NCBI GenBank assembly: GCA_963666515.2
Contig: OY762897.2
Span: 800,001-864,000, forward strand
Direction: 5' to 3'
Length of the DNA stretch: 64,000 nucleotides
From: Candidatus Binatia bacterium
GTDB lineage: Bacteria > Desulfobacterota > Binatia > UBA9968 > JAJDTQ01
Shown: piece by piece, positions 1 to 64,000 of the stretch
Layout of the letters: each line of letters opens with the position of its first letter
Numbering within the stretch: position 1 is the first letter of the stretch
The notes under the pieces: generated by a model
The model's input: the letters and a program-made list of their open reading frames with translations, nothing else
Told to the model about the DNA's origin: nothing
Database searches by the model: none
Program-made: the position numbers and the translations under genes

Positions 1-261
1 ATGCCCCGATCAACAAAGACCGTTACGTTTTCCCTCTCCCCGGCAATGGCGGAACGTGTCGATCACATCATGAAGCAGCAGGGACGAAACAGGAGCGAGT
101 TGGTCCGTGAGGCCTTGCTCCGTTACATGGAGGAGTGCGAGTGGCGAGAACTGCTCCAATACGGAGAACGCCGTGCGAGGGCTTTGGGTATCGGCCCTGA
201 AGACGTTTCGACCCTGGTGGAAGAGTACCGGGCGGAAGTCGGCCCTTCCTCTCGCAAATGA
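1..261 (+). CDS. CopG/ribbon-helix-helix antitoxin-like protein
   Basis: TVTFSLS...NRSELVREALLRY RHH pattern; stop overlaps start of downstream PIN gene (ATGA). Confidence 0.8.
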   Translation: MPRSTKTVTFSLSPAMAERVDHIMKQQGRNRSELVREALLRYMEECEWRELLQYGERRARALGIGPEDVSTLVEEYRAEVGPSSRK

Positions 262-662
262 GGGTCGTTCTAGACACAAACGTCGTCGTGTCCGGTCTGA
301 ATTTTCCTGGGAACGAGCGGTTGGTCCTGGAGTTGAGCCTCCGCGGGCGTTTCGCAATGTACTTCTCGGCGTTCATCTTGGAAGAAATTCAAGGAGTGCT
401 AGGTCGCAAGTTCGGTTGGGGTCAAGACCGTGTATCGGAAGCTCGGCGCACTTTGGAAAGGGCCGCTACCGTCATCGAGCCCCGGCGGCTCCCAAATGTG
501 ATCGAGTCCAACGAAGCGGACAACCGTATCCTGGAGTGCGCGCTGGAGGCCTCCGCCGACTACCTGGTGACCGGCGACCGACGGCATCTGTTGCCTCTTA
601 GAGAACACCGGGGCGTCAAGATACTTAATGGCCCCCGTTTTCTGGCTGTTTTGGGCTATTAG
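258..662 (+). CDS. PIN-domain toxin (VapC-like)
   Basis: MRVVLDTNVVVS, DNRILECA, LVTGDRRHLL PIN acidic motifs. Confidence 0.9.
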   Translation: MRVVLDTNVVVSGLNFPGNERLVLELSLRGRFAMYFSAFILEEIQGVLGRKFGWGQDRVSEARRTLERAATVIEPRRLPNVIESNEADNRILECALEASADYLVTGDRRHLLPLREHRGVKILNGPRFLAVLGY

Positions 663-744
663 TTAAAGAAAATCTACATTCCAATGACCCAATGAACTTT
701 GGTATTGCAAAGCGCAACAATTTCAAACGTTCAAGGAGGTCCTC

Positions 745-1119
745 ATGGCCATTGAGCTCAACCATACGATCGTGCCTGTCCACGACAAGGAGGAGTCGGC
801 CCGTTTCTGGGAGAAGATCTTCGGGTTCGAGCACCAGAAGCCGCTGGGGCACTTCCAGCCGATCCATATTTCCTCCCAGTCCTTGTCGCTTGATCTCGAC
901 GACCGCAAGCAGGTGGAGCATCACCACTATGCCTTCAAGGTGAGCGAGCAGGAGTTCGACGAGATATTCGGCCGCATCCGGGAGGCTGGGCTGGAATACG
1001 GCAGCGGTCCCAGGAGTTCCACCGACATGAAGACCAACACCTGGAACGGCGGGCGCGGCGTTTACTTCCGGGACCCCAACGGGCATCTGCTGGAGTTGCT
1101 CACACAGGACTACGCCTGA
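745..1119 (+). CDS. VOC/glyoxalase family protein
   Basis: LNHTIVPV, HHYAF, GVYFRDPNGHLLEL; AGGAGG RBS upstream. Confidence 0.9.
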   Translation: MAIELNHTIVPVHDKEESARFWEKIFGFEHQKPLGHFQPIHISSQSLSLDLDDRKQVEHHHYAFKVSEQEFDEIFGRIREAGLEYGSGPRSSTDMKTNTWNGGRGVYFRDPNGHLLELLTQDYA

Positions 1120-1143
1120 CGGCCGGACTTCGATTGTATGCTT

Positions 1144-2346
1144 CTACGGCCGCGCCGGCTCGGGCAGCGGGGCGTCGTCGGAGCGGATGGTGATGTAGAC
1201 CATGGCGGCCGACGCCAGCAGGATCAGGCTCATCATCTGCATGAAGCCGTCGTAGCTTCCGTACACGTCGAAGTAGACGCTGGCCAGGATGGGCCCGCCG
1301 CTGGAGCCGACTTGGTGCACGAGGAAGCTCAGGCCGAGGATGAGTCCCGCCAGCCTCGGCCCTACCATCTCGAAGAACATGACGTTCTGGACCCCGATGG
1401 TGCCGAATGTCGGCCCCATGGCCAGCGCCACCACGATGTAGAAGGCCAACGGGTTCGAGAAGTCCAGGGACAGGGCAAAAGTGCCCACGCCCCGGAAGAC
1501 GTAGGTGAGGGCCAGCGCCTGCGCGCGGCCGTAGCGGTCGGAGACCCAGCCGAAGGCCACCGCGGAGACCGCGGCGGCGACTCCGAAGACGGTGACGGCA
1601 TCCCGCCCGACGACCTGGTCGAAGCCCTTGCTCAACGCGATGGCCACCAGGTGCACGCTCTGGAACAGGGCGAAACCGCAGGAGAACCGCGCCGCGAACA
1701 GCAGCAGCATGTTCCGGTCCCGCAGATAGGGCAGGCAGCTTCCCCAGCTTGCGCGTTCGCGGCGCGTGGAGGAGGAGGGGTCGGGATCGCGCGCGCCGAC
1801 CCACCCGAACGGGAAAGCCACGAACAACAGAAGCACCCCGCAGAACATCGCGGCCATGCGCCAGTCATAGTTCACGATGATGTAGTGCAGCGGCCACGCC
1901 AGGAAGAAGGGGCTCATCGGCGACGCCGTCTGGACGATGCTCACCGCCAGGCCGCGGTTGCTGGCCTCGTAGTGCTTGGCCACCAGCAGCGAGATGATCA
2001 CCAGTCCGCAGGCCCCCTTGGCCATGCCGGTCATGATCCCGAAGGTAAGGGATAGCTGCCACAGGTTCTGCGACAGGCCCATGCCGAAGAAGCCCGCGGC
2101 CATGAGGAGCACCCCGCCCAGGATCACCGGGCGGGTGCCGAGGTCGTCCGCCTTCTTCCCGAACAGCACGCCGCCGACGGCCCAACCCAGCATTGCGAAC
2201 ACGTAGGGAACCGTCGCCGTGGTGCGCGACCAGCCGAACGCCGTCTCGATGGGCGTCAGGAACAGGCTGAACGCGTTCATGCTGATGGACGTGATGACCA
2301 CCACCGCGGCGGACATGACGACGATGACGATACGCGGGAGCCGCAT
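1144..2346 (-). CDS. MFS transporter
   Basis: About 12 hydrophobic segments; GKKADDLGTR and GWVSDRYGR MFS loop motifs; start moved to MRLPRIV. Confidence 0.85.
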   Translation of the reverse strand: MRLPRIVIVVMSAAVVVITSISMNAFSLFLTPIETAFGWSRTTATVPYVFAMLGWAVGGVLFGKKADDLGTRPVILGGVLLMAAGFFGMGLSQNLWQLSLTFGIMTGMAKGACGLVIISLLVAKHYEASNRGLAVSIVQTASPMSPFFLAWPLHYIIVNYDWRMAAMFCGVLLLFVAFPFGWVGARDPDPSSSTRRERASWGSCLPYLRDRNMLLLFAARFSCGFALFQSVHLVAIALSKGFDQVVGRDAVTVFGVAAAVSAVAFGWVSDRYGRAQALALTYVFRGVGTFALSLDFSNPLAFYIVVALAMGPTFGTIGVQNVMFFEMVGPRLAGLILGLSFLVHQVGSSGGPILASVYFDVYGSYDGFMQMMSLILLASAAMVYITIRSDDAPLPEPARP

Positions 2347-2478
2347 GGTTGTTTCAGGATCGGGTGAGAGGGTTTCCCGTTGTATGGGCGCGACGCGTCC
2401 GGGCGGGGCCGGCCCGGGCGCCGGCGCCGTTGAGTTCCGCCCGGACCTCAACGGCCCGGGCGGGTTTGTGTTCCACTC

Positions 2479-3567
2479 CTACAGGCCGTAGAGCGCCTTG
2501 GGATTGTGGTACAGGATGTTGTCCTTCCGCTCCTGGCTGACGTCGTCCATCTTCTTCAGGTCGAGGATGGCGTCCATCTCGCTGGACGGATCGGTGTGGC
2601 CGTAGTCGGTGCCGATGACCAGGTTGCCCTCGCCCGAGTACTTGAGGACGTAGGGGATGTCGTCGTTGGTCTGGCAGGTGACGTAGATGCCGTACTCCTC
2701 GAAGAGGTCCTTGGGGAACTCGCGCCCGGCCGCCTGGTACCGGTTCTCGCTCTCCAGGTAGATCCACGGCACCCACTGGGAGGAGGCTTCGATGAAGCCC
2801 CAGCGGAGGTTCGGGAAGACCTGGGGGATCTCGCTCATGATGAGGCCCAGGCACGACGTGACCGTAGGCGCCCGGAACATGGCGAAACGGCCCGCGGTGG
2901 TGGGACGGTAGGTGTCGCAGTTGCCGGGGTTGCCGTTGGCGATGTGCACGGCGACGGCCATGTCCAGGTCCGCGGCCGCCTGGTAGACGGGGTAGAAGTA
3001 CGGATCGCACATGTCCCGGTCCCCCTCCAGCGGCCGCATGCAAACCGCCACCGCGCCGTCCTCCTGGGCCTGCTTCATCTGCGCCACCGCTTCGTCCAGC
3101 GCCAGCACCGGCACCACGCAGGACCAGCGCAGCCGGCCCTCGCTCTGTCGGTAGATGTCGCCCAGCCAGCGGTTCCAGCTCCGGCACAGCGCGGCCTCCA
3201 CATCCGGCCGGGTGGTGATCTGCTCGATCCAGAAGGTGTTGTGGAGCACCTGCACGTCCACCCCCAGCTTTTCCATGTGGTCGAGCCGAAGCTGGACGTC
3301 GTCCAGCTCGCGCGCGGCCTGGGGCGACTCGACGTTCCGTCCGAACTGGTCCGACAGGTCCCTCAGTTGCTGCTCGCTGTAGGTGGGGAAGCGGAACCCG
3401 CGGATCTTTTCGTCGATGACCCAGTACTGGAGGGTGGGTTCCTGGGGCGAGGAGAAGAGTGTAGGGCGGAACTTCTCCTCCGACGGCTCCAGGTAGTCCC
3501 ACGTGTGTTCGGTTTCGATCACGTGGGCATCGGCATCGATGACCGGAAGGCTTTCCTGGCTGGACAT
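2479..3567 (-). CDS. Amidohydrolase_2 family metal-dependent hydrolase/decarboxylase
   Basis: IDADAH, AVHIA, IGTDYGH motifs; start at MSSQESL after AGGAG. Confidence 0.9.
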   Translation of the reverse strand: MSSQESLPVIDADAHVIETEHTWDYLEPSEEKFRPTLFSSPQEPTLQYWVIDEKIRGFRFPTYSEQQLRDLSDQFGRNVESPQAARELDDVQLRLDHMEKLGVDVQVLHNTFWIEQITTRPDVEAALCRSWNRWLGDIYRQSEGRLRWSCVVPVLALDEAVAQMKQAQEDGAVAVCMRPLEGDRDMCDPYFYPVYQAAADLDMAVAVHIANGNPGNCDTYRPTTAGRFAMFRAPTVTSCLGLIMSEIPQVFPNLRWGFIEASSQWVPWIYLESENRYQAAGREFPKDLFEEYGIYVTCQTNDDIPYVLKYSGEGNLVIGTDYGHTDPSSEMDAILDLKKMDDVSQERKDNILYHNPKALYGL

Positions 3568-3700
3568 GGCGCGTCTCCTTGATACGCGGCCCGGAGGATT
3601 CCGGGTCGTCAGGGTTTTTGCCCGGCGCCGCACGGCAGCCGGTGCTCAACCGTCAAGTTCGACCAAGAGCCCGCGTTTGTCAACCGCTACGCGGTGTTCT

Positions 3701-3761
3701 TCCGTTCGTCCTGAGCCCTTCGACAAGCTCAGGACAGGCGTAGCGAAGCGAAGTCGAAGGA
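3701..3761. repeat. Palindromic intergenic REP-like unit (CCTGAGC..TTCGACAAGCTCAGG type)
   Basis: gtcctgagc-ccttcgacaa-gctcaggac hairpin; reverse complement shares ccttcgacttcgcttcgct and caggacga with 34067-34093. Confidence 0.65.
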
Positions 3762-3790
3762 CCCCAATCTTCCCTGCCGTCGTATGCCGC

Positions 3791-4555
3791 TCAGTGCAGG
3801 TTGGCCCCGCCGTTCACGAGAATCGACTGGCCGGTGACGAAGGCGCTCAGGTCCGAAAGGAGGTACAGCGCGGTGCCCACCACGTCCTCGGGTTTCTCGA
3901 TGCGCTGCAGCAGGCGCTTGGCCGCTGACCGTTCGTAGTCCTCCAGAGCGGCGGCCGTGGGCTCCGGCTCGCTGGCGGTGGAGCCCGGCGCCAGCGTGTT
4001 CACCCGGATGTTGTCGGGGCCCAGCTCGCGGGCGAGCACCCGGCTGAAGCCCACCACCGCCGCCTTGGACACCACGTAGTGCATCATGCCGCCGCCGCCG
4101 TTGTAGGCCATGTTGGAGGCGATGTTGACGATGCTACCCTGGCGGCGCTCCTGCATGGCGGGGGCCACCGCGCGGCTGCACAGCCACAGCCCCTTGACGT
4201 TCACGGCCATTACCCGGTCCCACTCATCTTCCTGGATGTCCTGGAAACCCGAGCGCGTCACCGGCACGCTCATGAAGACCGCGGCGTTGTTGACCAATCC
4301 GTCGATCCGTCCGAAGGCTTCGAGGGTGGCCTCGGCCATGGCCCGGCAACTCGAAGAGTCCGCCACGTCCGTCTGGAGCCCGAGGCCCCGGCCGCCTTCG
4401 CGCGCTACCTCCCCGGCCACGGACTCGGCGGCGGCCCCGTCGATGTCCGCGGCCACCGGGATGCCGCCCTCCCGCGCGATGCCCAGGCAATAGGCGCGGC
4501 CGATGCCGTTGCCTCCTCCGGTGACGATGACGACTTTCTGATCCAGCAGACCCAT
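3791..4555 (-). CDS. SDR family NAD(P)-dependent oxidoreductase
   Basis: TGGGNGIG, LVNNAA, YVVSK (YxxxK); start MGLLDQK. Confidence 0.92.
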   Translation of the reverse strand: MGLLDQKVVIVTGGGNGIGRAYCLGIAREGGIPVAADIDGAAAESVAGEVAREGGRGLGLQTDVADSSSCRAMAEATLEAFGRIDGLVNNAAVFMSVPVTRSGFQDIQEDEWDRVMAVNVKGLWLCSRAVAPAMQERRQGSIVNIASNMAYNGGGGMMHYVVSKAAVVGFSRVLARELGPDNIRVNTLAPGSTASEPEPTAAALEDYERSAAKRLLQRIEKPEDVVGTALYLLSDLSAFVTGQSILVNGGANLH

Positions 4556-4682
4556 GATCGTTCCTTTCTTCGCGGACACGCGCGTAGAACCTCGCGGCAG
4601 GTTGCAACCATCGGGATTCCTTGTCAAGGCAGCCCTCGGCTGCAAGCCGCACCCATCACCGTGCGTCCTCCCCACCCCAACC

Positions 4683-4713
4683 CCCTGGACCCCGGGTCAA
4701 GCCCAGGGTGACG
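4683..4713. repeat. CGTCA-type REP palindrome
   Basis: ccctggaccccgggtcaagcccagggtgacg; near-identical to 40625-40655. Confidence 0.75.
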
Positions 4714-4765
4714 TGAACGTCGGCCACCTCTTCTACAATACCGCCCCGATTGCTAGTTTGTCCGT

Positions 4766-5215
4766 ATGGACCATCATGCAAATCTCCTTGAACGGAACCA
4801 GGACATCAGGGACCTGCTCGCCTCCGTCCATCGCATAGCCGTGCTCGGAATCAAGACCGAGCAGCAGGCATCCCAGCCTGCATTCTACGTGCCGCGGTAC
4901 ATGCACCGCGCGGGTTTCGACGTGATCCCCGTGCCCGTGTACTACCCGGAGGTGACGGAGATTCTCGGCAAGACGGTGTACCGCCGGCTGGCGGACATCC
5001 CCGGCGCGGTGGACTTGGTGAACGTGTTCCGGCGTCCGCAAGACATCGAGCCGCACCTCAATGACCTGCTGGCCGCGAAACCCGCGGCGGTGTGGTTCCA
5101 GTCCGGCATCCGCCATCAGGCGGTGGCCGAGACGCTGGCGCGGGCGGGCATCAAGGTGGTCCAGGACCGCTGACTCATGGTGGAACACCGGTCGCCGGCG
5201 GCGACCATCCCATAA
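4766..5215 (+). CDS. YccU-like CoA-binding protein, probable selenoprotein (in-frame TGA at 5171-5173)
   Basis: IAVLG, VDLVNVFR, AVWFQSGI motifs; VVQDR-TGA-LMVEHR matches the family C-terminal DRC..EH motif; hairpin GGTCGCC-GGC-GGCGACC follows; TAA at 5213-5215. Confidence 0.8.
5190..5206 (+). promoter_or_regulatory. Putative bacterial SECIS hairpin
   Basis: 7-bp stem GGTCGCC/GGCGACC with GGC loop; loop starts after 23 nt downstream of the TGA. Confidence 0.6.
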
Positions 5216-5231
5216 CCCTCTCCGGCCTGAC

Positions 5232-6110
5232 TCAACCCAGGGCCAGAATCCAGCACAGCAACACGGCCGCGGCCCCCAGGACGCCGATCCTGAGCTGCAT
5301 GCGTGCGTTCTCCGGATGGTCCGCGGTGGCGGCCCGCGCGCCGCCCACGGCTCCGCCCGCGGCCAGCCCCCAGAAGTGCGCCCACAGGTCCACGCGCTGG
5401 CCGCCGGTGCCGAGCATGCCGAGAATCGCCAGTCCGGCGGCCAGCGGCACCCAGGCCCGCCGTCCCCGCAGCCCGATGCGCCGCCGCCGCACCACCCCCG
5501 TCCCGCCCAGTACGCCCAGCGCGCCGAAGACCGCGGTGGAGGCTCCCACCGAGATGTGGTCGAAGCCGTAGGACCACGCGTTGCAGAAGTTCCCCAGCGC
5601 GCCCGCGCCCAGCACCAGGGCGGCCCCGACCCCCGGGCCTTCGGACCGGCAGACCGCGGTCAGGAAGAACACCATGGCCACCGCGTTGGAGCCCACGTGG
5701 GGCAGATCGGCGTGCAGGGTAAGGGCGGTGACCGTGCGCCACAGCTCGCCGCCGAGGATCAACTCGGCGGAGGCGGCGCCGCGCGCGACCCAAGGCACCA
5801 ACCCGTGGGTCCAAGCCTCAACGAAGAAGAACGCCAGCAGCCCCGTCGCCACCCCCACGCCGGTGTAGAGGGGCGCCTTGCCGGTCCACACCTGCTCTTC
5901 GGGCGCCGTGGCGCGGGTCTCGCTCTCGTAGTCCCAGAGTTCGGTTACCGCCTGCTCCAGGTGCCGCGAGGGAACCGACAGCACCCAGCCGTTGGAGGTG
6001 CGCTGCAGACGCGGAGCCAAGCCCTCCGCTTCCAGCACCAGCGCCCATTCCTCGGCCCGGCGCAGGTCCGTCGTCCTGCGTACGATGATTTCCCGTCTCG
6101 CCTGCATCAT
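5232..6110 (-). CDS. Rhomboid family intramembrane serine protease
   Basis: ELWRTVTALTLHADLPHVGSN, catalytic GAS(T), AHFWG. Confidence 0.88.
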   Translation of the reverse strand: MMQARREIIVRRTTDLRRAEEWALVLEAEGLAPRLQRTSNGWVLSVPSRHLEQAVTELWDYESETRATAPEEQVWTGKAPLYTGVGVATGLLAFFFVEAWTHGLVPWVARGAASAELILGGELWRTVTALTLHADLPHVGSNAVAMVFFLTAVCRSEGPGVGAALVLGAGALGNFCNAWSYGFDHISVGASTAVFGALGVLGGTGVVRRRRIGLRGRRAWVPLAAGLAILGMLGTGGQRVDLWAHFWGLAAGGAVGGARAATADHPENARMQLRIGVLGAAAVLLCWILALG

Positions 6111-6122
6111 GGCGTTCTACAA

Positions 6123-6177
6123 CGTCACCTCCGGGCTTGACCCGGATCAAGTCCGGAGCAGACTCCGGGGTCCAGGG
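6123..6177. repeat. CGTCA-type REP palindrome (composite)
   Basis: cgtcacctccgggcttgacccgga...ccggggtccaggg. Confidence 0.65.
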
Positions 6178-6281
6178 ATGGGGCGAGCGGGCCAGAATGA
6201 CGGGTGCCGGCATTCGGATCCTGGCGCATGGGACGTAGATACAAGACGCGACCAGCGGCTTCAACTTCCGCCGGCGCGGCC

Positions 6282-7145
6282 TCAGCGCCAGGTGATGAGC
6301 ACGATCCCGGTGACGATCAGCACCGCCCCGGCGGCCACCCGGGCGTTTACGGTCTCCAGGTCCCGCAGGAACAGGGCGCTGAAGAGCACGATGAAGAGCG
6401 GGTTGGTGTTGATGAGCGGCACCACCACGGATACGTCCCCCTCGCTCAGGGCGATGTAGCCCAGAAGCTGGGCGGTGGCCGATACCACCGCGGCGGTGCC
6501 GTAGAACGGCAGGCACTTCCGGTCCCCCTGGAAGGTGGCCCGCAACTGGCCCGTGGCCGCCAGGCTGAGGGAGAACACCGCCAGCGACGTGGTGATGGTG
6601 ACGGCGGTGGCGACGTAAGGGTTGGGCATGATCAGCAGCCCGGTCTTGCGGAAGTTCTGCGAGATGGCCGTGAGGAAGGCCGCCCCCAGCGGGTAGGCCA
6701 GGTGAATGGCCTTCCACTCGCTCTCCCCCTCGCGCCGGGTGGAGGTGAGCCACACCCCCACCACGCTCAGGAGCGATCCCAGGTAGACCGCGGCTTCGGG
6801 CCGCTCGCCCAGGAAGGTGAACGCCAGGGCGATGGCGAACAGCGGCGTCACGCTGCGCACCGGGCCGGCGCGCGACGCGCCCAGGCGGACGATGCCCGTG
6901 TAGTGGAGGAAGCGGACGATGGCGGGCTGGATCAGCCCGCTGATGATGAAGTACCAGGTGGCGTCGGTGTAGAGCAGGCTCAGCGGAAAGAACAGCCAGA
7001 TAGCAGTCCACAGCGCCACCGTGCTCAGCACGAACCCCATGAGCGCGGCCAGCGCCACGCTGGCGTAGCGCGAGCCCCGGCGCACCAGGATCGCCTCGGA
7101 GCCCCACGCCACCGCCGAGGTCAGGGCTAGGAACTCGGGACCCAT
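6282..7145 (-). CDS. EamA/DMT family transporter
   Basis: Ten hydrophobic segments in two repeats; FLGERP, FLRDLE. Confidence 0.85.
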   Translation of the reverse strand: MGPEFLALTSAVAWGSEAILVRRGSRYASVALAALMGFVLSTVALWTAIWLFFPLSLLYTDATWYFIISGLIQPAIVRFLHYTGIVRLGASRAGPVRSVTPLFAIALAFTFLGERPEAAVYLGSLLSVVGVWLTSTRREGESEWKAIHLAYPLGAAFLTAISQNFRKTGLLIMPNPYVATAVTITTSLAVFSLSLAATGQLRATFQGDRKCLPFYGTAAVVSATAQLLGYIALSEGDVSVVVPLINTNPLFIVLFSALFLRDLETVNARVAAGAVLIVTGIVLITWR

Positions 7146-7170
7146 GACGACCGGCGTTGAAGCGTGAGAC

Positions 7171-8019
7171 TCACTCCAGCACGAGCGGGGTGTCGTCGCG
7201 GTTGGCCCACTCGCCCATGGAGCCGTCGTAGTTGCGCGCCCGCTCGTAGCCCAGCAGTGTCAGGACGAAGACTCCGTGCGCCGCACGGATGCCGCCCTGT
7301 CAATAGGTGACCACTTCCTTGTCCGGCGGAACCCCCGCCTGCTCCAGCAGGCTCCGAAGCTCCCCGGCCGGTTTCAGGGTCTTGTACGGCTTGTCCTGGA
7401 GGAAGTTGAGCCATTCCAGGTGTACCGCGCCCGGGATGCGGCCCGCCCGCTTGTTGCCGCGGTCGTTGGCGCCCGTCCACTCGCCGTCCGAGCGCACGTC
7501 GAGGAACATCACGTCCGGGTTGCCGACGTTGGCCGTCCCGTAGTCCAGCGTGCACACGAGGTCCGGGTTCGCCTTGGGGTTGAACACCGCGCCATCGGGC
7601 TTCGGCACGTCCAGGGTCATCGGCCGTCCCTCGCCGAACCACTTCTGCCAGCCGCCGTTGAGCACGGTCACCTCGGTATGGCCGTAGTAGTTCAGCACCC
7701 ACCACAGGCGCGCGGCCCACAGCGACCCGTTGCTGTCGTAGGCCACCACCCGCGTTCCGTCGCCGATGCCCAGGCTCTCCATCACTTCCTTCGCCGTGTC
7801 CGGCGGCGCCACCAGGGGGTACTTGCGCGGTTCCTTGTCGTATCCCGGCTGCTTGATGTAGTGGTGCACGCGGATACCGACCGCGCCCTTGATGTGAGCC
7901 CGGCGGTAGACGTCGAACGGATCGCAGTCCACGATGCGGATGTCCGGGTCGTCGAGATGCTGCTCCAGCCAGTCTGTCTCCGTCAGCAGCTCCGGGTGCG
8001 CGTAGCCTTCCTCTGCCAT
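7171..8019 (-). CDS. Two-domain rhodanese sulfurtransferase (SseA-like), probable selenoprotein (TGA at 7302-7300)
   Basis: AHIKGA, LNGGWQKW, GRIPGA; VVTY-TGA-QGGIRAA at the catalytic Cys position, then frame continues to NYDGSMGEW and a stop at 7173-7171. Confidence 0.9.
7273..7289 (-). promoter_or_regulatory. Putative bacterial SECIS hairpin
   Basis: TCCGTGC-GGC-GCACGGA beginning 10 nt after the TGA. Confidence 0.7.
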
Positions 8020-8149
8020 GGGTCCACCTCCTGGTGTGGCGTGTCGAATCTCTAACAGATCGAACGGCGGCGCGCGAACGCGCCCGGCTTGAACTGTCGC
8101 GCCGTCTTGGGCGAGAATGGCACACTGCAATCTATCGGAGGGAAACGAC

Positions 8150-9220
8150 ATGTCCATGTTCATCGACGCCGACGCGCACGTGATCGAGACCGAGCAGACC
8201 TGGGAGTTCATGGAGGAAGAGGACAAGCGCTTCGCGCCGGACCTGCTGGTCTCGGAGCGAAGCGGCCTCCGCTACTGGCGCATCGACGAGCGGGTGGTGC
8301 CCAACACCAACATCGGCCTCAACACCACCGCCGAGTCCCGCGAGCTGGCCGACGTGTCGGCGCGCATCGCCCACATGGACGAGCTGTCGGTGGACGTCCA
8401 GGTCATCTATCCCACGCTGTTCCTGCGGCCGCTCACCGCCCGGGCCGACGTGGAGCGGGCGCTCTGCCGGGGCTACAACCGCTGGCTGGCGGAGATCTGG
8501 AAGCAGGGGGGCGGCCGCATCCGCTGGGTGGTGCTGGCGCCCGTCCGGTCCATGGACCGGGCCATCGAGGAAATCCGCTTCGGCAAGGCCAACGGCGCCT
8601 GCGGGGTCTTCATACATGGCTTCGAGGGCGAGCGGCTGCTCTCGGACGACACCTTCTTCCCCATCTACCAGGAGGCCAGCGACCTCGACATGCCCATCTG
8701 CATCCACGCGGGCGGCGGCAACCTCGACCACTACGACCTGTTCGCCCAGGACGTGTTCTCGCGCTTCAAGCTCCCCGCGGTGGGCGCGTTCAACAACCTC
8801 ATCTACAAGGGCATCCCCGACCTGTTTCCGAAGCTTCGCTGGTGCTTCGTGGAGACCACCTCCCAGTGGGTCCCCTACGCGCTCAACGACCTGCAGATCC
8901 GCACCACCGCCGAGCTGACCTTTCGCCGGAAACACGCCGACAGCAAGCTGGCCGGCGTGCGCGGCGCGCCCCGGGAGCTGGGCGACGGCAACCTGCTCAA
9001 GGACAACCGCATCTACGTGGCCTGCCAGACCACCGACGACCTCCCTTACGTGATCCAGCACGCCGGCGAGGACAACATCATCGTCGGCACCGACTACGGC
9101 CACGCCGACTACTCCAACGACATGGAGGCCATCGCCACGCTGGCGAAGGAGGGCGTACTCGCCGAAGGCGTGGGCGACAAGATACTGAGCGACAACCCCC
9201 GGCGGCTGTATGCCCTCTAG
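8150..9220 (+). CDS. Amidohydrolase_2 family protein
   Basis: IDADAHVIETE, ICIHAG, VGTDYGH; paralog of 2479-3567. Confidence 0.9.
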   Translation: MSMFIDADAHVIETEQTWEFMEEEDKRFAPDLLVSERSGLRYWRIDERVVPNTNIGLNTTAESRELADVSARIAHMDELSVDVQVIYPTLFLRPLTARADVERALCRGYNRWLAEIWKQGGGRIRWVVLAPVRSMDRAIEEIRFGKANGACGVFIHGFEGERLLSDDTFFPIYQEASDLDMPICIHAGGGNLDHYDLFAQDVFSRFKLPAVGAFNNLIYKGIPDLFPKLRWCFVETTSQWVPYALNDLQIRTTAELTFRRKHADSKLAGVRGAPRELGDGNLLKDNRIYVACQTTDDLPYVIQHAGEDNIIVGTDYGHADYSNDMEAIATLAKEGVLAEGVGDKILSDNPRRLYAL

Positions 9221-9235
9221 GAGTCTGAGGCAACC

Positions 9236-10246
9236 ATGTCCAAATGCTCCTTCGGCGTCGAGATTCACCCCTACTACGACGTTCCCGCCCTGATGCACGA
9301 GGTGACGCTGGCGGAGGAACTGGGCTACGACCAGGTATGGTTCGGCGACTCCCAACTCATCTGGCGGGAGATGTACGTGCTCCTGGGCGCTGCCGCCCAG
9401 GCCACCTCAAGGGTCCTGCTGGGCACCGGCGTCACCAACCCGATCACGCGGGTCTCCGCGGTCACCGCCAGCGCGGCGGCGACGCTGCAGGAGCTGTCCG
9501 GCGGCCGGCTCACCCTGGGCATCGGCAACGGCTTCACCTCGGTGAATACCATGGGCAGGAAGCCCGCCACCCGGGCTCAGCTTGAAGCGTGCGTTGACGA
9601 AATCCGCATGCTGTGCCGCGGCGACCGCGTGCCGGTGGAGTCCGGAGACATGCGGCTGATGTTCGGCGCGCCGGAGAAGTGCCCGCCCATCGCCCTGGCC
9701 GCCAGCGGCCCGAAGATGCTGCGGCTGGCGGGCCGCATCGGCGACGGCGTGATCCTGGCCCGGGTCGCCATGGAAGGGGACATGCTGGCCCGGATGCTGG
9801 AGTGCGTGGACGGCGGCCGGAGGGAGGAGGGCCGCGACGCTGCGCCGTTCCAGAGGTTCCTTTCGGTCTCCGCGGCCGTGGACGAGGACGGTTCCAAGGC
9901 GGTGTCTGTGGTGCGGCCCCACGTGGCGCGGGCCATCCTCAAGCCGTTCTGGGGGCTGAGCCCGGCGGCCGCCGCGGCAGCGGAAAGGATGACCGGCCAA
10001 TACGACAACTACCAGCACCTCAACCCCAACGCCGCCCACGCCGACTCCGTCCCAGACGAGGTAGTGCCCGAATTCGCTCTGGCGGGCACGCCGGCCCAGT
10101 GTATCGAGAAGGCCCGCCGCATGTTCGAGAGCGGCATCGACCAGATCACCATCCGTCCCTACGCGGTGGACGGCCTGCCCCGGGCCAGCATGATCCGCGC
10201 CTTCGCCGAGCAGGTCGTGCAGCCCATGCTGCGGGGTGACGGCTGA
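9236..10246 (+). CDS. LLM-class flavin/F420-dependent oxidoreductase
   Basis: AEELGYDQVW, LGTGVTNP, SGGRLTLGIG, SGPKMLRLAGRIGDG. Confidence 0.88.
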   Translation: MSKCSFGVEIHPYYDVPALMHEVTLAEELGYDQVWFGDSQLIWREMYVLLGAAAQATSRVLLGTGVTNPITRVSAVTASAAATLQELSGGRLTLGIGNGFTSVNTMGRKPATRAQLEACVDEIRMLCRGDRVPVESGDMRLMFGAPEKCPPIALAASGPKMLRLAGRIGDGVILARVAMEGDMLARMLECVDGGRREEGRDAAPFQRFLSVSAAVDEDGSKAVSVVRPHVARAILKPFWGLSPAAAAAAERMTGQYDNYQHLNPNAAHADSVPDEVVPEFALAGTPAQCIEKARRMFESGIDQITIRPYAVDGLPRASMIRAFAEQVVQPMLRGDG

Positions 10247-10259
10247 CCGGACGACCGGC

Positions 10260-11474
10260 ATGTCACGCGACCACCTGAACTTCCTCTTTCTCAACGTCGC
10301 GCACTTTCTCGATCATCTCTTCATGCTGATCTTCGCGACGGTGGCGGCGTTGCGGCTGGCCCACGAGTGGGACATGAGCTACGGAGCGCTGATCCCCTAC
10401 GCCACGCCGGGGTTCGTCGCCTTCGGGGTCTGCGCGATTCCGGCCGGATGGATCGGGGACAAGTGGAGCCGTGCGGGGATGATCGTCATCTTCTTCATCG
10501 GCACCGGCGCGGGCTCGATCCTGACCGCGCTGGCGGCCACGCCGGTGGAGATTGCCTTGGCGCTGCTGGCGATGGGGGTGTTCGCCGCCATCTACCACCC
10601 CGTGGGAATCGCCATGGTGATACAGGGACGGCGCAAGACCGGCATTCCCATCGCCATCAACGGCGTGTTCGGCAACCTCGGAGTCGCCGCCGCCGCGCTG
10701 CTCACCGGCTACCTGATCGACACGGGCGGCTGGCGCAACGCGTTCGTCTGGCCCGGCGCGGTTTCCATCGCCCTCGGTGTCGCATACGCGGCCTTCGTAT
10801 GGACGGGACGGTGGAGCCGGGCGCCCGGCCTCGCGGACGCCGCGGCCGGCAGGCAGCCCGCCGCCGACATCGTGTCCGTCGGGCGTCCGACGTTCGTGCG
10901 CGTGCTCTGCATCATCGTGTTCACCACCGCCATCGGCGGCCTGATCTTCCAGAGCACCACGTTCGCGCTGCCGAAGATCTTCGACGAGCGGCTCCACGGC
11001 ATCGCCGGCTCGGCCACCGCGGTGGGCGGCTATGCCTTCATGGTGTTCGCCATCGCCGCTATGGCGCAGCTCGTGGTGGGGTATCTCGTGGACCGATACT
11101 CCGTGCGCACGGTGTTCGCGTTCGTCGGCGGGTTGCAGGCCGCGCTCTTCGCCATCATGTACCAGCTCACCGGCCTGGGCGCCCTGGTGGTCGCGGTCGC
11201 CTTCATGCTCGTCGTGTTCGGACAGATCCCCATCAACGACGTGCTCATCGGCCGCATCACCAAAAGCGAGTGGCGCAGCCGCGTCTTCTCCCTCCGCTAC
11301 ATCGTGACCTTCTCGGTCATGGCGTCCACGCTGCCCTTCGTGGCTGGCATCCACGCAAGCTGGGGTTTCGGCGCCCTCTTCGTGGTGATGGCGGTGGCCG
11401 CGAGCGGCGTCCTCGCCGCGGCCCTGATGCTGCCGCGCACCGGCGTGGTCGTCGGGCAGCCTGCGGCGGCGTGA
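10260..11474 (+). CDS. MFS transporter
   Basis: Multiple TM segments; GWIGDKWSR, AAIYHPVG, GYLVDRYS. Confidence 0.85.
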   Translation: MSRDHLNFLFLNVAHFLDHLFMLIFATVAALRLAHEWDMSYGALIPYATPGFVAFGVCAIPAGWIGDKWSRAGMIVIFFIGTGAGSILTALAATPVEIALALLAMGVFAAIYHPVGIAMVIQGRRKTGIPIAINGVFGNLGVAAAALLTGYLIDTGGWRNAFVWPGAVSIALGVAYAAFVWTGRWSRAPGLADAAAGRQPAADIVSVGRPTFVRVLCIIVFTTAIGGLIFQSTTFALPKIFDERLHGIAGSATAVGGYAFMVFAIAAMAQLVVGYLVDRYSVRTVFAFVGGLQAALFAIMYQLTGLGALVVAVAFMLVVFGQIPINDVLIGRITKSEWRSRVFSLRYIVTFSVMASTLPFVAGIHASWGFGALFVVMAVAASGVLAAALMLPRTGVVVGQPAAA

Positions 11475-11528
11475 AGCTGCGCTCCGCCGGGATGACGAGT
11501 CCGACTCAACGCGGCATGACTTTCATCT

Positions 11529-13646
11529 ATGGCTGAAAGGAAACCCGCATACCGCATCGGCGTAGACGTCGGCGGCACCTTCATCGATCTCATGGTGTCC
11601 GACGGCGACCAGCGCCGTATTCGCAAGACCCTGTCCGATCCTGCCGACCTTGCCGGCGCCCTGCTGGCCGGCCTGGATCTCGTGGGGGAGGAGTTGGGCT
11701 TGACCCTGAACGAGTTGCTGGCCCGTACCGAGCAGATCGTCCACGGCAGCACCATCGCCACCAACGCGTTGCTGACGCGGAACGGCGCGCGTACGGCGCT
11801 TCTCACCACGGCCGGGTTCCGGGATGTGCTCAACATGCGGCGCGGCCTGCGCACCGATCTTTACGAACCCAAGCAGGCCCCGCCCGACCCGCTGGTTCCG
11901 AGGCAACGGATTCACCCCGTCACGGAGCGTGTGGACAGCGACGGTGCGGTGCTGGAACCGTTGGACGGTGACTCCGTTGACCGGGCCGTGGCCGCGCTCC
12001 GTCAGGCAGGCGCGGAGAGTGTCGCCGTGGGGCTCGTGTTCGCCTTCGCCAACGACGCCCACGAGCGCGCCGTGGCGTCGCGCCTCAGGGACGCGCTCCC
12101 GGACGTGCACGTCTCGCTCTCCAGCGAGGTGTTGCCCGAGGTGAGGCTCTACGAGCGCCTCAGCACCACCGCGGTGAACGCTTACGTGACGCCGGTGCTC
12201 GCGGCCTACCTTGAGTCCCTCGAACGGCGGCTGGCGGGCAACGGGTTCCGCGGCCGGCTGCTGGTCATGCAGTCCAGCGGCGGGGTCATGGGCCTGGATC
12301 CGGCGAGGCGGTTCGGGGTGCGGAGCATCCTTTCCGGACCGGCCGCCGGGCCGGTGGCGGGCCTCTGGTACGCCGGCCTCCACGGCATCTCCAACGCCAT
12401 CACCGCGGACATGGGAGGGACCAGCTTCGATGTCTGCCTCGCCGAGGGGGGCGAGGTGGAGGTGACCAAGGAAACGGAGATATCGGGGCACCGGATCGCG
12501 CTGCCCATGGTGGCGGTGCACACCATCGGCGCCGGCGGCGGCAGCATCGTCACGGTGGACGGCAGGGGGCTGCTACGGGTGGGACCTGAGAGCGCCGGCT
12601 CCACCCCCGGTCCCGTGTGCTACGGCCGGGGCGGCGACCGGCCCACGGTCACGGACGCCGACCTGCTCATCGGCTACCTGGGCGCGGAGCGGTTCTGGGG
12701 CGGGCGGCTCAGGCTCGACGAGGACGCGGCCCGGGAAGCGTTCCGCCGGCACGTGGCCGAGCGCCTGGGCGTGGACGCGGTGCGTGCCGCCTACGGCGCC
12801 TTCCAGGTGGTGAACGCCAACATGGTGGACGCCATCCGGGAGGTGTCGGTGCGGCGCGGCCACGACCCGCGCCGGTTCGTGCTGGTGGCCGCGGGCGGCG
12901 CCGGCCCCATCCATGCCTGCGCCATCGCGCGGGAGCTGGACATTGGCCTGGTCCTGGTGCCACGGGAGGCGTCGGTCATGTGCGCCGCCGGACAGCTCCT
13001 GTCCGACCTGCGCCACGATTTCGTGAGGAGCTGTGTGATGTCGCTGGAGCGGTTCGACCGGGACATGGTGGAATCGCATTTCCGGGAGTTGCGGCGTGCG
13101 GCCACGGAAGCGCTCCTGGCCGAGGGTATCCCGCCGCATCGCATTGCGGTAAGCTCGGCTGCGGACGTGCGCTACGTGGGACAGTTCAGCGAGGTGGAGG
13201 TGCCCTTGTCCGATACCGCGATGACCGAGGCCGTGGTGGCGAAGCTGACCGGTGACTTTCACCGGCTCCACGAGTCCCTGAACGGCTACAATATGCCGGA
13301 GGCGGCGGCCGAGATCGTCAACCTGCGGGTGGTGGGAAAGGGCCCCGCCGATGCCGAGGTCACGCCTGACCAGCGCGGCACACCGGGCACGGCCCTGACG
13401 GGCCGCCGCGGAGCGTTCTTCGAGGACGGTTTCCGCGAGGTGCCGGTCTACGACGGTCACCGGCTGGCTTCCGGGGAGGACGTCGCCGGCCCGGCCATCG
13501 TCGAGCAGGAGACCACCACCGTGGTGGTGCCGCCGGAGTACCAGCTCACCTGCGACGCTTTCGACAACTACCTCGTGTACCTGAAGGAGCGCGGTCTGGC
13601 CGAGAGCTTGGCGCGGGTGAAGCCCGGGCCGGAAGACGGGAGGTAG
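11529..13646 (+). CDS. hyuA: Hydantoinase A/5-oxoprolinase family subunit
   Basis: GVDVGGTFID, HGSTIATNA, SGPAAG, DMGGTSFD, IGAGGGS. Confidence 0.88.
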   Translation: MAERKPAYRIGVDVGGTFIDLMVSDGDQRRIRKTLSDPADLAGALLAGLDLVGEELGLTLNELLARTEQIVHGSTIATNALLTRNGARTALLTTAGFRDVLNMRRGLRTDLYEPKQAPPDPLVPRQRIHPVTERVDSDGAVLEPLDGDSVDRAVAALRQAGAESVAVGLVFAFANDAHERAVASRLRDALPDVHVSLSSEVLPEVRLYERLSTTAVNAYVTPVLAAYLESLERRLAGNGFRGRLLVMQSSGGVMGLDPARRFGVRSILSGPAAGPVAGLWYAGLHGISNAITADMGGTSFDVCLAEGGEVEVTKETEISGHRIALPMVAVHTIGAGGGSIVTVDGRGLLRVGPESAGSTPGPVCYGRGGDRPTVTDADLLIGYLGAERFWGGRLRLDEDAAREAFRRHVAERLGVDAVRAAYGAFQVVNANMVDAIREVSVRRGHDPRRFVLVAAGGAGPIHACAIARELDIGLVLVPREASVMCAAGQLLSDLRHDFVRSCVMSLERFDRDMVESHFRELRRAATEALLAEGIPPHRIAVSSAADVRYVGQFSEVEVPLSDTAMTEAVVAKLTGDFHRLHESLNGYNMPEAAAEIVNLRVVGKGPADAEVTPDQRGTPGTALTGRRGAFFEDGFREVPVYDGHRLASGEDVAGPAIVEQETTTVVVPPEYQLTCDAFDNYLVYLKERGLAESLARVKPGPEDGR

Positions 13647-13650
13647 AATC

Positions 13651-15414
13651 ATGGACCCCATTCTCGTGACTGTCATCGCCAACCGTCTCGAAGGGGTCAC
13701 CCGTGAGATGGGCGCGGGCATGCTGCGCAGCTCGCGCTCGCCCATCTTCGCCGAGAACAAGGACTTCGTGACCGCGGTGTTCGACCGCCGCCTCCGGCTG
13801 GTGGCGCAGACCGCCTACATTCCTGTGCTGATGGGTGCGAGTCCGTTCGCGGTCAAGGCGGTCAGCGACCACTTCGGCGACGATGTGGAGCCGGGGGACG
13901 TGATGATCCTCAACGACCCCTACCGCGGCAACAACCACGCGCCGGACATCTCCGTGATGAAGCCGGTGTTCTTCGAGGGTGAGCTTCGGTTCTGGGTCCT
14001 CAGCCGGGGCCACCACGCGGACATCGGCGGCGGTGGAGCCGCGGGGCGGAACCCTCACGCGGCCACGGCCTGGGAGGAAGGTCTTCGGATACCGCCCGCG
14101 AAGCTCTACCGGGGCGGCGCCTGCAACCGGGACGTGTGGGAGATCATCCTGCTGAACGTGCGCCTGCGCAGCTCGGTGGAGGGCGACCTCCAGTGCCAGG
14201 TGGGCGCCTGCAACGTGGGCGAGAAGTCGCTGGAGCAGATGCTCCTGCGGTACGGCTGCGAAAGCGTCGAAGGCGCCATGGAGGAGATGCTGGACCGGAG
14301 CGAGGCGCAGATGCGGGAGCGCATCGCGGCCGTTCCCGACGGAGTCTACCATGCCTCCCGGCAGCTCGATCACGTGCTGGAGGACGGCCCCGGCGGGCGG
14401 CCCGCCATCCGCGTGCGGCTGGAGGTGGAAGAGGACGGGCTGCGTTTCGACTTCGCCGGCTCGGACCCGCAGATCCCGGTCTACTACAACAGCTCCTACG
14501 CCAACACGGTGTCGTCGTGCTACATCGGGCTCTTTTCCACCATCGCCGCGGACGTGAGCGTGAACGAGGGCTGCATGCGCCCGGTGGCGGTTTCGGCGCC
14601 GGAAGGGTCGCTGGTGAATCCACGGGAAGGCGCGCCCACCACCCAGTGCACCGTCGCCACCTGCGCCACCATCGTGGAAGCCGTGTGGATGGCGCTGTCC
14701 CAGGCCGTGCCGGATCGGGTGCAGGCGGGCTGGGCGCGCACCAACGCGGGCGCCGGCACCGCCCTGAACCGGCGGACCGGGCGGCCGGGCGCCTTCATCC
14801 TCCATTTCGCCAAGGGAGGCGGCGGCGCCACCCAGGGGTTCGACGGCTGGAGTCACATCAGCCCGGTGTCGTCCATGGGCGGCTCGCGGGTGCCGGACCC
14901 GGAACTCTACGAGCTGACCTTCCCGCACCGCATCCTGAACTATGAACTCCGCCCGGACAGCGCCGGCGCAGGAAAGTGGCGCGGCGGTTACGGGGCGCTG
15001 TTCTCCCTGCGATTCAACGAGGATGGCAGCGCCCTCTCGGTGCAGATCGGCAGCGGCGCCGAGGAGACCGCGCCGTTCGGTCTGGCCGGGGGTTCCCCGG
15101 CCGCGGCCGGCACGGTGCGGGTGCGCTCGGAGGACGGCGAGGAGGTGGAGTTCCACCGCGCCGCCATGCACCACCCGCGCGGCGGCGACGTGGCCGAGAT
15201 ACGCTCCGCCGGAGGCGGCGGATACGGCGACCCGTACGAACGGCCGGTGGAGGCCGTCCTGGACGACGTGGAAGCCGAACTGCTGTCGCCAGAGAACGCA
15301 CGGCAGCAGTACGGCGTGGTGGTGGACCCGGAGACGGGCACCGCGGACATGGAGGCGACCCGGAGGCTGCGGCAAGTCGGTTGGACGAAGGCCGCGGCGT
15401 CGTGCGGTCAATGA
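13651..15414 (+). CDS. hyuB: Hydantoinase B/5-oxoprolinase family subunit
   Basis: NDPYRGNNHAPD, HHADIGG, DSAGAGKWRGG, GGGGYGDP. Confidence 0.88.
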   Translation: MDPILVTVIANRLEGVTREMGAGMLRSSRSPIFAENKDFVTAVFDRRLRLVAQTAYIPVLMGASPFAVKAVSDHFGDDVEPGDVMILNDPYRGNNHAPDISVMKPVFFEGELRFWVLSRGHHADIGGGGAAGRNPHAATAWEEGLRIPPAKLYRGGACNRDVWEIILLNVRLRSSVEGDLQCQVGACNVGEKSLEQMLLRYGCESVEGAMEEMLDRSEAQMRERIAAVPDGVYHASRQLDHVLEDGPGGRPAIRVRLEVEEDGLRFDFAGSDPQIPVYYNSSYANTVSSCYIGLFSTIAADVSVNEGCMRPVAVSAPEGSLVNPREGAPTTQCTVATCATIVEAVWMALSQAVPDRVQAGWARTNAGAGTALNRRTGRPGAFILHFAKGGGGATQGFDGWSHISPVSSMGGSRVPDPELYELTFPHRILNYELRPDSAGAGKWRGGYGALFSLRFNEDGSALSVQIGSGAEETAPFGLAGGSPAAAGTVRVRSEDGEEVEFHRAAMHHPRGGDVAEIRSAGGGGYGDPYERPVEAVLDDVEAELLSPENARQQYGVVVDPETGTADMEATRRLRQVGWTKAAASCGQ

Positions 15415-15433
15415 TGATTGCCGGCTCGGTACA

Positions 15434-15442
15434 TGTTATAAT
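15434..15442 (+). promoter_or_regulatory. Extended -10 promoter (TGnTATAAT)
   Basis: TGTTATAAT about 65 nt upstream of the lipoprotein start. Confidence 0.5.
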
Positions 15443-15506
15443 CCCGTCTTCCTGTAGTGATTTGCTGGTCATTTTGCCGGCGGCGGCGTTTGCGGACTAT
15501 ACCGGG

Positions 15507-16526
15507 ATGATGAAGATGAACGTAATGAAGGTCGCCGTCCTCGCCGCGGCTTCGTTCCTGCTCTCCGCTTGCCTCGGTGGCGGTGGCACGACCGGAGGCA
15601 AAGTCGATCCCGTGCCCGGAGGTAACGGTGGCGATGCCATGCCTGGTGACACGAGCCGTTACATCGAGAGAGGTCCGCGTCTGGCATCCTCCAACCTGTC
15701 GCCGATTCGGGAAGCGGAAGACGACTTCGGCGCGGATGTGATCGAGGCCTTAGTCCGCGCAACGGGGGCCACACCACGCGGCTCCTCGCAATCGTCGCTG
15801 GTCGACGAGGATGGGCGCACGGCTGATGAAGTGACGGCCCGCGTTGTCCGCGATGATGACGGGAACGTGGTCTACGAGGTCACCGACCGCGCCCGCATGA
15901 TCGTCCGCGTACCCGTACCCGCCCGCCAGAATTTCCACTTGGCTCTCTTCACCACCCTGCTCCCCGGTATCGAGCCCGATCTGACGAGCTACCCGCATGA
16001 GGTTCTCGGCCTGTGGGCGTGGGACGGCGAGACCGGGTCGGAGATCGGGGCGTTCTGGGACAAGAGTCCATCGGGACCGCCCACGACTTTAGGCTCGCCG
16101 TTGCCGACGGGTACAGCCACCTACGAAGGCGACGCAGTGGGACTCCATGCCGCCGGCGGAGCGGCGACGAAGTTCCTGGCCGACGTGACACTGGTCGCCG
16201 ACTTCGGCGCCCATTTGGTGAGCGGCAAGGTTGACACGTTCCGTTCCATCGCCGGGATGTCGTTGGGCGACCTGTCCGTTACACTGAGCGAGACCCCCTT
16301 TTCGCCTCAGGGGGAGGCCTTTTCGGGCGAGACGACGGCGACGGCGGTTTCCGGGAGTGGCAAATGGGGAGCGCGCTGGAGCCACGATAGCCGCTCGGCG
16401 ATGGGTGGGACGTTCGGCTTCGCCGCAGCCGACGGGAGTGTGGCTCTTCTGGGAGCGTTCGATGCGTCCGCACGTGCCTCCGCGGCTGGTGGGGATCCCA
16501 ACGACCCCGTGGCGACGGGTCGGTAA
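15507..16526 (+). CDS. Lipoprotein with C-terminal transferrin-binding-protein-like beta-barrel
   Basis: Lipobox LLSAC then Gly-rich linker; PTGTATYEGDAVG..VTLVADFG..GGTFGF..LLGAF barrel pattern; exact start among nearby ATGs uncertain. Confidence 0.7.
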   Translation: MMKMNVMKVAVLAAASFLLSACLGGGGTTGGKVDPVPGGNGGDAMPGDTSRYIERGPRLASSNLSPIREAEDDFGADVIEALVRATGATPRGSSQSSLVDEDGRTADEVTARVVRDDDGNVVYEVTDRARMIVRVPVPARQNFHLALFTTLLPGIEPDLTSYPHEVLGLWAWDGETGSEIGAFWDKSPSGPPTTLGSPLPTGTATYEGDAVGLHAAGGAATKFLADVTLVADFGAHLVSGKVDTFRSIAGMSLGDLSVTLSETPFSPQGEAFSGETTATAVSGSGKWGARWSHDSRSAMGGTFGFAAADGSVALLGAFDASARASAAGGDPNDPVATGR

Positions 16527-16608
16527 AGAAAGAACCATAAAGAACGGACACATCACGCACGCGGAAGCTCTCGACCAACCCGCAGCGTATCCGTAACAGG
16601 AGGGCACC

Positions 16609-17349
16609 ATGTCGAAGATCGTCACACGCGCGCTCACGCAGGAGCAGGACGGGGTGCCCGGCTTCATCGCCTCGCCGGAACGGCAGACGCTGGGCCCGGC
16701 GCTGCTCATCGTCCATCACCACTACGGAGTGACGGGCCACATCAAGCACATGGCCTGCGAGTTCGCCGAGCGCGGGTACACCGCTATGGTGCCGGCCCTC
16801 TACGACATGCTGGGTTTCTCCGACTTCCACGGCGTGCAGAAGCAGACCACGGACGGGCGTTTCGTGGAGGTCATCGGCCAAGGATGGCGATATCTCTGCG
16901 GGCGCGACGACGTGGACGAGAACCGCGTGGCGGTCATGGGCCTGTGCATGGGCGGGCGCATCGGCATCCACTTCGCAGCGGCGACGCCGCAGGTTGCCGC
17001 ATTCCTGGGCTACTATCCCTCGGTACGCGACGAGGGTCCTAGCGAGCTGCGTCCGCGCCATCCGAACGAATCTGCACGGGAGATTCACTGCCCCTCCATG
17101 ATCCTGTTTGGAGGTCATGACCGTGTGGCGCCAGTGCCCGTGCAGGAGAAGCTTCGAGCAGCGTTCCTGGAAGGCACCCCCGACGTCGAGTGGCATTTCT
17201 TCCCGCCAGCCGGCCACGGCTTCGCCCTGGCAGACGGCGACGCCTACGACCCTACGCTGGCCAAGCTCACTTGGCCGCTGTCGGTCAACTTCCTGGATCG
17301 CGTGCTGGGAGCGGAACCTGTAGCCACGACGATGCGTTCGGTCGCCTGA
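16609..17349 (+). CDS. Dienelactone hydrolase family protein
   Basis: GLCMGG nucleophile motif, GGHD, AGHGF. Confidence 0.9.
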   Translation: MSKIVTRALTQEQDGVPGFIASPERQTLGPALLIVHHHYGVTGHIKHMACEFAERGYTAMVPALYDMLGFSDFHGVQKQTTDGRFVEVIGQGWRYLCGRDDVDENRVAVMGLCMGGRIGIHFAAATPQVAAFLGYYPSVRDEGPSELRPRHPNESAREIHCPSMILFGGHDRVAPVPVQEKLRAAFLEGTPDVEWHFFPPAGHGFALADGDAYDPTLAKLTWPLSVNFLDRVLGAEPVATTMRSVA

Positions 17350-17392
17350 GCCTGCGGCCGTATGGATGCGGGCTTGCGAACGTGAGGGGCGA

Positions 17393-18838
17393 TCAGCCTC
17401 CCACCGGCGGCGTGCGCCGGAACCACCCGGCCGCCTGCTCGTAGGCATGCGCGGCCCGCAGCACCCGTTCTTCCATGAAACGCGGCCCCACGAGTTGGAG
17501 CCCGATAGGCAGTCCGCCGTCCGTGAACCCGCAGTTGACGCTCAGGGCCGGCAGCCCGGTGAGGTTGAAGGGCGTGGTGAAGAGCGAGCGGAAGTTCACG
17601 CCCGGGCTTTCCAGCCGGATCTCCTCTCCGTCCACCATCATTACCGCCCGATTTGATTCCTCGATGGTGGGCGCAGGCACCGCGGCCGTCGGCGCGGCGA
17701 TGATGTCCGCGCCCTCGAAGACTTGGTCGAACTCCCGGCACAGCAGGCGGCGGATGCGTTGGGCGGCAACGTATGCGTCTGCGGGGATCAGCATCGAAGC
17801 GATGTTCTGGCGCAGCAGGCGCGGGCTGTAGTCCCGCGGCCGGGCCGTCAGGTAGGGCAGGTTCTCCACCACGTTCTCCGGCCGCGTGATGCACGGCCAG
17901 ACGAACCGCGTCGTATCCAGGTGCGGCACCTCCACCTCCACCAGCTTGGCGCCGAGGGACTCCAGTTGGCGCTGTGCCTCCTCGAATGCCTCCCGCACCG
18001 CTCTCGTCATGTACCGGTCGAAGTAGTCCTTGACGATCCCGACCCTTAGACCCTCGATACCCGCGTCGAGGCCGTCGCCGTAGTCCGGCACCGGCTCGTC
18101 CGCGCTGTTGGGGTCCTTCGGGTCCTTGCCCGCAATTGCCTGCAGGATCAGCGCGCAGTCCCGCACCGTTTTGCTGAATACCCCCAGGTGGTTGGTGCTG
18201 AAGCCACCCTCGCCGGGCACGTGTCCGAAGCGGCTGATGCGCCCGTAGGTGGGCTTGAATCCCACCGTGCCGCACAACGAGGCCGGGTTCCTCACCGACC
18301 CGCCGTTGTCGGTCCCTATGGAGCCCAGGCACAGGCTCGCTGCCAGACCCGCGGCCGAACCCCCGCTGGACCCCCCGGCGATCCGCTCCATGTCCCAGGG
18401 GTTCCGCGTGGTGCCGTAGAACGGGTTGATGGTGGTGCCGCCGTTGGCCCACTCATGCATGTTGGTCTTGCCCAGGATCACCGCCCCCGCCTCCCGGAGC
18501 CGCGCCACCACCGTGGCGTCGTAATCCGGAACGCACTGCTCCAGCACCTTGGACCCCGCCGTGGTCCGGATGCCGCGCGTCGCGATGTTGTCCTTGATGG
18601 ACAGCGGAATGCCGTGCAGCGGCCCGCGATACTTCCCGTCCCGTATCTCCGCCTCCGCCGCCCGCGCGTCCTCCAACGCCTCGTCACGCGATACCGTGAC
18701 GTAGGCCACCAGCTCCGGGTTCAGCCGCTCGATGCGCGCCAGCATGAGTTCGGTGATCTCCACTGGCGAAAGCTCTCCACGCCCGATTGCCACCGCCGTG
18801 TCCTCGATCGTCAGCTCCGCCAAATCATGGTCTGTCAT
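17393..18838 (-). CDS. Amidase signature family enzyme (GatA/AtzE-like)
   Basis: GIPLSIKD, GGSSGGS, GTDNGGSVRNPA. Confidence 0.92.
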   Translation of the reverse strand: MTDHDLAELTIEDTAVAIGRGELSPVEITELMLARIERLNPELVAYVTVSRDEALEDARAAEAEIRDGKYRGPLHGIPLSIKDNIATRGIRTTAGSKVLEQCVPDYDATVVARLREAGAVILGKTNMHEWANGGTTINPFYGTTRNPWDMERIAGGSSGGSAAGLAASLCLGSIGTDNGGSVRNPASLCGTVGFKPTYGRISRFGHVPGEGGFSTNHLGVFSKTVRDCALILQAIAGKDPKDPNSADEPVPDYGDGLDAGIEGLRVGIVKDYFDRYMTRAVREAFEEAQRQLESLGAKLVEVEVPHLDTTRFVWPCITRPENVVENLPYLTARPRDYSPRLLRQNIASMLIPADAYVAAQRIRRLLCREFDQVFEGADIIAAPTAAVPAPTIEESNRAVMMVDGEEIRLESPGVNFRSLFTTPFNLTGLPALSVNCGFTDGGLPIGLQLVGPRFMEERVLRAAHAYEQAAGWFRRTPPVGG

Positions 18839-19023
18839 CACGTGGCTCCTTCTGGATATTCCCGTCGCCGGGTCCGGCTTGCGGTAGGGGAAGCCTATGC
18901 GTAGGAAGGTTCGGGATCAAGGGCGGCTGTTTGTAGTGGATTCAACACGCTATAATGTTTGAAACCGTGTCCAGGGACCACTTGTGCAAGTCTTTAGTTG
19001 GAGAACCATTCGGGAGGACTGTC

Positions 19024-19248
19024 ATGGCAGAGCAGATCACGGTATCGGTAGATTCCGATGTGGCCAAGCTGTACCGGTCGGCCTCTGACGAGGAACGTCG
19101 AAAACTCGACTTGCTCGTCAATTTGCGATTGCGTGATGTTGCAGATTCCGGGAGGTCTTTCCAAGACGTCATGGAGGAAATCAGTCGCAATGCCCGGCAG
19201 CGTGGTCTGACTCCAGACATCTTGCAGTCCATCCTGGACGAAGAATGA
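19024..19248 (+). CDS. Putative antitoxin
   Basis: 74 aa ending MEEISRNARQRGLTPDILQSILDEE; overlaps start of PIN remnant; TATAAT at 18951-18956 upstream. Confidence 0.7.
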   Translation: MAEQITVSVDSDVAKLYRSASDEERRKLDLLVNLRLRDVADSGRSFQDVMEEISRNARQRGLTPDILQSILDEE

Positions 19249-19501
19249 CCCGTTTCGTCTTCGATACAAACGTCACCGTTAGCGCATTGTTGTTCAATGA
19301 ATCCGTGCCGGGGCGGGCGTTCTTCCGCGCGTTGGGACATGGAAAGTATGTCGTGATCCCAGTGATGACCATGTCCTGGAGTTGGCGGTCAGTGGTGATG
19401 CAACATACATAGCCACCGGTGATGCCGACTTGCTCGTCCTGAACCCGTTTCGTGGGGTACAGATTTTGACGCCTGCCGACTTCCTGGAAGCACCGGTATG
19501 A
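19245..19501 (+). pseudogene. PIN-domain toxin pseudogene (internal deletion and frameshift)
   Basis: MTRFVFDTNVTVSALL in one frame, CRDPSDDHVLELAV..IATGDADLLVLNPFRGVQILTP in another; 257 bp vs 405 bp for the intact homolog at 258-662. Confidence 0.8.
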
Positions 19502-19520
19502 AGGCTGAGGTACAAACAAG

Positions 19521-20441
19521 ATGCGCATCGCCGCTGTAGACTTGGTCAGCAACACTTGCTTCCCGGCCTTGGCCGCCCAGGAGTTGGGCTTCTACCGGGA
19601 AGAGGGTGCGGACGTGGAAATCGAGCTGGTGTCCCAGATCGGCGCCACCCGGGCGCTTCGGGAGGGCGCTGCGGACGCCATGATCGCCGGGTCGGTGCAC
19701 GACCTGCTGCGGGAGTTTCCTGGTTGGAACGGCGCCAAGCTGCTGGTGGCGCTGTCCCAGGGGACGCCGTGGCTTTTGACGGTGAGGGCGGACCTTGAAG
19801 CGGAACGCGGTGACCTCGACGCGCTCAAGGGACTGCGCGTCACCGCCGCTGAAGGGCCGGACTTGGTGTTCAAGACGCTGTTGGCCGCCGGGGGACTCGA
19901 TCCAGAGCGCGACGTGAGCATCGTGCACCTGCCGGGCTCCGAAGCCAGGGATGTATCGTTCGGCGTCTACGCCGCGCGCGGCCTGGAGTCCGGGCAGATC
20001 GACGGCTTCTGGTCCAATGCAATGGGCAGCGCCACCGCGGTTTCGCTCGGCGTCGGCAAGGTTCACGTGGACGTGCGGCGGGGCGACGACCCGGCGGAGG
20101 TGCGTTACTGTACCTTCGCGGGCCTCGGCACCACGGACGCGTTCATCGAGCGGGAGCCGGAGCAGGCGGCGGCCGCGGTGCGGGCCATCGTGAAAGCGCA
20201 GAAGGCGTTGCGCGCGGATCCGTCCAAGGCGGCCCAAGTCGGGGAGGGGCTGTTTCCGGAGGACGCCGCCGCGCTGATCACGGGCATCGTCGAGCGGGAC
20301 GTGCCGTTCTACGAGCCGGCCATCTCCGAGGAGGCAGTGGCGAAGCTGAACGCGTTCGCGCAATCCGTAGGCCACCTGCCGGGGCCGGTGGCCTACGAGC
20401 AGGTGGCGGCGGTGCGGTTCCGCGATCTGTGGCAGGGTTGA
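19521..20441 (+). CDS. ABC transporter substrate-binding protein (SsuA/NMT1-like)
   Basis: AQELGFYREEGADVEI, LKGLRV, AAVRAIVKAQ; no adjacent permease. Confidence 0.8.
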   Translation: MRIAAVDLVSNTCFPALAAQELGFYREEGADVEIELVSQIGATRALREGAADAMIAGSVHDLLREFPGWNGAKLLVALSQGTPWLLTVRADLEAERGDLDALKGLRVTAAEGPDLVFKTLLAAGGLDPERDVSIVHLPGSEARDVSFGVYAARGLESGQIDGFWSNAMGSATAVSLGVGKVHVDVRRGDDPAEVRYCTFAGLGTTDAFIEREPEQAAAAVRAIVKAQKALRADPSKAAQVGEGLFPEDAAALITGIVERDVPFYEPAISEEAVAKLNAFAQSVGHLPGPVAYEQVAAVRFRDLWQG

Positions 20442-20470
20442 GCACGAACTGCGGGCCGTCCATCCCTCGC

Positions 20471-20500
20471 CCCTGGATTCCGGCTTTCGCCGGAATGACG
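20471..20500. repeat. CGTCA-type REP palindrome
   Basis: ccctggattccggctttcgccggaatgacg is the reverse complement of 29396-29425. Confidence 0.8.
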
Positions 20501-20529
20501 GGTTTCGGGCCTCGGTGCGGTTGCCGGGC

Positions 20530-21771
20530 TCAGAACCCCGCTGCCGGCTCCAGCGCTCCCTCCGGCGGCGTCCGCGTCTCGTAGGCCCACTCGGGCATGC
20601 GGCTCTCCATGCCGTTGGCTTGCAGCTCGGCCTCGTAGGTCTTTCGGATCTGCGGGTCCTCGTCCATGTAGGAGATCGCGTTGCCGCCTTCGCGGGTGTC
20701 CACCGCGCCCACGTCCTTGGCCTGGGCGCCCGGTGCGCCGCCGCGCCGGAAGCCGGGTCCGTAGGGGCCGTCGAAGATGAGCAGGCGCAGGCCCTCCGGG
20801 TCGGTGCCGAAATGCTGGTGGAACCAGTCGCCGCGCATGGGTGCGGCGCTGATCATGCCCACCGGCTCGTAGGTCTGCTGCTTGACGTCGTCGCCGCGTC
20901 CTTCCTCCCACGGCCGCATGCCCAAGGTGTCCGGCCACGTGTAGCTGAAACCCTTGCCCTTGATGCAGACCAGGATGGCGCCGGAGGTGTGCTTGTGGGC
21001 CTTGGAGTATTGCCCGGTCTCGTACTGGGCGATCTTCATGTAGAAGTTGGCGCCGGCCATGTGCGGCTCCACGCGACGGTAGCTGAAGGAACGCCGGTTG
21101 TCCCGCGGCAGCTCGCAGGTGACGATGTCCGGGATGACGTTGGTGAGGCGCATGGCGAGGCCGCGCACCGGGTCGGCGTGGATTTCTTCCACCTCCTTGA
21201 AGTAGTCGTCCTGTCCTGCGAACCGCTTGCTGAACTCGTACGGGCAGTTCATTACGAACTCGGCGTCGCGGACCAGGTTCAGGATGTTGGGGGCGGTGGT
21301 GGCGGCCAGCAGCAGAGCCGGCGCGGAGGTGGCGTTGACCACCCGGTGCCAAGCGTTCAGCGGGATGCCGAAGAGCGAGCCCGGACCCCATTCGAAGGTG
21401 AGTTTGTTGTTCTCGCTCTCGTGCCACACCTCGGTGGTGCCGCGCCCCTCCACCACGTAGTAGGTCTCCTCGTAGAGATGGCGCTCGGGGTTGAGCGCGC
21501 CCGCGCCGGGGACCTCCACCACGTACATGCCCCAAAGGTGCTCGGTGCCCAGGAGCTGGATGCCGATGCCGCGTCCGCCCAGCCGTTTCCAGGGCTTGAA
21601 CGGCAGGTCCTGGACCTTGTGCACGCCGATGTCCCGGTGGATGGCGATGCCCTGGTCCTCCATGAAACGGTCGTAGGGCGACTTGGGGTTCTTCCATGTC
21701 CCGAATCCGGCCTTGCCGGTGGCCGAGGGCTCGTTGAAGTCGAAAAGTTCCGCGCCGGGTTCAACTCCCAT
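20530..21771 (-). CDS. Bicupin protein (gentisate-dioxygenase-like fold)
   Basis: ERHLYEETYYVVEGRG..IPLNAWH and AHKHTSGA..WFHQH cupin motifs; start MGVEPG after GGAGG. Confidence 0.8.
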   Translation of the reverse strand: MGVEPGAELFDFNEPSATGKAGFGTWKNPKSPYDRFMEDQGIAIHRDIGVHKVQDLPFKPWKRLGGRGIGIQLLGTEHLWGMYVVEVPGAGALNPERHLYEETYYVVEGRGTTEVWHESENNKLTFEWGPGSLFGIPLNAWHRVVNATSAPALLLAATTAPNILNLVRDAEFVMNCPYEFSKRFAGQDDYFKEVEEIHADPVRGLAMRLTNVIPDIVTCELPRDNRRSFSYRRVEPHMAGANFYMKIAQYETGQYSKAHKHTSGAILVCIKGKGFSYTWPDTLGMRPWEEGRGDDVKQQTYEPVGMISAAPMRGDWFHQHFGTDPEGLRLLIFDGPYGPGFRRGGAPGAQAKDVGAVDTREGGNAISYMDEDPQIRKTYEAELQANGMESRMPEWAYETRTPPEGALEPAAGF

Positions 21772-22038
21772 GATGTCCTCCTTGGCTTCCAGGTCGTTGT
21801 CCGAAGGGATGTTAGCCGTGGTCCCCGGCACGGTCAAGCGAGCCCGTCAGGCCCAGCGCAGGCGGCCTTTTCCCCGCGTGGACACGGGGTCTCCGGCATT
21901 TGATAGGGTAGGGGCTTTGATCTATAGTGGCAGTGCTTCGGCGGACCGTGGCCGAGGCGCTTTCCAAGGGGCAAACGAGACACCGGAGATACTCGGCAAC
22001 GAGGCGGCGCGCCGCCCGTTCGAGGAAGGAGCAGATCC

Positions 22039-23172
22039 ATGAAGGACGGATTTCGCGTGATCGATTCGGATCGACACATCATGGAGCCTTCGGACATGTA
22101 TGACCGCTACATGCCGAAGAAGTTCCACGGGCGGGTGAAGATCACCGGACCCAACCAGTCCAACCGTTTTGTGGACGGCAAGCCCGTCTCCGATTCCAAC
22201 AGGCGGCCCGACCGCGAGGTCACCGACTACGGCTTCATCTTCGCCAGCAACGCCGCCTGGCGCGAGACCTTCGCAGAGGCCATCGCCACCGGTTTCGACC
22301 CCGCGTCCAATCTCCGCGACATGGACAGGGAAGGCATCGACCTGAGCGTGCTGTTCCCGACCATGGGCCTCTACGTCATGTGGAGCTCGGACATCGACCC
22401 GGAGTTGAGCCAGGCCATCTGCCGGGCCTACAACACCTGGCTCGCCGAGTACTGCAGCCATGACGAGTCGCGGCTGCGCGGCGTCATGCTGCTGCCCTTG
22501 CAGGACCCCGCCCGGGCCGTCGAGGAGCTGCGCTACGCGCGCGAGAAGCTGGGCCTGGTGGGCATCTTCTGGCGCCCCAACAAGCTCTGCGGCCGCACGC
22601 TGGCCAGTCCCGACTACTACCCCGTCTACGAGGCGGCCCAGGACCTGGGCGTCACCGTGTGCGTCCACGAGGGCGCGCGCACGGTCCTGGACCAGGCCGG
22701 AAGCGACCGCTACAGTGAGTTCGGCCGCCACGTGGCCTGCCACCCGCTGGAGCAGATGCTCGCGTGCCTGAGCCTCTGCGGCGACGGCGTGCTGGAGAAG
22801 TTCCCGACCCTCAAGGTCGCCTACCTGGAGTCCGGCTGCGGCTGGGTGCCCTTCTGGCTGGAGCGCATGGACGAGCACTGGGAGCACGAGTCCCACGGCT
22901 CCGCCAAGACCACCCCGGAGAAGCCCAGCTTCTACTTCCACCGCCAGTGCTGGGTGAGCTGCGAGGCCGGCGAGGAGTTGGTGCCGAGCTTCGTCGAGCA
23001 CGTCGGCAACGACCGCCTCACCATGGCCACGGACTATCCCCACAGCGACTGCATCGACAAGTGGCCGGACCTCACCGTGGGCGCCCTCAGCGCCAACGAC
23101 AAGCTGTCGGAGGAGACGCGCCGCAAGATCCTGTGGGACAACCCGGTGCAGATGTTCAGCCTGGGAATGTAG
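22039..23172 (+). CDS. Amidohydrolase_2 family protein
   Basis: IDSDRHIME, VCVHEG, LESGCGW, ATDYPH. Confidence 0.9.
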   Translation: MKDGFRVIDSDRHIMEPSDMYDRYMPKKFHGRVKITGPNQSNRFVDGKPVSDSNRRPDREVTDYGFIFASNAAWRETFAEAIATGFDPASNLRDMDREGIDLSVLFPTMGLYVMWSSDIDPELSQAICRAYNTWLAEYCSHDESRLRGVMLLPLQDPARAVEELRYAREKLGLVGIFWRPNKLCGRTLASPDYYPVYEAAQDLGVTVCVHEGARTVLDQAGSDRYSEFGRHVACHPLEQMLACLSLCGDGVLEKFPTLKVAYLESGCGWVPFWLERMDEHWEHESHGSAKTTPEKPSFYFHRQCWVSCEAGEELVPSFVEHVGNDRLTMATDYPHSDCIDKWPDLTVGALSANDKLSEETRRKILWDNPVQMFSLGM

Positions 23173-23186
23173 GCGGGATACGAGCG

Positions 23187-24212
23187 ATGGCGAAATACCG
23201 GGTCGTCTACTGCGGCAGCAACGATGTTCCCGTCGACCTGATCGAGCCCATCCTGCGCGAGGCGGACGCGGAGATGGTGATCGCCAGGCCGGCCAACGAC
23301 GAGGAGCTGGCGGAGGCCGGGCGCGACGCCGACGGCATGATCTTCCACGGCGCCCTGCCGCTCACCCGCGAGATCATCGAGAAGCTCAACCGCTGCAAGG
23401 TGGTGTGCCGCACCGGCGTGGGCGTGGACCGACTGGACCTGGAAGCGGCCAGGGAGCACGGCGTCACCGTGTGCAACGCCGCCGGCTGCAACTCCATCGA
23501 AGTGTCGGAGCAGATGATCGGCCTCATGATCGCCATCTCCCGCAAGCTCGTGCGCATGAACCAGTACGTGCGCGAGGGCCGCTGGCGCCGCCACACCGCG
23601 GAGCTGCACTCCTGGCGCGGCCCGGTGTCGCGCATCGCCGGGCAGACCCTGGGCATCGTGGGCCTGGGCAACGTGGGGCGCCAAGTGGCGCCCCGGGCCC
23701 AGGGCATGAAGATGAACGTCCAGGCGGTGGACCCCTACGTGGCTCCCGAGATCGCCGAGGCCATGGGCGTCAAGCTGGTTTCGCAGGACGAGCTGGTGCG
23801 CACGTCGGACGTCATCAGCCTGCACGCGCCGCTGGTGCCCGCCACCCGCAAGATGTTCGGCAAGGCCCAGTTCGCCGCCATGAAGAAGACGGCCTACCTC
23901 CTCAACTGCGCCCGCGGCGGCCTGGTGGACACCGACGCCCTCTACGAGGCCCTCACCACCGGCGAGATCGCCGGCGCCGCCCTCGACGTCACCGACCCCG
24001 AGCCCATGCCCGCCGACCACCCGATCCTCACCCTCCCCAACGTCATCGTCACCTGCCACACCGCCGCCAACTCCAACGAGTCCTACGTCGACTGCCAGAC
24101 CCACGCCGCCAGGGAAGTCGTGCGTGTCCTCCAGGGCGAGCCCCCCACCACCGAGATCAACGACCCGTGGCTGGTGGGCGAGGCCCAGGACCAGGGGTTC
24201 GGAGGGGTGTGA
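23187..24212 (+). CDS. D-isomer-specific 2-hydroxyacid dehydrogenase (SerA/CtBP-like)
   Basis: GVGVD, GIVGLGNVG, SLHAPL, NCARGGLVD, ALDVTDPEP. Confidence 0.9.
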   Translation: MAKYRVVYCGSNDVPVDLIEPILREADAEMVIARPANDEELAEAGRDADGMIFHGALPLTREIIEKLNRCKVVCRTGVGVDRLDLEAAREHGVTVCNAAGCNSIEVSEQMIGLMIAISRKLVRMNQYVREGRWRRHTAELHSWRGPVSRIAGQTLGIVGLGNVGRQVAPRAQGMKMNVQAVDPYVAPEIAEAMGVKLVSQDELVRTSDVISLHAPLVPATRKMFGKAQFAAMKKTAYLLNCARGGLVDTDALYEALTTGEIAGAALDVTDPEPMPADHPILTLPNVIVTCHTAANSNESYVDCQTHAAREVVRVLQGEPPTTEINDPWLVGEAQDQGFGGV

Positions 24213-24232
24213 GCGGAATTGGAAGGTTGGTG

Positions 24233-24427
24233 ATGAAGAAGCCAGTTGAAGTACAGCGGAAGAGCCGGCGCAGATTGGGCATCCTCAAGGAAATGATGAG
24301 CGAAGAGGAACTGAATGCGCTCATCGAGGCGGTCGAACAACCGTTGTCGCCGGAAGATCAGGCGGCTCTGGAAGGTGCGCTCACGGACGATCTCGGCATC
24401 GCCAAGCCGCAAGCCCTCAAGGACTAG
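24233..24427 (+). CDS. Small hypothetical protein, possibly an orphan antitoxin fragment
   Basis: 64 aa with RRRLGILK followed by an acidic stretch, resembling antitoxin C-termini. Confidence 0.45.
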   Translation: MKKPVEVQRKSRRRLGILKEMMSEEELNALIEAVEQPLSPEDQAALEGALTDDLGIAKPQALKD

Positions 24428-24830
24428 CGTCGGCGCTACGGCGCGGGCGACCACCCTTGCGACCGTTTTCCCTTGCGGCCGTCGCCTTGGCCGACGAACG
24501 ACTCTTGCCGCCGGCCGCACCCATACGCGCCGCCATCCAACTCCTGGAGCCAAAGACGCCCTGCAACAAGGCCGGGACGTAGAGATCGGCATCGAGTCGG
24601 GGCCAGTGCAGGCCCAACCCGGTGGGGCTGATCTCGATCTCAGCGAGATCATCGGGCGACGCCCCGGCCAGTCCCTCTGCCAGCGTAGCGGGAAAAGTCA
24701 GTTCCACACCGGTGTTAAGCCGCACGATCACGCGTTGTCTGCGCCGGTCGAACCGGGCGGCGTGGACATGGCCGGCATCGCGCTCGACTCGCGCTTGCGC
24801 TTTTTCGAATTCCGCTTCAGTAACGGCCAT
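24417..24830 (-). CDS. DUF2442 family protein (TA-associated)
   Basis: IEISPTGLGLHWPRLDADLYVPALL, C-terminal AARENGRKGGRP. Confidence 0.85.
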   Translation of the reverse strand: MAVTEAEFEKAQARVERDAGHVHAARFDRRRQRVIVRLNTGVELTFPATLAEGLAGASPDDLAEIEISPTGLGLHWPRLDADLYVPALLQGVFGSRSWMAARMGAAGGKSRSSAKATAARENGRKGGRPRRSADASP

Positions 24831-25065
24831 GGATATTTCTCCATTCCTCGCACAGTGTTTGAAGGGCCTGAGCCAGACCTTCGTTGATGCGATTCACTTC
24901 CCGATGTCCGAAACCATAGCTGGTGCGCAACTCCGGCGGACCATTTGGACAGTGCAGTGCGAACACAGCTTCTTTACCCGCTCCAATCACGTGAACGTGA
25001 GGTGGGCGATGGTCGTTCGGATAGATGACCACACGCATGCCATCGAAACGGAGCACCGTCGGCAT
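24817..25065 (-). CDS. DUF4160 family protein (HicA-like, TA-associated)
   Basis: MPTVLRFDG..IYPNDHRPPHVHV..WRNIHG; overlaps the DUF2442 gene. Confidence 0.88.
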   Translation of the reverse strand: MPTVLRFDGMRVVIYPNDHRPPHVHVIGAGKEAVFALHCPNGPPELRTSYGFGHREVNRINEGLAQALQTLCEEWRNIHGRY

Positions 25066-25181
25066 GGCTCAAGATAACAGAACCCAAGCGTTTGGGAAAG
25101 GGTGATGAAGCGTAGATTGGACGTGCCAGCGCCGCCTTTGGTAAGGTGGCACCGGAGCTAAAGACGCGACGCCCTAAGGCT

Positions 25182-25550
25182 TCAAGCCGGAGACCAGCAG
25201 CCCACCTCGACGCGGTTCCCTGATCCGGGGTCAAGCGCGTAGAAAACCGCCATGTCGTCGCGGTCGAGGATGGCCATATCGAACGTGATCCCGGCTGCTG
25301 CAAGGACGGCGTACTGCTTTTTCACTTCCTCGATGGTGTCCACGGTGAATCCGAAGTGGAGCCACTCGGGAGGTTCTCCCCGTTCCTCCACAGGCCTGAG
25401 GGCAAGGAGAAAACCGTCCTTGTCCGCTTCGCGCACGAGGAACGTTTCACCGTCCGCTTCCCACCCTTTTCTGAATCCGAAGAAGCGCTCGTAGAACGCG
25501 ACGGAAGCATCCACGTCGTACGTCGAGACTTGAAGGTGATTGAGCTTCAT
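25182..25550 (-). CDS. VOC/glyoxalase family protein
   Basis: MKLNHLQV, SVAFYERFFGF, HFGF, FYALDPGSGNRVEV. Confidence 0.85.
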   Translation of the reverse strand: MKLNHLQVSTYDVDASVAFYERFFGFRKGWEADGETFLVREADKDGFLLALRPVEERGEPPEWLHFGFTVDTIEEVKKQYAVLAAAGITFDMAILDRDDMAVFYALDPGSGNRVEVGCWSPA

Positions 25551-25575
25551 GGTCGGGTGTGCGGAATCCTGGTCG

Positions 25576-27888
25576 CTAGCCCTTCCGCGCTTCCTTGATT
25601 GCCCGCCACAGCTTCGGCGCGGTGTAAGGCATGTCGATGTGATCGATGCCCAGCGGTGACAACGCGTCCATGACGGCGTTGGCGACGGCCGGCGGGGCGC
25701 CGTTGGTGCCGGCTTCGCCGACGCCCTTGACGCCCAGGGGATTGAAGGGGTTGAGGGTTTCGGTCTCGCCGAGGATGAGGGGCGGCATGGTGCTGGCGCG
25801 CGGCACGGCGTAGTCCATGAGGGTGCCGGTGCGGGGCTGGCCTTCCTCGTCGAAGACCATTTGTTCGCACAGGGCTTCACCCAGGCCTTGGGCGAGGCCG
25901 CCGTGGACCTGGGCCTCTACGATCATGGGGTTCAGGACTACGCCGATGTCGTCCACCAGCACCAACTTCTCGATGGTCAGCTCGCCGGTGTCGGCGTCGA
26001 TGCGCACCAGCGCCACGTGGGCGCCGAAGCCCCAGGCCTCGCGGTTGGGGTCGAAGAAGGCGATCTCGTGAAGACCGGGGTCCATGCCTGCCGGGGTGCC
26101 CTTGGCGTGGGCCGCGCCGGCCACTTGGCGCCAGGTCACGTTCCGTTCCGGCACGCCGGCCACGGCGAAACCGCCCTCGACCTGGACCACGTCGTCGGGC
26201 GAGGCTTCCATGAGGTTGCCGGCGATGGCCTTGGCCTTGGCGACCAGGCGTTCGGCCGCGGTGGCAAGGGCGCCGCCGCCCATGACCGCGCTGCGGCTGC
26301 CGAAGGTGCCGGTGCCCTGCTGGATGGCGATGGTGTCGCCGTGACGCACCACCACGCTTTCCATGGGCACCTTGAGCAGGTCCGCCGCTACCTGTGCCCA
26401 CACGGTCTCGTGCCCCTGTCCGTGGGAGCTGGAACCCGTGAGCACGGTGACCGCGCCGGTGCGGTCCACGCGCACGGCGCCGCTCTCGAATCCGGCGCCG
26501 CCGCTGGGCTCCACGAAGGTGGAGACGCCGACGCCCACCAGTTCGCCGCGTTCCCGCGCCTCGTCGCGCATGCGGATGAGCCGGTCGTAGTCGGACAGCC
26601 TCAGCGCCTCGTCAAGTGACTTCTCGTAGTCTCCCGAGTCGTACACGACGTTCACACCGGTGCGGTAGGGGAACTGGTCCGGCTGGATGTAGTTCTTGCG
26701 GCGAATCTCCAGGGTATCCATGCCCAAGTCCCGCGCGGCCTTGTCGGCCAGCCGCTCGATGTTGAGCACCGACTCCGGCCGCCCGGCGCCGCGGTACGGC
26801 CCCGTGGGCACGGTGTTGGTGAAGGCCGAGACGATCTCCACCCGCACGTCCTGGATCTGGTAGCAGCCCGGAGCCATCACCAGCATGCGCTGGGGCGGTC
26901 CGGCGGTGGCGGAGTGCAGGTACGCACCCAGGTTCGCCACCACCCGCACCTTGAGGCCCAGCATCCTGCCGTCCTTGCTCAAGGCCAGCTCCGAGGTCAT
27001 GGCCTGGTCGCGTCCCTGGCAGGTGGTCAGGAAGTCCTCGCTACGGGTGGCCATCCACTTGACGGGCCGATTGAGCTTTTGGGCCACGTGGCACACCAGC
27101 ACGTCCTCGCGGTAGACGCAGCCCTTGCTGCCGAAGCCGCCGCCCACGTTCGGCGCGATGACGTGGATGCGGTTCTCGGGAAAGCCCAGCGAGTTGGCCA
27201 AGTCCGCCCGGGACCGGTGCGGTCCCTGGGTCGACATCCACACCGTCAGCTCGTTGCGGATGGGGTCGGGGTACGCCAGCACCCCCCGCGCCTCCATGGA
27301 CATGGCCACGAGCCGCGGGCTCTTCATGTGAAGGCGGCAGATGTGGTCCGCCTCGGCGAACGCCTTGTCGACGTCGCCGTTCTCCTTCTTCATGGTGTAG
27401 CAATGGTTGGTGCCCAGCTCCTCGTGGGCCAGCGGCGAGCCGTCCTCCAGTGCCGCCTCGGCGTCGGTGACCACGGGCAAGGGATCGTACTCGACCCCGA
27501 TGACCGCGGCCGCGTCTTCCGCCAGCGCACGGCTCTCCGCCACAACCGCCGCGATGGGCGCGCCCACCGCGTGGACGGAGCCGCGGGCCAGCACCGGATG
27601 CTCCGGCATGTTCATGTCCGGCGTCAGCATGGGCGCCCGCAGGGCCAAGTCGCCGGTGTCGTCACCCGTGAGCACGCACACCACCCCGGGCATGGCCGCG
27701 GCCTCGGCGGTGTCGATGGACACGATGCGCGCGTGGGGGTGGGTGCTCCGGTGAATCGCCACGTGCAGGATGCCCGGCAGCTTCACGTCGTCCACGTAGC
27801 ATCCTTGGCCGGTGAGCAGGGGAGGGTCCTCGACCCGGCGGATGGAAGCGCCGATGAGGCTGTCGGGGTTGTTTTGCTCTGTGCTCAT
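25576..27888 (-). CDS. Xanthine dehydrogenase/CoxL-like molybdopterin-binding subunit
   Basis: RRVEDPPLLTG, VGGGFGSK, PYRGAGR, HGQGHET, GTFGSRS, KGVGEAG. Confidence 0.9.
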   Translation of the reverse strand: MSTEQNNPDSLIGASIRRVEDPPLLTGQGCYVDDVKLPGILHVAIHRSTHPHARIVSIDTAEAAAMPGVVCVLTGDDTGDLALRAPMLTPDMNMPEHPVLARGSVHAVGAPIAAVVAESRALAEDAAAVIGVEYDPLPVVTDAEAALEDGSPLAHEELGTNHCYTMKKENGDVDKAFAEADHICRLHMKSPRLVAMSMEARGVLAYPDPIRNELTVWMSTQGPHRSRADLANSLGFPENRIHVIAPNVGGGFGSKGCVYREDVLVCHVAQKLNRPVKWMATRSEDFLTTCQGRDQAMTSELALSKDGRMLGLKVRVVANLGAYLHSATAGPPQRMLVMAPGCYQIQDVRVEIVSAFTNTVPTGPYRGAGRPESVLNIERLADKAARDLGMDTLEIRRKNYIQPDQFPYRTGVNVVYDSGDYEKSLDEALRLSDYDRLIRMRDEARERGELVGVGVSTFVEPSGGAGFESGAVRVDRTGAVTVLTGSSSHGQGHETVWAQVAADLLKVPMESVVVRHGDTIAIQQGTGTFGSRSAVMGGGALATAAERLVAKAKAIAGNLMEASPDDVVQVEGGFAVAGVPERNVTWRQVAGAAHAKGTPAGMDPGLHEIAFFDPNREAWGFGAHVALVRIDADTGELTIEKLVLVDDIGVVLNPMIVEAQVHGGLAQGLGEALCEQMVFDEEGQPRTGTLMDYAVPRASTMPPLILGETETLNPFNPLGVKGVGEAGTNGAPPAVANAVMDALSPLGIDHIDMPYTAPKLWRAIKEARKG

Positions 27889-27948
27889 GAGTGGTCCTCG
27901 AAGGTTTGAACGCGCATCGCGTCGACCCTGAACCTCTGTGCCGAAGGT

Positions 27949-28809
27949 CTATACCCGCGCCGCGGCGGCCTCGATGGCGCGCCCGGCGTAGACCACCGCC
28001 ATGTGGCGCTTGTATTCCTCGTCGGCGTAGGAGTCCGCATGGGGATCGATGCCCTCACCGGCCTGCCGGGCCGCCTCAGCGATTACGTCCGTCGTGAGCT
28101 GCTTCCCCACGAGCGCGGCTTCCGTCCCGGTGGCCCGGTGCGGCGTTCCGCCCACGCCTCCCAGCACCACCCGCGCGCCCGTGCAGGCGCCGCCGTCCAC
28201 GGTCAACGCCGCTGCCGCGCTTACTACCACATAGCCCGAGGCCGGGTGCGGTAGCTTGGCGTAGCTCGTACGCGCAGGCGTGGAGGGCAACGGGATCCGT
28301 ATGGACGTAAGGATCTCGTTGGGCTCCAGCGCGGTGGTGAAGAAGTCCACGAAGAAGTCGTCCGCCGCCACCGTACGCTCGCCGCCGGACGAGGTCAGCA
28401 CGAACGACGCATTCAGCGCCGTGAGGGTCACGGGGAGATCGGCGCCGGGGTCTGCGTGGGCGACGCTGCCGCCCATGGTGCCGCGGTTCCGCACCTGCAG
28501 GTCGCCGATGACCGAGGCCGTGTCCGCGAGCCCCGGCAGAAGGCCCCGGACGGTCTCCGACGTGGCCACCTCGGTGTGGGTGGTGAGGGCGCCGATGACC
28601 AGCGTGTCGCCGTCGGTGCGGATGCCGCTCAGTCCGGGAATCCGGCTCAGGTCGATGAGCACCTCCGGCTGGGTCAGCCGGAGCTTCATGGCCGGCAGCA
28701 GGCTGTGTCCTCCGGCCAGCAGCTTGGCGTCCTCGCCGTGTTGCCGCAAAAGGCCGAAGGCTTCCTCCAGGGAGCCGGGTGCGTCGTATCCGAAGCTGGC
28801 TGGGTGCAT
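27949..28809 (-). CDS. CoxM-like FAD-binding subunit
   Basis: LAGGHSLLPAMKLR, QVRNRGTMGGS, ADPGAD. Confidence 0.9.
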   Translation of the reverse strand: MHPASFGYDAPGSLEEAFGLLRQHGEDAKLLAGGHSLLPAMKLRLTQPEVLIDLSRIPGLSGIRTDGDTLVIGALTTHTEVATSETVRGLLPGLADTASVIGDLQVRNRGTMGGSVAHADPGADLPVTLTALNASFVLTSSGGERTVAADDFFVDFFTTALEPNEILTSIRIPLPSTPARTSYAKLPHPASGYVVVSAAAALTVDGGACTGARVVLGGVGGTPHRATGTEAALVGKQLTTDVIAEAARQAGEGIDPHADSYADEEYKRHMAVVYAGRAIEAAAARV

Positions 28810-28813
28810 GCTG

Positions 28814-29290
28814 TTACCTCATCTGCTCGGCCGCCGCGCGGATGGCCTTGACGATGTTCACGTAGCCCGTGCAGCGGCACAAGTTGCCTTCCAGGGCGTG
28901 CTTGATGGCGTCGTCGTCGGGATCGGGCTGGGTCTCCAGCAGGTGCGCGGCGGTCATCACCATGCCCGGCGTGCAATAGCCGCACTGGAGGCCGTGCTCT
29001 TGCTGAAAGGCGGCCTGGACGGGGTGCAAGTCGGCGCCGTCCGCCAGCCCCTCGATGGTGGTGACCTCAGCGCCGTCGGCCTGCACCGCCAGCACTGTGC
29101 AGGACTTCACCGCGGCGCCGTTGAGATGCACCGTGCACGCGCCGCATTGGCTCGTATCGCAGCCCACGTGGGTGCCGGTGAGCCCCAGGTTCTCGCGCAG
29201 GAAGTGCACCAGCAAGAGGCGCGGCTCCACTTCGGCCGCGCGCGCCTTGCCGTTCACGGCAACGTTGATGGGTAATGCGGCGTGTTTCAT
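28814..29290 (-). CDS. CoxS-like 2Fe-2S subunit
   Basis: [26 protein letters not shown]; start MKHAALP. Confidence 0.92.
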
Positions 29291-29395
29291 GGTTTCCTCG
29301 CTGCCGTGTATTTTACGCCCGCCCGACATGGGTTCCCGCTTTCCAGGCTGTGTCGAAACTCCGTCCTGCGTGCGGAAAGGCGACGACACTCGAAT

Positions 29396-29425
29396 CGTCA
29401 TTCCGGCGAAAGCCGGAATCCAGGG
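29396..29425. repeat. CGTCA-type REP palindrome
   Basis: cgtcattccggcgaaagccggaatccaggg. Confidence 0.8.
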
Positions 29426-29513
29426 GGTGGGGGAAGGCGGTAACGGCCTTACATGGCCACTCCGACTTCAAGCACTCTCGCCCGTTTTCGTCAAGGGTCC
29501 TGGAGAAGCGCCG

Positions 29514-30806
<1,293 letters not shown>

Positions 30807-30830
30807 AAGAGAAGTTGTGGATGGATTGCG

Positions 30831-31160
30831 CTACCAGCGGCCTGGTCTGCCGCCTCCGCCCGACCGCCTGTTGCCGCCGCCCCCGCCTCCGTTGCCGAAG
30901 CCGGACCGTCTCTCCTGCGGGCGCGCCTCGTTGACCGTCAGCGTACGGCCCTGAAGCTCCGTTCCGTTGAGGGCGTCGATGGCTTTCTGCCCTTCTTCAC
31001 CCGAGCCCATTTCCACGAAGCCGAAGCCGCGCGACTGGCCGGTAAACTTGTCCGCGATGACTCTTGCGGACTCCACCGTGCCGTGCTCGGCGAATACCTC
31101 CTCGAGCTGGCCGTCGGTGACGGAATAGGGCAAACCGCCCACGTACAATTTCTGGCTCAT
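30831..31160 (-). CDS. RRM RNA-binding protein with Gly-rich tail
   Basis: RNP2 LYVGGL, RNP1 RGFGFVEM; GGAGG RBS. Confidence 0.93.
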   Translation of the reverse strand: MSQKLYVGGLPYSVTDGQLEEVFAEHGTVESARVIADKFTGQSRGFGFVEMGSGEEGQKAIDALNGTELQGRTLTVNEARPQERRSGFGNGGGGGGNRRSGGGGRPGRW

Positions 31161-31326
31161 GTTCTTCCTCCAATGGCTGAGACAAAAGAAAACCAGTCTG
31201 TTCGACCCTGGGAATCGGATCGCCGCATCGGGCAAGAACATGCCTCTTTCACGGCACGCGATGGAACTTTGCTTGGACGAGAGCTTCGTCGGGCAGATTA
31301 GGCTGGAACACAGTTCGAATAGGGAG

Positions 31327-31355
31327 ACTTTAGCTGCATCCGGCGTCCGTGTCAA
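31327..31355 (-). promoter_or_regulatory. Sigma70-type promoter for the RRM/DEAD-box genes
   Basis: Minus strand TTGACA-N17-TAAAGT. Confidence 0.65.
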
Positions 31356-31460
31356 CGGCACGGTCGCCTCGGTCGCAACTACTCGTCACGTCGCTACCGG
31401 GTGACACACCGATAGTGAACCGGGACGAGATCGGCAGACGGCTGCATGGCCGGCGCGGAA

Positions 31461-31652
31461 CTAGAGATCCTCGATAGGGGGTTGCGGACCAGGGACGATG
31501 TCGGCGATGTCGGGATCGACGTCGTCTTCGCGCTCGGGCCGTTCTTGCCGGGCTTCCCGGCGTTCGGCGCGCCGCCTGGCCTTCTCCTCCTTCTTCTCCT
31601 GTTTTGCGCGTTCCCGCTGCCGCTTGGCAAACGTGGTTCGTGGTTGAGCCAT
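31461..31652 (-). CDS. Small basic/acidic hypothetical protein
   Basis: 63 aa, TFAKRQRERAKQEKKEEKARRR...EDDVDPDIADIVPGPQP; typical codon usage. Confidence 0.65.
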   Translation of the reverse strand: MAQPRTTFAKRQRERAKQEKKEEKARRRAERREARQERPEREDDVDPDIADIVPGPQPPIEDL

Positions 31653-31722
31653 TTCGCCAGTCTATCGTTTCTTGGCGCGAACGCCAAACGGTTGACGGTT
31701 TGCGGCCGGGCGGCGTGGCTCC

Positions 31723-34002
31723 TCAGCCGCCGGACTCCATCAGCCGGTACACCCGCTCGGGGCTCATGGGCAGGTCGTGGACCACGATGCCCACGGCCTG
31801 CCGCAGCGCGGCGGCGATGGCCGGCGCCACCGGGGCCAAGCCGCCCTCGGCCATGCCCTTGCTGCCGAAGGGGCCGGGGCCTTCCCGGTTCTCGATCAGC
31901 ACGGAATCGAGCACCGCGGGCAGGTTCTTGAACCGCGGCAGGGCGTAGTCGATGGCGCTGGGGTTGAGCAGCAGGGCGCCGTCGAACACCTGCTCCTCGG
32001 TGAGTGTGTTGCCCATGCCGAACATGATCGAGCCCTGCTCCTGGCCCTCGCACCGGAGCGGGTGCATGGCCTGTCCGATGTCGGCCGAGGAGACGTAGGT
32101 CAGGCAGCGCGCCCTGCCGGTGTCCGAATCCACCGCCATCACCGCGATGCCCGCGTTGATCTCCCAGGTGCGGATGTCGATGCGGTCCCGGGTGAGGGCC
32201 TTGTCCATGCCCCGGCCCACCAGCGTGCCGGTGGTCCTTTCCGCCAGTTCCTCCAGGGTCATCACCGGCTCGCCCCCGCTCGAGAAAGCGTCGTCCTCCA
32301 GCGAGAGGTCCCGGGCGTCCCGGTCGGTCAGGGACGCCGCCTGTTGCAGCATGATCTCCCGCAGCTCCTCGGACGCCCGCTTCACCGCGTTGCCCATGAG
32401 CACGGTGATGCGGCTGCCGTAGACGCCGGAGGCGCCGGGCGTGGTGCTGGTGTCATAAGGGGCGATGGTGATCCGGTGGATGCCCACGCCGAGCGCCTCG
32501 GCCGCGGTCTGGGCCAGCACCGTCTTGGCGCCGCCGCCGATCTCCGGGGCGTTGGCGTGCACCGTGAAGGTGGCGTCGTCCTCGAACACGATCCGGGCGT
32601 TGTACTGGGTGGTGGACAGGTCCTTGATGGCGCAGGCGACGCCGGTGCCGATCTTCTCGCCGGGCCGCGCCAGGGACTCGGGCGCCCGTGCGCCGCGGGT
32701 CTTCTCGAAGAGGTCCAGGCAGGCCGTCAGCGCTCCGTGCGGGTTGCCGTCCAGCGGCGGCCCGCCGAGCACGTATTTCTCGCCGGCCCGCAGCAGGTTC
32801 TTGAGCCGGAACTCGACGGGGTCGTAGCCCAGCTCGGTGCAGATGTGGTCGGTGTGGGCCTCGCACGCCCAGCCGAGCTGGACGCTGCCGATGCCGCGGA
32901 AGGCGCCGGCGGGCACCTTGTTGGTGTAGACCGAGTAGCAGTCGGCCCGTGCGTGCTCCACCCGGTAGGGCCCCACGGAGCGGAAGGCCGCCTTGCGCGT
33001 CACCTGGATGCCGAAATCGGCGTAGGCGCCCGTGTCCAGGTAGATTTTCGCTTCCCGGCACAACAGCGTGCCGTCCTCCCGCAATCCCGTGCGGATGTCG
33101 ATCTCGGCGGGATGGCGCCGGGCGGTGAACGCGGTCTCCTCCATGGACATGCGGAGTTGCACCGTCTCCCCGGAGGCGGCCGCCGCCAGGGTCGCCAGGT
33201 GCTCGACGCCGATGTGGCCCTTGGCGCCGAAGCCGCCGCCCACGTAGGGGACCTTCACCGTCACCTGCTCCTGCTCGAGCCCGAACATGCGCGCCAGCTC
33301 GTCGCGCACCGGAAAGGGGGCCTGCGAGGAGGTGTGCACGGTCACGGACCTGCCGTCCACCGCGGCCACCGCGCAGTGGGGCTCCATGGGATAGTGGAAC
33401 AGCGACGGGAAGGAGAAATGGTCCTCGATGACGTGGGCGGCCTCGCGGAACGCCCCCTCCGGGTCTCCCTGGACGAAGTGGGTGCCGCCGCAGTTGTTGC
33501 GGCCGTAGTCGTGGTCGAAGTCGCTTTCGCCCTCGCGGTCGTAGGCGGAGTCGGCGTCGTGCACCAGCGTGCCGCCCTCCATCGCCGACATCATCTCCGA
33601 CACCTGGGGCAGCGGCGTGTAACGCACCTCGACCCGCGCCGCCGCCTCCACCGCCGCGGTCTCGCTGTCGGCCACCACGATGGCCACGGGCTCGCCCTGG
33701 AACCGCACCTTGTCGTGGGCCAGCACCGGCCGGTCCTTCACCGCCTGGCCGTACGGCTTGAGGGTGCGGAGGCATCCCAGCCGGCCGAAGTCGAGGCTCT
33801 CATGGGTCACGATGGTGCGCACGCCGGGGACGGCGCGCGCGTCTTCGAGGTCGAACCCGTCGATGCGCGCGTGCGCGTGGGGACTGCCGATGACCCGGGC
33901 GAACTTCATCCCCGGGATGCTGAGGTCCGCCGTGTAGACGGCGGTTCCGGTGACTTTTTCGTCCGCGTCGAGGCTGCGTACCGATTGGCCCACGTATTTC
34001 AT
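31723..34002 (-). CDS. Xanthine dehydrogenase family molybdopterin-binding subunit
   Basis: DADEKVTGTAVY, VGGGFGAK, AFRGIG, YGSR, SKGMAEG. Confidence 0.88.
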   Translation of the reverse strand: MKYVGQSVRSLDADEKVTGTAVYTADLSIPGMKFARVIGSPHAHARIDGFDLEDARAVPGVRTIVTHESLDFGRLGCLRTLKPYGQAVKDRPVLAHDKVRFQGEPVAIVVADSETAAVEAAARVEVRYTPLPQVSEMMSAMEGGTLVHDADSAYDREGESDFDHDYGRNNCGGTHFVQGDPEGAFREAAHVIEDHFSFPSLFHYPMEPHCAVAAVDGRSVTVHTSSQAPFPVRDELARMFGLEQEQVTVKVPYVGGGFGAKGHIGVEHLATLAAAASGETVQLRMSMEETAFTARRHPAEIDIRTGLREDGTLLCREAKIYLDTGAYADFGIQVTRKAAFRSVGPYRVEHARADCYSVYTNKVPAGAFRGIGSVQLGWACEAHTDHICTELGYDPVEFRLKNLLRAGEKYVLGGPPLDGNPHGALTACLDLFEKTRGARAPESLARPGEKIGTGVACAIKDLSTTQYNARIVFEDDATFTVHANAPEIGGGAKTVLAQTAAEALGVGIHRITIAPYDTSTTPGASGVYGSRITVLMGNAVKRASEELREIMLQQAASLTDRDARDLSLEDDAFSSGGEPVMTLEELAERTTGTLVGRGMDKALTRDRIDIRTWEINAGIAVMAVDSDTGRARCLTYVSSADIGQAMHPLRCEGQEQGSIMFGMGNTLTEEQVFDGALLLNPSAIDYALPRFKNLPAVLDSVLIENREGPGPFGSKGMAEGGLAPVAPAIAAALRQAVGIVVHDLPMSPERVYRLMESGG

Positions 34003-34066
34003 CGAGAGGTCTCCAAGGTTGAAGTGTTACTTCTGTATACCGAACCCGCCATCGTTTCGGAACCGT

Positions 34067-34093
34067 CCTTCGACTTCGCTTCGCTCAGGACGA
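34067..34093. repeat. Partial copy of the TTCGAC..CTCAGGAC REP-like unit
   Basis: ccttcgacttcgcttcgctcaggacga matches the reverse complement of parts of 3701-3761. Confidence 0.55.
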
Positions 34094-34356
34094 CCGATTG
34101 GTCCAGAAAGGACACCGCAGGCGTGGCGGAAACTGTCATACGTTGATAGACTGTCATGGATCGGCGGAACAAGCCGACCACCTGCCGAGGAGCCGCGTTC
34201 AGGGAGCCGCGCGGTCACGGGCCGCCAGCGGCCCGTGTGACGTCTCCTTAACAAAAACGTGACAGCTACTGAAACCGGGGCCATTTTATGGTATTCCGGC
34301 TTGTTCCGAATATCGACAGGACGAGAAGCGGATCGTCTTGCCATAGGCTGTTCGAC

Positions 34357-38909
<4,553 letters not shown>

Positions 38910-38913
<4 letters not shown>

Positions 38914-38936
38914 GGGGCGGGTTTCAAACCCGCCCG
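38910..38936. repeat. GTAG-type REP-like hairpin
   Basis: gtagggggcgggtttcaaacccgcccg directly after the gltB stop. Confidence 0.55.
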
Positions 38937-39018
38937 TGTGCGGGCCGCTGACTCACTCGAGACAGCACGCTGAAGACCGAAGCACAGGGACGTTTGGAGC
39001 AAACGTCACCGGGTTACT

Positions 39019-40515
<1,497 letters not shown>

Positions 40516-40555
40516 ACTCTATCCACTCGGGTCCGCGGCCGGAATCCCCATTTCC

Positions 40556-40675
40556 CGTCATTCCGGGCTTGACCCGGAATCCAGGAGGGGTGGGGTGGCG
40601 GGGATTCAGACCTCCCACAACCACCCCTGGACCCCGGGTCAAGCCCGGGGTGACGGATAGGAACGCCCGGAATGA
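40556..40675. repeat. Inverted pair of CGTCA-type REP units (REPIN/BIME-like)
   Basis: cgtcattccgggcttgacccggaatccagg ... cctggaccccgggtcaagcccggggtgacg, plus partial ccggaatgac. Confidence 0.75.
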
Positions 40676-40707
40676 CAGGAAGGGCGCCATGCCGGCCGGA
40701 GCCGTTT

Positions 40708-41586
40708 TCACGTCCACGCCAGCAGGAACACCCCGCCGACGATCAGAACCGCGCCCACGCCGTCCTGCACCCTTACGATCTCGATTCCCTTCAGGGTGAA
40801 GTGCGCCAGCGCGAAGGTGACCAGGGGCTGGATGTTCCAGATGGGACCCACGATCACCGCCGGGGCATGGACCACGGCCAGGAAGGTGAGGATGGTGCCG
40901 ATGGCGTGGACGACGCCGGAGGCGGCGAAGTAGACGGCTCCGGCCAGCGGCACCCCGCGCCAGACGATGCGGATGCGCACCGTCTTGCCCAGCAGGCCGA
41001 TGAACATCAGGCCGGTGACCTGGGTGATCACCGCGCCGACGATGGGGTCGCCGCCCTGCAGCACCCCGAGCCGCTTCAGGATCGGGCCCAGGCTGTAGAA
41101 GAGGAAGGAAAGAGCGGCGTTGCCGAAGCCGGCCAGGGGCGCCCCGGGTTCCGCCTCGGATCCCTTCGTGTGCGTGATGAGGAGGATGCCGGCAACGATC
41201 ACGATGACGCCGCCGAACGTCCCCAGCGTGGCGCTCTCGCCGAGGAAGGTGACGCCGATCACCGTGGTGAGCAGCGGTGAGGCGTTCTTGATGGACTGGG
41301 CTCTGGAGGCCCCGATCTGGTCGATGGCTCTAAGCAGGAAGACGCGGCCGAAGAACGCGCCGATGGCGCCCAGGATGACGAAGGTGACGACGGCGGGAAG
41401 GGGAATCGGCAGTCCGCTGGCGCCGTAGCCGGCGATCCAGACCACCAGCAGGAACGCCACCATGGCGAGTTGCTGGACGGTGACGGCGGCATCGACGTCG
41501 GAGTGGACGAGTCCCCGCTTCACCAGCGGGGGCACGAACCCCCAGACGATCCCGCCGGTGATGGCGTAGATGATTCCCGTTCCCAC
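40708..41586 (-). CDS. EamA/DMT family transporter
   Basis: Ten TM segments; IGASRAQSI, FLGES; GTG start. Confidence 0.82.
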   Translation of the reverse strand: MGTGIIYAITGGIVWGFVPPLVKRGLVHSDVDAAVTVQQLAMVAFLLVVWIAGYGASGLPIPLPAVVTFVILGAIGAFFGRVFLLRAIDQIGASRAQSIKNASPLLTTVIGVTFLGESATLGTFGGVIVIVAGILLITHTKGSEAEPGAPLAGFGNAALSFLFYSLGPILKRLGVLQGGDPIVGAVITQVTGLMFIGLLGKTVRIRIVWRGVPLAGAVYFAASGVVHAIGTILTFLAVVHAPAVIVGPIWNIQPLVTFALAHFTLKGIEIVRVQDGVGAVLIVGGVFLLAWT

Positions 41587-41658
41587 GAGGGGCAGTGTGG
41601 TCCGGCGGCCGCCTGGGGGTCAAACCCGGCAGGCTGGATGTCGTCGGGGCGATCTCCG

Positions 41659-41686
41659 GCAGGGGCGACCGGCGGGTCGCCCCTGC
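41659..41686. repeat. GTAG-like REP palindrome
   Basis: gcaggggcgacc-ggcg-ggtcgcccctgc, 12-bp perfect stem. Confidence 0.6.
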
Positions 41687-41696
41687 ACGCCTGCGG

Positions 41697-42122
41697 TCAC
41701 TTGGCGGGCAGCACCTTGATCTTGATCGTGTGCGCCATCTTCTTGCCGAAGGAGCGATGGAGGCCGTCGGCGAACTGCATGGTCAGCGTGTACTCTCCGG
41801 GCTCGAGCTTGATGGTGGCTTCGGTCTGCCCCTTGCCGTAGTGCAGGTGGGTCTTGTCCGTCGGAATCACCTTTCCGCCGCGCATGGGGCCCTGGTTGAG
41901 CAGGATGTGGTGATGCCCCGTCCCGGCGACCACGCCGGCTTCGGAAGGTTTGATCGTCATGCCTTCCACGCCCATCACCACCTTCACCGGGCTCCGCACC
42001 TCGGCCCCATCCTTCGGCTCGATGAAGTAGACGCGCTGTTCCTGTGCCGCGGCAAAACCCGCAAGAGCCAGGGATGCCGCGAATACCGCGGCGGCGATCC
42101 GCCAAAGTGCTGGTCCGTTCAT
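41697..42122 (-). CDS. Secreted DUF4399 family protein
   Basis: Signal peptide; VYFIEPKDGAEV, GTGHHHILL, HYGKGQTE, LEPGEYTLTMQFADGLH. Confidence 0.85.
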   Translation of the reverse strand: MNGPALWRIAAAVFAASLALAGFAAAQEQRVYFIEPKDGAEVRSPVKVVMGVEGMTIKPSEAGVVAGTGHHHILLNQGPMRGGKVIPTDKTHLHYGKGQTEATIKLEPGEYTLTMQFADGLHRSFGKKMAHTIKIKVLPAK

Positions 42123-42243
42123 GATGGAACTCCTTTCCGGTAGAGTGACGGAGATCCTATCAACCGCTTCTCACGTTGACAAGCCACGGATGATGACCTA
42201 GTGGGTTCAAGGTCGCGAATCACCCGTCAGAGAAAGGTTTTTC

Positions 42244-44010
42244 ATGTCGGACATCAAGAAATCGGACCAGCGCTGGCAGTCGGACGTCATCGTCGACCTG
42301 ATGAAGCTCTACGACATCCCCTACGTCGCCCTCAATCCGGGGGCGAGCTACCGGGGTCTCCACGACTCCATGGTGAACTACGGCGAGAACGACCCCGAGA
42401 TGCTGCTGTGCAACCACGAGAAGATCGCGGTGCAGATCGCCCACGGCTACGCCAAGGCGTCGGGCAAGCCCATGATCGCCATCGTGCACGACGTGGTGGG
42501 GCTGCTGCACGCGCCCATGGGCGTCTACTACGCCTACATCGACCGCTGTCCGGTGTTCGTCATCGGCGCCACCGGGCCCATGGACGAGAAGTACCGGCGC
42601 CCGTTCATCGACTGGATCCACACGGCGTTCGCCCAGGGCGACGCGGTGCGGAACTTCACCAAGTGGGACTACCAGCCCGGCAGCATCCACGGCGTGCCGG
42701 ATTCCTTCGCCCGGGCCTACTCCATCATGATGAGCGAGCCCCAGGGGCCCATCTACATGTGCTACGACTCGGCGTTGCAGGAGACCCCGCTCACCGACGA
42801 TATCACGATCCCGCCGGCGTCCGCGGTCAAGGTGCCGTCGCGCATCGCGCCGGAGCAGGCGGCGGTGGCCCAGGCCGCGGAGATGCTGGTGAAGGCGGAC
42901 AATCCGCTGCTGCTCACCGAGTACGCCGCGCGCATGCCGGAGGGCTTCGAGCCCACGGTGGAACTGGCGGAAACGGTCGGGGCGTCGGTCTTCGACGTCT
43001 GCAAGCGGCTGGGCTTCCCCAACCGCCACGCCCTGAGCATGAGCTTCAACCCGGACGCCTTCGCGGGGGTGGACCTGGTGATGGCGCTGGACGTGGTGGA
43101 CTGGACCCGGGGCTCTCACAAGCTCAACACCCAGACCCGCGAGATCACGGTGGTGACGGCGCCCGACTGCAAGTGGGTCGACGCGGGCTTCGCCGACATC
43201 GAGATCAGCAAGTGGGCCACGGACTACAACAAGCACAACAACTGGGACCTGCGGGTCATGGGGGACACCGCCATCACCATCCCGGCGCTCACCAAGGCGT
43301 GCGGCGCCCTCATCGACGCCGATCCGGCGCTGAAGGAGCGCGTCGCGGAGCGCAGGAAGGCGCTGGCGGACAAGCACGAGCAGCAGTGGTCCAAGTGGCA
43401 GAAGCAGGTGGAGTCGGAGATGGACCAGCGGCCCATGACCGAGTCCCGGCTGGCCTGGGAGGTGTGGCAGGCCATCAAGGACGAGGACTGGGTGCTGACC
43501 GCCGGGACCCTGAAGGACTGGGTGCAGAAGATATGGGACTTCGACAAGCCCTACCGGCACCCGGGCCGGGAGCTGGGCACCGGCACCCAGATCGGCATGT
43601 CCATCGGCGTGGCGCTGGCCCACAAGGGGCAGGGGAGGCTGGTGGTGGACCTCCAGCCCGACGGCGACCTCATGTTCGACCTGGGCGCGCTGTGGATGCC
43701 CATCAAGTATGACATCCCCATGCTGGTGGTCATGTACAACAACCGCGCCTACTACAACGACTGGGCGCACCAGATCCACATGGCCCACCAACGCGGCACC
43801 GACCCCAACCGGGCCTACATCGGCATGGACCTGGAGGCGCCGCCGCCGGACTTTGCCCACATCGCCCGTGGCATGGGCTGGTATGCCGAAGGCCCCATCG
43901 AGGATCCGGCCGAGGTAGTGCCGGCGGTGCGCCGCGCCATCGAGCAGGTCAAGGCCGGCAAGCCGGCGCTGGTGGACCCCATCGTCTGGCGCCGGGACAT
44001 CAACACATGA
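42244..44010 (+). CDS. Thiamine-diphosphate-dependent enzyme (acetolactate synthase/decarboxylase superfamily)
   Basis: NPGAS, HEKIAVQIAHGYA, PDGDLMF...YNN cofactor motif. Confidence 0.88.
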   Translation: MSDIKKSDQRWQSDVIVDLMKLYDIPYVALNPGASYRGLHDSMVNYGENDPEMLLCNHEKIAVQIAHGYAKASGKPMIAIVHDVVGLLHAPMGVYYAYIDRCPVFVIGATGPMDEKYRRPFIDWIHTAFAQGDAVRNFTKWDYQPGSIHGVPDSFARAYSIMMSEPQGPIYMCYDSALQETPLTDDITIPPASAVKVPSRIAPEQAAVAQAAEMLVKADNPLLLTEYAARMPEGFEPTVELAETVGASVFDVCKRLGFPNRHALSMSFNPDAFAGVDLVMALDVVDWTRGSHKLNTQTREITVVTAPDCKWVDAGFADIEISKWATDYNKHNNWDLRVMGDTAITIPALTKACGALIDADPALKERVAERRKALADKHEQQWSKWQKQVESEMDQRPMTESRLAWEVWQAIKDEDWVLTAGTLKDWVQKIWDFDKPYRHPGRELGTGTQIGMSIGVALAHKGQGRLVVDLQPDGDLMFDLGALWMPIKYDIPMLVVMYNNRAYYNDWAHQIHMAHQRGTDPNRAYIGMDLEAPPPDFAHIARGMGWYAEGPIEDPAEVVPAVRRAIEQVKAGKPALVDPIVWRRDINT

Positions 44011-44032
44011 GGGCCTCTGAGAGGAACAGGAC

Positions 44033-45817
44033 ATGAGCAAAGCGGAAAAGATCGAAGCGGTCGAGATCAAAAAGTCGGACCGCAAGTGGCAGTCGGACGT
44101 TATCGTGGACATGGTCAAGCGCTACGGGTTCGAGTACATCGCGCTCAACCCCGGGGCCAGCTACCGGGGCCTGCACGACTCGCTGGTGAACTACGGCGAG
44201 AACGACCCGCCGATGATGCTGTGCAACCACGAGAAGATCGCGGTGCAGATCGCCCACGGCTACGCCCGCGCCAGCGGCAAGCCCATGATCGCCATCGTCC
44301 ACAACCTGGTGGGGCTGCTGCACGCTCCCATGGGGATCTACTACGCCTACCTGGACCGGGCGCCCATCTTCATCATGGGCGCTACCGGCCCCATGGAAGA
44401 ACCCAAGCGGCGCCCCTTCATCGACTGGATTCATTCGGCCAGCGTCCAGGGCGAGGCCATCCGCCACTACGTCAAGTGGGACTCCCAGCCCACCACCATC
44501 GACGCCGTGCCCGGCGCCTTCGCCCGGGCCTATGCGGTGATGATGAGCGGCAAGCAGGGGCCCATCTACATGTGCTACGACGCCGGCCTTCAGGAGGCCG
44601 CCCTGGACCACGAAGTGGCCATGCCGCCGGAGGACAACGTGCACGTGCCCGCGCAGGCGATGGCGGACCCCACGGCGCTGGAGAAGGCCGCGGACACGCT
44701 GGCCGCGGCCAAACGGCCCGTGATCGTGGCCGATTTCGCCGCCCGACCGCCCCACGGCTGGGACCACGTGGTGGAGTTGGCCGAGACCCTGGGCGCGGCG
44801 GTGTGGGACTGCGACTCGCGGCTCAACTTCCCCAGCGAGCATCCGCTGAACCTGAGCATGGACAGCGAGGGCTGCTACAAGGACGCGGACGTGGTGCTGA
44901 CCCTGGACATCGCCGATTTCGAGAAGCCCACCCACGTGCGCGACATCGCCACCCGCACGGTGGTGAGCATGGTGCCCGAGGACGCCACCTGGATCGACAT
45001 CGGCTACACCGACACGGAGATCAGCAAGTGGGCCATGACCTACGCGCGGCCGTTCTACGCCCACCAGCGCATGACCGCGGACCCCGTGACCGCGGCGCCG
45101 GCGTTGACGAAGCTCGTGAAGGAGCGCATCGCCGGAACACCGGGTCGGGCCGAGCAGATCGCCAAGAGGACCGAAGAGGTCGGCAAGCGCCACGCCGAGG
45201 TCCGGGCCGAGTGGCTCCGGCAGGCGCGGGAGGACCGCTGGGCCGCGGTGCCCATGACCGTGCCGCGGCTGGCGCTGGAGGTGTGGGACGCCATCAAGGA
45301 CGAGGACTGGGTGCTGACCTCCGGCACGCTCCACGACTGGGCGCGCCGGCTGTGGAACTTCGACAAGCCCTACCGCCACGGCGGCCGCGAGCTGGGCACC
45401 GGCACGCAGATCGGCATCTCCCTGGGCGTGGCCCTGGCCCACAGGGGGAAGGGCCGGCTGGTGGTGGACCTCCAGCCCGACGGCGACCTGATGTTCGACG
45501 CCGGCAGCCTTTGGATCGCTGCCAAGTACCAGATCCCCATGCTCATCGTCATGTACAACAACCGCGCCTACTACAACGACTGGAACCACCAGATCGTCAT
45601 GGCCCGCAACCGCGGCACCGATCCGAACCGCGCGCACATCGGCATGGACCTGTGCGGCCCGGACCCCGACTTCGCCACCATGGCCCGCTCCATGGGCTGG
45701 TACGGCGAGGGCCCCATCGAGAACGCCGACGACCTGAGGCCGGCCCTCGACCGCGCCATCGAGCAGGTCAAGCAGGGAAAGCCGGCGCTGGTGGACACCG
45801 TCACCCAGCGGCGCTGA
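44033..45817 (+). CDS. Thiamine-diphosphate-dependent enzyme, tandem paralog
   Basis: Same motifs as the upstream gene, with long identical peptide stretches. Confidence 0.88.
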   Translation: MSKAEKIEAVEIKKSDRKWQSDVIVDMVKRYGFEYIALNPGASYRGLHDSLVNYGENDPPMMLCNHEKIAVQIAHGYARASGKPMIAIVHNLVGLLHAPMGIYYAYLDRAPIFIMGATGPMEEPKRRPFIDWIHSASVQGEAIRHYVKWDSQPTTIDAVPGAFARAYAVMMSGKQGPIYMCYDAGLQEAALDHEVAMPPEDNVHVPAQAMADPTALEKAADTLAAAKRPVIVADFAARPPHGWDHVVELAETLGAAVWDCDSRLNFPSEHPLNLSMDSEGCYKDADVVLTLDIADFEKPTHVRDIATRTVVSMVPEDATWIDIGYTDTEISKWAMTYARPFYAHQRMTADPVTAAPALTKLVKERIAGTPGRAEQIAKRTEEVGKRHAEVRAEWLRQAREDRWAAVPMTVPRLALEVWDAIKDEDWVLTSGTLHDWARRLWNFDKPYRHGGRELGTGTQIGISLGVALAHRGKGRLVVDLQPDGDLMFDAGSLWIAAKYQIPMLIVMYNNRAYYNDWNHQIVMARNRGTDPNRAHIGMDLCGPDPDFATMARSMGWYGEGPIENADDLRPALDRAIEQVKQGKPALVDTVTQRR

Positions 45818-45860
45818 CCCGGGGCGCGGATTCCGGCATTGCCGGGCTGTTTCGACGGTA

Positions 45861-46241
45861 ATGCCGTATGAATACTACGACATAAGGGGTTACGAGCGGC
45901 TCATCGTCCGCATCACGCTGGGGCTCGACCCCGACACAGCCGATGACGTGGAGCGCTACGGCGCCGCCTCCGTCCTGTGGAGCCTCTACAACCGCCTTCG
46001 GGAAGATCAGCGGGAGGTGTTCCTCGTGGGGCTGGGCAACGCGCTGGAGAAGAACGCCAGCCGCAAGGCGCTGTCCCAGATGGTGCTGTTCGCGTCCAAC
46101 CCGGTGGTGGACGTGGACCACAGCATCGACATCCTCGGCGACTGGTTCATCAAGAACAAGAAGGCCGATCCGCGCCTGTACGAGGCGCTGGACGCCTACT
46201 GGCGCCGGCGGTTCAGACGCGGATTCGACGATGCCGCCTGA
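45861..46241 (+). CDS. Hypothetical protein
   Basis: 126-aa ORF with host-like GC3-rich codons; no motif recognised. Confidence 0.6.
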   Translation: MPYEYYDIRGYERLIVRITLGLDPDTADDVERYGAASVLWSLYNRLREDQREVFLVGLGNALEKNASRKALSQMVLFASNPVVDVDHSIDILGDWFIKNKKADPRLYEALDAYWRRRFRRGFDDAA

Positions 46242-46258
46242 TGCCGCCTGATGCCGCC
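46231..46258 (+). repeat. 10-bp tandem repeat ATGCCGCCTG x2.8
   Basis: atgccgcctg atgccgcctg atgccgcc read directly. Confidence 0.7.
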
Positions 46259-46459
46259 CTCGCCGAAGGTTCGTTGCCTTCACAGTCCAGCGATCTGCTA
46301 TCCAGGTGGAGCAAGAACCGTTCTGGCCAACCGCGAGCGTCCTTCAGGGAAGAACACCCAACACCCGGCTGATCGTTCCCGACGAGCAATTCTGCGGCTC
46401 AAGAAGGTTCGCGTCAGAACAAAGAGGAAAGGCAGTCCCGCTCGTTCGAACCGTCCGGC

Positions 46460-49150
46460 TCAGCGTGACGGCACCTCCCCGGGAACGAGACAGGCCAAGT
46501 TCTCGACAACTGGCAACGTGAACGGGAGTTCCAGGGCTTCTATCTGCGACTCGACGTACTGCTTTGCCTTTGTCATCAGATCCGCAACGTCACACGATGG
46601 GTGCACGTCCGCAAACATCGGGCTGCGGGGTTTGTCGGCCAATGGGTTCAGGCGCTGCATCAGTTCCCAGTCACGAACCAGGACCCATTCACCGTCGCCC
46701 TCCAGCCTGGTGGCCACGACGACGGCACGAATGGGGGCCGCCGAGCCGGTGACGCGGTCCTGTACCCTGAACACGAAGATCGGCGCGTCCAGGCCCCGGA
46801 CTGCGCCGAAAGCGCCGTTCAGTTCCACCGCATCGTGAACCGCTCGGTCGACGACCCGCAGTCCGACGCCAGCGACATCTTCCCCGTCCTTCGGTTGTGT
46901 TTCCCGGGCGAAGATAAGGTCGTAGCGATTCACCACGGCGATGGAGAAGTCGTCTCTCCACTCTTCCGGCGGAAGGAAGCTCAGACGCACATCCTCCGGC
47001 TGGTCGGGGCGCCGACCACGGACCGCCAGAATCGCCTTGAAGAACGGCACGAGATCCGGAAGATCCACTAAGGGGATCTGGCCCACTACCGATCCAAAGT
47101 CGAAGCGTGCGACATGGCCGACGAGATGGCGGACTGCCTTCACTGCGTCCTCGCCGCCAAATGTCGCGGTTTCCGTATCGAACCAGTCGTGGAGCGTTTG
47201 CCCACTGAGCGTGGGATCAGCGTAGGCGAACACCTTGGTGAACATGCCCGGCGATGCCATCCCGATCACGAGTTGGCGAATATCCTCGGGGTCGTCCATT
47301 GCCCCCCGAAAAGCCAAGTTGATTCGCTCCAGCTTCTCGTCCAGGAGATCCCAGATCCGGCTCTCCACCGTGTCCGGGTTTCGCACCGTGACTACATCGA
47401 CGGGGTCAGTTTGGCCGTAGCGGCTCAAGCGGCCGACACGTTGATGCAGGCGCATCGGGTTCCACGGCAGATCAACGTGAATCAAGGCGCTACAATGTCC
47501 CTGAAGGTCGACGCCCTCGCCAGCCGCTTCGGTCGAAACAAGGAAGCGCGCGTCCCCCCGGTTGAACCGTGCTGCCGCATCCTGCCGGTCTTCCTTCCAG
47601 CTCGAGATACTGCCAGACGAATCCTGCACATCGTCAAGGGCCCCGTCTCCGTTGATGAACGTCACACATCCGTCGCCGTAGCGCTTGTTCAGCGCGCTCA
47701 TAAGCAGCGCCTGGGTCGCCTTGTACTCTGTGAAGAAGAGCACTGACCTGTCGCGGAACTCTTCGTCGACCAGCGCAAGAATCCGTCCGATTTTCGTCTC
47801 TTCAGTCACCGCGTTTGCGGCCGCCAGCAATTCCTCGAGGGCTGGAATTTCGTTTGGATTGAGATCAACTCCACGCAGACTCTCCGCCACGCGTTCTTCC
47901 AGTTGACTGATCTCGTCCATATTGGCCGGATCGTCCTCAGCCTGCAGCTCTTGCAGTCGTACCAGATCCTCGCGCGAATCCTCCAACTTGGCCTTCGCCT
48001 GCTGCAGCCGGGCAAGTCGTCGAGCGAGGGCTCGTCGCACCGCCGCCACGGAGCTCGACGCCAGCTTCTGCATCGTAATCAGGATTAGAATCACCATGCG
48101 CCGATCCTGGAAACCGAGACCGGCCGCGTATGCTTTTCCGGTCACAATGAACTGAGTAAGCTGCTCGTAGAATCGCGCCTCTTGCGGAGAATATGCGTAC
48201 GTCTCTCGCCGTGACTGCACCGGGGTGAACAGCGGCTTGCCCGACATGTTCGTGACGGATTGCTTGTTGTTGCGGATCATCACGGTCCGGAGTTTTTCGA
48301 CCTGATCCTCAAGAGGCTCCCCGGGATCGAAGTCTTCTGGTCGAAGCAGCTTCAGCAGCGACAAGAATCCCGTGTCCTTGCCCCGATGGGGCGTACCCGT
48401 AAACAGCACCAGGGACTGTACTTTGCCTCGTTCCTGTAAGCGCTCCACCAGTTGATACGACAGCGTGCGGTGACCCTGTTCATCTACGTTCAAGTGGTGG
48501 GCTTCGTCGATGAGCACCAAGTCCCAGGGTTTTGCGTCGAATAGGCGCTCCCAACGATCACCTTTGTCGAGACGCAATGTATGCGCCGAAGCGACTATTC
48601 GGTCTTGGGTATTCCAGAAGTCCGAGGTTTTCGTATCGGCAGCGGGAACGTAGATCGAGACCCGGATGTCAAACATCTCCCGCAAACGCACTTGCCACTG
48701 TTCGACCAAGTTGGCTGGCGCCAGAATAAGCACCCGGCGCACGCGCCCCGCCGACAGGAGTGGCGTGAGGATGAGACCCGCTTCGATGGTCTTGCCAAGT
48801 CCTACATCGTCCGCTACCAGCCATCGCGTAGGCCACGATTCGAGCACGCGCTTGCAGACCCAGAGCTGGTGCGGCAGCAAGGCGATACGGGATCGGGAAA
48901 AGACGCCCCAAGCGTCGTTGACGGAACGAATGCACTCGCCCAGGATTCGCGTGACGACATCCAGAGCGGGGTCGAGATGTCCGGTGGCCACGCGTTCCGC
49001 GATATCCTCCAGCAGTTGGAGGTCGGTGGCCAGGCATTCCTCTATACCGTGCTCAAATCGGACCACAACGCTGTCGCCCTGATCCACGACGACTTGGCCG
49101 GGGCCGAAGCGGGGATGTCGCACTGCGGCCTTCTCGTCAAGTTGTGTCAT
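46460..49150 (-). CDS. SNF2-family (RapA/DrmD-like) helicase
   Basis: LVADDVGLGKT, LIDEAHH, FTGTPH, STEAAGEGVDLQ, DLPWNPMRLHQRVGR; ATG overlaps upstream stop (TGATG). Confidence 0.92.
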   Translation of the reverse strand: MTQLDEKAAVRHPRFGPGQVVVDQGDSVVVRFEHGIEECLATDLQLLEDIAERVATGHLDPALDVVTRILGECIRSVNDAWGVFSRSRIALLPHQLWVCKRVLESWPTRWLVADDVGLGKTIEAGLILTPLLSAGRVRRVLILAPANLVEQWQVRLREMFDIRVSIYVPAADTKTSDFWNTQDRIVASAHTLRLDKGDRWERLFDAKPWDLVLIDEAHHLNVDEQGHRTLSYQLVERLQERGKVQSLVLFTGTPHRGKDTGFLSLLKLLRPEDFDPGEPLEDQVEKLRTVMIRNNKQSVTNMSGKPLFTPVQSRRETYAYSPQEARFYEQLTQFIVTGKAYAAGLGFQDRRMVILILITMQKLASSSVAAVRRALARRLARLQQAKAKLEDSREDLVRLQELQAEDDPANMDEISQLEERVAESLRGVDLNPNEIPALEELLAAANAVTEETKIGRILALVDEEFRDRSVLFFTEYKATQALLMSALNKRYGDGCVTFINGDGALDDVQDSSGSISSWKEDRQDAAARFNRGDARFLVSTEAAGEGVDLQGHCSALIHVDLPWNPMRLHQRVGRLSRYGQTDPVDVVTVRNPDTVESRIWDLLDEKLERINLAFRGAMDDPEDIRQLVIGMASPGMFTKVFAYADPTLSGQTLHDWFDTETATFGGEDAVKAVRHLVGHVARFDFGSVVGQIPLVDLPDLVPFFKAILAVRGRRPDQPEDVRLSFLPPEEWRDDFSIAVVNRYDLIFARETQPKDGEDVAGVGLRVVDRAVHDAVELNGAFGAVRGLDAPIFVFRVQDRVTGSAAPIRAVVVATRLEGDGEWVLVRDWELMQRLNPLADKPRSPMFADVHPSCDVADLMTKAKQYVESQIEALELPFTLPVVENLACLVPGEVPSR

Positions 49151-52100
49151 CACTGCTCCAGGCCGAACCGACGGCGCAGTTCCGCGTTCAAGGCCACGTG
49201 TCGAAGGGGTATGTCGAAAGCACAATGGAGATTTGGGGTTTCCGTCCCCAACTTGGACGCCAGAAAGTTGAATATGGCACGTGCCTTCTCCGGATTGGAA
49301 AGACTTTCTTCCGACCTCAACCCGAGAGGCCTTAGGAAATCCAGGACCTGTTCGGAAGGAACCCAGCAGTACGGGAAGAGATGTTCGCCCGTAACAACTT
49401 CCAGACGCACTAGTTCTCGAAGTACCCAGTGGAGACCCATGTTGAGGGGCGCAGGCGGGGCATCGAAGTGTGTACCCGCGCCCGTGAGCGCTTCGTCGAC
49501 GCGTGGCGCAAGCAAGTGAGTGACTGAAGAAATGCTTTCAGGACGTCGGCCCGCCGATTTGAGCAAGCGAACATATACTGCCCGATACCGACTGAGTTGG
49601 TAGATTGCGGGAAACAGCGACATCCAATGCGGATACGTCAGCTTGGCCAAGGCGGTGTCGTGCCAGTCTCGCAGCACTCCCATCCAGGCATCGGCATCGT
49701 CAGGTGCCCTGAACACGCCCCACCATCCTTTCCTGTGGGCCAGCTCGAGAAAGTTTCGGTGTTGATCGTCATTTGTACGACCAAGGCTTCGGCACGCGCC
49801 TAGCACCAGCAGGGCGAGCCAATCATCTTCAGAATCGGCTTGCAGCCTGCCCGCTAGCCCGTCTCGCCGCAACCACTCGGGCCATACGTGCTTCTCGTAG
49901 GCAGCGATCACTGCCTTGCGCTCAGTGGCATCGTCCCACCATTCCACTAGTTGCCGATAGAATGCCTGAGAATCGAGCCCAACTGGCGCTGGCGGCTCCT
50001 CTGGAACCTGGGACCGGTCGGGAAACAGGGCACCCAGAAGTCTCTGGCGACGCCAAGGTTCCTCGCATAAGTCGCCGAGCATTCCGCGGACATCCTCGTA
50101 GTGCCGAAGCCACGGTGGGCGGGCGTTGAGAGGGACGAGATACGGAAGAACACGCTCTTGCAATTCTCCATCCAACAGATAGCGAACCGCAGCGGGGCGA
50201 AGGCCTGTTTCAAGGTCCATGTACCATTTCGCAATTTCGGCGGCATCAACGCGATGCTGCATCCGAAACCATCGGAATACGCTCCAATCTTCCCTGCATT
50301 CAATGTATGCCGGATCAAGAACCCGGGCGTCGGGAGCGAAGGCAGACCGCAGGAATTCCTCCCAGTGGTCTCCGTCGGCGTCATCCCGCAATACGGAGAC
50401 TTCTCGCAGCAGCAATCTTCGCAGTGGCTGAAGGCTTCCGTCCGCTGCTTGGGCTTGAATCTTGCCTCGCCAAGCTGCGCCGTGCGGATCGTTGGACATC
50501 AGGTTCCAAGCCGGATCTTGAGAAAGAGGGCGAATTGCGTGCAGCCGAGCCGGCGTCAAACGGTAATCCCACCGTCGAGCCAGTTCCGCCAACAGGTCGC
50601 ACGGGCGAAGCGGGGTCGAGCGGATGTGATCGTCCATTCCTGGGAAGTTGCGCAGTGGAAGGAGGAGCCGCTCGGTTTCCTCCGATACGACGAGGTGGCT
50701 TTCCAACAAACGCGCGAAATCTTCATCGTCCACTTCAGCGAGGGCGGCGCATAGCTCCGGGTTGTCCAAACCATCGACTGCGACTTTCCACGACATCCCG
50801 GAATTCAGCGGGGGCAACAGTGGGGAAAATGGCGCCGGAAGTCCGGTTGGCACGACGCCACGGGCGGCCATCCATGCGGATAGCCCGCGACCGTTCCCAT
50901 GCAATCTGCAAAGAAACATCCGGCGTAGCTTGTCGGAGGTCGCCGTGCCGGAAACGAGAGCCTTCCAGAGTGACGGCAGAAAGCTTCGACCGTCAACCCC
51001 AATCATGGGTCCATTGGGTTCATACGCTGCCTGTCGAGTATCGGCCAACACTTCGTGAAGGTTGAGCAGGCCTTCTCCGAGCGCTTCGCCGAGGTCACTG
51101 ACGGCTCGAAGGGTCGTATCGTCATCGAGCGACACATGGGTTCTGCCAGGGTCGAGCTTGAAGGGTCCGTTAACGACGTATCCGCAGCCCCAACTCTCGC
51201 TCGTGGGCGTGACGTTCCAGAGAAACGGCACATCCGGGTTGAAAGCGGTGGGAACGCCATCTCGAAGCCCGATGGCCAACGCTGTGGTACCCATATTGTC
51301 CCGTCCCGCGTCCGCAGGTCGGAAACGAAGGACTCGCCAGCGGCCGGGATGGTTGGGGAAATCGGTCTCGGCACCGATCGACCACCCGGGCGCGCCGTCG
51401 ATCTGCTTTCCGTCGAAGACGTGGGTCCCGGGAAACGGTCCGCCCTCCACAACGACTTCTTGCACCTGCCGTGCGAATACTGGCAACAGGACACGCGCGC
51501 AGGCAAAACGACCGAACATCTCCGAGATCAGCGTGTGTGCTTCGACATCCGAGCGCAGGGGCAGCCGGACGCGCGTTGCTCGACGGCCTTCAACCATCCA
51601 TGAATCCACATTGTCGGCGACGGCCTGTTCCTGCGGCAGTAACCCTCCGGCAATGGAGAAGGCGATGAAGCCGCTGACCACGGACGGAGACGACGAGACG
51701 AGGTGGACGGATTTGAAGCCGAGGCCAAAGCGCCCGGTGGTCGAAGATGAAGAGGACTCTCCAGGAGCCTCGCCGGGTTTGCCGCTCAGATTCATGAGCA
51801 TCATGAAATAGAGGTCCTGATCCCACTGACGCTCTCGCCCGGCGGGGAATACAGCGCCGCCAGAGTCGTTGATCGGACGCCCCCAGTGCATGATGTCCAC
51901 GGTGGGTACGCCGCCATGTTCGTGGATTCGGACAAAGAGACGACGGGTGGCAAGAGGCAGCGGTCCGCCGTTGATCTCGGCGGCCTCTGCAAGCGCGTCG
52001 TCGGCGTTCTGCACGAGTTCCAACAGCACGCTGTCGCGTCCGTAGCCGTAGCGCCGCATCATCTCGTTGACTCGCTTCCAAAGGAATGTCCGATGCTCGG

Positions 52101-55100
52101 GCGCTTCGACGAGGGACGCCAAGTGGTCCAGGGCTTCTCTCTCGATCTTGAGCTTGACCAAGTTGATCGGCTGTGCCTGCTCCCGCTTCCTTTGCGCCTG
52201 CTCGGCCTTCCTGAGGGCGTCCCTGAGCGGTTCGTTGTCCTTGACATCGAGCTGTTGAAGCGTGAGCGGCAGATGCGCCTTGATAGAGGCTAGCACGGGA
52301 GCGAGGTTCGCTTGGGAGGTGGTGCTCCATCGGGACCACCAACGGTTTACCTGCTCGCGGTCCAGCTTAAGGTACCCGCAGGCCCATCTCTCGACGGTGC
52401 CGCCGAGCAGGTGCAAGAGTTCGGACGTGGAGCGGTTCTGCGGCTCGACGTCACGCAGAGTGATCTCCCAGAAGGGGCCAAGCGGCTTGAGCATATACTG
52501 CGAGCGGGGGTACCGAATGGGGTCGATGGCGAACAGCGTGTCGTCGTCGGGTTCGGCTTCCATCTCCAGCTGTGATCCCAGGACATTGACCGCACTCACA
52601 CGGTCACTATGCGCGACCTGTGGTCGGACGAAGACACTGATATCTGCACAGGGATCCTGTCCGCTCGGGCCGACGAATTCGCTACGTATTGCGTCGATGC
52701 TGACGTCTTCGCCAAGCCATTGCTCAGCAAGCGTCGCGATAGTCCCGTGCAGGCCGCTGCCCAGCAAACTGAGGAATGCACCGACAGCGGCGGGCTGGAG
52801 TCGTCCACGCCAAGGCTCGAAGTACTTTTCCAACGTGTCCAGTCCGTAGCCACCCCAGCCGGGTTGGATAAGTTCCGGTCCAGGGCTCCGGTCGTCGCCG
52901 GTAAGTTGGAGAATTGGGCGGAGTTCGGAAACCAGGCGGTGCCGACGCGCGATGCCGGTTTCGGATCGTGCGACGTCGCGGCTCTCATGCCAATTGCCGT
53001 CCTGGGTCGGTAGGTGGATTTTTGGCAGGACATGCGTGAAAAAGTTTTCCGTCTTTGCGAAACAGCCCAAGAGTGTGAGGAACATACGCCCGTCGGAAGA
53101 TCCCTTCGGCGGTCTTTTGTCGGCAAGGCCGGTCAGCATTTGGATCTGACGGTTCGGGGGGATAGGCGCACAGAGTGCTTTTGCCAACCTCAAGAGCAGT
53201 TCCGAATCATCTCCGAGTCCACCGTCACCGTGTCGCAGAACATTCTTGACGAAGTGCACCAGCTTCCATCCGCGATGGCTGCTGGAGAGCGTCGTTTCAA
53301 GTGCGCACTCGAGCAACGGAACGGTGACCAGTTCTGGTTGCGGTAGGACAAGCCACGCGCCGTCATCCACCTGCGCAACCTTGTCGGAATCCAGGGCGTC
53401 GACCATCCGCCGTACTTGGATGTTGCGATTTGGTCGCCCAAGTGCTTCGCGGACCACCGGCTCCGCTACGCGCCAAATCTCTCGCTCGACGATGTCGGGA
53501 AGCCGCTTGTCCTTAAGGGCACCGGCCGCCGCGAGGTCGGCGATGGCATCCAGCACTGCTTGCGGGGCGACGAGCACCGCATCCGGCGCAAGACCCCCGC
53601 CATCGCGACGCGGGAGCCAACATCCGTCCCTCAGTAGTCCACGCAGTACACGGACTTGCGGCAGCGTCATTTGGCCGTCGGCGGGACATACCGCCTGCAC
53701 GATCTGCCTGGCAAAACGCCACGGACGCGAATCCTCCAGCATGAGTCGAAGGACGCCGTCGCGGTCCATGACGGGAAGGGACTCGTAGAGATGGGCAAGC
53801 TGGGGATACGGATCCAGGATGCGCACTTCTGCAGCGAGTTCCGGCGGCAATGGAAATTCGTCCGTCGCCCCCGTCGAACGCCGTGCGAGTTGATCGAACG
53901 CCCCGCGACTTCCGTCAACGCCCCGGTGAAGTGGCATCCTTTGCCAGCGTCGGCGATCCTCCGGTTCAGGGCTGTACAAGCTTCGGAGTAGAAGCAGTGC
54001 CTCCTCGTTGCCAAGCACCGTCCAGTCGACAGGTTGTTCCAGGCAGAGGCAGTCACCGAGAATCCGATGTAGCACTTTGAGGTCGGCCCGACTGACGGAT
54101 AGTGCGTTGGCGAGATCTTGTGAAATCGTATCGACCCACCTGCCTTGAACCGTGCGCCATGACTGGTCCATGAGTCGCAACAGGATGGCCAGTGCTCGCG
54201 CATTGTCGTCGTCGCCGTGGAAAAGCTCGGTATCCTGCCCGACGACATCTACCGCGCGCCCTGCAAGGAGCGCACGTGCGGCCAAACGAACACTGTCGTT
54301 GTCCGTGATGTTCGGCGCGAGCCGATTGAGCAGCCGTGTCCGATGGGCAGGCTCGGCGAACCGTTCGGCTCGAAGCACTGCAGCGGCCAATGCCTCTGGT
54401 GTGGGTGACGGCGCATCGGCGATGGATCCCACCACGTCACCGCTCACGAACCAAGCGGCTTCGTCGAGCGCCTTCGCAAGTTCCATGACGGCCTGCTTCG
54501 GATCGGCGAGTCGTTCCGGCCGGATTCTGTCTGTGCCGTTGGAGTCCGTAAACTCCGAAGCCGGACTGGCGAATACCCGGCGGTTCTCGATTTGGCGGCG
54601 CAACTCGACGATGGACCAAGCTTCCTCCCGATCCTCCGGTAACCTGACCGCCCGCAGCAACGGCACCTTAACCAGATGCTGAACCATGGGGTGGTTATGT
54701 CGTCGTCTGGATAGCAGCGTCTCGGCAAGGACAAGCCGGGAGTGCCGCAATGGCTCCGATTCGCCTTCCACTTCCAAGCGTCGTCCCAAGGTCAACAGCG
54801 CACGATCCAACCGTTCCTGGTCAAGCTGCGGGGCCGTCGGCGACCCCTCTGGACGCCGTCCGAACGGCAGCGGGAACAGCCCTTCGCCTATCATCTCTTC
54901 TGCAGCAAGCTCGACAACGGCCTGTTGGCTTTCCACAGGTGTTTCGACCAGCCACGCCTTCGGCAGCCCGTGGCACAGATCTCGCCACGCCTCCCGCAAC
55001 TCGTCGCGAGATTCTCTCGAGACTGAACGTCGGGTCGTATGGGCAAGCGCGCCGTCGCCGATCTTTCCCGCAAGCCATCGAGCGACTGCGGCGGCGCGTA

Positions 55101-56130
55101 TATCTCCGTCACGGGCGTCCTGACCGATGACATGGAAGACAACTCCCTTGATCCAATGCAGAGATTGCAGAGACCCGAACACGTCGCCCGGAATGCAGTT
55201 CAGGAGGCGTTCGAGCGGGTCGACGGTCCAATCGTCGAGGTCACCTGCGAAACGGGGGACAGCGTCGTCGATGAACACGTCATCGCCCGTGCGTTGGCTG
55301 CAAGGGTCCACGAACTGCCTGCGAACAGCCTCGGGCGCCTGACTCCACTTTGGGATCGACAGAACAGGACGTGCATTCGCGTCAAGCGCTCTCCATCGAA
55401 CCCCGTCGGTCGCAACAACTGGTAGGAGCCAATGTCGTCGGGTGACGAACTCCAAGCGGTTCTTGACCATTTCCGAGCCGATGACCGCCTCTAGCAGCCT
55501 CCGTACTGCGCGCTCGCCGACTCCATCTACCGCATTGGCGAGGGCGCTTGGCAGCAAAGGAAGCAGCAGCTCTTCGCACAGCGTCCTGTTCCAACGAACG
55601 CGCATGTCACGTTCACTTGCGGCATCGCCAATATCGTCGGTGACGCCGGGAATGGACCGGCGGTCCTGGGACGGCCAGAAGTAGCCGCACAGGATGATTT
55701 CCCAGGCAGGCGAGGGACCGTGGCTCTCCACGATCGCACTGGAACTCGGCTCGGGATCGTCGTCCAGCGGCAGGAACACGGCCCAGCGGAGCCGTGTTCC
55801 CGAAAGCTGGTCATCCAAGTCGCTGGGTCGCAGTACGGTAACTGCGGCGTGAGCGAGAGCCTTCCGCGGCACCGGGGAGTAGCGACCGTGTCGCCACTGC
55901 GGGGATTGCGGCCAATCGGGCTGCGACCGGAGTCGAGACAAGCTTTCGTTGCCGCGTACCTCGATTCCTGCGACGGACCAGCTCCGATTGTCGGAGATAA
56001 TTTCGCCCTCGAAGGCCTGGTCCGAGAAATACCCGCGGTCGTCCGTATATCGCCCGACCCATCCCACCGTCTGCCGGGTCACACACACTAGCGAGGCTTC
56101 GCCTCAGACCGACGAGGGGGTAAGGGGATT

Positions 56131-56234
56131 GGCTCCGGTCGCTTGTAGCAGGGATTGAATCCCTGGTCATGGGACCTTGCAAGGTCGGACCTCAAAGGGT
56201 CAAATGGGCATAAAAGCCCGAAGCAACCGGAGCC
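56131..56234 (+). other. Multibranch structured leader (RNA or ssDNA) of the element
   Basis: 14-bp outer stem (one mismatch) 56131-56144/56221-56234 enclosing four small hairpins. Confidence 0.65.
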
Positions 56235-56238
56235 GGAC

Positions 56239-57846
56239 ATGAGCCTACCACAAACCGTAGCGGAAGTATTGCGCGATCACGTGACGCTGGAATACGAGTC
56301 GGTGGATCGCCTGTACTTGAACCTGTATGTGCCGCAGTTGCAGAGCGTGGGCGGGGTAGTGGGGTATCTGCACAAGCACCATGGCCAGCGGTTTGCGTCG
56401 ACGGTGGCGCTGGCGCCCAAGAGTCGGGAGTTCGTGCAGGCGGTGAAGGACTTTGCGGAGCGGGAGCAGATCGAGGTGGTGCACTTCAAGAAGGGCCAGC
56501 GCAAGGACGAGGTGACGCAGGAGTACCTGGGGCGGTTCAAGGGAACCGAAGGGGTTTTGTACATCGGGATAGCGCAGGAGAAGGCCCGTGTGATGCGCAC
56601 CGAGCGGCGCCGGAACCCGGACACCGGGGTCACCTATCCGTGGGTGGTCTCGTCTACCGCGATGGTCAACCATGTGTATTTCTATTGCGTGGACAAACAG
56701 GCGGGGCCGTTCTTCATCAAGTTCTGCACCTACTTCCCGTACAACGGCAAGCTGTGCCTCAACGGCAACGAGTACGCCAAGTGCCAGTTGCGCGAGCGCG
56801 GCATCCCGTTCGAGGCTTTGGACAACGGCGTGCGCTGCTGCGGAGACCCCGAGGCGCTGCAACAGATCTGCGAAGGCTTCGATGCCGCTTTCATCGACAG
56901 ACTGGCGCGCAAGTGGTTCGATCGCCTGCCGCATCCGTATACGCCTCAGGACCGTCGCGCCGGTCTGCGCTACGACATCTCCATCCTGCAAGCGGAGTTC
57001 AGCCTGACCCAGGTGCTCGACCGCCCGGCCTCGGGCCGCGTCTTTTTCGAGGACGTGATCCGCGAGAACCTCGATCTCGGTCGCCCCAGCCAGGTGCAGT
57101 TGATCTTCCAGCGCCGGGTCACCCGGCGCACCCCCGGTCGGTTCCGTACCCGGGTCATCACCGCAGGCGTCACCCCTTCCTTGCACGTGGACTACAAGCA
57201 CTCGCGCATCAAGCAGTACCACAAGGAAGGGCAGGCGCTGCGCACCGAGACCACCGTCAACGACACCTATGACTTCGCCCTGGGCCGGCGGCTGTCTAAC
57301 CTGGCGGCGTTGTGCCAGGTCGGCTTCACAGCCAACCGTCGTCTGTTGCAGATAGAAACCATCAGCCACGACTGTGCCCTGGGTGAAGACGAACTCCAAC
57401 GCCATCAACGCGGCCTGGAGTTCCACGGACAACGCGCCTCGGCCCTGCGCTTCGCCGATGAGCGCGTGCAGGCTCTGATGCAGGCCCTGCTCTTGTTCAC
57501 TCTTTCGGCCCGCGGCTTCTCCAACCGCGACCTGCGCGGGCACCTCGGTGCACTCCTGGGCCTCGATCCCAGTCCAATGCGCCCGGGCCGAATGAGTTAC
57601 GACCTGAGACGCCTGCGCCTGCACGGCCTGATCGAGCGCATCCCCGGCGCCTACCGCTACCACTTGACCGAACACGGCCTCAAGGTGGCGATGTTCTACA
57701 CGCGTGTCTACAACCGCATCCTTCGCCCCGGCCTGGCCCATCTTGCGCCCGACGCCGTGAGCGGCAATACCAAGACCCATCGGCGCTTTGCCGCCATCAC
57801 CAGGAACCTCGATGCCATTTGCGATGAGGCGAAGCTCGTCGCTTAA
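56239..57846 (+). CDS. Putative transposase: Rep-initiator-like domain plus C-terminal winged HTH
   Basis: Only long coding-like ORF in the element; YKHSRIKQYHK..LRTETTVN motif; wHTH-like SYDLRRLRLHGLIERIPGAYRYHLT. Confidence 0.7.
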   Translation: MSLPQTVAEVLRDHVTLEYESVDRLYLNLYVPQLQSVGGVVGYLHKHHGQRFASTVALAPKSREFVQAVKDFAEREQIEVVHFKKGQRKDEVTQEYLGRFKGTEGVLYIGIAQEKARVMRTERRRNPDTGVTYPWVVSSTAMVNHVYFYCVDKQAGPFFIKFCTYFPYNGKLCLNGNEYAKCQLRERGIPFEALDNGVRCCGDPEALQQICEGFDAAFIDRLARKWFDRLPHPYTPQDRRAGLRYDISILQAEFSLTQVLDRPASGRVFFEDVIRENLDLGRPSQVQLIFQRRVTRRTPGRFRTRVITAGVTPSLHVDYKHSRIKQYHKEGQALRTETTVNDTYDFALGRRLSNLAALCQVGFTANRRLLQIETISHDCALGEDELQRHQRGLEFHGQRASALRFADERVQALMQALLLFTLSARGFSNRDLRGHLGALLGLDPSPMRPGRMSYDLRRLRLHGLIERIPGAYRYHLTEHGLKVAMFYTRVYNRILRPGLAHLAPDAVSGNTKTHRRFAAITRNLDAICDEAKLVA

Positions 57847-58752
57847 ACTACCGAGCGTTACAACTCGCGATGGCCTACGATAGTATTCATGTACGAACGA
57901 AGTCCAGTTCAAATATCTTGTCTTCCTGAGTCAAGATCCTGTCGATCAAGGATTCTAGTCTTTCCAGGTTGCGTAGACTCTCCGGCCCTGCTGCACGCTC
58001 TGCTTCGATAGTGTGAAGATGCCCGCACTGCGCCAGCAGCAATGCGGCGGGCGTCGCGCATCTGATCCAGGCGCAGAGATCATCCGTTTGCGGGCAATGT
58101 GTCCCCAACCCGTACTGGTGACCTTCCACACCGCGATCCAGATGTTGGGGAAGTCGCAACGGTACCCACAGCAGGAGGCCGTTGCTCGAATTCCCAATGA
58201 GTTCCGTCGTCACTGACCGCAGCCGCTCGACGTCAATCTCGTGCCAGTCGGGATGCAGGGGATCGGCTTCTCCGCTTTCTCCGGTCCCCGCCCACGGGTT
58301 CAGAACGCCGGCACGCCACTTCCCATCCTGGGCTCCGATGTAGAGAAATGCCTCGCATATATGGAAGACGCTCTTCAACCCAATACCGAAGGTGCCGATC
58401 TTGCCAACCTCGTCCTCCTTGGATCCGCCGACGGCCTTATGCAGCGCCTCACGATCTTGGTCGGGGAACTCCCCGTCGTTCGCAACCAGGAGTGCAGGTC
58501 CGTGGAGCAGACTGTTTCGCGCATCGGTCCAACCGCGCTCCAGCACCGCGAGCTTGAGACGGCGTGCACCTGCGTCGTCGGCATTTTGGACCAGTTCCCG
58601 GAACAGGGCGCGTCCATCCCCGGCATCCTTGTAGACGTCAGCCAGAAGGGTCTGGATTGCCTTGATCTCGTCGAGCGGGCTTCGGACGATGCCGGAGTTT
58701 GGTCGGACATCGACGTCGGGCAGCCGTGCTTGGTCAGACCCGACCGTAGGCA

Positions 58753-59574
58753 TCAGTCGTCGAAGAATGCGAGAGTCCGGATCTCGATGCTCTCCCGCGG
58801 CGGCGCGTCCGCCGGGGTGCTGGGGTGCTCGAAGGCGGAATGGGCGGAAAAGCGCGCCCGGCCGTCGGTCTTCGAGTCGTAGCACTTGAAGACGATGGCC
58901 TCGTCGGGCTGCATGTCCGGGAAGTAGTAGAACCGGTGGCCGGGGCTGTAGGTCAGGTGGTAGGTCTCGCCGAGCCGGTTGGGGTGGGGCCGCACGGTGG
59001 GGATGAGGTCCTCGGTGGCGATGCTCTGGGCGTCGCACATGGCCAGGGGATCCCGCAGCACCGGGTTCAGCATGCCGCGCCACACCTGGACCACCGCGAA
59101 GCGGCGCTTGAACAGATCGTCGGCCTCGTCGGGCAGCAGGTCGCGCACCCGTTCCGGGCCGGACCACTCGGTGTAGTCGTTGTGCACGTTCTGGACCGGT
59201 GCCTTGGCGCCCTTTTCCTCGTAGCCGGAGCGCAGGGTATGGTCGAAGATCAGCACCCGGCAGGCGCCGGTGTTCTCCTTGATCAGCGCCTCCATCTCGG
59301 GATAGTAGACCGCCCGGATCTCGTCCTCGTCGAAGAAGTCGGTCATCTTCGTGGGCTGGGGCCGCAGGGCGAAACCGTGGTGCTCAATGGAGAGCTCGGG
59401 GTGGTTGCGGCCGTTCCGGACCGAGGCCGTGTGGGTCTCGTACGTCCGGTCCTTGTGCGGATAGCCGAGGCTGGGCTTGTCCCAGGTGGTCACGGGCCGA
59501 GGGCCGGTGTGCACCATGTAGTTGAAGCTCGCTTCAACGGCGTCATCGAGAGTTTCCGCTACCGCTGTGGCCAT
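58753..59574 (-). CDS. CmcJ/NvfI (AsaB-like) oxidoreductase
   Basis: YYPEMEALIK, FDHTLR, VHNDYT, PLAMCDA, FKCYDS, HSAF, RESIEIR. Confidence 0.85.
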   Translation of the reverse strand: MATAVAETLDDAVEASFNYMVHTGPRPVTTWDKPSLGYPHKDRTYETHTASVRNGRNHPELSIEHHGFALRPQPTKMTDFFDEDEIRAVYYPEMEALIKENTGACRVLIFDHTLRSGYEEKGAKAPVQNVHNDYTEWSGPERVRDLLPDEADDLFKRRFAVVQVWRGMLNPVLRDPLAMCDAQSIATEDLIPTVRPHPNRLGETYHLTYSPGHRFYYFPDMQPDEAIVFKCYDSKTDGRARFSAHSAFEHPSTPADAPPRESIEIRTLAFFDD

Positions 59575-59664
59575 TGTGATCTCCTTCGGGATTCCGCTGG
59601 ATTCCCATTGGGCGACCGAGGGTCGTCCCTACCATCGCTAAAATCACACTGCTCGGACAGACTG

Positions 59665-60627
59665 CTAGCCCGCCAGCGCCCCCTGTTCCGCCCACGTGCG
59701 CTGCACTTCGCGGCTGGTGCTGATGAGGGCGAAGTGGGTGGCCATGTTCTTGAGCGAATAGCGCTGCAGGTCGGCGTCGTAGGCCGCCACGCAGTCTTCC
59801 AGCACCACGTTGTAGTAGCCCCGGGCGAACGCGTCCCGCACCGTGGCCTCGACGCAGCCGTTGGTGGCGGCGCCGGTGAACAGCAGCGTTTTTATGCCCA
59901 GGCGCCCCAAGGTCGAATCCATCTTGGGGTTGGTGAAGCCGCTGTGGTGCCACTTCTTGATCCGGACGTCCTCCGGCGCGGGCGCGACGAAGTCGCAGAC
60001 GTCCCATCCCGGTGTTCCCGGGACCGTGTACTTGGCGTTGGCCAGCCCCACCCGCGCGCGCCGCGCCAGGATCGGGCCGTTGTCGTGCTCGTTGTCGTTG
60101 GAGGTCTGGGTGTAGATCACCGGCACGCCCGCGGCCCGTGCCGCTTCCACCATCACTTTCAGAGGCTCGCGCATGGCCTCGACGAAGCTCAGATCTCCCT
60201 TCATGCGCGCGCCGCCGGGAGCGCAGAAGTCGTTCTGCACGTCGATGACCACCAGGGCCGTGTGCTCGGGCTTGACCGTGTCCGGCAGCTCGGTCCACAC
60301 CTCCTGCACCTGGGGCTCCCACATCTCTTCTTCGGGGTCGAACTCGAAGTCGGCGATCTCCCGGCTCTGGAAGATCGGCCGCCCGACCTCCTGCGCCACC
60401 TGCCGGTGCACAGGGTGGTCCACGTAGCGCCGGAGGGCCTCCGCGTCCTCGCAGATGGCCACCATGGCATAGTCGTAGTCGCCGTCGCGGCGCAGGTTGG
60501 GCCCCATGGACCAACTCAGCAGGTCCGGGATGGAGTCCTTCATGGAGTTGTAGCCCGCGATCATCCTGTCGATCTGCTCGGGAGATGCGTCCGGCTTCAG
60601 CTTGACGAGAACGACGTGCTTGATCAT
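59665..60627 (-). CDS. Dabb (stress-responsive alpha/beta barrel) domain fused to isochorismatase-family cysteine hydrolase
   Basis: N-terminal MIKHVVLVKLK..YVDHPVH; C-terminal IDVQNDF, IKK, ATNGCVEAT catalytic D-K-C. Confidence 0.82.
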   Translation of the reverse strand: MIKHVVLVKLKPDASPEQIDRMIAGYNSMKDSIPDLLSWSMGPNLRRDGDYDYAMVAICEDAEALRRYVDHPVHRQVAQEVGRPIFQSREIADFEFDPEEEMWEPQVQEVWTELPDTVKPEHTALVVIDVQNDFCAPGGARMKGDLSFVEAMREPLKVMVEAARAAGVPVIYTQTSNDNEHDNGPILARRARVGLANAKYTVPGTPGWDVCDFVAPAPEDVRIKKWHHSGFTNPKMDSTLGRLGIKTLLFTGAATNGCVEATVRDAFARGYYNVVLEDCVAAYDADLQRYSLKNMATHFALISTSREVQRTWAEQGALAG

Positions 60628-60675
60628 CGCAAACCTCCGAAGGGCTCCGGTGAAACTACGCGACGGTCAGGACGG

Positions 60676-60705
60676 AGAATATCCGATGACCCCGCTGCAA
60701 GTCAA
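60676..60705 (-). promoter_or_regulatory. Possible sigma70 promoter for the Dabb-hydrolase gene
   Basis: Minus strand TTGACT-N18-TATTCT. Confidence 0.4.
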
Positions 60706-60728
60706 TTTCACGGCCGCGACCGCGGCCT

Positions 60729-60953
60729 CTACACCGCTCAGCTTCCGCCGAAGCCGACGGTGACCCGACCGTCCTCGACGATGACCGGGACGTCGCGGCG
60801 GCCGTGGTTCAGGTCCATCATGCGCCGGAGGCCGTCCTCGTCTTCCAGCACGTTGACGTATTCGAAGGGAATGTTTCTGTCCGAGTAGTCCCGCCGGGCA
60901 CTCGCGGTGTAGTCTCAATGGTCGTGCCCGAAGATCGATACCTTGTCCGGCAT
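60729..60953 (-). CDS. Glutaredoxin-like UXX-star selenoprotein with two Sec (74 aa)
   Basis: MPDKVSIFGHDH-U-DYTASARRDY..FEYVNV..RDVPVIVEDGRVTVGFGGS-U-AV-stop; TGA at 60917-60915 and 60740-60738, each followed by a hairpin; missed by the ORF track. Confidence 0.85.
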
Positions 60954-61142
60954 GGGTTCGTCCTTTCCGGGGTCGTACCCGAAGGTTGTCCTTACCCCGT
61001 ACCGCCAAATGCGGTTCATGGCAAATCGAGGCGGAACGGTATCGACGACGAAAAAATCATTTGGGGGTTTCTTGCGCGGAAACTTGTGGTATGAAAGCGG
61101 GCTGAACGGCTGTCCTGCGCCGTCTGCCATGCGGGGAAATGA

Positions 61143-61928
61143 ATGGTTGAACGTTTCAAGGAACTCGGCACCATCACCTTCAGTCTCGTCCTCTTCACCC
61201 TGCTTTGGGAGGTGTCGGTGTGGCTGTTGTCGGTCTCCGAGTTCCTGCTGCCCGCGCCGTCGAAGATTTTCTGGACCATCATCGAGAAGTTCTTCCCCCT
61301 CATGCAGAACTGCCTCGTGACTTTCCGGGAAACCATATACGGGTTCCTCATGGGGCTCGTGCTGGGGGTGATCTCGGCCATCATGATCGTCTACTCCCGG
61401 TTGCTTCAGAATCTTCTCTACCCGCTGATCCTCGTGGCCCAGATCGTCCCCAAGGTGGCCATCGCGCCGCTGCTGCTGATCTGGGTGGGTTACGGCGAGA
61501 TGTCCAAGGTGCTCATCGCGTTCCTGGTGTCGTGGTTCCCCATCATCGTCACCACGGTCCAGGGCATGCGCATGGTGCAGCCCGAGATGCTGGACCTGGT
61601 CAAGTCGCTCCAGGCCTCGGACTGGCAGATCTTCGCCAAGGTCCGCCTGCCCAACGCGCTGCCGCACTTCTTCGGCGGCCTCAAGATCGCCATCACGCTG
61701 GCGGTCATCGGCGCCATCATCGGCGAGTTCGTCGGCGGCAACACCGGCCTCGGGTACCTGGTCATGGTCGCCAACTACGAGGTCAATACGCCGTTCATGT
61801 TCGCGGCCCTCGTCGTGCTGTCGATCCTGGGCCTGGTCCTTTACGGCGTTCTGGTGCTGCTGGAAATGTGGCTGATCCCGTGGAGCATCGACGAGGATGA
61901 GCAGGAGTTGACGGGCTTCGGCATGTAG
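61143..61928 (+). CDS. ABC transporter permease (NitT/TauT/SsuC family)
   Basis: LLPAPSKI, PKVAIAPLL, KVRLPNALP, GEFVGGNTGLGY. Confidence 0.92.
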   Translation: MVERFKELGTITFSLVLFTLLWEVSVWLLSVSEFLLPAPSKIFWTIIEKFFPLMQNCLVTFRETIYGFLMGLVLGVISAIMIVYSRLLQNLLYPLILVAQIVPKVAIAPLLLIWVGYGEMSKVLIAFLVSWFPIIVTTVQGMRMVQPEMLDLVKSLQASDWQIFAKVRLPNALPHFFGGLKIAITLAVIGAIIGEFVGGNTGLGYLVMVANYEVNTPFMFAALVVLSILGLVLYGVLVLLEMWLIPWSIDEDEQELTGFGM

Positions 61929-61993
61929 GCCGGCTCCGGGCGGATGGAGAACATCCGGCCGGCCGCGGCGTATCGAGTTTGGAACCGATTTCC

Positions 61994-62764
61994 ATGACGA
62001 ACGGGAAAGCCATCGAGGTCAGGAACCTCACCAAGGTCTATCCCTCCAAGGATGCTCCCATCGTGGCGCTGGAGGACGCCTCGTTCGAGGTCTACGAGCA
62101 GGAGTTCATTTCCCTCGTGGGCCACAGCGGCTGCGGCAAGACCACCATCATGAAGATCATCGCCGGGCTGCTCGACAAGACCCGGGGCGAGGTGCTGGTG
62201 AACGGCGCGCCGGTGACCGGACCCAAGTCGAGCACCGGCATCGTGTTCCAGACCCCGGTGTTGTTTCAGTGGCGCTCGGTCATCGACAACGTCCTGTTGC
62301 CGGTGGAGATCCTCGGCCTCTCCAAAGAGGAATACCATCCCAAGGCCCTGGAGTTGCTGGAGCTGACCGGACTCACGGAGTTCAAGGACAAGTACCCGCG
62401 GGAGTTGTCCGGCGGCATGCAGCAGCGCGCGTCCATCAGCCGGGCGCTGGTGCACGACCCCTCGCTGCTGCTGCTGGACGAGCCCTTCGGCGCCCTGGAC
62501 GCCATGACCCGGGGCGAGATGAACATGGAGCTTCAGCGCATCTGGAGCGAAAAGAAGAAGACCAGCCTGCTGATCACCCACAGCATACCGGAAGCGGTCT
62601 TCCTGGCGGACCGGGTGTTGGTGATGACGCCCCGGCCGGGCCGGATCACCGACATCATCAAGATCGGGCTGCCGCGGCCCCGGACCCCGGAGATGCGGCT
62701 TTCGGCGGAGTTCAACGACTGTGTCAGGCAGGTGGGAAAGACCATCGGCTTGCAGTATCTGTGA
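61994..62764 (+). CDS. ABC transporter ATP-binding protein (NitT/TauT family)
   Basis: GHSGCGKT, LSGGMQQR, LLLDEPF, ITH. Confidence 0.94.
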   Translation: MTNGKAIEVRNLTKVYPSKDAPIVALEDASFEVYEQEFISLVGHSGCGKTTIMKIIAGLLDKTRGEVLVNGAPVTGPKSSTGIVFQTPVLFQWRSVIDNVLLPVEILGLSKEEYHPKALELLELTGLTEFKDKYPRELSGGMQQRASISRALVHDPSLLLLDEPFGALDAMTRGEMNMELQRIWSEKKKTSLLITHSIPEAVFLADRVLVMTPRPGRITDIIKIGLPRPRTPEMRLSAEFNDCVRQVGKTIGLQYL

Positions 62765-62797
62765 TGGAACAAACTCTAACGCAGGGAGGTAAATGAA

Positions 62798-63802
62798 ATG
62801 AAACGCACATTCATCGCGCTTGCGATTTTCCTGCTGTACGTGACGAGCGTCGGCAGCGCCTCGGCCGCGGACAAGGTCAAGTTCGCGCTGGACTGGATCC
62901 CGTACGGCAAGCACGCCATGTACTACGTGAGCATCGACAAGGGGTTCTGGAAGGAAGCCGGCCTCGACGTGCAGATGACCCGAGGCTTCGGCTCCGGCGA
63001 CACCGTGAAGCGGATCGCCTCGGGCACCGACGACTTCGGCTTCGCGTCCGTGGGCAACATGATCGCGGCCATGTCGCGGGGCGCCGATCTCAAGATGGTC
63101 GGCATGGTCCACGACAAGACCCTGGAGACCCTGGCCACGCTGGTGGGAAACAAGATCACCAAGCCGTCGGACCTCGAAGGGAAAACCATCGGCTCGCCCG
63201 AGGCCAACGCCGCGCGGGTCATCTTCCCGGCCTTCGCCAACATCAACAAGTTCGATGCCGGCAAGGTCAAGTGGATCAACATGACGGTGCCCGCCACCGT
63301 CCCGAGCCTCCTGGCCGGACGGGTGGACGCCATCCTCATCTTCTACACCGAGAAGCCGACGCTGGACGCGGCCGCCGCGAAGGTCGGCAAGAAGCCGCTG
63401 TACCTGCTGTTCGCCGACCACGGCATGGCCACCTACGGCAACGGCCTGATGGTGTCCGGGAATACCCTCAAGAACAAGCCGGACCTGGTGAAGCGGTTCC
63501 TGGCGGCCACCTACAAGGGCATCGCCTGGTCGGTGGAGAACCCGAAGGAGGCCGTGGACATCTTCATCAAGCACAACCCGGCCATCAGCCCGGACCTGGC
63601 GCGGAAGCACTTCGACATCGCGGTGGACTCGCTTCTGTCAAAGAACGCCTTGAAGGAAGGCATCGGCCACATGACCACGGAACGGATGGCGTTCACCAAC
63701 GATCTCATCACCAAGCACATGAAGCTTCCGAAGAAGTCGGCGGTGGAGGACGTCTTCACCAACGAGTACCTGCCGAAGCTCTTCCCGAAGCGGGGCAAGT
63801 AA
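62798..63802 (+). CDS. ABC transporter substrate-binding protein (NMT1/THI5-like)
   Basis: Signal peptide; FALDW, KGFWKEAGLDV, DLEGKTIG. Confidence 0.9.
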   Translation: MKRTFIALAIFLLYVTSVGSASAADKVKFALDWIPYGKHAMYYVSIDKGFWKEAGLDVQMTRGFGSGDTVKRIASGTDDFGFASVGNMIAAMSRGADLKMVGMVHDKTLETLATLVGNKITKPSDLEGKTIGSPEANAARVIFPAFANINKFDAGKVKWINMTVPATVPSLLAGRVDAILIFYTEKPTLDAAAAKVGKKPLYLLFADHGMATYGNGLMVSGNTLKNKPDLVKRFLAATYKGIAWSVENPKEAVDIFIKHNPAISPDLARKHFDIAVDSLLSKNALKEGIGHMTTERMAFTNDLITKHMKLPKKSAVEDVFTNEYLPKLFPKRGK

Positions 63803-63853
63803 AAATCAGCCGGGCCGGCCCCAAGGGCCGCCTGGCAGCCGATCGAAGAGACG

Positions 63854-63886
63854 GGTGGGAGTCCGCCGCGGATGCGGACTCCCACC
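63854..63886. other. Strong intergenic hairpin (REP-like or terminator-like)
   Basis: ggtgggagtccgc-cgcggat-gcggactcccacc, 13-bp stem, no clear U-tract. Confidence 0.45.
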
Positions 63887-63923
63887 GTTGCGCCCTTACG
63901 CCGTTCGCCGGAAGGAAATCGCA

Positions 63924-64000
63924 ATGAGTGAACAATTCGTCAGCAACCAGGAGCTTGTCGTACAGGCGCGGCGCAACCTGCCCCAGCCCGTCTGGGACTA
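63924..64000 (+). CDS. Probable FMN-dependent alpha-hydroxy-acid oxidase, N-terminus (truncated by window end)
   Basis: MSEQFVSNQELVVQARRNLPQPVWD resembles the A+++LP..VWDY start of LldD/glycolate oxidase family proteins; only 25 codons visible. Confidence 0.55.
   Translation, partial: MSEQFVSNQELVVQARRNLPQPVWD

Follow-up and report, generated by a model that had tools for sequence, protein, structure and literature searches.

The family PF13380 (CoA_binding_2) occurs in many bacteria and archaea and is represented by several crystal structures, with no function assigned to it; among the solved single-domain members in particular, we know of none that has an assigned function. These members include TT1466 of Thermus thermophilus (1IUK, 1IUL), PH1109 of Pyrococcus horikoshii (2D59, 2D5A, 2E6U) and a Klebsiella protein (2DUW). 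Chains of the 1IUK, 2D5A and 2DUW type are labelled CoA-binding proteins by their PDB depositors.

A covalent modification by CoA is described for YneT of Bacillus subtilis, a putative CoA-binding protein of 135 aa. According to the passage of PMC8127865 that deals with this protein, YneT is one of four proteins covalently CoAlated in B. subtilis spores, and the CoAlated residue, found by LC-MS/MS, is Cys126 (peptide TVIMDLC126IK).

A selenocysteine (Sec)-containing FAD-dependent CoA-disulfide reductase (TIGR03385, UGxP motif) is catalogued in Table 1 of PMC13188914. A Rossmann-like CoA-binding domain is also shared by succinyl-CoA synthetase alpha (SCS alpha), NDP-forming acyl-CoA synthetases (4XYL, 9Y43) and Pat acetyltransferases (9IT0), in which it is part of large multi-domain enzymes making or using thioesters. 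The Cys of the GPNCPG motif of SCS alpha is reportedly linked to catalysis in the title of Hidber et al. 2007.

The window, i.e., the whole analysed stretch of 64,000 nucleotides from a soil-type bacterium, contains a gene for a protein with the same domain, length and fold as TT1466, PH1109 and 2DUW (phmmer E 4e-29 for 1IUK). An in-frame TGA of this gene is aligned with a Cys in TT1466 (DRCLMVEH), PH1109 (NRCMMREH) and 2DUW (DRCPAIE). Whereas all solved PF13380 members are Cys forms, the window protein would carry UGA-encoded Sec, the SECIS hairpin being located inside the last 13 codons. Judging from the sequence comparisons presented below, UGA at 5171–5173 is very probably decoded as Sec. 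The explanation as a whole, a Sec-decoded CoA-binding protein with a CoA-directed redox residue, is considered likely.

The gene, its product and residue 136

The open reading frame at 4766–5173 (+ strand) encodes 135 aa and ends with GIKVVQDR, after which TGA follows at 5171–5173. When TGA is translated as U, the frame carries on as LMVEHRSPAATIP up to TAA at 5213–5215, and the product has 149 aa. The original prediction had described this end of the frame and its continuation to TAA correctly in every detail, and the perfect 7-bp hairpin with a GGC loop that it had placed just 3' of TGA was found at 5190–5206. The features of the locus are as follows:

4766–5215, + strand: putative selenoprotein gene of 149 codons plus TAA, with ATG at 4766 and the Sec codon at position 136; encodes a single-domain PF13380 protein
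5171–5173, + strand: in-frame TGA, presumed to encode Sec as residue 136; among 67 orthologs, TGA in 26, Cys codons (TGC/TGT) in 41
5174–5212, + strand: 13 post-Sec codons, specifying the domain's final helix plus a short tail
5190–5206, + strand: candidate bSECIS-type hairpin with a G+C-rich 7-bp stem and GGC apical loop, −11.6 kcal/mol
5213–5215, + strand: true stop codon TAA of the frame read through TGA as U

In the four other Sec forms from this genus, the stop codon (TAA or TAG) occupies the identical position.

The gene is the only one on the + strand between two pairs of minus-strand genes, encoding an amidohydrolase and an SDR upstream (2479–4555) and a rhomboid protein and an EamA transporter downstream (5232–7145); it is therefore likely to be transcribed alone. 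No sigma-70-like promoter was found upstream by a consensus scan. Among 48 flanking ORFs scanned, of 88 listed from 22 of the 80 most similar loci outside the order, no recurrent gene partner was seen. TctC, acyl-CoA dehydrogenase, molybdopterin oxidoreductase, PAS histidine kinase, and an AhpC/TSA-type redoxin with a DAO oxidoreductase are neighbours in two or three loci each.

The only domain recognized in the product is PF13380 (E 7e-34; 117 bits vs the cut-off of 22.8), which covers residues 23–141 of 149 and spans the TGA codon. By its sequence, the window protein is thus classified as a single-domain PF13380 CoA-binding protein of the TT1466, PH1109 and YneT type. Binding of CoA itself is putative and follows from the molecule names given by the PDB depositors and from the description of YneT. 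In the AlphaFold model (pLDDT 82, pTM 0.81), residue 136 is situated just past the last beta-strand (130–132), where the last helix (137–142) begins. The best Foldseek matches were 1IUK, 1IUL, 2D5A, 2D59 and 2DUW (probability 1.00, TM 0.75–0.82), followed by the CoA-binding domain of ADP-forming acyl-CoA synthetase. In an alignment of 40 sequences with 36–65% identity to the query, only four columns are invariant: A25, W110, Q112 and C136.

Of all PF13380 matches in the window genome, that of this gene alone falls into a short open frame (152 aa). The other matches include six in open frames of 700–830 aa and a weak one, SucD. In the six long frames the domain lies at the start of the frame (contig 1, 448506, 1735676, 2134932, 2261830, 4051685 and 4345403); their probable products are NDP-forming acyl-CoA synthetases or acetyltransferases of the Pat type. 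One of the long frames is approximately 4 kb away from the cluster of sel genes. The PF13380 model also matches 11 of 14 control genomes.

With UGA read as Sec, the invariant Cys, which follows the last beta-strand and occupies the N-terminal end of the last helix, would be replaced by Sec. Residue 136 could then attack the thiol of bound CoA, or oxidized CoA, with formation of a covalent Se–S (or S–S) bond, a step that is inferred. Such a protein would be a CoA-directed thiol/selenol redox protein, acting for example on CoA mixed disulfides, and no passive CoA binder. Selenium would make the exchange with CoA quicker and more readily reversed.

The closest precedent for this chemistry is YneT. 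Both proteins are small, single-domain and CoA-binding (putatively so in the case of the window protein), and they share the V-x-D-x-C motif, Cys126 being located nine residues from the C-terminus of YneT. The D-L-C variant of the motif, as in YneT, occurs among the orthologs of the window gene as well. By motif and distance from the C-terminus, Cys126 of YneT would correspond to residue 136. YneT differs in being a Firmicute Cys form, and in the part of PMC8127865 concerned with it CoAlation is treated as a modification rather than a catalytic cycle. Because the matching Cys of YneT is CoAlated in spores, a mixed Sec/Cys–S–CoA bond is likely. For CoA-adduct chemistry at residue 136 as such, the chances are judged to be even. 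The catalytic or redox role proposed for this residue in the original prediction is thus plausible and supported by YneT CoAlation, while the role itself stays inferred.

The window protein can also be compared with the TIGR03385 enzyme as catalogued in Table 1 of PMC13188914. In both cases UGA is found at the position of a Cys (redox-active in TIGR03385), with a hairpin 16–37 nt downstream and G in the loop; the CoA thiol/disulfide couple is the substrate of the TIGR03385 enzyme. In contrast to the latter, the window protein has an unrelated fold, no flavin and no partner Cys in a UxxC or CxxU arrangement.

A further comparison concerns SCS alpha; its CoA-binding domain is Rossmann-like, as is the predicted fold of the window protein. 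PF13380 matches SucD of the window genome at residues 25–129 with a marginal score (22.7 bits vs the cut-off of 22.8). The matches of SucD and of the query both end at profile position 115, and Cys124 and Cys136, respectively, are located five residues earlier. The site is therefore compatible with equivalence to the GPNCPG Cys of SCS alpha, as far as a marginal Pfam match goes. When the family was compared with SucD by hhalign, the result (probability 0.4) covered an irrelevant stretch in which the Cys region was not aligned, and the family HMM built in this work gave no match to SucD.

Alternatively, Sec could be inserted without any reaction with CoA. In this case residue 136 would bind a metal, carry a persulfide or perselenide, or pair with a thiol on a different protein; the CoA pocket would serve only for regulation or anchoring. 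Neither a second conserved Cys nor a CxxU or UxxC motif was found, and the gene lacks a conserved partner; both observations agree with this alternative. It is opposed by the covalent binding of CoA to the matching Cys of YneT in vivo (as described in the corresponding part of PMC8127865), by the naming of the PDB chains as CoA-binding proteins and by the compatibility of the Pfam coordinates with the GPNCPG Cys of SCS alpha. Insertion of Sec without CoA chemistry is regarded as rather unlikely. A CoA-directed role of residue 136 is the reading preferred here.

Orthologs, hairpins and the Sec machinery

Orthologs were collected by six-frame searches, first in 61 related genomes and afterwards in the whole set of 123 genomes from the order. 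A close ortholog (E <= 1e-30) was found in 70 of the 123 genomes, a tally that counts the unpublished genomes G472, G474 and G489, which are used in no sequence-level claim. At the sequence level 68 loci were examined; 67 belong to the order, and the remaining one comes from a different family within the class. With one locus left out (L168, frameshifted mid-gene), 67 orthologs were retained. L168 (genome G491) runs out of frame after approximately residue 88 in a genus that is otherwise of the Sec form, and either a pseudogene or an assembly error could account for this.

In these 67 orthologs the site codon is TGA in 26 and TGC or TGT in 41 cases, always within the context VVQDR-[U/C]-LMV(E/D)HR. 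The TGA forms are distributed among three genera: 5 of 19 orthologs in the genus of the window, 17 in a genus of a second family and 4 in a third genus. TGA is thus aligned with a Cys codon and followed by conserved coding sequence, as the original prediction required of homologs, and it is no peculiarity of a single strain. The stop flags of L048 and L050, both Cys forms, correspond to their own true stops. Gene callers cut this gene short in at least 26 Binatia genomes.

Outside the order, Cys predominates. The 80 most similar species-level loci, mainly from MAGs of Acidobacteriota, Binatia and Gemmatimonadota, include 79 Cys forms and one with TGA (another Binatia record). A phylum sample of 401 genomes, the window's included, contained a close ortholog in 5, and the other 4 are free of the stop. 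In a library of 1.84 billion proteins, the site is spanned by 85 of 150 representatives, with Cys in 84 and an alignment gap in one. Together with the aligned Cys of TT1466, PH1109 and 2DUW, this bears out the placement of TGA at the conserved Cys of the family. Two further library entries end exactly at ...VVQDR. One library representative of 133 aa (P0135) has an ABC-ATPase-like N-terminal part, continues with the C-terminal half of the family and ends at ...VVQDR; this may be a chimeric or frameshifted call hiding another Sec-form lineage.

Coding downstream of the site is conserved. The frame stays open for 10–13 codons past TGA in all 26 TGA forms. The first six codons past the site encode LMV(E/D)H(R/K) in every one of the 67 orthologs, with 5, 1, 4, 4, 2 and 7 different codons in use at the successive positions. 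Synonymous variants (CTG/CTT, GAC/GAT, GAA/GAG, GGA/GGG/GGT, CCA/CCG) are present within each Sec clade.

Published criteria for bSECIS elements comprise an apical loop of 3–9 nt on a stem of 4–16 bp, G in the first two loop positions, a distance of 16–37 nt from UGA to the loop, and a minimum free energy of at most −7.5 kcal/mol (PMC13188914, Fig. 2A and section 5). The window hairpin at 5190–5206 consists of the stem strands GGTCGCC and GGCGACC and the loop GGC, which begins 23 nt past UGA. Its energy, when folded alone, is −11.6 kcal/mol, and equally good folding was obtained in 2 of 200 shuffles. All four criteria, as given in these parts of PMC13188914, apply to it. The second Sec clade has another hairpin, CCGGCG/GTT/CGCCGG, with a spacing of 20 nt and an energy of −8.3 to −11.1 kcal/mol (RNAfold, four 17-mers). 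All 26 Sec forms possess one of these two types. That 26 genomes have TGA, the open frame past it and a similarly placed hairpin in common goes far beyond chance.

When the bSECIS criteria were applied uniformly, with stems evaluated plainly as contiguous, all Sec forms but one (25 of 26) passed, as did 5 of the 41 Cys forms. The borderline Sec form, L051, has a G-U pair; it passes with RNAfold (−8.3 kcal/mol) and fails the plain stem evaluation. Some Cys forms also pass, so that in DNA as rich in G+C as this the criteria favour Sec forms but are not exclusive to them. No relevant Rfam family was matched around the hairpin. A function of the hairpin as an intrinsic terminator was ruled out: a terminator and promoter scan of 4500–5500 gave no site, and the hairpin lacks a T-tract.

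Both hairpin types contain the heptamer CCGGCGG at different structural positions, 7 nt apart relative to UGA. MAFFT could align the two types only on this shared heptamer, and they are not positionally homologous. The presence of CCGGCGG in both hairpins (window, 5190–5206; L053, 1413–1429) may be due to chance in G+C-rich coding DNA or to a preference of the Binatia SelB.

The window genome (4.67 Mb, 2 contigs, 98% complete) contains the machinery for Sec insertion, the presence of which was to be checked according to the original prediction. The genes selA (587 bits), selB (371 bits) and selD (381 bits) and the tRNA-Sec gene (selC, 73 bits) all scored above the curated cut-offs. The first three are located side by side on the minus strand of contig 1 (4043412–4047708; loci L001, L002 and L010), and tRNA-Sec is encoded apart from this cluster (1984970–1985060). 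The selD gene has one in-frame TGA, so selenophosphate synthetase would also be a selenoprotein. Above the cut-off, selA is present in 110 of the 123 genomes of the order, three unpublished genomes (G474, G489 and G505) being counted in this tally. In one Sec-form genome (G477; 93% complete, 670 contigs), which is an incomplete assembly, selA was not found, and a selD fragment is located at a contig edge.

Sec insertion at this locus could be realized in the usual order. The hairpin at 5190–5206 would recruit SelB with Sec-tRNA(Sec), and the ribosome would place Sec at UGA 5171–5173 instead of terminating. Translation would then continue through the last helix to TAA.

Evolution of the site and decoding of UGA

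A maximum-likelihood tree was built from residues 1–135 only, with exclusion of the trait codon and of the tail constrained by the hairpin. It contains 65 rows, two partial sequences being omitted. The five Sec forms of the window genus fall inside a genus clade (SH-aLRT 99) whose other members are Cys forms. In the other two genera, 19 Sec forms and one Cys form make up a separate clade (SH-aLRT 93). The minimum number of state changes on this tree is 3. A single Sec group was rejected by the AU test (delta lnL 99.1, p 0.0004), the group having been named after the tree was seen. On these sequences, the tree requires Sec to have been gained from Cys twice independently, with a separate hairpin sequence and register in each case, and to have reverted once. 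As there are just two evolutionary events, the 26 Sec forms are not independent counts.

The only Cys form of the second Sec clade is locus L161 of genome G497 (hairpin at 295–311, minus strand), in which the stem is intact and the loop is CTT vs GTT in the Sec forms. This is exactly the picture to be expected if Sec had reverted to Cys and the base contacted by SelB had then been lost. Neither selA, selB, selD nor tRNA-Sec was found in G497, which is an incomplete assembly. G497 does contain an FdhA-like gene that has an in-frame TGA, and the related genome G498 carries all four sel genes on a single contig, in a stretch of approximately 15 kb. For these reasons loss of the Sec trait was dropped as the cause of the reversion in G497, and an unbinned contig is the simpler and more likely explanation.

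These results bear on the nature of the residue inserted at UGA. UGA could be read through as Cys or Trp by a near-cognate tRNA, or the code could be reassigned, with no selenium involved in either case. Low-level read-through of UGA occurs in bacteria, and the inserted residue cannot be told from sequence alone. However, 7 of the 26 Sec forms have a second TGA at the end of their tail, and TGA is the stop codon of many Cys forms too; TGA has thus not been reassigned. The full Sec machinery in the genome is a further argument against a standard amino acid at this position. A hairpin answering to the SECIS criteria is found in both lineages, and the loop G is gone in the revertant, neither of which is predicted by simple read-through. 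Insertion of Cys or Trp is therefore considered highly improbable.

Still less credible is the assumption that TGA is a real stop of a 135-residue protein lacking the last helix and the Cys, i.e., of a decaying pseudogene or shortened variant whose downstream similarity reflects recent ancestry: standard gene calling does end at TGA, and two library representatives are stored as ORFs ending at ...VVQDR, but 10–13 codons are kept in frame in 26 of 26 TGA forms from three genera, down to approximately 57% protein identity and with synonymous substitutions, the same codon has changed twice independently, a truncated protein would lack one of the four invariant residues, and the actual case of decay, L168, is different in being frameshifted mid-gene.

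Decoding of UGA as Sec, which had been proposed from the window sequence, is favoured on every side: by the machinery, by the Sec/Cys pairs, by downstream coding and by the bSECIS criteria.

Place among selenoproteins and meaning for the family

No entry for PF13380, CoA_binding_2 or YccU is present in Table 1 of the 2026 catalogue, which covers 119 families and subfamilies (PMC13188914). A keyword search gave no entry in the covered text of the 2022 review by the same group. None of the NCBIfam models matches the window protein, and the family is unmentioned in the deep-Sep paper and in four of its supplementary files. A search of full-text literature for a selenoprotein combined with YccU or CoA-binding protein found nothing relevant. 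GOS_A, a hypothetical protein from the 2008 ocean survey, is listed in PMC13188914 without a conserved domain; since the present family is recognizable by Pfam, GOS_A is unlikely to belong to it, on the basis of that entry. The absence of this family from the classic lists, which the original prediction had surmised, holds for Table 1 of the 2026 catalogue, for NCBIfam and for the deep-Sep supplements. As judged by Table 1 of the catalogue, NCBIfam and deep-Sep, the window protein is regarded as a genuine member of a selenoprotein family not catalogued before.

The bacterial selenoproteome would thereby gain one more family. Its recoding mechanism is ordinary, and its value is in what it tells about the function of the family. 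In bacteria, Sec occurs almost only at redox or nucleophilic residues. A Cys-to-Sec exchange that took place twice independently would thus label the active residue.

On a tentative view, which is held with less than even confidence, the single-domain PF13380 proteins (YccU, YneT, TT1466, PH1109) are unrecognized CoA-specific thiol/selenol oxidoreductases, for which the name ‘CoA-redoxins’ could be used. If so, they would cycle via a covalent Cys/Sec–S–CoA intermediate. They might de-CoAlate proteins, reduce CoA disulfide or CoA persulfide, or keep CoA safe during oxidative stress or dormancy. The two switches to Sec in Binatia would then be a natural experiment exposing the catalytic residue.

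Taken together with the CoAlation of YneT, as described for spores in PMC8127865, the Sec site leads to a concrete and testable idea of a protein that makes and resolves covalent bonds with the thiol of CoA. On the evidence of sequence conservation and of the recoded codon, residue 136 would mark the chemically active site of a widespread family.

What the first reader, a model, noticed from the sequence alone, without database searches (positions are those of the whole stretch)
46460..58753. Giant double sacsin-like ATPase plus SNF2 helicase: candidate two-gene defence system
Seen: after removing the insertion, one ORF of about 2578 aa (266 + 2312) carries two ELVQNADDA..G(T/R)FG(I/L)G(L/F)KSV modules separated by more than 1000 aa of unassigned sequence. 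Its stop overlaps the start of an 896-aa SNF2 helicase (TGATG). Established: these motifs are the Hsp90/GHKL-like sacsin repeat ATPase, and SNF2 helicases and GHKL ATPases recur in anti-phage systems (e.g. DISARM DrmD). Inference: a coupled accessory module, probably defence-related, with no methylase or recognisable nuclease here and not matching a named system I can identify. This copy is probably inactivated.
Basis: partly seen in the sequence, partly recalled or inferred. Interest (0 to 1): 0.75.

Follow-up and report, generated by a model that had tools for sequence, protein, structure and literature searches.

The report
Twin-ATPase glycosylase-fold protein plus helicase pair
Two genes that always travel together across many bacterial phyla - a giant protein with two ATP-driven clamps and a tip shaped like a DNA base-inspecting enzyme, and a DNA motor - look like an undescribed anti-virus system that may spot chemically disguised phage DNA; the copy here is broken by a jumping element.

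Summary
Observation confirmed. Removing a 1,867-bp element bounded by CTAG (56088/57955) gives one 2,578-aa ORF, ungapped against intact homologues; its stop overlaps the ATG of an 896-aa RapA-like SNF2 ATPase. The pair is strictly coupled: 76 of 80 GTDB loci picked by the SNF2 carry the giant, and the 4 misses are contig ends. It spans 17 phylum-level groups and has no conserved third gene. Both sacsin-type GHKL modules keep their catalytic residues. New here: the C-terminal ~270 aa fold as an HhH-GPD DNA-glycosylase domain. The 23 best structural matches are all of that fold (best Ogg2, Z 11.4), yet the classical Lys/Asp are absent, as in the inactive sensor domain of END nucleases. No nuclease or methylase was found. 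21 of 71 loci have RM/BREX/Dnd/GmrSD-type neighbours, 0 of 12 in this window's clade; no matched background was run. Best reading: a modified-base-scanning defence machine (reader, translocase, twin clamp), untested. It is not Tiamat, DISARM or END by defining features. The window copy is probably inactive.

The parts
57956..58753 (-). Giant gene, 5' piece (codons 1-266): first sacsin-type GHKL ATPase domain. As it stands it reads on 22 codons into the insertion and stops at 57887 (288 aa).
   Evidence: Pfam SACS E 1e-19; sacsin crystal structures 5v44-5v47 E 2e-12 to 6e-11; 74-80% identical to homologue N-termini; translation
56088..57958 (.). IS-like insertion: 1,867 bp plus one CTAG, CTAG at both junctions, no terminal inverted repeats, antisense to the giant gene
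   Evidence: CTAG at 56088 and 57955 and frame restored on removal; ends shared with Caballeronia and Burkholderia copies that have different flanks; no end-to-end inverted repeat among the 25 longest listed
56239..57846 (+). 535-aa ORF of the insertion: putative transposase/recombinase of an unnamed family
   Evidence: No significant Pfam, NCBIfam, PADLOC or PDB-sequence match; up to 65% identical 'hypothetical proteins' in 28 plasmid records, 42 places; Atlas clusters of up to 1,884 unnamed members. Transposase role is inferred.
56095..56240 (+). Structured non-coding left end of the insertion (multi-hairpin)
   Evidence: z = -3.7, 0 of 200 shuffles fold as well; no Rfam family
49150..56088 (-). 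Giant gene, 3' piece (2,312 aa; joined aa 267-2578), no internal stop
55456..56088 (-). Transducer-like region of ATPase module 1, cut off from its GHKL domain by the insertion; carries the LHG-F-x-x-x-x-R motif
   Evidence: Arg invariant in 106 of 106 full-length homologues; transducer assignment inferred from motif position and the Tiamat preprint section 17
52063..55455 (-). ~1,130-aa linker, mainly alpha-solenoid with small beta inserts; poorly conserved; no catalytic motif seen
   Evidence: Model pLDDT 88; Foldseek best rows HEAT/ARM solenoids at E 3e-3 or worse; VIA best Z 6.9, uninformative; conservation map
50967..52065 (-). Second sacsin-type GHKL ATPase plus transducer
   Evidence: E, N, GxxGxG, K and transducer R each 106 of 106; HHalign of module 1 vs module 2, probability 98.6%
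49153..49974 (-). C-terminal HhH-GPD DNA-glycosylase-fold domain (joined aa ~2305-2578). Classical Lys/Asp positions not conserved; invariant G2484, R2490, E2491, R2494, D2558.
   Evidence: Model pLDDT 93; VIA rows 1-23 all glycosylase-fold, Z 11.4-5.5, next 4.3; Atlas leads DUF2400/AGOG/HhH-GPD at 0.90-0.91; column counts
46460..49150 (-). 896-aa RapA-like SWI2/SNF2 ATPase, helicase motifs intact, translationally coupled to the giant (TGATG)
   Evidence: closest solved relative RapA E 3e-47 vs <=2e-19 for chromatin remodellers
58753..59574 (-). Context, not part of the module: host CmcJ/NvfI-family oxidoreductase whose TGA overlaps the giant's ATG
   Evidence: NCBIfam NF041278, 300 bits; GC3 0.92 vs 0.67-0.71 in the pair; sequence

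Best explanation
A mobile two-gene defence module that inspects DNA for non-self chemistry. SHOWN: the genes are inherited as a unit; the giant has two GHKL+transducer ATPase modules with intact catalytic motifs, a helical linker and a C-terminal HhH-GPD glycosylase fold (predicted structure); the partner is an intact RapA-type SNF2 ATPase. No methylase is needed because the mark read is on the invader. The window copy is probably off, since the insertion separates GHKL-1 from its transducer.
For: Coupling: 76 of 80 loci, the 4 misses having 17-212 nt upstream; gene gap -11 to +80 nt in 68 of 71 measured; the same 5 of 72,556 plasmids carry both. No third gene: largest neighbour family in 7 loci. 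Fold. Missing Lys/Asp but invariant R/E/R/D pocket residues. Both ATPases intact. Mobility: the window's SNF2 clade (14 rows, support 100) mixes 8 phyla at 60-83% identity; low GC3 in the window; Tn7-CAST cargo in Vibrio locus L076. Defence neighbours in 21 of 71 loci and beside DISARM, NucS/type I RM and HNH genes on plasmids. Precedent: inactive EndoIII sensor (PMC12191111, section 9); sacsin-clade GHKL plus helicase defence (10.64898/2026.09.30.754977).
Against: No experiment. No effector domain identified. 50 of 71 loci show no defence hallmark among the nearest genes scanned, 0 of 12 in the window's clade do, and the 33 other window genes scanned are metabolic, transport or unassigned; no matched background was computed. 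Foldseek found no significant match for the C-terminal model and no Pfam or PDB-sequence glycosylase match exists, so the fold call rests on one structural aligner plus a language-model lead whose recognition value (2013) was under the tool's 2300 mark. Catalytic positions were mapped by recalled motif spacing, not by residue-level superposition. HhH folds also bind DNA without reading bases.
Confidence: 0.36

Rival explanations
1. Same machine, but the HhH-fold domain is itself the weapon: a non-canonical monofunctional glycosylase (acid from invariant E2491 or D2558) that, driven by the SNF2 and gated by the clamps, strips modified bases from phage DNA, like an ATP-powered Dag1.
For: E2491 203 of 204, D2558 198 of 204, R2490 203 of 204. 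In Dag1 the essential Asp is the late D184, not the canonical one (10.1101/2025.10.29.685425, section 5), and D2558 lies at a similar distance from the hairpin (inference). Explains the lack of a nuclease. Best matches are Ogg2 and the queuosine-nucleotide glycosylase.
Against: The Lys position holds C/H/N and the Trp four residues after the late Asp is absent; both were essential in Dag1.
Confidence: 0.22
2. A DNA-repair or transcription-rescue module: the HhH fold finds lesions or cross-links and the RapA-like SNF2 clears stalled RNA polymerase or other proteins. Not anti-phage.
For: All top fold matches are repair enzymes; RapA is the closest solved helicase; it occurs in Deinococcus and cyanobacteria; solitary in housekeeping context in the window's clade.
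Against: Patchy, cross-phylum distribution; splits, frameshifts or insertions in 14 of 60 loci, about five being a recurrent cyanobacterial two-gene split; clustering with RM/BREX/DISARM/CAST. These fit defence cargo better.
Confidence: 0.15
3. An accessory of neighbouring RM/BREX/DISARM systems (a loader or back-up against modified phages) that does nothing alone.
For: PADLOC holds a full-length profile of this SNF2 under the name DrmD; several loci lie directly upstream of DISARM-like, BREX-like or type I RM genes; MORC/paraMORC GHKL ATPases with SF2 helicases work inside RM operons (PMC2292703 passages).
Against: The partner system differs from locus to locus, no neighbour family exceeds 7 loci, and the pair stands alone in the window's clade.
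Confidence: 0.12
4. A protein-sensing abortive or chaperone-like system: the solenoid and GHKL clamps bind a phage protein, as Hsp90 or sacsin bind clients, and unleash the SNF2 on host DNA or RNA polymerase; the HhH fold is only a DNA anchor.
For: 1,130-aa solenoid linker; tandem sacsin-type repeats; the Tiamat preprint suggests TPR-like folds may bind viral antigens.
Against: The HhH domain and ATPases are conserved while the solenoid is the least conserved part; no toxic effector domain found.
Confidence: 0.12

Closest known systems
Tiamat (TmtA) and Tiamat-like proteins (preprint 10.64898/2026.09.30.754977; seen: abstract, sections 8, 17, 21, 23, passages; figures and supplements not seen)
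   Same: Sacsin-clade GHKL ATPase plus transducer, long helical middle, C-terminal DNA-acting domain, helicase neighbour (including Swi/Snf) in some subtypes; PADLOC TmtA profiles hit the ATPase motifs.
   Different: Two ATPase modules instead of one; no DUF3684 or NOV_C/DUF3883 Pfam match in 17 of 17 homologues; C-terminus is an HhH-GPD fold; helicase is obligate. The preprint's main text has no mention of glycosylase, HhH or EndoIII, and multiple ATPase domains only for SACSIN homologues.
END nucleases (PMC12191111; seen: passages and section 9)
   Same: C-terminal EndoIII/Ogg-like domain lacking catalytic residues, proposed to sense hypermodified phage bases.
   Different: END fusions named there are to PLD, NucS-like or McrB domains; here the partner domains are twin GHKL ATPases plus a separate SNF2, with no nuclease found. 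Descent from the END sensor was not tested.
Dag1/Dag2 antiphage glycosylases (10.1101/2025.10.29.685425; seen: part 1 of 6, section 5, passages)
   Same: HhH glycosylase fold used against modified phage DNA; conserved late Asp.
   Different: Dags are small stand-alone enzymes needing Lys118 and Trp188; that paper's main text has 0 hits for ATPase, helicase or fused.
DISARM class I DrmD
   Same: RapA-like SNF2; one PADLOC DrmD profile matches full length at 949 bits.
   Different: Below both NCBIfam DrmD cut-offs; no conserved DrmA/B/C or methylase; the Trichormus plasmid has a separate annotated drmD nearby.
Eukaryotic sacsin (PMC3710099 passages)
   Same: Tandem Hsp90-like ATPase modules in one giant chain; closest solved structures of module 1.
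   Different: Two modules, not three; no J, HEPN or ubiquitin-like domain detected; ends in a glycosylase fold; paired with a helicase.
MORC/paraMORC restriction systems (PMC2292703 passages)
   Same: GHKL+S5 ATPase encoded with an SF2 (sometimes SWI2/SNF2) helicase in mobile defence loci.
   Different: Different GHKL family (sacsin type); those operons carry nucleases and often methylases.

Membership tests
Tiamat | Sacsin/Hsp90-like GHKL ATPase domain | tested here: met
   Pfam SACS, NCBIfam NF047352, PADLOC TmtA motif hits; two copies
Tiamat | C-terminal PD-(D/E)xK nuclease (NOV_C/DUF3883) | tested here: not met
   No such Pfam match in the window pieces or 17 homologues; the C-terminal domain folds as all-helical HhH-GPD
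Tiamat | DUF3684 middle region | tested here: not met
   No Pfam DUF3684 match at E<=0.01 in 17 homologues; TmtA profiles match only the ATPase motif stretch
Tiamat-like (loose definition of the preprint) | Score against the authors' Tiamat HMMs comparable to curated Tiamats | not testable with these tools
   Their HMMs and Data S3-S6 are in supplements that could not be read
DISARM class I | DrmD SNF2 above curated cut-off | tested here: not met
   NF038317 277/610, NF038318 166/950 bits; but PADLOC PDLC02634 949 bits
DISARM class I | DrmA, DrmB (DUF1998), DrmC and a methylase in the locus | tested here: not met
   Absent from the 33 window genes scanned; not a conserved neighbour in 80 loci
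END nucleases | EndoIII/Ogg-like domain lacking classical catalytic residues | tested here: met
   Fold and column counts; residue mapping rests on recalled motif spacing
END nucleases | Fused PLD, PD-(D/E)xK nuclease or McrB domain | tested here: inconclusive
   None by Pfam or conservation; the fold search of the 1,131-aa linker was too coarse to exclude a small domain; joined aa ~1975-2155 and the SNF2 C-terminus were not folded
HhH-GPD glycosylase superfamily | Two-lobed helical fold with helix-hairpin-helix motif | tested here: met
   VIA Z 11.4, rmsd 3.6 A, 199 of 209 residues to TM1821 Ogg; 23 of 23 rows with Z>=5 are of this fold; L-G-[IM]-G hairpin conserved
HhH-GPD glycosylase superfamily | Catalytic Asp after the hairpin (plus Lys in bifunctional members) | tested here: not met
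   Lys position: C72 H57 N53 P11 of 204; Asp position: S63 T38 R29 V27, D not among the top seven
Anti-phage defence system (functional) | Protects a host against phage or plasmid | not testable with these tools
   Only context evidence
Sacsin | Three ATPase repeats, J domain and HEPN domain | tested here: not met
   Two repeats; no J or HEPN Pfam match

The most novel reading that the evidence does not exclude
A widespread, nuclease-free and methylase-free class of modification-dependent restriction: one chain with two GHKL modules forms its own asymmetric ATP clamp, is towed along DNA by a dedicated RapA-like translocase, and uses a glycosylase-fold tip with a new R/E/R/D pocket to find, and perhaps excise, hypermodified phage bases. 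It would also be a bacterial counterpart of the tandem-repeat architecture of human sacsin, offering a tractable model for why sacsin repeats its ATPase.
Probability: 0.3. Interest if true: 0.88.

Novelty: new variant of a known kind. Interest (0 to 1): 0.72.

Why it matters
Phages hypermodify DNA to escape restriction. The known counter-measures are small glycosylases or reader-nuclease fusions. A 3,500-residue, three-ATPase machine built around a glycosylase-fold reader would be a different solution. It is common (667 clusters at 50% identity with E<=1e-10 for the C-terminal region; 17 phylum-level groups) but invisible to Pfam and PADLOC beyond the ATPase motifs, and PADLOC labels the helicase DrmD. 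Intact copies exist in cultured, deposited strains, so the hypothesis is directly testable with modified-versus-unmodified phage panels. It also gives a bacterial two-repeat sacsin-like protein for studying how tandem GHKL modules cooperate.

Tried and rejected
Complex prediction of SNF2(1-715) with the HhH domain returned no verdict (score 0.00); not used as evidence either way. Foldseek on the C-terminal model found nothing significant in PDB or BFVD; Pfam, PADLOC and PDB-sequence scans of the domain alignment found no glycosylase. Fold searches of the linker gave only generic solenoids and helical bundles, no nuclease; this does not exclude one. The search for giant-SNF2 fusions among proteins of 1,569-4,480 aa gave 3 hits, none containing giant domains; weak evidence. 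No internal repeats beyond the two ATPase modules by HHalign (the other high rows are overlaps of adjacent slices). No homologue of the C-terminal region in 50,697 phage records; no DNA match of the Vibrio SNF2 in the 20,395 E. coli records (DNA-level only). No tRNA, Rfam family, promoter or terminator downstream, or shared flanking DNA with close loci, so the integration route is unknown. Rejected: frameshift or assembly artefact (frame restored exactly at CTAG); self-splicing of the insertion (antisense to the gene, no Rfam intron hit); DrmD identity. The first maximum-likelihood tree did not finish; FastTree was used. Literature searches without a description of this pair; for the insertion, (0 papers). 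The library lacks most subscription journals, and DefenseFinder models were not available.
Full report
OBSERVATION. Three ORFs lie on the minus strand between 58753 and 46460, interrupted by a plus-strand ORF at 56239-57846. Intact homologues align to the window in two blocks, 58741-57956 and about 56100-49153. The element's ends were fixed by comparing it with two plasmid copies: similarity starts at CTA[AG]CGAGGCT on the left and ends at TCAAGGA[AT]TCTAG on the right. CTAG lies at 56088 and 57955. Removing the 1,867 bp between them restores one ORF of 2,578 aa, 68-74% identical to four homologues and ungapped over the junction. Its TGA overlaps the ATG of the 896-aa SNF2, and its own ATG overlaps the TGA of a host CmcJ/NvfI gene. 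GC3 is 0.67-0.71 in the pair against 0.89-0.96 in five flanking genes. The 33 other window genes scanned are metabolic, transport or unassigned, with no defence family. The pair is a foreign island on its own.

FAMILY AND COUPLING. The giant has 283 homologues at E<=1e-10 among 7,999 candidates scored. Its last 423 aa hit 667 representatives of 50%-identity clusters at E<=1e-10, and 59 of the 61 listed hits longer than 2,300 aa show both ATPase motifs. In 72,556 plasmids, 5 records hold a full-length SNF2 orthologue (47-49%) and the same 5 are the only ones hit by the giant; in the five regions read, the giant lies directly upstream. A GTDB scan with an SNF2 alignment kept the best 80 of 469 relatives. 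76 of the 80 contain the giant's C-terminal domain; the other 4 have only 17-212 nt upstream. One of the 76 is inverted next to a transposase (L031) and one has a transposase between the genes (L021). The gap is -11 to +80 nt in 68 of 71 measured. The reverse direction (giant first) was tested only on the plasmids and, indirectly, by 39 shared contig lengths between the two top-120 protein lists. Pairwise identities of the two genes correlate over 69 loci (Spearman 0.69, 0 of 999 permutations as high), which shows co-inheritance, not contact. Clustering 537 heuristically called neighbour genes gave no family in more than 7 loci, so the unit is two genes. 46 of 60 loci with enough upstream DNA keep a single ORF of at least 2,400 aa; five cyanobacterial loci share a split into about 820 + 1,850 aa.

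ANATOMY. Module 1 and module 2 are homologous (HHalign 98.6%). In 106 full-length sequences the catalytic Glu and Asn are 103 of 106 (3 gaps) in module 1 and 106 of 106 in module 2; the glycine box is 105-106 of 106; a downstream Arg is 106 of 106 in both. That this Arg is the transducer finger is inferred from Hsp90/Tiamat. The linker models as a helical solenoid (pLDDT 88) with no informative fold match and no conserved acidic cluster. The last 423 aa model at pLDDT 93. Against 48,161 solved chains, the 23 rows with Z>=5 are all HhH-type glycosylase folds covering model residues ~149-423: Thermotoga Ogg (Z 11.4, rmsd 3.6 A, 199 aligned), queuine-salvage glycosylases (9.0, 8.7), EndoIII (8.7), Mag, NTHL1, OGG1, MutY, AGOG, AlkA, ROS1, TAG; the next row scores 4.3. 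The tool warns that helical models can reach such Z by chance; the case rests on the uniformity of the list and the gap below it. The Atlas independently offered DUF2400, AGOG and HhH-GPD clusters at 0.90-0.91, carried by 10-33% of members, with a sub-threshold recognition value. Foldseek, Pfam and PDB-sequence searches did not detect the link. In 204 aligned sequences the hairpin L-G-[IM]-G is kept, the position of the lyase Lys holds C/H/N, and the position of the catalytic Asp holds S/T/R/V, while R2490, E2491, R2494 and D2558 (joined numbering) are 203, 203, 199 and 198 of 204. Those two positions were assigned from recalled EndoIII/Ogg motif spacing. The SNF2 keeps all helicase motifs and is nearest to RapA; its C-terminal 250 aa show no nuclease motif but were not folded.

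CONTEXT. 261 of 262 nearest neighbours (up to two upstream and three downstream; one left out for size) from 71 loci were scanned with Pfam. By my reading, 17 loci have a clear RM, BREX, Dnd, McrBC, GmrSD, OLD or DUF499 hallmark (L014, 016, 023, 029, 033, 035, 037, 049, 054, 056, 058, 060, 062, 064, 076, 077, 079) and 4 a softer one (L018, 021, 025, 046): 21 of 71. The defence status of DUF499, DUF4007 and DUF6361 is recalled. None of the 12 scanned loci of the window's clade has one. No matched background was run, so enrichment is not quantified. On plasmids the pair sits beside DISARM (Trichormus), NucS and type I RM remnants or an HNH gene (Deinococcus), and an AAA/RecD-like pair (Sphingomonas). 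The window's SNF2 falls in a clade of 14 rows (support 100) spanning 8 phyla at 60-83% identity, consistent with recent transfer, although bin contamination and FastTree limits apply. Several of these taxon names are, from memory, sponge-associated.

MECHANISM. Best reading (0.36): a reader-motor-clamp machine that recognises modified or aberrant bases on incoming DNA and blocks it or hands it to a nuclease. The close variant in which the domain excises bases by non-canonical chemistry gets 0.22; together the DNA-modification-reading idea has about 0.58. Repair (0.15), accessory role (0.12) and protein-sensing (0.12) remain. I put defence of some kind at about 0.75. Shown: coupling, domain order, intact ATPase motifs, predicted fold, missing classical residues. 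Inferred: DNA binding, base reading, clamp geometry, physical contact between the two proteins, output.

COMPARISON. It works like a cross between Tiamat/MORC (GHKL plus helicase) and END/Dag (HhH fold against modified phage DNA). It fails defining features of Tiamat, DISARM and sacsin, and lacks a detectable END nuclease domain. Nine literature searches returned no description of the pair; for most listed papers I saw only the listing. The Tiamat preprint's figures and supplements, not seen, could list it among Tiamat-like proteins, and defence catalogues newer than PADLOC 2.0 were not available.

THIS COPY. The insertion cuts module 1 between its GHKL domain and its transducer, leaving a 288-aa product. 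The 3' piece and the SNF2 are undecayed, so the event is probably recent; inactivity is likely but not shown. DNA similarity to close relatives begins only at about codon 11, so the native promoter region may also have been replaced.

VERDICT. Real, widespread, tightly coupled and apparently undescribed; a strong candidate for a modification-reading defence system, function untested. Interest 0.72; new variant of a known kind.

Noticed in passing
window 56088-57958: The insertion belongs to a large unnamed family: 535-aa 'hypothetical protein' with no Pfam or PDB match, multi-copy on plasmids, no terminal inverted repeats, CTAG target with a shared CTA core at both ends in three copies, and a strongly folded left non-coding end (z -3.7). 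The geometry recalls IS110-type elements (recalled), but the protein matches no known transposase model. It deserves its own study.
   Followed up: partly
L013 14132-18382 (Geobacter MAG): A 1,417-aa RNA polymerase beta-prime-like ORF lies between an NYN gene and a second SNF2, directly downstream of the pair, inside what looks like a defence island and without a beta subunit beside it.
   Followed up: no
L076 12773-17109 (Vibrio sp.): The pair lies between a type I HsdR gene and TniQ-Csy2-Csy3, i.e. probably cargo of a CRISPR-associated Tn7 transposon.
   Followed up: no
L001, L006, L007, L009, L012 (cyanobacteria): The giant is repeatedly split into about 820 + 1,850 aa after ATPase module 1, suggesting the modules can work in trans.
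   Followed up: partly
L022, L032, L049, L054, L079; P0209, P0227, P0254: A longer subtype (2,700-2,840 aa) whose first module scores much higher against Pfam SACS (143-188 bits vs about 85-110), possibly a swapped, more sacsin-like module 1.
   Followed up: no
PADLOC profile PDLC02634 vs window 46460-49150: This 'DrmD' profile matches the partner helicase end to end (949 bits); it may have been built from pairs that merely sit beside DISARM, as on the Trichormus plasmid (inference).
   Followed up: partly
window 45861-46241 (+): 126-aa ORF with host-like codon use and no family or plasmid match, ending in a short tandem repeat GATGCCGCCT at about 46229-46258 near the island edge.
   Followed up: partly
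P0390: One 2,411-aa protein carries this SNF2 (49% identity, full length) fused to a second helicase-like/AAA region instead of the giant.
   Followed up: no
window 42244-45817: Two tandem paralogous thiamine-pyrophosphate enzymes (588 and 594 aa).
   Followed up: no

Follow-up and report, generated by a model that had tools for sequence, protein, structure and literature searches.

An insertion sequence within a giant sacsin-domain gene

The window analyzed here, a 64,000-nt stretch of a Candidatus Binatia bacterium genome, includes a giant sacsin-domain gene that is interrupted by a CTAG-bounded element carrying a single ORF (Table 1). Excision of 1867 bp, corresponding to the element and one CTAG, was found to restore a continuous host frame, as had been claimed in an earlier note on this DNA; this frame runs through the junction on the minus strand and encodes 2788 aa, whereas no continuous frame was obtained when zero or two CTAGs were retained. 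A DNA search of 30 relatives detected no intact orthologue of the host gene. The check for other copies proposed in the same note identified nine in the genome, which were 100% identical across all 1871 bases and in every case had CTAG at each side and unrelated flanks. CTAG is scarce in this genome (1197 sites observed versus ~14,760 expected from base composition); thus, its presence at 18 of 18 flanks is not due to chance.

Contigs of the same organism from other samples (Logan contigs of runs X2, X3, and X4) were found to contain the empty site, in which position 56087 is joined directly to 57955 with a skip of 1867 and a single CTAG, the four letters of which fit both sides; contigs of run X1 bridged both filled junctions. 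Since these same-organism contigs have the empty site with one CTAG, the element has moved recently. Of 41 related genomes, only the window's own had the element, and an orthologous empty site had one single tetramer. The element thus displays several identical copies, defined ends, unrelated sites, and an empty/filled polymorphism, by which an insertion sequence is recognized, and we conclude that it is an active insertion sequence that was mobile recently. The coordinates, the nine copies, and the empty sites also bear out that its ends are exact and bounded by CTAG. With respect to replication, six copies were co-directional and three opposite, with no strict bias. Among the joints in assembled contigs, which drop rare forms, no circle or tandem junction was detected.

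Table 1. Features of the interrupted locus (positions within the window; residue numbers refer to the 535-aa protein)
Feature	Position	Strand	Basis or remarks
Interrupted host gene, giant sacsin-domain protein	49150..59167	-	PF25794 in both halves; open frame of 2788 aa without the element
Whole span, CTAG to CTAG	56088-56091 and 57955-57958		1863 bp between both CTAGs
Mobile element proper if cut after CTA, G to ...CTA	56091..57957	+	1867 bp; identical copies, skip at the empty site, host-frame repair
Left junction CTA, read as target-derived (5' three bases of target CTAG)	56088..56090	+	Distinct left junctions and empty sites
Conserved left-end 25-mer, 1 nt from junction	56092..56116	+	Hairpin 56093-56105 with 5-bp stem and 3-nt loop
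Structured leader	56130..56238	+	Long outer stem pairs Shine-Dalgarno GGAG (56229-56232) with upstream complement; encloses three or four hairpins
Single ORF, putative transposase	56239..57846	+	535 aa plus stop; no family assigned
Beta-rich N-terminal region, residues 14-345, predicted TBP-like/Rep_trans-like	56278..57273	+	AF2 model, Foldseek
Candidate active site	D23 (56305-56307), Q251xE253, K325xY327xK329 (Y327 = 57217-57219), R335xE337	+	All on predicted strands
C-terminal winged helix-turn-helix, residues ~405-480	57451..57678	+	Recognition helix 449-461 with conserved Y454; wing 465-476; DSSP of model
Right end	57847..57957	+	Diverged CTTGACT-type box 57917-57923; inverted partner 57929-57935; TCAAG 57946-57950; terminal CTA 57955-57957
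G of target CTAG, right flank	57958..57958	+	G after terminal CTA in 44/46 distinct right junctions

Asymmetric ends and a CTA common to both junctions

Distinct left junctions of relatives (n = 63) were found to have C in 62, T in 57, and A in all 63 as their first three bases, followed by a less constant base, such that the tetramer was CTAA in 52 cases, CTAG in 10, and CTAC in 1. As the left tetramer varies at base four, this base is counted as part of the element, which leaves CTA as the sole sequence found at the two junctions alike. The proposal that CTAG lies at both sides therefore held for the right end and for the nine copies and gave way to a predominant CTAA at the left end of relatives. 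Given this shared trinucleotide, DNA is most likely broken and rejoined at the position following CTA. A further preference for A at position -4, counted upstream from CTA, was observed on the left side only (44 of 63 distinct junctions, p ~1e-13).

The homologues were found to have conserved ends with CTA/CTAG junctions, a point on which the earlier note had staked its reading. On the left, relatives of 55-74% identity presented a near-invariant CTA, A or G, and the 25-nt motif; this left-end pattern was present on the plus strand in 68 of 86 loci. In this genome the motif occurred only at the nine copies (control hits 0), and thus no MITE-like derivatives are present in the genome. The left stem covaried in several lineages (GAGGC/GCCTC to GGGGC/GCCCC), a change that would be equally expected from a palindromic duplex binding site. 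Acidobacteria-type left ends had a 24-bp inverted repeat, and single-stranded folds of the two ends of the present copy were of unremarkable stability (z ~0). On the right, a geometry was common to 48 distinct ends, the box lying ~42 nt and TCAAG lying 8 nt before the terminus; an inverted partner matching the box at 6/7 or more positions was detected in 26 of the 48. The present copy has ~65 extra nt separating the stop codon from the box. A junction promoter formed from the right-end TTGACT box is disfavored by an excessive distance between this box and the left end. Multi-copy genomes defined the same ends, and one locus (L080) had a 44-nt tandem duplication with CTA at its bounds. Terminal inverted repeats were observed neither in this copy nor in any lineage compared, in agreement with the earlier description of the ends.

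A large protein family outside the known transposase models

Homologues of the 535-aa protein were identified in 10,355 representative clusters at E ≤ 0.001, and the labels of the MAGs and isolates that harbor relatives of 55-74% identity span at least 10 phyla. The protein itself had no match in Pfam, NCBIfam, PHROGs, or PADLOC families. When 26 diverse members were examined at E ≤ 1, none matched the NCBIfam IS-transposase models or the Pfam transposase, HUH, or recombinase families (DDE, rve, IS630, DEDD_Tnp_IS110, Transposase_20, Y1_Tnp, and Y2_Tnp included), and a conserved His-hydrophobic-His was absent from the alignments of the family; in the single protein, the earlier note had likewise recognized no DDE, HUH, DEDD, or recombinase signature. 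The Rep_trans model PF02486 was likewise matched by 0 of 26 members at E ≤ 1 and nowhere in this genome, hhalign of the family with a three-sequence Rep_trans alignment returned no match (probability 0.19), and the DUF7845 Pfam model found no match among members. By sequence, the PDB gave weak MarR-type matches to the C-terminus only, and the ESM Atlas gave only clusters of 'hypothetical protein'. A literature search, with subscription journals, supplementary files, and ISfinder outside its scope, found no account of the family or of any Rep_trans-type transposase.

IS630 elements target CTAG and duplicate TA. The junctions described here would fit a TA duplication, as expected of a cut-and-paste DDE element akin to IS630 or IS5 whose ends have diverged beyond recognition. 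This explanation is close to refuted: (i) no lineage compared has terminal inverted repeats; (ii) the 26 members have no DDE, rve, or IS630 match at E ≤ 1; and (iii) the RNase H fold is absent among the Foldseek matches listed. Neither a DDE fold nor an established IS family, the findings that the earlier note had singled out as contrary to its reading, was thus encountered.

The ORF could also be merely a DNA-binding or regulatory protein of the ArsR type, with the element moved in trans by a host enzyme or that of another mobile element acting at CTAG. The winged helix is the sole part recognizable by sequence, and a distant relative (25% identical) is annotated as an ArsR regulator. We consider this very improbable, since the same ends and this ORF alone are spread over bins and isolates of the many phyla noted above, acidic, Tyr, and basic residues of the kind expected in an enzyme are conserved across the 390-aa N-terminal region, and the element carries no second conserved ORF.

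Predicted structure and candidate active site

The full-length AF2 model (pLDDT 85.4, pTM 0.75) was compared with structure libraries by Foldseek. In the PDB, matches were returned to the Rep_trans initiator RepSTK1 (4cij_B/D/A, E 0.010-0.023, probability 0.94/0.93/0.89) and to the TBPs 1ais and 1mp9 (probability 0.84); no PDB match reached E ≤ 0.001, and the 4cij match was of TMt 0.35 and rmsd ~13 Å. In BFVD, six matches were found at E ≤ 0.001 (best 1.8e-5, probability 1.00), including A0A2N9QVX7, and A0A345MNV4 was matched at E 8.8e-3 with probability 0.97; in the part of the Rep-Arvir paper (PMC13107129) used here, one of the pair is described as a TBP and the other as a Rep_trans Inoviridae Rep. 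The C-terminal winged helix gave weak sequence matches to MarR/AbiEi_4/HTH_27 and matched MarR-type chains by Foldseek (probability 0.92-0.99). In a second, truncated model built for residues 1-345, pLDDT was below 50 over residues 274-345, and 4cij fell to rank 47 with probability 0.10. A homodimer prediction (residues 1-400 in two copies) scored 0.00, which is neutral, neither for nor against.

The candidate active-site residues were conserved in 91-99% of covering sequences (271 aligned), Y327 being retained by 224 and K325 by 229 of the 242 sequences that cover them; the segments D-R-L-Y-L, ...KQYHK, and LRTETT, noticed earlier in the single protein, belong to the best-conserved positions in the family. 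The K325-Q-Y327-H-K329 segment lies on predicted strand 322-329 and has the basic-flanked Tyr of Rep_trans (RxYxK) as its putative catalytic residue. D23, E253, and E337 are candidate metal ligands judged by sequence and model, being conserved, on separate predicted strands, and in the order of the Rep_trans ligands. Overall, the conserved residues follow the Rep_trans motif order N'(D), I (RxD), III (YxK), and IV (RxE) on separate predicted strands, as outlined in the portions of PMC4797284 and PMC5714925 on which this comparison draws. The spacing of Y327 to R335 is 8 residues, shorter than that of Y191 to R212 in RepD.

A genuine new IS family in which the Rep_trans/TBP likeness is spurious, with another nuclease or recombinase fold and a nucleophile such as Y147 or Y454, would be consistent with the marginal Foldseek E-values and low TM-scores, the loss of the match by the truncated model, the missing sequence-profile link, and the further conserved tyrosines (Y147, Y149, and Y454). 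However, each of two independent libraries returned matches to TBP-fold proteins and Rep_trans-type Reps (probability 0.84-1.00) and the motif order agrees on the strands, and we find this explanation distinctly unlikely. The TBP-like/Rep_trans-like fold predicted for the N-terminal region is, in our view, moderately supported by a marginal match. As to the non-HUH, Rep-like enzyme proposed in the earlier note, the full-length model lends it a match to RepSTK1 (0.89-0.94), whereas neither sequence profiles nor the truncated model do so.

Proposed mechanism of transposition

We estimate a probability of roughly 0.55 that the element represents a large unannotated IS family whose transposase is a TBP-like (Rep_trans-type) tyrosine transesterase joined to a winged helix and acting by a single-strand route. 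As the predicted fold resembles that of rolling-circle plasmid initiators and not that of known transposases, this is probably an undescribed class of bacterial insertion sequence; that the present element is the founding active example of a new prokaryotic transposon class with a TBP-fold (Rep_trans-like) tyrosine nuclease as transposase appears to us an even bet. The earlier interpretation of a rolling-circle or ssDNA transposon, possibly of an undescribed IS class, is thereby supported, with the mechanism itself, its chemistry, and its single-strand route being what we infer.

In the proposed route, the winged helix would bind the asymmetric ends, consisting of the 25-mer and hairpin on the left and the CTTGACT...TCAAG boxes on the right. 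The catalytic domain, in which Y327 would be the nucleophile and D23, E253, and E337 would coordinate a metal, would nick one strand directly 3' of CTA. It would do so twice, once where the left flank meets the element (CTA^A/G) and once behind the CTA that terminates the element itself (CTA^G), and the protein would become linked to the 5' phosphate, like Rep_trans initiators. The displaced or excised strand could then be circularized, its joint reading ...CTA|A/G..., and reversal of the reactions would insert this circle at a target CTA^G, the second strand being made by the host. Insertions produced in this way would have neither inverted repeats nor a genuine duplication of the target; CTA would stand at either junction although the target is one CTAG, and an A would be preferred four bases before CTA.

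The same element and protein could instead move as a double-stranded circle by conservative site-specific recombination, with a dimer cutting both strands of the palindrome, staggered by 2 nt (C^TA^G) or 3 nt, in circle junction and target, in a topoisomerase- or serine-recombinase-like exchange. The target is indeed palindromic, TA or CTA is common to junction and target, the product junctions would be the same as in the single-strand model, and a replication-orientation bias is absent; the left 'hairpin' and the Acidobacteria-type inverted repeat could be duplex sites for a dimer, and the Tyr and three-carboxylate site of Rep_trans is likened to type II topoisomerases by Carr et al. (PMC4797284, in the part used here). 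Counter to this possibility, which we hold to be unlikely, the flank preference is asymmetric (A on the left only), the ends are strongly so, and the known TBP-fold Reps nick one strand only, according to the passages of PMC4797284 and PMC5714925 on which we rely.

If the single-strand reading with a TBP-fold, Rep-like nuclease is true, a widespread IS family would add a transposase class. The catalytic classes of bacterial transposases comprise DDE, DEDD, HUH, tyrosine and serine recombinases, and Cas1; to our knowledge, the replication of plasmids and phages and the relaxases of conjugation are the only settings with which the TBP-fold (Rep_trans-like) nuclease superfamily has so far been associated. 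It would further (i) link insertion sequences in evolution with pT181-type plasmids, filamentous-phage Reps, and MOBT relaxases; (ii) constitute a second, independent invention of rolling-circle/single-strand transposition beside the HUH enzymes; and (iii) explain thousands of 'hypothetical protein' genes and ~1.8-kb orphan metagenome contigs. Annotation pipelines miss such elements entirely: the gene is called hypothetical, uncharacterized, or ArsR in all eight annotated records consulted, and IS-mediated gene disruption, as in the giant sacsin-domain gene, is therefore overlooked. Precise, duplication-free insertion at a 4-nt word may also make the enzyme attractive for tool development.

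Comparison with known systems

The best PDB structural match of the protein is to the Rep_trans initiators and relaxases (PF02486: pT181 RepC/RepD, RepSTK1 4CIJ, and MOBT-type ICE relaxases). Similarities include a beta-sheet catalytic domain (predicted here) followed by a C-terminal HTH-type DNA-binding domain, the conservation of D / (R/Q)x(D/E) / (R/K)xYxK / RxE on successive strands, and a hairpin adjoining the presumed nick site. Unlike Rep_trans, the protein has no sequence-level membership, its catalytic region is ~150 residues longer, and its context is a 1.9-kb multicopy insertion sequence instead of a plasmid, phage, or ICE; the parts of PMC5714925 and PMC13107129 drawn on here give Rep_trans no transposase role. 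Rep-Arvir (DUF7845) of archaeal pleolipoviruses and plasmids, like the model of the present protein, combines a TBP-like catalytic domain with a wHTH and is recognizable only by structure, and it is reported to match the same BFVD entries A0A2N9QVX7 and A0A345MNV4 (PMC13107129, as far as the part used here describes it). The two families are also similar in catalytic pattern, with an acidic residue toward the N-terminus, a Tyr around position 283 or 327, and a second acidic residue 10-20 later. In contrast to these replicons, the present family is bacterial, chromosomal, and a transposon, and is unmatched by the DUF7845 Pfam model.

IS91/ISCR and Helitrons (HUH Y2) resemble the element in the absence of inverted repeats and target duplication, in asymmetric ends with hairpins, in a short specific target word that abuts one end, and in carrying one ORF; the Helitron 'hairpin plus CTRR' is comparable by analogy only. 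They differ in that the element has the same trinucleotide at both junctions, no HUH motif in conserved columns, no Y2_Tnp/HUH match, and another predicted fold. With IS200/IS605 (HUH Y1, single-strand peel-and-paste), the element has in common insertion 3' of a short specific word without duplication, subterminal hairpins, and a precise empty site. The transposase of IS200/IS605 is ~150 aa, whereas the present protein is 535 aa, without a Y1_Tnp match or TnpB partner, and its nine copies present no replication-strand orientation bias. IS630/Tc1-mariner and IS5-group elements have CTAG/TA targets, terminal inverted repeats, and DDE transposases; their preference for the rare, flexible CTAG is like that of the element, which has neither terminal inverted repeats nor a DDE match.

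A structured leader upstream of the ORF

RNAalifold on MAFFT alignments of the leaders recovered only the outer stem, with two-sided changes; as the hairpins misalign between subfamilies, each leader was folded singly. In these single-sequence folds, GGAG lay within 24 nt of the ATG in all 51 distinct leaders and was fully paired in 29, and at least three hairpins were formed in 48 of 51 (median z -3.5). An Rfam search of the element returned just two sub-threshold chance matches. IS110/IS1111 (DEDD, bridge RNA) resemble the element in having no inverted repeats and in the structured non-coding stretch that precedes the gene; they differ from the element, which has no DEDD match at E ≤ 1, a target of merely 4-8 nt, and a leader that in predicted folds occludes the ribosome-binding site with no conserved complementarity to target or ends. 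An IS110-like guide RNA was rejected, as inspection revealed no leader segment complementary to ends or target that was conserved between subfamilies. That the conserved four-way leader in addition serves the reaction as a cofactor, in the form of RNA or single-stranded DNA, seems to us improbable. The ~110-nt leader, which in the present copy folds at -54.9 kcal/mol (z -6.0), probably masks the ribosome-binding site and keeps translation of the transposase low, to judge from the predicted folds.

Boundaries, copy number, and mobility of the element

A search of the genome (4.67 Mb, 2 contigs) identified nine copies of the element that were 100% identical across 1871 bases. Each of the nine had a 1863-bp core with CTAG on either side and unrelated outer flanks. 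The CTAG word was found 1,197 times in this genome of 66% G+C compared with about 14,760 expected (about 12-fold underrepresented); thus, the words flanking the nine copies are not due to chance. At the locus in the window, deletion of the element together with one CTAG generated a single 2788-aa open frame spanning the junction on the minus strand, while no continuous host frame was obtained when zero or two CTAGs were kept. The sacsin domain of the interrupted gene was found in both halves, and no DNA-level orthologue of this gene was detected in the 30 relatives searched. Logan contigs from four sequencing runs of the same organism (X1 to X4) were mapped onto the locus. Runs X2, X3, and X4 had contigs joining 56087 to 57955, skipping 1867 nt, with four letters fitting either side, including one 5138-nt contig of X3 that spanned the empty site with at least 255 letters per side; X1 had contigs bridging each of the two filled junctions. 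Overall, the identical copies, the restored frame, and the empty sites bear out the 1867-bp CTAG-bounded element described in the earlier note. Its description of ends without inverted repeats also held, as the two ends shared nothing beyond CTA in inverted orientation.

Coordinates of the element, its protein motifs, and the host gene
Feature	Position	Strand	Detail
Flanking CTAG words	56088-56091 and 57955-57958		1863 bp in between; from the window sequence
Sole long ORF	56239-57846	+	535 aa
Rep_trans motif N' (D), candidate	D23		predicted strand 15-30
Rep_trans motif I (RxD), candidate	Q251-x-E253		predicted strand 246-260
Rep_trans motif III (YxK), candidate	K325-x-Y327-x-K329		predicted strand 322-329
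Rep_trans motif IV (RxE), candidate	R335-x-E337		predicted strand 333-340
Giant sacsin-domain (PF25794) host gene	49150-59167	-	2788 aa once the element is removed

In the Logan contigs of the four runs, the depth over the element was about 6.5- to 11-fold the flanking depth. The element protein was present in 1 of the 41 related genomes searched, the window's own, and was detected neither in the 24 further species from the same genus nor in the 16 from two other families of the order. This distribution is characteristic of an insertion sequence that was acquired recently and has burst to nine copies. Short contigs of X1 to X4 carried clusters of five differences inside the element (56424-56475 and 57033-57090), which suggests a second, slightly divergent copy or a variant in those samples. 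Elsewhere in the genome, outside the window (2645461-2645643 of contig C1), two adjoining 92-bp pieces matched element positions 88-180 and 507-599 at about 90% identity; these look like what is left of a related copy after internal deletion and decay.

Junctions and target site across the family

The ends of the family were defined by copy pairs within eight multicopy genomes. At the left end, the flank and CTA are followed by one base, A (less often G or C), and a 25-nt motif; at the right end, TCAAG is followed by 4 to 5 nt and by CTAG before the flank. The left motif was detected in 68 of 86 loci and, in the window's genome, was confined to the nine copies. Among the 63 distinct left junctions, the three bases preceding the element were C (62), T (57), and A (63), and the next base was A (52), G (10), or C (1); at the right, CTA was followed by G in 44 of 46 junctions. 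The conserved ends that the earlier note had proposed to look for in homologues were found, together with CTA junctions, and its CTAG on both sides stands for the right end; at the left, however, only CTA derives from the target and the fourth base is the element's own. Consistent with this, orthologous plasmid sites with flanks of 85 to 90% identity were filled in Caballeronia SBC2 and empty in Burkholderia PAMC 26561, where one tetramer stands in place of the CTA...CTAG of the filled site. The flank preference is asymmetric, as seen at the left flank, with A four bases upstream of CTA in 44/63 junctions (binomial p ~1e-13) and A or T immediately before CTA in 48/63. Seven loci of an Acidobacteriota subfamily (L037, L042, L051, L059, L067, L085, and L086) had CCAG, TTAG, or CTAA before the motif and about 20 nt of upstream sequence that was similar between loci, as if they adjoined the end of another repeat or insertion sequence or had a longer left end.

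One base from the left junction is a hairpin with a 5-bp stem and a 3-nt loop. Its stem displayed a two-sided change (GAGGC/GCCTC to GGGGC/GCCCC) in Rhodococcus, two Acidobacteriota loci, and MAGs of Actinomycetes and Acidimicrobiales. At the right, the geometry was fixed, with a CTTGACT-type box about 42 nt and TCAAG 8 nt from the end, and an inverted partner matched the box at 6 or more of 7 bases in 26 of 48 distinct ends. In the window copy, about 65 extra bases separate the stop codon from this box. At locus L080 (3075-3165), 44 nt of the right end were duplicated in tandem with CTA on both sides, as would be expected were CTA the point of breakage and joining. Two other aberrant right ends were a 155-nt duplication at L035 (~3100-3303) that was not CTA-bounded, and two tandem 8-nt units after the CTAG of the Rhodococcus locus L014. 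In Acidobacteria-type loci (L054, L057, L062, and others), the outermost 24 nt at the left were repeated perfectly in inverted orientation some 45 nt further into the element, within the first ~95 nt (dG -38 kcal/mol, z -9.8).

Predicted fold and candidate active site of the putative transposase

The 535-aa protein had been noted to lack a recognizable DDE, HUH, DEDD, or Ser/Tyr recombinase signature, and indeed no insertion sequence transposase, HUH, DDE, DEDD, or recombinase model matched it or 26 diverse family members at E ≤ 1; Pfam, NCBIfam, PHROGs, and PADLOC gave this set only weak winged-helix matches (residues ~400-520). A confident AlphaFold2 model built from the 26-row alignment (mean pLDDT 85.4, pTM 0.75) was beta-rich to residue ~345; a long helix comes next, and the C-terminus forms a winged helix. 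Foldseek identified nothing in the PDB at E ≤ 0.001; its highest-ranked entries included the Rep_trans initiator RepSTK1 (4cij chains B/D/A, E 0.010-0.023, probability 0.94/0.93/0.89, TMt 0.35), archaeal TATA-binding proteins (TBPs; 1ais and 1mp9, probability 0.84), and MarR-type regulators over the C-terminus (probability 0.92-0.99). The superpositions were poor globally (rmsd ~13 Å) and the E-values marginal. Against BFVD, six matches were at E ≤ 0.001 (best E 1.8e-5, probability 1.00), and the matches listed include giant-virus TBPs and several Inoviridae proteins. A0A2N9QVX7 (E 2.0e-4, probability 0.99) and A0A345MNV4 (E 8.8e-3, probability 0.97) stand out: passages of a 2026 paper on Rep-Arvir, which draws a comparable link from structure alone, report the former as a TBP and the latter as a Rep_trans-domain Inoviridae Rep (PMC13107129).

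Motif definitions were taken from passages of Carr et al. 2016 (PMC4797284) and a 2017 review (PMC5714925). Residues that fit the Rep_trans motifs were located on predicted strands (see table) and each was retained in 91 to 99% of covering sequences among 271 aligned, suggesting a candidate active site. The comparison with Rep_trans called for in the earlier note finds marginal support in the structural match to 4cij; however, the PF02486 profile matched none of 26 family members at E ≤ 1 and nothing in the genome, hhalign against three Rep_trans proteins gave a probability of 0.19, and a second model, which covered residues 1-345 and was built on a shallower alignment (≥60% identity), was below pLDDT 50 over residues 274-345, the strands that matter, and returned only low-probability matches with 4cij at rank 47. 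On balance, we consider a Rep_trans-like fold probable (roughly 0.6 to 0.65).

A proposed nick-after-CTA scheme and its alternatives

Rep_trans enzymes nick one strand beside a hairpin, bind the 5′ phosphate through a tyrosine, and then rejoin the strand, as outlined in passages of PMC4797284 and PMC5714925. In the element, CTA is common to the left flank, the 3′ end, and the target, the ends are asymmetric, and a single CTAG remains where the element was lost. Taken together with the one-sided flank preference, this chemistry may be accommodated by a scheme in which the enzyme would nick after CTA at both ends, a circular intermediate would be joined as CTA|A/G, and the reaction would be reversed into a target CTA^G. 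In outline, IS91, Helitrons, and IS200/IS605 use the same scheme by means of HUH enzymes. As the main rival, a duplex circle would be recombined conservatively by a dimer that cuts both strands of the palindrome; this route predicts the same junctions. The end hairpins of the window copy had no unusual stability as folded single-stranded DNA, and no replication-strand bias was found among the nine copies (6 to 3); hence, sequence alone fits single-strand or duplex recognition alike. A DDE mechanism, with none of its models matched, is close to excluded. Cumulative GC skew placed the replication origin of the genome at around 3.7-3.9 Mb and its terminus at around 1.4 Mb; between 3.8 and 4.0 Mb, the skew jumps abruptly by more than 1 unit.

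The Rep-like reading offered in the earlier note is supported, and for the mechanism we infer a rolling-circle or single-strand-type insertion sequence with a different nuclease superfamily. In review passages (PMC5714925, PMC13107129), a role as transposase is assigned to HUH enzymes alone (IS91, ISCR, and Helitrons), and Rep_trans is listed for plasmids, phages, and conjugative elements. Searches of openly available full texts yielded no description of this family or of any Rep_trans-type transposase, although a name may already exist in ISfinder, subscription journals, or supplementary files; if the enzyme assignment is true, this would be a new transposase class.

A structured leader precedes the putative transposase gene

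A conserved structure of about 110 nt separates the left motif from the ATG. Fifty-one distinct leaders were folded one by one and compared with dinucleotide shuffles (median z -3.5). All 51 had GGAG within 24 nt of the ATG; its four bases were all paired in 29 single folds, with two or three paired in most others. The pairing was part of a long outer stem enclosing three or four hairpins (48/51), and this shape was retained across subfamilies as hairpin sequences varied. RNAalifold on MAFFT alignments recovered the outer stem alone, with two-sided changes at 3 of 5 pairs. The simplest reading of these folds is that the leader may occlude the ribosome-binding site, a common device of insertion sequences. 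Nothing suggests a guide function.

Family size and spread

A search with the protein gave 10,355 cluster representatives at E ≤ 0.001 (1,214 at E ≤ 1e-30), and in a second search all 8,000 scored candidates were significant. The best 120 of these were named only "hypothetical protein" and were mostly on contigs of 1.75 to 3 kb, as expected of collapsed repeats. We fetched 80 loci with proteins 55 to 74% identical to the 535-aa protein. These came from isolates of Paraburkholderia, Cupriavidus, and Variovorax and MAGs labeled Pseudomonadota, Acidobacteriota, Actinomycetota, Verrucomicrobiota, Chloroflexota, Gemmatimonadota, Planctomycetota, Armatimonadota, Myxococcota, and Spirochaetota; plasmid carriers were found in Caballeronia, Burkholderia, Rhodococcus, and Mycobacterium. 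A quick maximum-likelihood tree needed at least 15 phylum-label changes versus a minimum of 9, which is only suggestive of transfer between phyla since short insertion sequence contigs are easily misbinned. Two loci with identical proteins, L054 and L055, were binned to Chloroflexota and Gemmatimonadota, reflecting either a very recent transfer or a binning error. A 25%-identical member on Paraburkholderia phytofirmans pOLGA1 (L099, 2941-4455), annotated as "ArsR family transcriptional regulator," was flanked by two cytochrome c genes and lacked the conserved ends of the close family. On the Burkholderia sp. RPE67 plasmid (AP014580.1, match H28), the homologous element matched in two pieces, and an IS3/IS911 transposase and an integrase catalytic region are among the features annotated within the match; this copy appears to be interrupted by another insertion sequence.
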